This document shows, one piece after another, positions 1 to 21,903 of a stretch of DNA of 21,903 nt. Made by a program: the position numbers and the translations under genes. Position 1 is the stretch's first letter, and each line of letters opens with the position of its first letter. The DNA is taken from positions 1-21,903 of the forward strand of contig NW_021836986.1 of the NCBI RefSeq assembly GCF_006345805.1, in the 5' to 3' direction. This DNA is from Octopus sinensis (taxonomy: Eukaryota). Below the pieces are notes generated by a model. That model was not told the DNA's origin, ran no database searches, and worked only from the letters and a program-made list of their open reading frames with translations.

Positions 1-142
1 TATATTTTGTTTATGCTTTGATTGTTGGAAGGATATTATTACAAAAGTTAATTAAAACTAATTACAAGAAAATATAACATCATATCGACCTCCAACACAG
101 TCATGTTTTCATTACACACACTCGCACATAGTTTTTTTTATT

Positions 143-798
143 CTTTTACCTGTTTCAGTAATTAGACTGCGCCTATGCTGCAGCACCGCCTTTAATCGAG
201 TAAATCGACCCCAGGACTTATTCTTTGTAAGCCCAGTACTTATTCTATCGGTCGCTTTTGCCGAACCGCTAAGTTACGTGGACGTAAACACACCAGCATC
301 GGTTGTCAAGCGATGTTGGTGGTGGTGGCGGGGGGAAGGGACACAGACACGCAAACATATACACACACATGCATATATATATATATATATATATATGGAG
401 ACCCCCTTCGCTCATGATTGACCATGGGATTGCACCTAGAAAGTTACCCTCCGAGGCACAAGTCCGGGCAAGGTTGTTTGTGGAAGGCTAGCAGTCGCCT
501 ATGCATACCAGCCTCCCCTTCCCACACCACTGATGTCACAACCCATTTCTACAGCTGAGTGAACTGGAGCAACGTGAAATAAAGTGTCTTGTTCAAGTAC
601 ACAACGCGCAGCCCGGTCCGGGATTCGAAGTCACAACCACACGATCGTAAGCTCGACGCTTTAACCACTGAGCCATGCGCTTTCACACATACATACATAT
701 ACGACGGGCTTCTTTCAGTTTCCGTCTATCAAATCCATTCACAAGTCTTTGGTCGGCCCGAGGCTATAGTAGAAGACTCTTGGCCAAGGTGCCCAAGG
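143..798 (-). mobile_element. SINE family A copy (CORE-like, internal AT/AC microsatellite), head truncated, interrupted by a family B SINE at 397-686
   Basis: 143-396 matches the 3' half, and 687-798 the central part, of other family A copies here (9308-9570, 9606-9769, 15490-15830). It ends at GCCCAAGGT, before the tRNA-like head. Confidence 0.85.
397..686 (-). mobile_element. tRNA-derived SINE family B, nested in the microsatellite of a family A SINE
   Basis: The minus-strand head has A-box TGGCTCAGTGG and B-box-like ACTTCGAATCC. It is flanked by AT/AC repeats and by the two halves of one family A element. Confidence 0.8.
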
Positions 799-1418
799 TA
801 CACACACTCATGTATAATAGCATACATACATACGTATACGCGTGTATGTGAGAGAGTGTATTCATGCGCGCGCATGTATTGTGTATTGAGTTATGTGAAA
901 GTGGTGTCGCTACGGCACGAAATCGATGCCAGAAATGCGACAAGTTCTTACTCGTGTTAACAGCAAAGTGTTTCTATTCTATGAAGTTAAATGCTTTGTT
1001 GAGGAACGAGACAAGTAATGAACGTGGAAGATGTATAGAAAAGAGAGAAATATGAGTTAATGTGATCTGCCGGGTTTGCCGGATACGAAATGACAATTAG
1101 CAATGGAAGGTAGGGCACATTTGGTGTGCGGAAGGCAAGCAGTCATTTATGCTATTAAAATTTGTAAAGACAATGAATGAGGAAGAAACAGTTAGACTGA
1201 TATTTGGCAATTAATGTGAGTAGACGTCACTTACGGACGTGGGAAAAGTGATGAGGGTTGTCAGTGGGAGGTAATCTATGGCACAGGAAAACCAAAACAG
1301 ATAGGGGAAGAAATGGTAAAAATGAGTAAAGTGCGAATGTTGGACCATAGGAGGTAGGACACATGTGATAGGAGGAGGTCACATGTACAATAATAGACTT
1401 CTTGTCCGGGTTCTAGAT

Positions 1419-1510
1419 ATCCGGAATTCTCACAAACCGGAATTTCCAGAAATCCGGAATTTTCAGAAACCGGCATTTTCAGAAACCGGAATTTCCAGAA
1501 ATCCGGGAAT
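1419..1510. repeat. Tandem repeat, about 5.5 copies of a 16-17 bp unit CCGGAATTT(C/T)CAGAAA(T)
   Basis: Units start at 1421, 1437, 1454, 1470, 1486 and 1503, with no spacers. Confidence 0.9.
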
Positions 1511-2137
1511 AATGTGCACTACCATACAATATGATGTACCCTGTATTGAATCAACAGACCTTGTTTTTGAAGTTGATTACTTTGCATAAATTGTGTTAAA
1601 ATTAGTTTCATTTACTTTTTAAATTAGATTGATAGCGATAAAACATATGAGATGCAGCATGGATTTTTGTCAGTGAACAGGTCGCGGATTTTAGCGACGA
1701 AAATATTTTGACAAATTAAACTTAAATGTTGAAGTGAATCGAACGGCTTTTGTGTGTTTCTTAAATGGCTTATAAACACCTTCCACGCTGCAATTGTTTT
1801 CGTTCCAGCACACGATCTCAGATCAAATCACTTGCTATGCGAGTACATCTCCGATAAAACATATTCTGCTTAAGAAATGTATTAATTTGTACCTCTATGT
1901 CTTATATAAAATCATGTTCTTTATTTTTCGTTTAATTCTCATCTTTGTAAGCATTATATTGTACATGTGTTGCCGTATGATATGTTTTAAGAATGTTAAG
2001 TACATTAATAGATATGAAATAGACTCTGCTTTAGAAATGTATTAGAATCTGTTAAATACAATTTGGTCCTTTATCTTTAGAGCATATTTTAGATTTCAAA
2101 TATATATTTCAGCTTTTAGATTTTAAGTATATGTATA

Positions 2138-2355
2138 TTCTTTTATTTGTTTCAGTAATTTGACAGCGGCCATGCTGGAGCACCACCTTTAGTCGAGACA
2201 AATCGACTTATTCTCTATAAGCCTAGTACTTATTCCATCAATGTTTTTTGCCGAACCGCTAGTTTACGGGGGTAGTAAACACACCAGCATCAATTGCCAA
2301 GCGATGTTAGGGGGACAAACACTGACACACAAAAACACACACACGCACACACATT
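2138..2355 (-). mobile_element. SINE family A, 3' half
   Basis: Matches 143-370. The tail reads GGTGGTGCTCCAGCATGGCCGC on minus. Confidence 0.85.
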
Positions 2356-2357
2356 TA

Positions 2358-2520
2358 TGTATAAAACTGAGAATGTGTATGCGTGCGTCTCTAAAACTCG
2401 AGAACTACCCAACCGATTTTATTTAAATTTTACACATGCCTAACTTAGGGGCCATGCAGTGTCATGGGCAAAAAAATTTTCAATTTTTTGCGTAATGCGA
2501 TCTCGGAGCAATCTCTTATC
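2358..2520 (+). mobile_element. Possible non-autonomous Helitron-like 5' fragment
   Basis: TATAAAACTGAGAATGTG, then a short GT-type repeat, then AACCGATTTTATTTAAATTTTACAC. This layout resembles Lep1-type Helitrons from memory. No 3' hairpin/CTAG end was seen. Confidence 0.3.
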
Positions 2521-2634
2521 TCTTACACTATCTCAGTATTACGTGCTAAAAGTGAAACAATAATATCGCTATTGTAATGTGAGATAATATTTTCAGTTTT
2601 AATAGTTTCAGTATTAATACTTTCACTATGTAGG

Positions 2635-2699
2635 TGTATATATATATATATTAGTTTCATTTCTATTAGTTTCACTATGTATTTATATACGCTTGTATG

Positions 2700-2774
<75 letters not shown>

Positions 2775-2800
2775 TGTGTGTGTGTGGTGTGTGTGTGTGT
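2635..2800. repeat. (AT)n and (GT)n microsatellites
   Basis: Directly visible, at about 2635-2650 and 2705-2800. Confidence 0.95.
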
Positions 2801-2801
2801 A

Positions 2802-3989
2802 TATGAGTTGGACATAAAATAATGGGAACACCTCAAAATTTCAAACAAATTTATTTTAGTATGGGGTAGGACCGCCTTTTTGGCAGTAATTACAGCTTGA
2901 ATTCTATAAGGTATGGACTCGTACAAAGTTTGAATTGTTTCCAAAGGAATTTTTGTCTATTCTTCAGCTAAAACAGTCTCCAGTTCTTGTAGTGATGATG
3001 GTGGAGGATATCGACTCCTTACTTGTTTTTCTAAATTGCACCTTAAATGTTCAATAATATTGAGATTGGGTGGGGCTGAGGTGGCCAGATAAAATGTTCA
3101 CCTTCACTAGAATGTTCCTCTCACTGCTTCCCCTGTACTCGTTCACTGCTACCTTTATTACATATCAGCTGTGTGAATTGGTGTCCTCAAAGATTGCATT
3201 TCCCTCCGGAAACAGTTCCGCAACTATATGATGAATTTTATCAGATAAAATAATTAAATAGTCTTGACTATTAATTCTGCTATTAAGGGAAAGCATTGGG
3301 CCGGCGGATTTCCAAGGTATAGCCTCCTCAGATCCTCACATCCTCACACATCCTTCTCCATGTTTAACAGTTGGAAGAAGGCAGTTTAGGTCAAATGCTT
3401 CTTTTGGCTGTCTCCACACGTATACTCAGCCGGTGGTCGGAAATAAGGTAAAGGATGACTCGTCTGAGAAAATAACATTCTTCCGCTGCTATCGAGACCA
3501 ATTCTGTAGGATTTTACTCCACTCTAAACCCTTTGCAGCATTTGATTTTTAAAGTAGTGGTTTTCGGATTGCTGCCCTTCCGTGAAATCCGGCTTTGTGC
3601 AGCTCCCGGCGAGCAGTTTTTGTGGAAACTGGGTTCTCGAGGTCTTCATTAAGCTCTGCAATAATTTTGCGAGTTGAACTTTTGTGATCCTTTCAAACAA
3701 TTCGCGCAAGAGTCCGACGGTCCCAATCTGAAAGTATGGGTTTTCTTCCGGAGTTTTGTTTCGACCAGGAGGTTTTTCCCTGTTTCCCAAAGGCTGTCAT
3801 TACTTTCTAGAAAGTACACCTTTTTCTGATGATATCTGAAAAGAAACAGCAATTTTAGCAAAACGTATTAAGCAACACTAATAGTAAATCAAAGTACATA
3901 AATATAAACAAGCTTTTGACGGTTTTATAGATATTTCAAAATTATGATGCTATGATGCTAGGTGTTTCCATTATTTTGTCCAATCCCTG
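2802..3989 (-). mobile_element. Tc1-like DNA transposon, decayed, both TIRs present
   Basis: The left TIR at about 2802-2833 (GTTGGACATAAAATAATGGGAACACCT) is the inverse of the right TIR at 3960-3989 (AGGTGTTTCCATTATTTTGTCCAATCCCTG), which is followed by TA. Transposase remnants lie between them. Confidence 0.9.
2856..3790 (-). pseudogene. Tc1 (DD34E-type) transposase pseudogene
   Basis: Manual minus-strand translation across frameshifts gives SGRKPILSD..RRTLARIV, GFHGRAAIRKPLL, NVIFSDESSF, PTVKHG, GNAIFED, WPPQ..LNIIEHL, LYESIPYRIQAVITAK(GGPTPY*). There are multiple stops and frameshifts. Confidence 0.9.
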
Positions 3990-4001
3990 TATATATATGT
4001 A

Positions 4002-4059
<58 letters not shown>

Positions 4060-4533
4060 CCAAAATGTGATTTTAGAGTCAAGATTTGGCTGCTACATCT
4101 AGCATGGTGGTATCTTTTAGATACCTTTAATTATAATTTTAATAATAATTATTACCTATGACGATTTTATTGCCATGCTAGTCACTTTATATGATCGATA
4201 TTTTAAATAACGATCTTATCCTGATATATATATATATACATATATGTATGTATGTATATATATATATATATTCCATAATTATGTTTATAATTATAGAATA
4301 TTTGTATAATTTTACCTAAAAAGGCTATTTTAACGTACCGAACTACTTGATAAAATTAATTATTAATTAATTAATTGATTAATAAATTAATTGATTTTAC
4401 CTTTTTATTATTATAAGTATATGTATGTATGTATGTATGTATATATATATGTATATATATACATGTATATATATATGTATATATGTGTATATATATGTAT
4501 GTATATGTGCATATATGTATGTATATATATATA
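3990..4533. repeat. (AT)n/(ATGT)n microsatellite blocks with AT-rich spacers
   Basis: Blocks at about 3990-4055, 4226-4272 and 4417-4533. A family E fragment (minus) lies at about 4069-4108. Confidence 0.9.
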
Positions 4534-7463
4534 TCCTTAAATCCTTAAAAATGTTTTAGCCCGAAGGCCGCGGCCATGCTGGGGCACCACCTCTGAATGA
4601 GCTACACTAGTTTGTGAATCCACCTCTGATACGTGGCACTTGATCAACAAGGGAGTTCGATGCTGCTGCCCGCATCCGTGTCTCCTGTCGTGAGGTAGGT
4701 TCATCTGGGACTCCCAACAAGAAGAGATCCAGTTTAGTTTTAAAGAAACCCACATCCACACCATGTAAGTCTCTCAGGCATTTAGGGAGGATGTTAAAGA
4801 GCTGTGGTCCTCTGAAACCCAAGCTGTTGCAGTATCTGGACCTGTATTTTGATGGTGATGTTGGAATCCTTGGCACCACGCAGCGGCGCCCCGTTCTGCG
4901 GTTGGAGTACTTTGAATGCCAAAGTTTGGGACAAGACCCTCCAGGATTTTCCAGATGTATATCACTGCATATCTCTCCCGCCTCCGCTCCAGGGAGAAGA
5001 GGTTTAATACCTTCAGTCTTTCCAGTAGCTGACATTTTGCATTGAGACGATTTTCTTTGTGTAGCTTCTCTGAGTTGCTTCGAGTTCTGCTGTTTGTTTT
5101 ATATTGTGTGGTGACCAAAGTTGGGAGCAGTAGTCCAAGCGGCTGAGGACAAATGTTTTCCATAGGACCATCAGTGTCTCCTTCTCTCTTGTTCTGAAAG
5201 TTCGGAGAATCCATCCAGCTAGCCGTCTGCATTTTATCACCAGATTAGCAATATGCATTTGGAAAGATGCATCATTGCTCATGTCAATGCCCAGGTCACG
5301 CACTGATTTTGACTCAGGGATTGCAATTCTTCCTGGGCCAGTGTATCCAGTCTTCACGTCATTTACCTTTGTGTGCCAGTAGCGCAGGGCCTGGAACTTA
5401 CCTGCATTAAACTGCATGTTGTTGTCCTCAGCCCACCTGTATATTGTGTCCAGCTCATGTTGCAGATGCGCAATATTTTCAGGGTTTTGTATTGCGTGGG
5501 AGACTTTTGTGTCATCTGCATAGCTAGCAAGGGTGGTCATCGTAGCAACTGAAGGCATGTCTGAAAGGGCCACTATGAACATCAGTGGCCCCAAGACAGT
5601 GCCCTGTGGGACACCGCTTGTTATTTGCGTTCCCTGGAGGTGGCTCCATTGCTCACAACTGCCTGTTTTCTGCCTTTTAGGAAGTTGTGCAGCCACTCTC
5701 CAAGTTTCCCGCCTATGCCGAGACCACGCAGTTTGTGACAGATCATACCATGGTCGACTTTATCAAAGGCTTTTGCAAAGTCAAGATATATTACATCCAC
5801 ATTTGAGCCATTTAGTAGCTGTTTCAACACCCAGTCATAGTGTTGCAGGAGCTGTGTTAGGCAGCCTCTACCTGGTCGAAATCCATGCTGGGTGTCAGAC
5901 AGTAAGTCATTTTCTTCAAGGAACATGATTAGTTTCTTACGGACTATTCGTTCCATGACTTTGCTGATGTGTGAGGTCAGAGAGATAGGCCTATAATTTT
6001 TAGCATCTGCTCTGCTACCTCCCTTATGGATAGGGCATATTACCCCCTCTTTCAGTTTGACTGGGAGCTTACCACTTGCAAGAAAGCTCTGAAAAAGAAG
6101 CTGTAGCGGTTTTGCAAGGGCTCGTTTGCACGATTTGAGAAGGATCGCTGGGAATCCATCAGGTCCAGCAGCTGAGTTTGTGTCAATCTCATCAATGGCT
6201 AGTGTGATATCATCTTCTTCGATGTTGATGTACTCAATTTTTGTCTCTTTGGTCGCTGGTAAAGTGGCAAAGAATTCTTCTGGGTTGTTTACTTGCCTGT
6301 GTCCTAGAGGTGTAGTGAACACACTTTGGAACTGTTCATTCAGTATTTCACTTATCCTCGTGGGATTTCCTGTGAGAGAGCCATCTTTTTGGAAGAGAGG
6401 TCCTATTCTCTGGTGCACTGTGGCTGTCTCTTTGGCAAACTTAAAGAAAGCTTTAGGGTTTGATTTTATATTTTCTATTACCCAAGCTTCTTTATCTGCT
6501 CTCTCCTTTTCATGGGACTGATGTAGACTTTTCTCAGTTTCCATTAGCATTCTTTCGAGCCGAGACTTCTCACCACTTTTGGTGTGCTTGCTCAGGCGGT
6601 TTGCAATCCTTGTCCGTCGTCTCATAAGAATCCTCCTTTCTCTAGGGATCCTGTTTTTGTTCTTGTGTGTGCTGGCCCTGCACATTGGGACATATTTGTC
6701 ACATATGGCTTGTATTATGGACATGAAGTGTGTTGTGTTTCATGTTTATGTCCGGTGTGGAGAGACATTCAGGCCAATCCTGTTTGAGGATCTCTTTCTC
6801 AATCGACTTCCAGTTGGCTTTATGAAAGTTTAAGTTGGAGAGATGGTGGGTGCTTCGTATAGGCTGTGTGTCTGCGGGGGCTTTTGTTCCATACATAGAT
6901 AGCTCTATTATGTTGTGATCCGAGATCATTGTCGGCATCACATTAACATTATGGATAATATCCATATTGTTTGTAAAGCAGAGATCCAGTATATTATCTG
7001 CCCTTGTTGGTTGCAGAACTATTTGCTCCATGAAAGAGGTATTTGTGAGATGGAGCAGGGACTCCACCTGTGCCTGCTGATGGTGTGTCATCCCTGGGAG
7101 CATCTGCCCCCCAGGCCATTCCACATTGGGGAGGTTAAAGTCACCCATGAAGAATACACTGTTGTGCTGTTCAAGGTTGGTGAGGACTCCTATTTTTGTT
7201 AGGCAGTCTTCAAACATGCCTGAGTGTTTTGGGGCGTCTGGTGGGCGATATGTAGTGCATATGACGATATTCAGTTGTCTTATGTGTACAATTTGAGTTT
7301 CACATACTGAGTTTGAATATGACAGCAGGACCTGGGGCGTGAGGTCATCTCGGATGTACATTGCAACTCCACCATGGCTCCTCCCTTTTCTATCTGTGCG
7401 TATGACTGCATATTGCGGCATGTGTATTTCTGCATCACCTATATCGGGTTCAAGATGCGTTTC
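4534..7463 (-). mobile_element. 5'-truncated non-LTR retrotransposon (LINE), CR1/L2 group
   Basis: APE endonuclease plus reverse transcriptase ORF, short 3' UTR and terminal (TTTAAGGA)x2 at 4534-4549. It is truncated at the ETHL motif and both ends abut (TA)n. Confidence 0.95.
4607..7463 (-). pseudogene. LINE ORF2 (APE endonuclease + RT), split by four apparent 1-bp frameshifts
   Basis: APE motifs: ETHL, RTDRKGRSHGGVAMY, YRPP, MGDFNLP, LDLCF, SDHN. RT motifs: NYRPISLTS, QHGFRPGRGC, YLDFAKAFDKVDH, GVPQGTVLGP, YADD. The C-terminus reads PDEP..RAAASNSL. Frameshifts are near 6728, 5630, 5021 and 4908. Confidence 0.93.
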
Positions 7464-7471
7464 TATATATA

Positions 7472-8376
7472 TATAATTAATTAATAAGGGTGAGAGAATT
7501 AGATACTAATTTAATAGTATATCTATTCTACACCAAGTGGCCTAGTGCTCCGAGAAACCTGGATTATTATAATATTTTTAATATATTATAATATTTTTAC
7601 AAAATAAATATAAGAGAGTGGTCCTATATGGCTCACTCTAGCACCAGTTAATCATAGGTTTCAACCACCAAAAATACATGTTTCCCATGAAAGTCAGTAC
7701 GATTGTTAGCTCACACGGACAGGGCAAATAAAAAATAACAAAAATACAGATTATTTTGGGACAATTGTTTCGCTATTAATGAATTAAATGTAATTTTACT
7801 TACAAAAAAATCCACTTGTAGCTCCTCAGCCAAAACTATCTGGATGAAATCCACTCAATCACACTCCAGATTTTATCATAACGATAAATACGCGTGTGGT
7901 TCAATTGATTACATCCGACGTTATAATTCAAATGCCCCAACTAACAGCGCGCCAAATTTTCAGGGAAAACAAATACAGCATTTAGAAATAAATGCAGCAT
8001 AATTATAATTAATTAATAAGGGTGAGAGAATTAGATACTAATTTAATAGTATATCTATTCTACACCGACTTTCATGGGAAACATGTATTTTTGTGGTTGA
8101 AACCTATTGGGTAAACTGGTGCTGGAGTGAGCCATATAGTGACCACTCTCTTATATTTATTTTGTAAAAATATTATAATATATTATAAAATATTATAATA
8201 ATCCAGGTTTCTCGGAGCACTAGGCCACTTGGTGTAGAATAGATATACTATTAAATTAGTATCTATTCTCTCACCCTTATTAATTAATTATATTATGCTG
8301 CATTATTTCTAAATGCTGTATTTGTTTTCCGGGAAAATTTGGCGCGCTGTTAGTTGGGGCATTTGAATTATAACGT
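7472..8376. mobile_element. Hammerhead-bearing element (retrozyme / Penelope pseudo-LTR-like): 532-bp unit with 63-bp terminal redundancy plus inverted partial copy
   Basis: 7472-7534 is identical to 8004-8066. 7472-7695 is the near-exact reverse complement of 8067-8291. 7918-8066 is the near-exact reverse complement of 8231-8376. It is flanked by (TA)n on both sides and contains the hammerhead at 7747-7842. Confidence 0.7.
7747..7842 (-). ncRNA. Type I hammerhead ribozyme with complete canonical core
   Basis: Minus RNA: CAGAU-A-GUUUUGG [CUGAGGA] GCUA...UAGC [GAAAC] AAUU [GUC]^CCAAAAU-A-AUCUG. Stems I, II and III all pair by eye. Predicted cleavage is between 7760 and 7759. Confidence 0.85.
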
Positions 8377-8394
8377 ATTATATATATATTATAT

Positions 8395-8442
<48 letters not shown>
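8377..8442. repeat. (AT)n followed by (AG)n
   Basis: Directly visible. Confidence 0.95.
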
Positions 8443-8445
<3 letters not shown>

Positions 8446-8728
8446 AATCTTACTTAGAAATGGATAACACAGAGTAGATGAAACCATGGCGACTGAAGAA
8501 GGGGAATTTTCCTTGTGTTATTTGTCCTGTACTCTATTTTTTTGTTGTTTAAGAAAAATGTCCAGTTCCTTGGGTTTGTGTCTATGTTTTCGTTTCTCAT
8601 TGTGTTCGACGTTTTTTTTTGGTGTCCTGTACCCATATATGCGTGTATATATACATGTAGAGGTAGTATGTACATTATGTATGTATATATGCATATGTTT
8701 TATTTATTAATTTATTTCATTATATATA

Positions 8729-8773
<45 letters not shown>

Positions 8774-8951
8774 CAAAATGGGACAAGAATGCAAAGCATC
8801 CAGAAGACGATACAAAAAACACGGACGGGTCATTCGAAGCCTTTAATGTTCAGTCAAGAACCGGATCAGCCTCGCAATTTCGGCTGTTCGAATGACCCGT
8901 CCGTGTTTTTTGTATCGTCTTCTGGATGTTTTGCGTTCTTGTCCCATTTTG
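8774..8951. mobile_element. TA-flanked hairpin (MITE-like) element with long inverted arms
   Basis: 8771-8838 vs 8887-8954 are reverse complements with 2 mismatches in 68 bp and a 48-bp spacer. Ends read TA|CAAAATGGGAC...GTCCCATTTTG|TA. It lies within (TA)n. Confidence 0.8.
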
Positions 8952-8994
<43 letters not shown>

Positions 8995-9072
8995 ATACGG
9001 CGTACGTACACTTTGCTCTCTCTCTCTTTCTCTCTCTCACTAATATATATATATAATATATATATATATATA

Positions 9073-9280
9073 GTTAATCCAAACAAGAAAGCACAAAAAA
9101 AAACGCAACAACGCGAGGACGTGGAACAAATATAGTATTATTGGACGCTCAGGAAAGAAGGAAAGAAGGAGGGTTTAACGTTTCGAGCGAAGCTCTTCGT
9201 CGGAAACGTAGGAGAAGGAAAGATCCAGAGAAGGGAAGACAGAGGAAAAAAAATCGCCAACGGTACACACGAGGTCACAT
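9073..9280 (-). mobile_element. 208-bp (TA)n-flanked unit carrying a minimal hammerhead; Penelope pseudo-LTR / retrozyme-like
   Basis: Bounded by (TA)n on both sides, with a pyrimidine-rich minus strand and a hammerhead-like motif at 9173-9207. Confidence 0.55.
9173..9207 (-). ncRNA. Minimal type I hammerhead variant (U4 to C)
   Basis: Minus RNA: GUUU [CCGACGA] A GAGC-UUC-GCUC [GAAAC GUU] AAAC. Stem I is GUUU/AAAC, stem II is GAGC/GCUC and stem III is the palindromic ACGU. Confidence 0.55.
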
Positions 9281-9307
9281 TATATATATATATATACATA
9301 GATATAT

Positions 9308-9570
9308 AGACGGAAACTGAACGAAGCTTGTCGTATGTATATATGTGTGTGTGTATGCATTTGTTTGTGTGTCTATGCTTGTTCCCACCCCCCAACATCG
9401 CTTGACAACCTATGCTGGTGTATTTACGTTCCCGTCACTAAGCGGTTCGGTAAGAGAGACCGATAGAATAAGTACTAGGCTTACAAAGAACAAGTCCTGG
9501 TGTCGATTTGCTCGACTAAAGGCGGTGCTCCAGCATGGCTGCAGCCAAATGACTGAAACAAATAAAAAAA
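9308..9570 (+). mobile_element. SINE family A, 5'-truncated
   Basis: Matches 15570-15830, with a full 3' tail at 9521-9570. Confidence 0.88.
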
Positions 9571-9605
<35 letters not shown>

Positions 9606-9606
<1 letters not shown>

Positions 9607-9769
9607 GACGGGCTTCTTTCAGTTTCCGTCAACCAAATCCACTCACAAGTCTTTGGTCGGCCTGACGCTATATTAGAAGATACTTGCCCAAGGTGCCACG
9701 CAGTGGGACTGAATCCGGAACCAAGTGGTTTGTAAGCAAGCTACTTACCACACAGCTATTCCTGCGCCT
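9606..9769 (-). mobile_element. SINE family A, 5' half (tRNA-like head plus CORE-like segment)
   Basis: Minus head AGGCGCAGGAATAGCTGTGTGG (A-box), GATTCAGTCCC (B-box-like), then GGCACCTTGGGCAAG resembling the CORE domain. It joins (TA)n at 9575-9605. Confidence 0.88.
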
Positions 9770-10491
9770 ATCTCCAGAAAACTGGAAAACCCCTAAATCT
9801 GGGCCAGATCCGGTCCCAAGCTTGCTGGATATTTGATCTGGTATCATATTTAGCAGTTAATATATAAATTTGTATTCTTTTGGCCTAACATTCGTCAACT
9901 CATGAAACTAAGATGAAATACGTTGGTATATTAGACATTAGTGGAAGAAAACAGTCTGCACAGTCAAGGTGGAGATCGGATTATAGGAGTAAGTGAAGGA
10001 TTATTAGATATACAATTTGATTCATTTAGGGAGGGAGGGTTCGTATCGGGCCAGTAACCAATCAAAATCGTTATCGCTAACTTCGCGCGCCGAAGTGTAC
10101 GTTATGCTAATAGCGTTCAAGGACGTCTATGCCGCATGACACAACCCAGGCAGTTCTAAACAGTTGCTGCACCTTAATTTACAAATATATACACAACAGA
10201 GTACAACTCACTTCTGTGGTGAATCATTCACTTCACACATACACACATTGCTCATATTCTTTATAAATAAAACCATAAAAACAGCATTTGCGGTTGGCTA
10301 GCAAATTTTCATCTATCAACAATCACGATTATAGCTTTGAAAAATTTCAAGATATAATTTTAACATTTTACATAAATTTGAATCCACGAACTTCTAAGCC
10401 TGGTTATTTTTGTAGATATTCTTCGAAGATGTGACTTAAACCTTTCACACGATTAGTTTAAATTTAAGACGGAAAATTTGCAGTTACTTAT

Positions 10492-10636
10492 CTTTTATTT
10501 GTTTCGGTCATTGGACTGAGGTTATGCTGGGGACGCCACCTTAAAGGGTTTTAGTAAAACAAATCGCCGCTAGAACTTATCTTTTAAGCTTAGGGTTTAT
10601 TCTGTCGGCCGAAGGTTGTCAAGCGGTGTGGCACTC

Positions 10637-10668
<32 letters not shown>

Positions 10669-11477
10669 CACACACACACAGAGATATAGATATACACGAC
10701 GGGCCTTTTTTTAGTTTCCAATTTCTTTGCTGCCCACAAGTGGCTACACGCAGAGAGGACAAACGGATTAAGTCGATTATATCGACCCCAGTGCGTAACT
10801 GGTACTTATTCAATCGAGATCGAAAGGGTGAAAGACAAAGTCGACCTCGGCGGAATTTGAACTCAGAACGTAGCGGCAGACGAAATACCGCTAGGCTTTT
10901 CGCCCGGCGTGCTAACGTTTCTTATTTCTTTATTGCCCACAAGGGACTACACACAGAGGGGACAAACAAGGACAGATAAACAGATTAAGCCGATTACATC
11001 GATCCCAGTGCGTAACTGGTACTTAATTTATCGACCCCGAAAGGATGAAAGGCAAAGTCGACCTCGGCGGAATTTGAACTCAGAACGTAGCGGCAGACGA
11101 AATACCTATTTCTTTACTACCCACAAGGGGCTAAACACAGAGAGGACAAACAAGGACAGACAAACGGATTAAGTCGATTACATCGACCCCAGTGCGTAAC
11201 TGGTACTTACTTAATCGACCCCGAAAGGATGAAAGGCAAAGTCGACCTCGGCGGAATTTGAACTCAGAACGTAGCGGCAGACGAAATACCGCTAAACATT
11301 TCGCCCGGCGTGCTAACGTTTCTGCGAGTTCGCCGCCTTCTTTTAGTTTCCGTCTTTCAGATCTACTCAGAAGGCTGTGGTGGACCTAAGACTACAGTAG
11401 GAGACACTTGTCCAAGGTATCATGCGGTGGAACTGAACCCGGAACCTTACGATTTGGAAGCAAACTTCTTCCCAACC
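10492..11477 (-). mobile_element. Older family A SINE split by the family C trimer
   Basis: The 3' part (10492-10719) and 5' part (11341-11477) resume at the duplicated TTTTAGTTTCC. Confidence 0.75.
10720..11340 (-). mobile_element. SINE family C trimer with 11-bp target-site duplication
   Basis: Three head-to-tail units at about 10721-10922, 10923-11106 and 11107-11339; only the last has a complete head (AAGGCGGCGA..). TSD TTTTAGTTTCC is at 10709-10719 and 11341-11351. The central CCTTTCATCCTTTCGGGGTCGAT resembles, from memory, the MetaSINE-type domain. Confidence 0.9.
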
Positions 11478-11724
11478 TTGTGTTAAGTTATTATATTACT
11501 TCCATCTTATTTAGCTGATGAGTCAAACAAAGTAATCGAGATATAAACATTTGGCGATCCTATTTTGATGATTAAAATGTAGCTATTTCACTTTTCATAA
11601 ATATTCACGATTCTAAAGTACATTTAAGTATTCCAACGTGGGAAATATTTTTTTAGGGCGAACAATACTTAATCATAATTTGCTCTGTGTTTTTTTTTTT
11701 TTGTTTTTCTTTCTAAATTTACAG

Positions 11725-11881
11725 TATTTCATTGCCTGAAAGATCCACCGGCGTATTAGACGTTCCCCCAATTTCAGCGGCGGATTTTTCAGGGGTACAC
11801 AACTTTGTATATAAGACCAATGGGGATTTTTTGAAACACTTTTTTTTAAAGAAAGGATGCGTTTTATATGCTATCAAACAG
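11725..11881 (+). CDS. Candidate internal coding exon of an unidentified host gene (157 bp)
   Basis: Long polypyrimidine tract plus TTTACAG acceptor (AG 11723-11724) and CAG|GTATTT donor (GT 11882-11883). One frame is open for 52 codons: ISLPERSTGVLDVPPISAADFSGVHNFVYKTNGDFLKHFFLKKGCVLYAIKQ. Protein family not recognised. Confidence 0.5.
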
Positions 11882-12252
11882 GTATTTTAAAGAATGTTAA
11901 TAGTAAATGAAAAAAAAAAAGGTTGTATAAGCTAAATAATAGTCTTTGTTGTAAACAAGAATGCATTTCTTTTCTTAAGATATGACATATGTGTAGGACG
12001 AATCGGAATGGTGACTCGAAAAATGTGGGGGTGGGGCGTGGATGGGGTATGATACAGAAAAATGTAAGAAAGATTGGCATAAACTGATGTCTCTGACATA
12101 GAGAAAAGAAAGACATTATTACTACCCTCAATCAATATGAACCGCTCCTCTGTTGATAGATTTTATTTACTTCAAGCAATTTTCTGTATTTACAAAATGT
12201 GCGTCAGACAAAACTAAGGGAGCGAGCCAATGACTCGTTTTTGGTTGTTGGG

Positions 12253-12288
<36 letters not shown>

Positions 12289-12550
12289 CGATGACGATGA
12301 TGATGACGATGATGATGACGATGATGATGATGATGATGATGATGACGATGAGGATGATGATGATGAGGATGATGATGATGATGATGAAGATAATGATGAT
12401 GATGATGATGATGACGATGATGATGACGATGACGACGATGAGGATGATGATGATGAGGAGGAGGAGGAAGAGGACAACGGCTATGATGCTAATGAGGATG
12501 ATGATGGTGATGACGACGGTGATAACGGCGACGATGATGATGATGATGAG
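12253..12550. repeat. Degenerate (GAT)n trinucleotide array with GAC/GAG variants
   Basis: Directly visible. It produces homopolymer ORFs in several frames on both strands. Confidence 0.95.
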
Positions 12551-12622
12551 AAGGAGGGGAGGAGAAGGTGGAGGAAGAGAAAGAGGAAATTCAGAATAAA
12601 ACCAATAACTTCTTAGTCTCAA

Positions 12623-12828
12623 TGTGGTCGCTCGTCATGCTTGAAGTAGCAGCCAAATCTCTCCTTCAAATCACATTCTTAACATTGTATTGAGCAAAAA
12701 CAAAACAAAAAAGTGTAAAGGAGGGATTACACAACGTAATCCAATCAGAGAAAAACTACGTCTAAATTAAAGATGGGACAGTTACGGTCGGATTATCTTT
12801 GATTATAGGATCCGATTGATGAACAACA
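12623..12828 (+). mobile_element. Interspersed repeat family E (SINE-like, AAC tail), decayed
   Basis: Shares GTGGTCGCT..TGCT(A/T)GAA..AGCAGCCAAATC and a 3' GGA(T/C)GGTC..GATCATAG-like block with 16897-17085, 17124-17310 and 17357-17480. Confidence 0.55.
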
Positions 12829-12835
12829 CCATCCA

Positions 12836-13035
12836 CGACGACGACCACCACCACCACCAAGTTGACGTCGTCGACGACAACCTCTACCACCACCACGTTG
12901 ACGACGACGGCACAACGACGACGACCATCACTACCACCGCCACCACCACCATCATCACCATCACCACCACCACCACCACCGCCACCACCACCACCAACAC
13001 TACCACCACGTTGACAACGACAACGATGACAACCA
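12836..13035. repeat. Degenerate (ACC/ACG)n trinucleotide array
   Basis: Directly visible. It follows the family E tail. Confidence 0.9.
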
Positions 13036-13277
13036 TATTGATTTCACTACTATTTTTCATTTTTCCTTCTTATTTTATAGTTCTTTCTCTAAGATCATCG
13101 AATATCTTTCGGAGATCGATAAACGTTTGATGGAGACACTTCTGATTGTTGTGCCATCAACTGCATCGATTAGGGGATGTCAGCAATGGTATTTACAAAG
13201 GGAGTGGGGGGGCGTTACCATTTCGTGTGCAATCTATGGTTTGAGTATTGAGTATAGCTGTGTGTGTTGTGTATATT

Positions 13278-13510
13278 CCTTTACTTGTTTCAGTTATTAG
13301 ACTCCGACCATGCTGGGGCACCGCATTCAAGAACTTTTAGTATTCCTTTTCACTTTTTAAACCCTAGTACATATTCTATCGCCTTCTTTTGCCGAACCGC
13401 TAGTGTACAGGAACGCGAATAAACCAGCACCGGTTGTAAAGCGGTGGTTGTGCGGCAAACACGCGCGCACGCATATATACACGACGGGCTTCTTTCCGTT
13501 TCCCTCTACT
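13278..13510 (-). mobile_element. SINE family A (older subfamily), head missing
   Basis: Tail GCGGTGCCCCAGCATGGTCGG on minus; the body matches 143-330 and 700-730. Confidence 0.75.
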
Positions 13511-13676
13511 CCCGGATCAGCGATGAGTGATTCAGTGACAAAGGAGGCTACATACATTATCAAGAAAACCAGCTTGGCTATCTATCCTCAGCAGATCCCA
13601 TCACTTCTTTTTTGTGAAATGTTTCGGTAATGTTAACGGTAATTGATAAGTCTTAGTGCGGTGCACGACCAGAAGA

Positions 13677-13742
<66 letters not shown>

Positions 13743-13792
13743 AAGAAGAAGAAGAAGAAGAAGAAGAAGAAGAAGAAGAAGAAGAAGAAGAA
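13677..13792. repeat. (AAT)n(AAG)n compound microsatellite at the 3' end of a family C monomer
   Basis: Directly visible. Confidence 0.95.
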
Positions 13793-14013
13793 TTATAAAC
13801 CTTTCTACCATCGGCACAAGGCCTGAAATTTGGTGGGAGGGGCCAGTCGGTTAGATGGATCCCAGTACGCAACTGGTACTTAATTTATCGACCCCCGAAA
13901 TTTTGACAGGCAAACTCGACCTTGGCGGAATTTGAACGCAGAACGTAGTGACAGACGAATTATCGCTAAGCATTTCGCCCGGCGTGCTAACGATTCTGCC
14001 AGCTCGCCGCCTT
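13793..14013 (-). mobile_element. SINE family C monomer with an alternative 3' tail
   Basis: About 13850-14013 matches 11175-11339. 13793-13850 differs from the trimer tail and leads into the (TTC)n(TTA)n array. Confidence 0.85.
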
Positions 14014-14020
14014 CTAATAA

Positions 14021-14103
14021 TTAAATGCTTAGTGGCATTTCGCCTGTCTTTAAGTTCTGAATTCAAATTCCGCCTTTCAGTTTTTCTGGATTGATAAAAT
14101 AAA
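14021..14103 (+). mobile_element. Decayed family C fragment, head-to-head with the previous copy
   Basis: AAATGCTTAGTGGCATTTCG..GTTCTGAATTCAAATTCCGCC..GATAAAATAA matches the sense family C sequence with a deletion. Confidence 0.65.
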
Positions 14104-14105
14104 TA

Positions 14106-14672
14106 TTGGATTGTCCGGAAAGTTCATGCCAATTTTTAACGGAAAGAAAATGGTCAATAAATACTTGCCATTACATTTTTAATCAACCAAATATGAACCA
14201 TTTTGTTGCACAATGCGTCTCCATCTTTCCTTTAACTTGAAAATACTCTCTTCCAAGAATTGAGGTGGTTTCATGGCAAAGAATTCATCAAGCTATCTTT
14301 TTACGTCATCCAAGGAATTGAAATTTTTACCATTAAGACTATTCTGCAGAGACCTGAATAAGTGGAAATCCGAAGGAGCAATATCTGGTGAATATGGCGG
14401 GTGGGGTAACACATCCCAGCCGAGCTGCAGCAATTTTTGTCTGGTTCCCAAAGCATCAAGTGCCGAAAATGAACTTTCTTATCTTCCGTTTAAAAAGGGT
14501 TACAGAATTAACACAGGTTATAGGAACATAAACCTTCTTCCACAAAAAGATAGCTTAAAATGCGCTCTAAATGGGGGTGTAGTCAAATCCTATTTTACGG
14601 ACTCAACCATGTTCTAAAATAAGTCGAAAGGTAAGCTAGTGTAAATCGGCACAAACTTTCCGGACAACCCAA
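14106..14672 (-). mobile_element. Internally deleted mariner (DD34D family) transposon with TIRs and TA duplication
   Basis: TIRs at 14104-14135 and 14643-14674 match 28/32 including the TA. TA is at 14104-14105 and 14673-14674. Confidence 0.93.
14179..14489 (-). pseudogene. Mariner transposase remnant: N-terminal 15 codons joined to the C-terminal ~88 codons
   Basis: (ACG)EDKKVHFRHLMLWE joined to TRQKLLQLGWDVLPHPPYSPDIAPSDFHLFRSLQN...KERWRRIVQQNGSYLVD*, with one internal stop. Confidence 0.9.
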
Positions 14673-14860
14673 TACCAGTTGAACACTGCAGTCAACAAGC
14701 CCTCTCCATCAAAATCTCAGCATTTGTGCTTATAGTAGAAAAGATTCTGAAAAGAATGGCTTTCGATTAGAATCAAAAGAACTTCGTATTATTTAAATAT
14801 TGGCTTTAATGTCCTGAATTAAAATTTAACCGAGATTAACTCTGCTTTTCATCCTCTTAG

Positions 14861-14998
14861 GGACAATAGAATAAATAATCGTTGTGTATAGGGGCCGATA
14901 CAATCGACTACGGATTGAATGTGCGACACCGGAGCGTGGTGGCCAAACGACGTACTATTTCTTATAAGGGCTATGAGCAATGGTAGAGGATGCACTAT
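14861..14998 (+). other. Exon-like segment (138 bp) with strong splice signals but stops in all frames
   Basis: TTAAC..TCTGCTTTTCATCCTCTTAG acceptor (AG 14859-14860) and GTAAGT donor at 14999. It begins GGA CAA TAG AATAAA. Confidence 0.25.
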
Positions 14999-15057
14999 GT
15001 AAGTTGTCGTCTGAAAAGCTGAAAATAAAAAAGAATATATAAATAACAAAGAAAAGA

Positions 15058-15208
15058 AGCCACAGGCGTGACTGTGTGGCTAAGAAACTTACCCTCTCAA
15101 CCAAGTGGAATCGCGTTCTGTTCCACAGTGCGGTATCTTGGGCAAGTCCCTTCTACTATAGACACGGACTTTGTAGATGGATATTTGGCAGTCGGACATT
15201 GAAAGAAG

Positions 15209-15289
<81 letters not shown>

Positions 15290-15487
15290 GTGTGTTGAGT
15301 TTGTCCTCCATCATAACTTGACAACCAGTGTTCGATTGTTTACTCCACAGTAACCGAGTGGTTCGCCTAACAGAACCGATAGAGTAAGTAGCAGACCTAG
15401 TAAAAAATATTAGAGTTGATTGGTTCAACTAAACCTGTCAACGCGGTGCCCCAGCATGGCCGCAATTGACTGAAGCTACCAAAAAAG
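15058..15487 (+). mobile_element. Older full-length family A SINE with expanded internal (GT)n (15211-15295)
   Basis: Head CAGGCGTGACTGTGTGG, CORE-like ATCTTGGGCAAGTC and tail GCGGTGCCCCAGCATGGCCGC at 15443-15463. Confidence 0.8.
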
Positions 15488-15489
15488 TA

Positions 15490-15830
15490 AGGCGCAGGAG
15501 TGGCTGTGTGGTAAGTAGTTTGCTTACCAACCACATGGTTCCGGGTTCAGTCCTACAGCGTAGTGGATTTGGTAGACGGAAACTTAAAGAAGCCTGTCGT
15601 ATCTATGTATATATATATATATGTATGTGTGTGTCTGTGTTTGTCCCCACTCAACATCGCTTGACAACCGATGCTGGTGTGTTTATGTCCCAGTAACTTA
15701 GCAGTTCGGCAAAAGAGACCGATAGAATAAGTACTAGGCTTACAAAAAATAACTCCTGGAGTCGATTTGCTCGACTAAAGGCGGTGCTCCAGCATGACCG
15801 CAGTCAAATGACTGAAACAAGTAAAAGATA
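15490..15830 (+). mobile_element. Young family A SINE lacking the ~54-bp CORE-like segment
   Basis: Intact A-box TGGCTGTGTGG and B-box GGTTCAGTCC. The segment present in 9606-9769 is absent at 15561/15562. Confidence 0.88.
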
Positions 15831-15928
15831 TAAAGGATTAAGGAAATCGAAAGTAAGGTATCAACGGTCCAGAGGAAGTTTGTCTCAACACCGAATTGTG
15901 CGACTTGGTGGAAACCTGATAAATGGAG

Positions 15929-15943
<15 letters not shown>

Positions 15944-15983
<40 letters not shown>
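15944..15983. repeat. (AG)n microsatellite
   Basis: Directly visible. Confidence 0.95.
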
Positions 15984-15986
<3 letters not shown>

Positions 15987-16204
15987 GGGATGACAGTGGA
16001 AAAAAAAGGAAAGAGAGAAAATGGTGTAGGATCATTAAATAGAAGGTAGGTGGCGTTTTGTGGTCGTTGGTTGGGGGGGAATCAATGGTGAACACAAACA
16101 TGGTTTGGTGTTTATATGTATTTTTGAGGTAGGACGAAATGAATCAATATGGCGACACGTGCCGGACTGGGACGGACCCCCAGCTTGTTATAATCGTAAA
16201 ACAG

Positions 16205-16207
<3 letters not shown>

Positions 16208-16243
<36 letters not shown>

Positions 16244-16345
16244 TGTGAATGTGGGTGTTGTTTTTGGGTGTGTGGGCGGGTGGACAGACTGTGCATATGC
16301 AGAAAGCGTGTGCAAATGTGTGTGCAAATGTGTGTGTGTGTGTTT
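16208..16345. repeat. (GT)n-rich region
   Basis: Directly visible. Confidence 0.9.
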
Positions 16346-16380
16346 ACACGTGTTGTCTCGCCAATTGGGAAAATTACGGA

Positions 16381-16406
16381 TGCTGCTGCTACTGCTGCTG
16401 CTGCTG

Positions 16407-16445
<39 letters not shown>

Positions 16446-16554
16446 GTACTACTACTACTACTATCACCACCAACATCACTACCCTCACTACTATCACCAA
16501 CACCACATGCCCCACTACTACTACTACTACTACCACCACCAACATCACTACCCC

Positions 16555-16594
<40 letters not shown>

Positions 16595-16800
16595 CATATC
16601 GCTAAAAATGTATTGATATTAGTATCAATACTACCACCTTCACACGTCTCAAGACGACTATCACCTATTACCTTCACCACTGCCACAACCCACCCTACTA
16701 CCGTCATTGTCACCACCATCACCACCACTACCAGTACTACTATTACCTCCACCGTCTACACCACCACCACCAACACCATCACTATTTACACGATTGCTTT
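16381..16800. repeat. Compound trinucleotide array (GCT)n, then (ACT)n, then (ACC)n
   Basis: Directly visible. Confidence 0.92.
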
Positions 16801-16896
16801 TAACTATTACACGACAATAGCAATAACAATGGCTACCATCAGTCTTAAAGTAACATCCTCTCCATCATCAGAGTGGCCACCACCATCAAGAATTCG

Positions 16897-17480
16897 CCTA
16901 GACCTGCAAGAAATAGCAGCCGAATCGCCTTCAAAGCATGTCCTAACATCTTACCATTAGGCAAAGTACATTAGATAATGTAGTCTTTTGTATCACTAAT
17001 ACAGGATGGCCATGGCTAGAACGTCTTTTACCGTTGATCTACTCTATCAATATTGATTGGGGACTAAAGAACAACAACAACAACGACGACGACGACAATA
17101 ACAACTCAATTAAAGAGCCTCTACGTGGTCGCTTTAGATGCTAGAAACAACAGCCTATTAACTTTCACATCGTAGCCTACTGCTTTGCACACGGTAAGGA
17201 AGCTTCCTATGATGTAGTCCCTTGATATACCCGTAAAAAGGTTAGATAGTCGCGGCTGGAACGCCTTTCGACATAGATCTGTTAGATGAAGGTTGAGCTG
17301 GATTGGCTATTCTAAAATAATAATGACAGCAATGATGACCGCGACACCTTGAATAAGGAAAGGAGAAGATATATAAAGTAGTTCTACATAGTACGCAATT
17401 CCTGGTTGCAAGGGACGGTCATATCAGGAACGTCTCTCTGATCATAGTTTTGAAGACTCGATCTACATGGTTAAACAACA
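16897..17480 (+). mobile_element. Three tandem decayed family E copies (16897-17085, 17124-17310, 17357-17480)
   Basis: Mutual similarity of the internal blocks. The first ends GGGGACTAAAGAACAACAACAAC and the third ends GGTTAAACAACAA. Confidence 0.55.
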
Positions 17481-17495
17481 AAGACATTGATGAAC

Positions 17496-18065
17496 ATCGC
17501 CGCCGCCGCTACCACCACCACCATCACCACCACCCAGCACCACCACCACCACCACCACCACCACCATCCAGCACCACCACCACCACCACCCAGCACCACC
17601 AGTATCATCATCATCGTCACCACTACTACCACCATCATCGTCATAATCAACAACAAAACTACTGCTTATACTACAACTACTACTACCACCAATACTATTA
17701 CTACTATCACTACCACTACTACCACCACCGCTGCCACCGCTACCACCACCACCACCACCTCCATCGCTACTACTACTACTACTACTACTTCACTTCTGGA
17801 TCCGTCACTTTACCAACCCACCACCATCACCACACTCATCACTCCCATCGCCACTCCTTATCACAGCCATCATCCCCGCCATACGCAGCACCGTCACCAT
17901 TTCCCCCTACACCACAATAACTATCATCTCCAACATCACCATAACCATATCCCCTTAATCCTCCACCAATCCCCCCCCTATTGTAACCATTATCATCAAC
18001 ACCATCACGCCACCTGCGCACCCATCACTAGCCATCACCACCATCACCAGATACCGACCACAACA
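17496..18065. repeat. Long degenerate (CCA/CAT/CTA)n trinucleotide array
   Basis: Directly visible. Confidence 0.92.
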
Positions 18066-18802
18066 ACACAGATTCTACGTGATGATTAAATTAATAAATT
18101 AACCATTGATTAATTGATCAGACCGTCCAAGCAGCAACTTCCTGGTTACTATAGCAACAATAGTAAGGATTCTCTTTGTCCCTTGTCCATCAATGTTGCC
18201 ACAGCTAGCCTCACCACTCCCTGCCTATCCGAACCCCAGTTTGGTTGGGTAAGAGATCGTACAATTAGTTACTGTCTAATGACCAGATGGGAACAAGACG
18301 TTTGAAAATATGCCGCGCATTACTCCACTACATACGGCAACATTTTCCTTGGACACTCCAGCAGAGAGCTAAGGGCATCTTCTCCCTTTAACTCCCTAAT
18401 TACTTGTTGTGGTTGGTGGTGGAGGTGTTGTTATTTTTTTTTTCCTTTTTGACCAAAGAAAAATAACCTTAGGTTGATTTACTTCCGGTGGTTCAACAAT
18501 GGCCATAGTCTGTCATAAACCGATCTACTATATTGCTTCTATTGAAGCTAAGCTAATTGTTTTCCCAATCACAAAAATTTCATCTTTGCCTTAATTAAAT
18601 AAGAAACAAACAATCTTCATCCTGGATAGAATATGCGTCTATTGTGGATACAAACAGTTCGCGGTTATTCGAAAGACGACAGAAACCATATGTTTCTAAA
18701 CCAGGCTTTTCATCGAAGATAGTTTGTCTTGCTGAACAATGAATTACTTGTTAAATCCACAGTGCTACCCTTAGTTTTGCAACGCTAGATATATAACAGT
18801 GT

Positions 18803-18852
18803 GGTACCTATTTACAGCTGGGTCAACTGAGATGTCGGAAGCAAAGTGCTTT
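18803..18852 (-). mobile_element. Old SINE central-domain remnant similar to family B
   Basis: TTTACAGCTGGGTCAACTGAG..AAAGTG resembles 546-590. Confidence 0.35.
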
Positions 18853-19015
18853 GGTTATGAACCGTTGCCTTAGCTGATTATTCAATTCACAATTGACGCG
18901 ATCATTTATCGGAGAGGTCGGTGAAGACAATCCACAAGATTGTTAAATCTTCCATTCAACGATAATGATTTCTAACGTAGACACAAGACGGCATATTTGA
19001 TCTACCCCACTTTAT

Positions 19016-19090
19016 TACTGGTACTGTGTCTATCGACTCCAAAAGGATGAAAGAAAAAAGTCGAGTATGGTTTTAGAAATCAGAATGTAA
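19016..19090 (-). mobile_element. Decayed family C central-domain fragment
   Basis: ACTGGTAC..TATCGACTCCAAAAGGATGAAAG..AAGTCGA matches 11015-11060. Confidence 0.6.
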
Positions 19091-19099
19091 CTTAACAAC

Positions 19100-19102
<3 letters not shown>

Positions 19103-19141
<39 letters not shown>

Positions 19142-19246
19142 TGTGTGTGTGTGTGGTGTGTGTGTGTGTGGTGTGTGTGTGGTGTGTTTGTGTGTGTGTG
19201 TGTGTATGTATATATATATATATATTATATATATATATATATATAT
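19103..19246. repeat. (AT)n(GT)n(AT)n compound microsatellite
   Basis: Directly visible. A further (AT)n lies at 19553-19638. Confidence 0.95.
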
Positions 19247-19402
19247 GAGAAGAAAATGGATATAATAACTTGGGAAGCTCGTGGTTTTCGCCGGTATGTC
19301 TTTAATTAATTAGATAACAAAGAACGAAGGAGCAAATCTAATTAAAGACATACCAGCGAAAACCATGAGCTTCCCGATGTTAATGTATCAATTTTCTTCT
19401 CC
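19247..19402. mobile_element. Second TA-flanked hairpin (MITE-like) element, unrelated in sequence to 8774-8951
   Basis: 19247-19314 is the approximate reverse complement of 19337-19401 (GAGAAGAAAAT..GGGAAGCTC.TGGTTTTCGC.GGTATGTCTTTAATTA), with a 22-bp spacer. Confidence 0.75.
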
Positions 19403-19553
19403 TATATAACCTAAACTTCGGTTTACCAACCGAACCACCTGCTACCGTACAACCTTACAAAAAAGACTATACCTACCCAGGTTATAACCAGGAGCGTTCT
19501 GGATTTAATTATCCCTTAGAAGTATTATACCCCTCTAACTGATACCTACACTA

Positions 19554-19618
<65 letters not shown>

Positions 19619-20314
19619 ATAATATATATATATATATAGCACAACAACATAAAATAATATGATGATGATGATAATAATAATAAGGGTCATTACGAAGTTA
19701 CAGAGCATTACCTTCAATTCTTTTCATATATGTACAGCTTACACAGACCTACACTTGTTTCAACTGCACTAATTAGTAACTAATGCATTTGCAGCCTTTC
19801 TATAACAGCAGTACAGTTTCTTCAGGGTCTTTACTGAAACTAATCTTGAAGAGAGATGCCATGTCCTTGATGAGGTCGTGAATAGTGACAAAAGGACTTT
19901 CACGAATAAACCGATTGATTGTTTAATCAGTACATTATACAAACGATCGATTAGCTAGTTGGTTAGATATTTAACCAAGTGACAAACAAAAAGAAGTAAT
20001 ACAGAACCAGTGCGTTTGTTATTATTATTGGCGTAATGACCCTCTCTGACACAGCGTTATTTTTTAAAAACTGTCATGTAATTCTAAAAACGGAACAAAT
20101 CAATGAAGTATTCTTTCGGGAGAAGGGAATATTGCTTTCAAGCCCGAGAAAAATCCCGAAAAGTCTGGACGTGATGGGAAAAGACTGGAAAGCGCAGCTG
20201 AACAGTTTTGAAATAAGATTTTGGCTAAGGTTAGTATAATGCTGCGGATAAACCCCTTTGTAGAATCTTATTCTTGCCAATGTAAATTGTTACGAGACTA
20301 TAATTACCGAGTAC

Positions 20315-20734
20315 CGTTTCTTATTTCTTTATTGTCCACAGGGGCTAAACATAGAGGGGACAAACAAGGACAGACAAAGGGATTAAGTCGATTACATCGA
20401 CCCTAGTGTCTAACTGGTACTTAATTTATCGACCCCGAAAGGATGAAAGGCAAAGTCGACCTCGGCGGAATTTGAACTCAGAACGTAACGGCAAACGAAA
20501 TACCTGTTTCTTTACTATCCACAAGGGGCTAAACACAGAGAGGACAAACAAGGACAGAAAAACGGATTAAGTCGATTACTTCAACCCCAGTGCATAACTG
20601 GTACTTATTTATACGACCCCGAAAGGACGAAAGGCAAAGTCGACTTCGGCGGAATTTGAACTCAGAACGTAGCGGCAGACGAAATACCGCTAAGCATTTC
20701 GCCCGGCAATGCTAACGTTTCTGCCAGCTCGCCG
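20315..20734 (-). mobile_element. SINE family C dimer plus 7-nt start of a third unit
   Basis: Units at 20322-20504 and 20505-20734, with junctions matching those at 10922/10923 and 11106/11107. Confidence 0.9.
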
Positions 20735-20986
20735 TATCTAACTACCGTAATTAGCTGCCTTCCATTGCTCACAATACAAATCAACAAGGGAATCTTTGTG
20801 TCGTTGCTCTACCTGCTAGAAATAGCAACCAAGTTTTACCCTAGAGTTTTATTTAAGAGACTCTGCCATCTGAAACATGATTATTCATTTCGAAGAAATA
20901 TATTTTATACGATGTCATGCAAGAAACATCAGTCGTGTAATGTGGTGAAGATGCATTGTATATGAAACACAAATGCTCGTGTGCAC

Positions 20987-20990
20987 ACAG

Positions 20991-21039
<49 letters not shown>

Positions 21040-21056
21040 ACAAACACACACACACA
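20987..21056. repeat. (AC)n microsatellite
   Basis: Directly visible. Another (AC)n lies at 10640-10682. Confidence 0.95.
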
Positions 21057-21322
21057 CGATATGGTTACGACTGGAAAACTTTTCAATCACAGGTTTGCTT
21101 AAAAACAGCCAAAATTCTGGACCAGCAACAGCGACAATACACAGCCTACCATCACAAACTACCGTCACTGTTTTACTATAAATGGCTTCCATCACTAGGC
21201 GACCATCACTATACTACTATTAACAGTTTACAAACGTAGCTAACACAACTTACCTAAACCATCACTAGTTAGCTACCATTACTTGCTTACACCGACACTC
21301 GCTGCTACCATTACTAGCCTGT

Positions 21323-21669
21323 GGAAGCACTCGGTCGGTTACGACGATGAGGGTTCCGGTTGATCCGAATCACGTAAACAGCCTGCTCGTGAATTAATTC
21401 GTGCAAGTGGCTGAGCACATCCACAGCACGTGTACCTTAACATAGTTCTCGAGGATATTCAGCGTGACACAGAGAGTGACAAGGCCGGCCCTTTGAAATA
21501 CAGGTACAACAGAAACAGGAAGTAAGACTGAGAGAAAATTGTGGTGAAAGAGTACAGCAGCTTTAGGTGTTTTCGCTCAATAAACACTCACAACCCCCGG
21601 TCTGGGAATCGAAACTGCGATACTATGACCGCGAGTCCGCTGCCCTAACCACTGGGCAATTGCGCCTCC
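21323..21669 (-). mobile_element. tRNA-derived SINE family D with 10-bp target-site duplication
   Basis: Minus head GTGGAGGCGCAATTGCCCAGTGG (A-box) and GTTTCGATTCC (B-box). TSD ACTAGCCTGT is at 21313-21322 and 21670-21679. Confidence 0.85.
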
Positions 21670-21903
21670 ACTAGCCTGTACTACACTAGCTACAAACATT
21701 CCCAGGCTAAATCAACACTGTACTACCATTATTAGTAACTGGTATCGTCACCAGCATGCCAGGCAGTTCTGGTCACCGTCTTCAAATGATAACAAACAAC
21801 ATTTGTTTTCCAAGTTTGACAGAGTCTCTATTATGAATGCGACTGGCCTTATCCTATAATCTGTTGACACATCCAATAAACAGCATAAAATGTACACAAG
21901 AAC

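Follow-up and report, generated by a model that had tools for sequence, protein, structure and literature searches.

A type I hammerhead motif with an extended helix II, the probable processing module of a 535-bp repeat in Octopus sinensis

A 96-nt stretch on the minus strand of an Octopus sinensis contig (NW_021836986.1; positions 7747..7842 of the window, which is the whole 21,903-nt stretch of DNA analyzed here) carries a type I hammerhead motif, and is probably a genuine hammerhead that serves as the processing module of a non-coding, non-autonomous retroelement with a 535-bp unit, namely a metazoan non-LTR retrozyme derived from Penelope-like elements (PLEs). The motif, which occupies positions 225-320 of the repeat unit (u225-320 in unit coordinates), is recognized from its sequence, from constrained and dimer folds, from alignment to the Rfam model RF00163 and from a descriptor scan.

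Results

Read along the minus strand from 7842 to 7747, the sequence is identical to that given in the initial annotation of this DNA, and the type I topology, intact core, 12-of-13 helix I, unusually long helix II and palindromic helix III claimed there are all present in the sequence and its folds. Helix I is formed by a 5′ strand (CAGAUAGUUUUGG; minus strand, 7830..7842) and a 3′ strand (CCAAAAUAAUCUG; 7747..7759) that pair at 12 of 13 positions, with one G-U pair and one A-A mismatch. The required core nucleotides are complete, comprising CUGAGGA (C3-A9, with G at N7 in the window copy; 7823..7829, from sequence reading), GAAA (G12, A13, A14 and A15.1; 7768..7771, from the sequence and the Rfam alignment), the A15.1-U16.1 pair (A75-U82 of the 96-nt RNA) and C at H17 (C83). 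The helix II arm, placed at 7772..7822 by RNA folding, runs from GCUA/UAGC through an internal loop, an 8-bp helix and another internal loop to a 5-bp helix capped by a 6-nt loop, and it is retained together with helix I when the whole 535-nt unit is folded. In the constrained fold, GCUA/UAGC supplies the G10.1-C11.1 closing pair (G21-C71), which ranks as highly conserved among hammerheads (PMC4209133). Helix III is the palindrome ACAAUUGU (7761..7768), marked as a helix (<<<<>>>>) in the Rfam model, and folds either as 2 bp closed by an AAUU loop in the monomer or as an 8-bp duplex in the dimer. Hammerhead numbering of the sequence predicts cleavage between C17 at 7760 and position 7759 (minus strand, 7759..7760; u307|u308). 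The constrained fold is a three-helix hammerhead at -21.7 kcal/mol, with 12 of 13 positions paired in helix I, 17 bp in three segments in helix II and 2 bp in helix III, and the CM alignment is concordant. The label "canonical" given in the initial annotation suits the core and helix III but not helix II, which stands in place of the 4-bp helix plus loop 2 that is usual. Loop 2 is absent at its usual place; an internal loop lies 4 bp into helix II and the A-A mismatch 7 bp into helix I, and these two elements could replace the loop 1/loop 2 tertiary contacts.

In folding, the hammerhead was the minimum-energy structure for two copies and not for one. RNAcofold returned a double hammerhead as the minimum free energy (MFE) structure of two copies; an 8-bp helix III joins the two RNAs, the cores of both stay unpaired, and the energy is -54.6 kcal/mol versus -48.8 kcal/mol for two monomers (2 x -24.4). 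For the single 96-nt RNA, the MFE structure (-24.4 kcal/mol; z = -3.8 versus shuffles) mispairs the core, and the hammerhead fold lies 2.7 kcal/mol above this minimum. The suggestion that such RNAs act as dimers agrees with the RNAcofold result and with published dimeric motifs of such repeats, as hammerheads of retrozymes and PLEs with a short helix III are described as working in dimers (PMC4209133, PMC7229834 and PMC6765202). We infer from the sequence that the window motif may be an active self-cleaving RNA.

The alternative that survives best, although we regard it as unlikely, is that the motif descends from genuine hammerheads but has become catalytically dead or negligible and persists only through the youth of its family, which would have spread via uncleaved multimeric RNA or array expansion at the DNA level. 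Consistent with this alternative, the hammerhead is not clearly more conserved than its surroundings, with a per-site divergence of 0.0152 versus 0.017-0.021 in the flanks among copies chosen irrespective of hammerhead identity. A small sublineage with a CCGAUGA core (U4C) occurs as multi-unit arrays at two loci. The change of U4 to C is expected from established mutagenesis to kill hammerhead activity, so propagation or array growth does not depend strictly on an active core. Neither the termini of insertions nor their 5′ junctions fall at u307|308; four junctions at u311-319 were considered as 5′ ends of cDNAs that stop at the cleavage site, but none lies exactly at u308 and the match is unconvincing. 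The monomer fold is unfavorable by the margin given above, and in vitro cleavage by PLE-type hammerheads is poor, dimers included (PMC4209133). Against a dead ribozyme, at least 100 exact 96-mers with C at N7 and 41 with G at N7 keep every core nucleotide, the hammerheads of the major lineages differ at N7 only, and the active topology is the MFE of the dimer. The comparison of stem covariation across genomic copies, proposed in the initial annotation, was uninformative, with too few differences for helix covariation between the subfamily consensuses (4-6 of ~533 positions) and with in-helix variants that are rare singletons. Because of these few consensus differences and a divergence about equal to that of the flanks, neither covariation nor a signal of purifying selection appears; the family is too young to show covariation.

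The carrier of the hammerhead is a 535-bp repeat with 32% GC and no ORF. In the 2.72-Gb assembly, 716 copies lie within 3 mismatches of the 96-mer, and a 33-nt core-spanning pattern with N7 left free has 641 exact matches; the reversed-pattern control gave 0 in each search. Among the 100 matches listed, N7 is C in 68, G in 30 and U in 2. This nucleotide, the only unconstrained position of the core, is the sole subfamily-defining hammerhead difference between the two main lineages, the major of which (N7 = C) is thinly represented among the sampled loci. Folded as a circle, the unit has an MFE of -140.3 kcal/mol versus -107.0 +/- 6.7 kcal/mol for shuffles (z = -5.0), with 67% of its nucleotides paired. 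Arrays range from 1.1 to at least 12 units with a period of 535, and direct pairs of hammerheads 533-535 nt apart occur at many other loci. LTR, PBS and PPT features are absent, the sole terminal direct repeat being the tandem unit itself. Neither the unit nor the array flanks contain the RT/GIY-YIG ORF of an autonomous Penelope-like element; by eye, ORFs in 59 flanking loci are unrelated LINE-like or transposase-like fragments and low-complexity frames only, with no PLE genes by the arrays. Elsewhere in the genome, 149 of the 150 GIY-YIG matches scored, from 4846 candidates, were above the cut-off. Many of these lie in 781-aa open frames, and one 781-aa PLE also terminates in (TA)n; the GIY-YIG PLEs are possible helpers for the repeat. 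The unit has no significant similarity to the 3′ region of one abundant 781-aa PLE, and CUGANGA is absent from that region; a hammerhead unit 1.6 kb downstream of that PLE proved to be an independent (TA)n insertion. In these nucleotide comparisons, no autonomous PLE had sequence in common with the unit.

Insertion anatomy was compared at 40 loci. Outer ends adjoin (TA)n and inner 5′ junctions vary, and 34 of 66 arms exceed one unit. All 23 two-armed insertions in which both ends could be classified join one T1 terminus (~u63) with one T2 terminus (~u486-502). Diagnostic variants are common to all units and arms within a locus. The one-sided extension is 96 nt in the octopus insertions. Published PLE insertions show 5′ truncation, partial tandems, an upstream inverted copy, a one-sided "tail" of 30-40 bp and a bias toward microsatellites (PMC8557442), and the octopus insertion style matches this type of integration, tail length apart. 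The view in the initial annotation that the repeat is of the retrozyme or Penelope-like kind thus agrees with both the features of the unit and the anatomy of its insertions. Because of the heterotypic outer ends and varying inner junctions, we reject an origin as a DNA transposon or foldback element.

The same anatomy bears on a second alternative, that the repeat is satellite DNA grown by recombination or replication, as in newt satellite 2, whose hammerhead only trims transcripts without any retrotransposition. Tandem arrays with at least 12 hammerheads in ~7.5 kb (e.g., C1:95.54 Mb) would suit a satellite, as would a unit divergence within loci (2.6-2.8%) close to that between loci (3.0-3.2%). 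A satellite origin is nonetheless improbable, as short insertions occur scattered across all large scaffolds; their AT-rich 3′ ends are fixed and sit in (TA)n, their 5′ truncation points vary, and their inverted arms are joined head to head and have heterotypic ends. Such features are the marks of PLE-type target-primed reverse transcription.

That AT-rich DNA matches the hammerhead consensus by chance alone is less probable again. We scanned both strands with a generic descriptor requiring CUGANGA, at least 4 bp in helix II, GAAA, the A15.1-U16.1 pair plus at least one more pair, H17 and at least 6 contiguous helix I pairs. The 7747..7842 motif was the only match in the window versus 0 in 300 dinucleotide-preserving shuffles, and a chance origin of the motif is unlikely. 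In a search confined to 7742-7847 (106 nt), RF00163 (Hammerhead_1) aligns over its full length (model 1-45), through the core, helix I and a zero-loop helix III, with an E value of 1.2e-5 and a score of 28.5 bits, which is below the 34-bit gathering threshold. The low score is due to the 39-nt loop 2 insertion and the non-consensus helix II, in which the alignment flags two pairs as non-canonical; a shifted register restores GCUA/UAGC. RF00163 was not detected in a gathering scan of the whole window or in a 301-nt scan at E<=10, and this reflects the speed filters rather than absence of the motif. What can be said for chance is the sub-threshold score and a rough estimate that loose descriptors would find tens of random matches in a 2.7-Gb genome. 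On the other side stand the shuffles and the E value, helices I and II that far exceed the minimum lengths of the descriptor, and a palindromic helix III that yields a dimer MFE of active topology. The architecture is, moreover, common to unrelated hammerhead families of the same genome: the hammerheads that Rfam detects there have a palindromic helix III (ACAUGU, ACGAUCGU), some with 60-nt helix II inserts, and these PLE-type families (L031-L046) have no significant nucleotide similarity to the unit.

The window copy is an insertion of 1.13 direct units with 99% identity to the consensus. Its direct arm (minus strand, 7472..8066) consists of a full 535-bp unit (8066..7532) followed by 60-68 nt from the start of a second unit, stopping at the T1 terminus of the family. 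A head-to-head join at 8066/8067 leads into an inverted, 5′-truncated arm without a hammerhead (plus strand, 8067..8376; u369-535 followed by u1-149). The T1 end is bordered by (TA)4 (7464..7471), like the (TA)n junctions at other loci, and the other end by TA-rich sequence followed by a (GA)n microsatellite (8377..8445). With one hammerhead, the locus could not release a unit-length RNA alone and would require a partner RNA in trans; because its hammerhead is single, the window copy is probably an inert end product and not one that gives rise to further copies. The adjoining reverse transcriptase in the window is of the LINE type with an APE endonuclease and is not Penelope-like. HDV-like ribozymes of R2 and L1Tc offer a parallel for a 5′ processing ribozyme of such an element, and the hammerhead lies 326 nt upstream of, and on the same strand as, the APE endonuclease and reverse transcriptase frame (7421..4607), but that role is very improbable and we reject it: homology ends at 7464-7472, short of the LINE sequence, in all 30 other loci examined, the (TA)4 junction separates the insertion from the LINE, and the hammerhead always accompanies the 535-bp unit.

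Discussion

We propose that the octopus hammerhead would process RNA of a PLE-derived retrozyme as follows. Arrays of at least two direct units would be transcribed on the hammerhead-sense strand. Because helix III is only 2 bp, two hammerheads would come together as a double hammerhead by base pairing of the palindrome ACAAUUGU, either between neighboring units at a spacing of 535 nt or between separate RNA molecules. Cleavage after GUC (u307|u308) by each active site would produce 535-nt RNAs with 5′-OH and 2′,3′-cyclic phosphate ends, and the monomer could then be closed by a host RtcB-type ligase to give a circle with extensive base pairing. Acting in trans, a PLE reverse transcriptase/GIY-YIG endonuclease would nick (TA)n microsatellites, and cDNA would be primed on either of two AU-rich RNA segments, u50-68 or u455-502. 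Copying around the circle or along a multimer would generate partial tandems, and the second DNA end would prime the inverted, 5′-truncated arm.

Since the T1/T2 pairing rule holds in all of the classifiable two-armed insertions, we tentatively raise a more specific possibility, which we think doubtful but worth stating. One template RNA, probably the 535-nt circle from hammerhead cleavage and ligation, may bridge both ends of an endonuclease-made break in (TA)n via the AU-rich segments u50-68 and u455-502, such that each DNA end primes its own cDNA and the two cDNAs join in head-to-head orientation at a position that varies. In that case, the octopus family would be an unusually clean natural record of how the inverted/tandem "pseudo-LTR" and one-sided "tail" of PLE type are formed, and the hammerhead would be tied directly to production of the bridging template.

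The octopus element adds to a known class rather than founding a new one. Hammerhead retrozymes and PLE hammerheads are well documented in animals, and the motif itself is expected biology. In the literature covered by our search, no cephalopod family of hammerheads or retrozymes is described, and no cephalopod host is mentioned in two retrozyme papers (PMC7229834; 10.64898/2026.07.22.740005) or in the supplement searched. The long helix II hides the motif from standard Rfam scans, and hammerhead counts in such genomes are likely underestimates. A very young, homogeneous family of ~700 copies with heterotypic, (TA)n-specific insertions could help to clarify the poorly understood integration of PLEs. 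The unit also provides a candidate 535-nt, highly structured circular RNA for octopus tissues.

Among known systems, metazoan non-LTR retrozymes are short, low-GC, non-coding tandem repeats with a type I hammerhead, self-paired RNA and no LTR, PBS or PPT, and their mobilization by PLEs is presumed; in vertebrates, their hammerheads have a short helix III and act as dimers (Cervera & de la Pena 2020, PMC7229834; Li, Clavereau & Pollet 2026 preprint, 10.64898/2026.07.22.740005). The octopus repeat shares the hammerhead tandems, a GC content below 45-50%, the lack of coding capacity and the highly self-paired monomer. It differs in its longer unit (535 nt versus about 170-400 nt reported for metazoan retrozymes, and somewhat above even a monomer range of about 150-450 bp), in a helix II that is a 51-nt three-segment arm instead of 4 bp with loop 2, and in its insertions, which are mostly 1-3 units in (TA)n, often with an inverted arm. 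With the hammerheads of PLE pseudo-LTRs (Cervera & de la Pena 2014, PMC4209133; Lunse, Weinberg & Breaker 2017, as cited in PMC6765202) the octopus motif has in common the type I topology, a very short palindromic helix III that implies dimers and an enlarged helix II. The insertion anatomy is alike as well, with partial tandems, an inverted 5′-truncated copy, a one-sided extension and microsatellite targets. However, the PLE carrier is autonomous, ~3 kb long and equipped with an RT/GIY-YIG ORF that the 535-bp octopus carrier lacks, and the octopus motif retains a 2-bp helix III with a 4-nt loop in place of the minimal form that has no helix III.

Newt satellite 2 and ASBVd form double hammerheads (Forster et al. 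1988, reviewed in PMC6155905) in which an unstable helix III is likewise rescued when two copies form an extended helix III, and tandem genomic repeats provide both copies in one transcript, as the octopus arrays would. They differ from the octopus motif in sequence, host and helix II architecture, and the newt repeats form long satellite arrays in contrast to the dispersed short (TA)n insertions of the octopus. The Sm-alpha/Sj-alpha SINE-like elements of Schistosoma resemble the octopus repeat in being both dispersed and tandem, non-autonomous, a few hundred bp in length and equipped with a type I hammerhead. Unlike the octopus motif, the Schistosoma hammerhead has a canonical 4-bp helix II and loop-loop tertiary contacts, and it cleaves well as a monomer.

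Results

The initial annotation had called a type I hammerhead on the minus strand from 7842 to 7747, and its transcription of that strand matches the window exactly. In hammerhead numbering, the 5′ strand of helix I (7842-7830) is followed by the core C3-A9, CUGAGGA (7829-7823), a helix II whose G10.1-C11.1 closing pair lies within GCUA/UAGC (7822-7772), the core G12-A15.1, GAAA (7771-7768), helix III (7768-7761), C17 (7760), and the 3′ strand of helix I (7759-7747), all on the minus strand. The helical details described there also held: 12 of the 13 helix I positions are paired, one of them as G-U, and the thirteenth is an A-A mismatch; the long three-helix arm folds as coaxial helix II segments of 4, 8, and 5 bp with internal loops between them; and stem III is the palindrome ACAAUUGU, corresponding to helix III of the Rfam model, which is annotated there as four pairs with a zero loop.

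A generic descriptor requiring CUGANGA, a helix II of at least 4 bp, GAAA, A15.1-U16.1 with at least one further pair, a non-G at 17, and at least six contiguous helix I pairs matched a single site on either strand of the 21.9-kb window, namely this hammerhead, and none in 300 dinucleotide-preserving shuffles. The proposed Rfam search succeeded in part. Confined to 7742-7847 (106 nt), RF00163 (Hammerhead_1) aligned over its full length (model 1-45 to 7835..7754, minus strand) at 28.5 bits (E 1.2e-5), but this falls short of the 34-bit gathering score because loop 2 carries a 39-nt insertion and helix II departs from the consensus; neither a scan of the entire window at the gathering threshold nor a permissive scan (E ≤ 10) of 301 nt around the motif returned a hammerhead match. 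The descriptor and shuffle result, together with the RF00163 match, therefore make the motif statistically real yet sub-threshold for the curated Rfam family. Ordinary cmscan runs conceal it through their speed filters, and detection of long-helix-II hammerheads is decided by filter settings, not by the model.

In the minimum free energy (MFE) structure of the 96-nt minus-strand RNA (−24.4 kcal/mol, z = −3.8), helices I and II form but part of the core is mispaired, and the constrained hammerhead fold (−21.7 kcal/mol) carries a penalty of 2.7 kcal/mol because helix III is just 2 bp closed by AAUU. Two copies folded together reached −54.6 kcal/mol versus −48.8 for two separate monomers, and the dimer MFE structure is a double hammerhead in which helix III is an intermolecular duplex of 8 bp, helices I and II are preserved, and both cores are unpaired.

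A 535-bp repeat unit (u1 = 8066, u535 = 7532, minus strand) carries the hammerhead at positions 225-320; at 32% GC, this unit is the AT-rich repeat that had been described. No ORF was found in the unit, nor any gene of Penelope-like element (PLE) type beside the arrays. Folded as a circle, the unit reaches −140.3 kcal/mol versus −107.0 ± 6.7 for shuffles (z = −5.0; 67% paired), and the full-length fold keeps hammerhead helices I and II. We searched the 2,719,151,902-bp assembly (13,516 scaffolds, the window being an unplaced one). The window 96-mer gave 41 perfect matches among 42 scored, from 943 candidates; a 33-nt core-spanning pattern with the unconstrained core position N7 left free gave 641 exact matches; and the 96-mer with N7 = C gave 716 at up to three mismatches, including at least 100 exact ones. 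The controls for this search, run with reversed patterns, gave zero matches. Among the first 100 places listed, N7 was C in 68, G (the window's state) in 30, and U in 2; the main lineage of the family has C.

Insertion anatomy was read from 157 non-redundant unit copies at 40 loci. At almost every insertion the outer ends adjoin a (TA)n microsatellite, and the 3′ ends of the arms are fixed at either of two AT-rich sites, T1 (~u63-68, of the form ...ACCCTTATTAATTAATTATA running directly into (TA)n) and T2 (~u486-502), with inner 5′ ends that vary. Arms exceed one unit in 34 of 66 cases and two units in 14, and many insertions have a second, inverted arm joined head to head. Where both ends of a two-armed insertion could be classified, the insertion was heterotypic in 23 of 23 cases (11 T1/T2, 12 T2/T1, none homotypic) and had both ends within (TA)n. 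Diagnostic variants are common to all units and both arms of a locus. The published description of PLEs (PMC8557442) includes strong 5′ truncation, pseudo-LTRs formed by partial tandems, a neighboring inverted copy with 5′ truncation, extension at one end only, and a preference for microsatellites, and this is the anatomy of the 535-bp family.

In the window, the direct arm (8066..7472, minus strand) comprises one unit plus ~63 nt and ends at T1, followed by (TA)4. The oppositely oriented arm (8067-8376) comprises u369-535 and then u1-149, without a hammerhead; it stops at neither T1 nor T2 and directly abuts TA and then a (GA)n microsatellite at 8376/8377, an atypical end that probably reflects subsequent truncation. 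Against the family consensus, the full unit shows 4 differences over 535 positions. Its hammerhead has the consensus sequence but is the only one in the insertion, which is therefore most likely inert.

Two other carriers were considered. The outer ends are heterotypic and the inner junctions variable, both of which speak against a DNA transposon bounded by terminal inverted repeats. Membership in the LINE-like retrotransposon fragment downstream on the same strand (7421..4607, minus) was rejected, as homology to the window ends at 7464-7472 at 30 of 30 other loci. The ORFs of that fragment (Exo_endo_phos_2/APE, E 5e-11; two RVT_1 halves, E 5e-15 and 8e-11) are split over several frames, and it is therefore frameshifted and decayed.

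Other repeats also populate the window. A dispersed SINE-like repeat of ~180 nt occurs in both orientations at 86-90% identity (142-318, 9389-9570, 15652-15828), and a conserved 60-nt segment (...GCCATGCTGGGGCACC...) occurs five times (139-200, 2136-2197, 4540-4601, 10488-10549, 13274-13335). A tandem repeat of 184-bp period, including the segment ATCGACCCCAGTGCGTAACTGGTACTT, lies at 10758-11425 and 20340-20823, ~9.4 kb apart, with copies 75-93% identical. Long imperfect (GAT/GAC)n and (ACC/ACT)n arrays (12196-12588, 12808-13042, 16371-16800, 17494-17890) yield open frames of 100-270 aa, which could be low-complexity exons or mere microsatellite; the frame at 16112-16597 (minus strand) has a weak, sub-threshold New_glue match (E 9e-4).

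The RF00163 genome search placed 8 of 74 scored candidates above cut-off (265,664 loose candidates), with hammerheads of up to 48 bits (loci L031-L046; for example, scaffold positions C13:29988995-29989039, C16:25146363-25146839, and C5:69975879-69975986). Some are short and PLE-type (GUACCUGAAGAGACCC...GGGUCGAAACAUGUGUYGUAC, helix III ACAUGU); a second kind, of 103-109 nt, has a ~60-nt helix II insert and helix III ACGAUCGU; and some form direct pairs 431 nt apart. Their architecture, with its palindromic helix III and in some cases long helix II, is shared with the 535-bp unit, but their sequences differ, the unit having no nucleotide similarity to them. The genome has many candidate helpers for the element: a GIY-YIG search gave 149 of 150 scored matches above the Pfam cut-off (4846 candidates), many in 781-aa open frames. 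One abundant PLE family (for example, C6:12733272-12734535, locus L077) has intact-looking 781-aa frames with GIY-YIG at the end and a 3′ region with several TGATGACGTC repeats that terminates in (TA)n. CUGANGA was absent from both strands of the 1.2 kb of this 3′ region examined; there, this PLE family would lack a canonical hammerhead.

Discussion

The 535-bp family is too young for informative evolutionary tests. Among copies selected without regard to hammerhead identity, per-site divergence from consensus is 0.0152 for the hammerhead and 0.017-0.021 for the flanks. Units diverge by 2.6-2.8% within a locus versus 3.0-3.2% between loci, and this near equality suggests spread in a single burst. 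In the covariation check across genomic copies, the consensuses of the lineages with N7 = G, with N7 = C, and with CCGAUGA differ at just 4-6 of ~533 positions. Within the hammerhead the two major lineages differ only at N7, the free core position of the consensus, which fits hammerhead constraint, if with small statistical weight. The minor CCGAUGA lineage (U4 to C, N7 = U) forms arrays of three or four tandem units at two loci (C11:18831930-18834498, which also has an inverted arm, and C14:35698697-35700906), with the variant in every unit. By established mutagenesis results, a U4-to-C change should inactivate a hammerhead, and that of this lineage is presumably inactive; its multi-unit arrays therefore suggest that some array growth or propagation, at least, is independent of an active core.

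No insertion end or junction coincides with the predicted cleavage site. Priming of the template at a 3′ end left by hammerhead cleavage is therefore disfavored, and the end positions are compatible with internal priming, at AU-rich segments, of a circular or multimeric template. We know of no published explanation for the rule that one end lies at ~u63 and the other at ~u486-502. One RNA may bridge both DNA ends via its two AU-rich segments, and such bridging would explain it.

Folding and descriptor evidence point to a genuine type I hammerhead with a short palindromic helix III, of the predicted dimer-dependent kind, and its carrier, a non-autonomous PLE-style retroelement, is best called a non-LTR retrozyme. 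By extension from the cited literature, tandem units would be transcribed, would self-cleave as dimers between u307 and u308, and would be ligated into a 535-nt circle, which PLE machinery would insert into (TA)n by target-primed reverse transcription. Double hammerheads are known for newt satellite 2 and ASBVd (PMC6155905), and dimer behavior has been described for axolotl retrozymes (PMC7229834) and PLE hammerheads (PMC4209133; PMC6765202); the window motif resembles all of these in its dimer pairing, here predicted by cofolding. The searchable literature yielded no account of a hammerhead or retrozyme family from a cephalopod. The octopus element adds to the already known class of retrozymes and PLE hammerheads, and it differs from the closest known systems in its longer unit (535 nt versus published units of 170-400 nt), its long helix II, its cephalopod host, and its strict (TA)n targeting with heterotypic ends.
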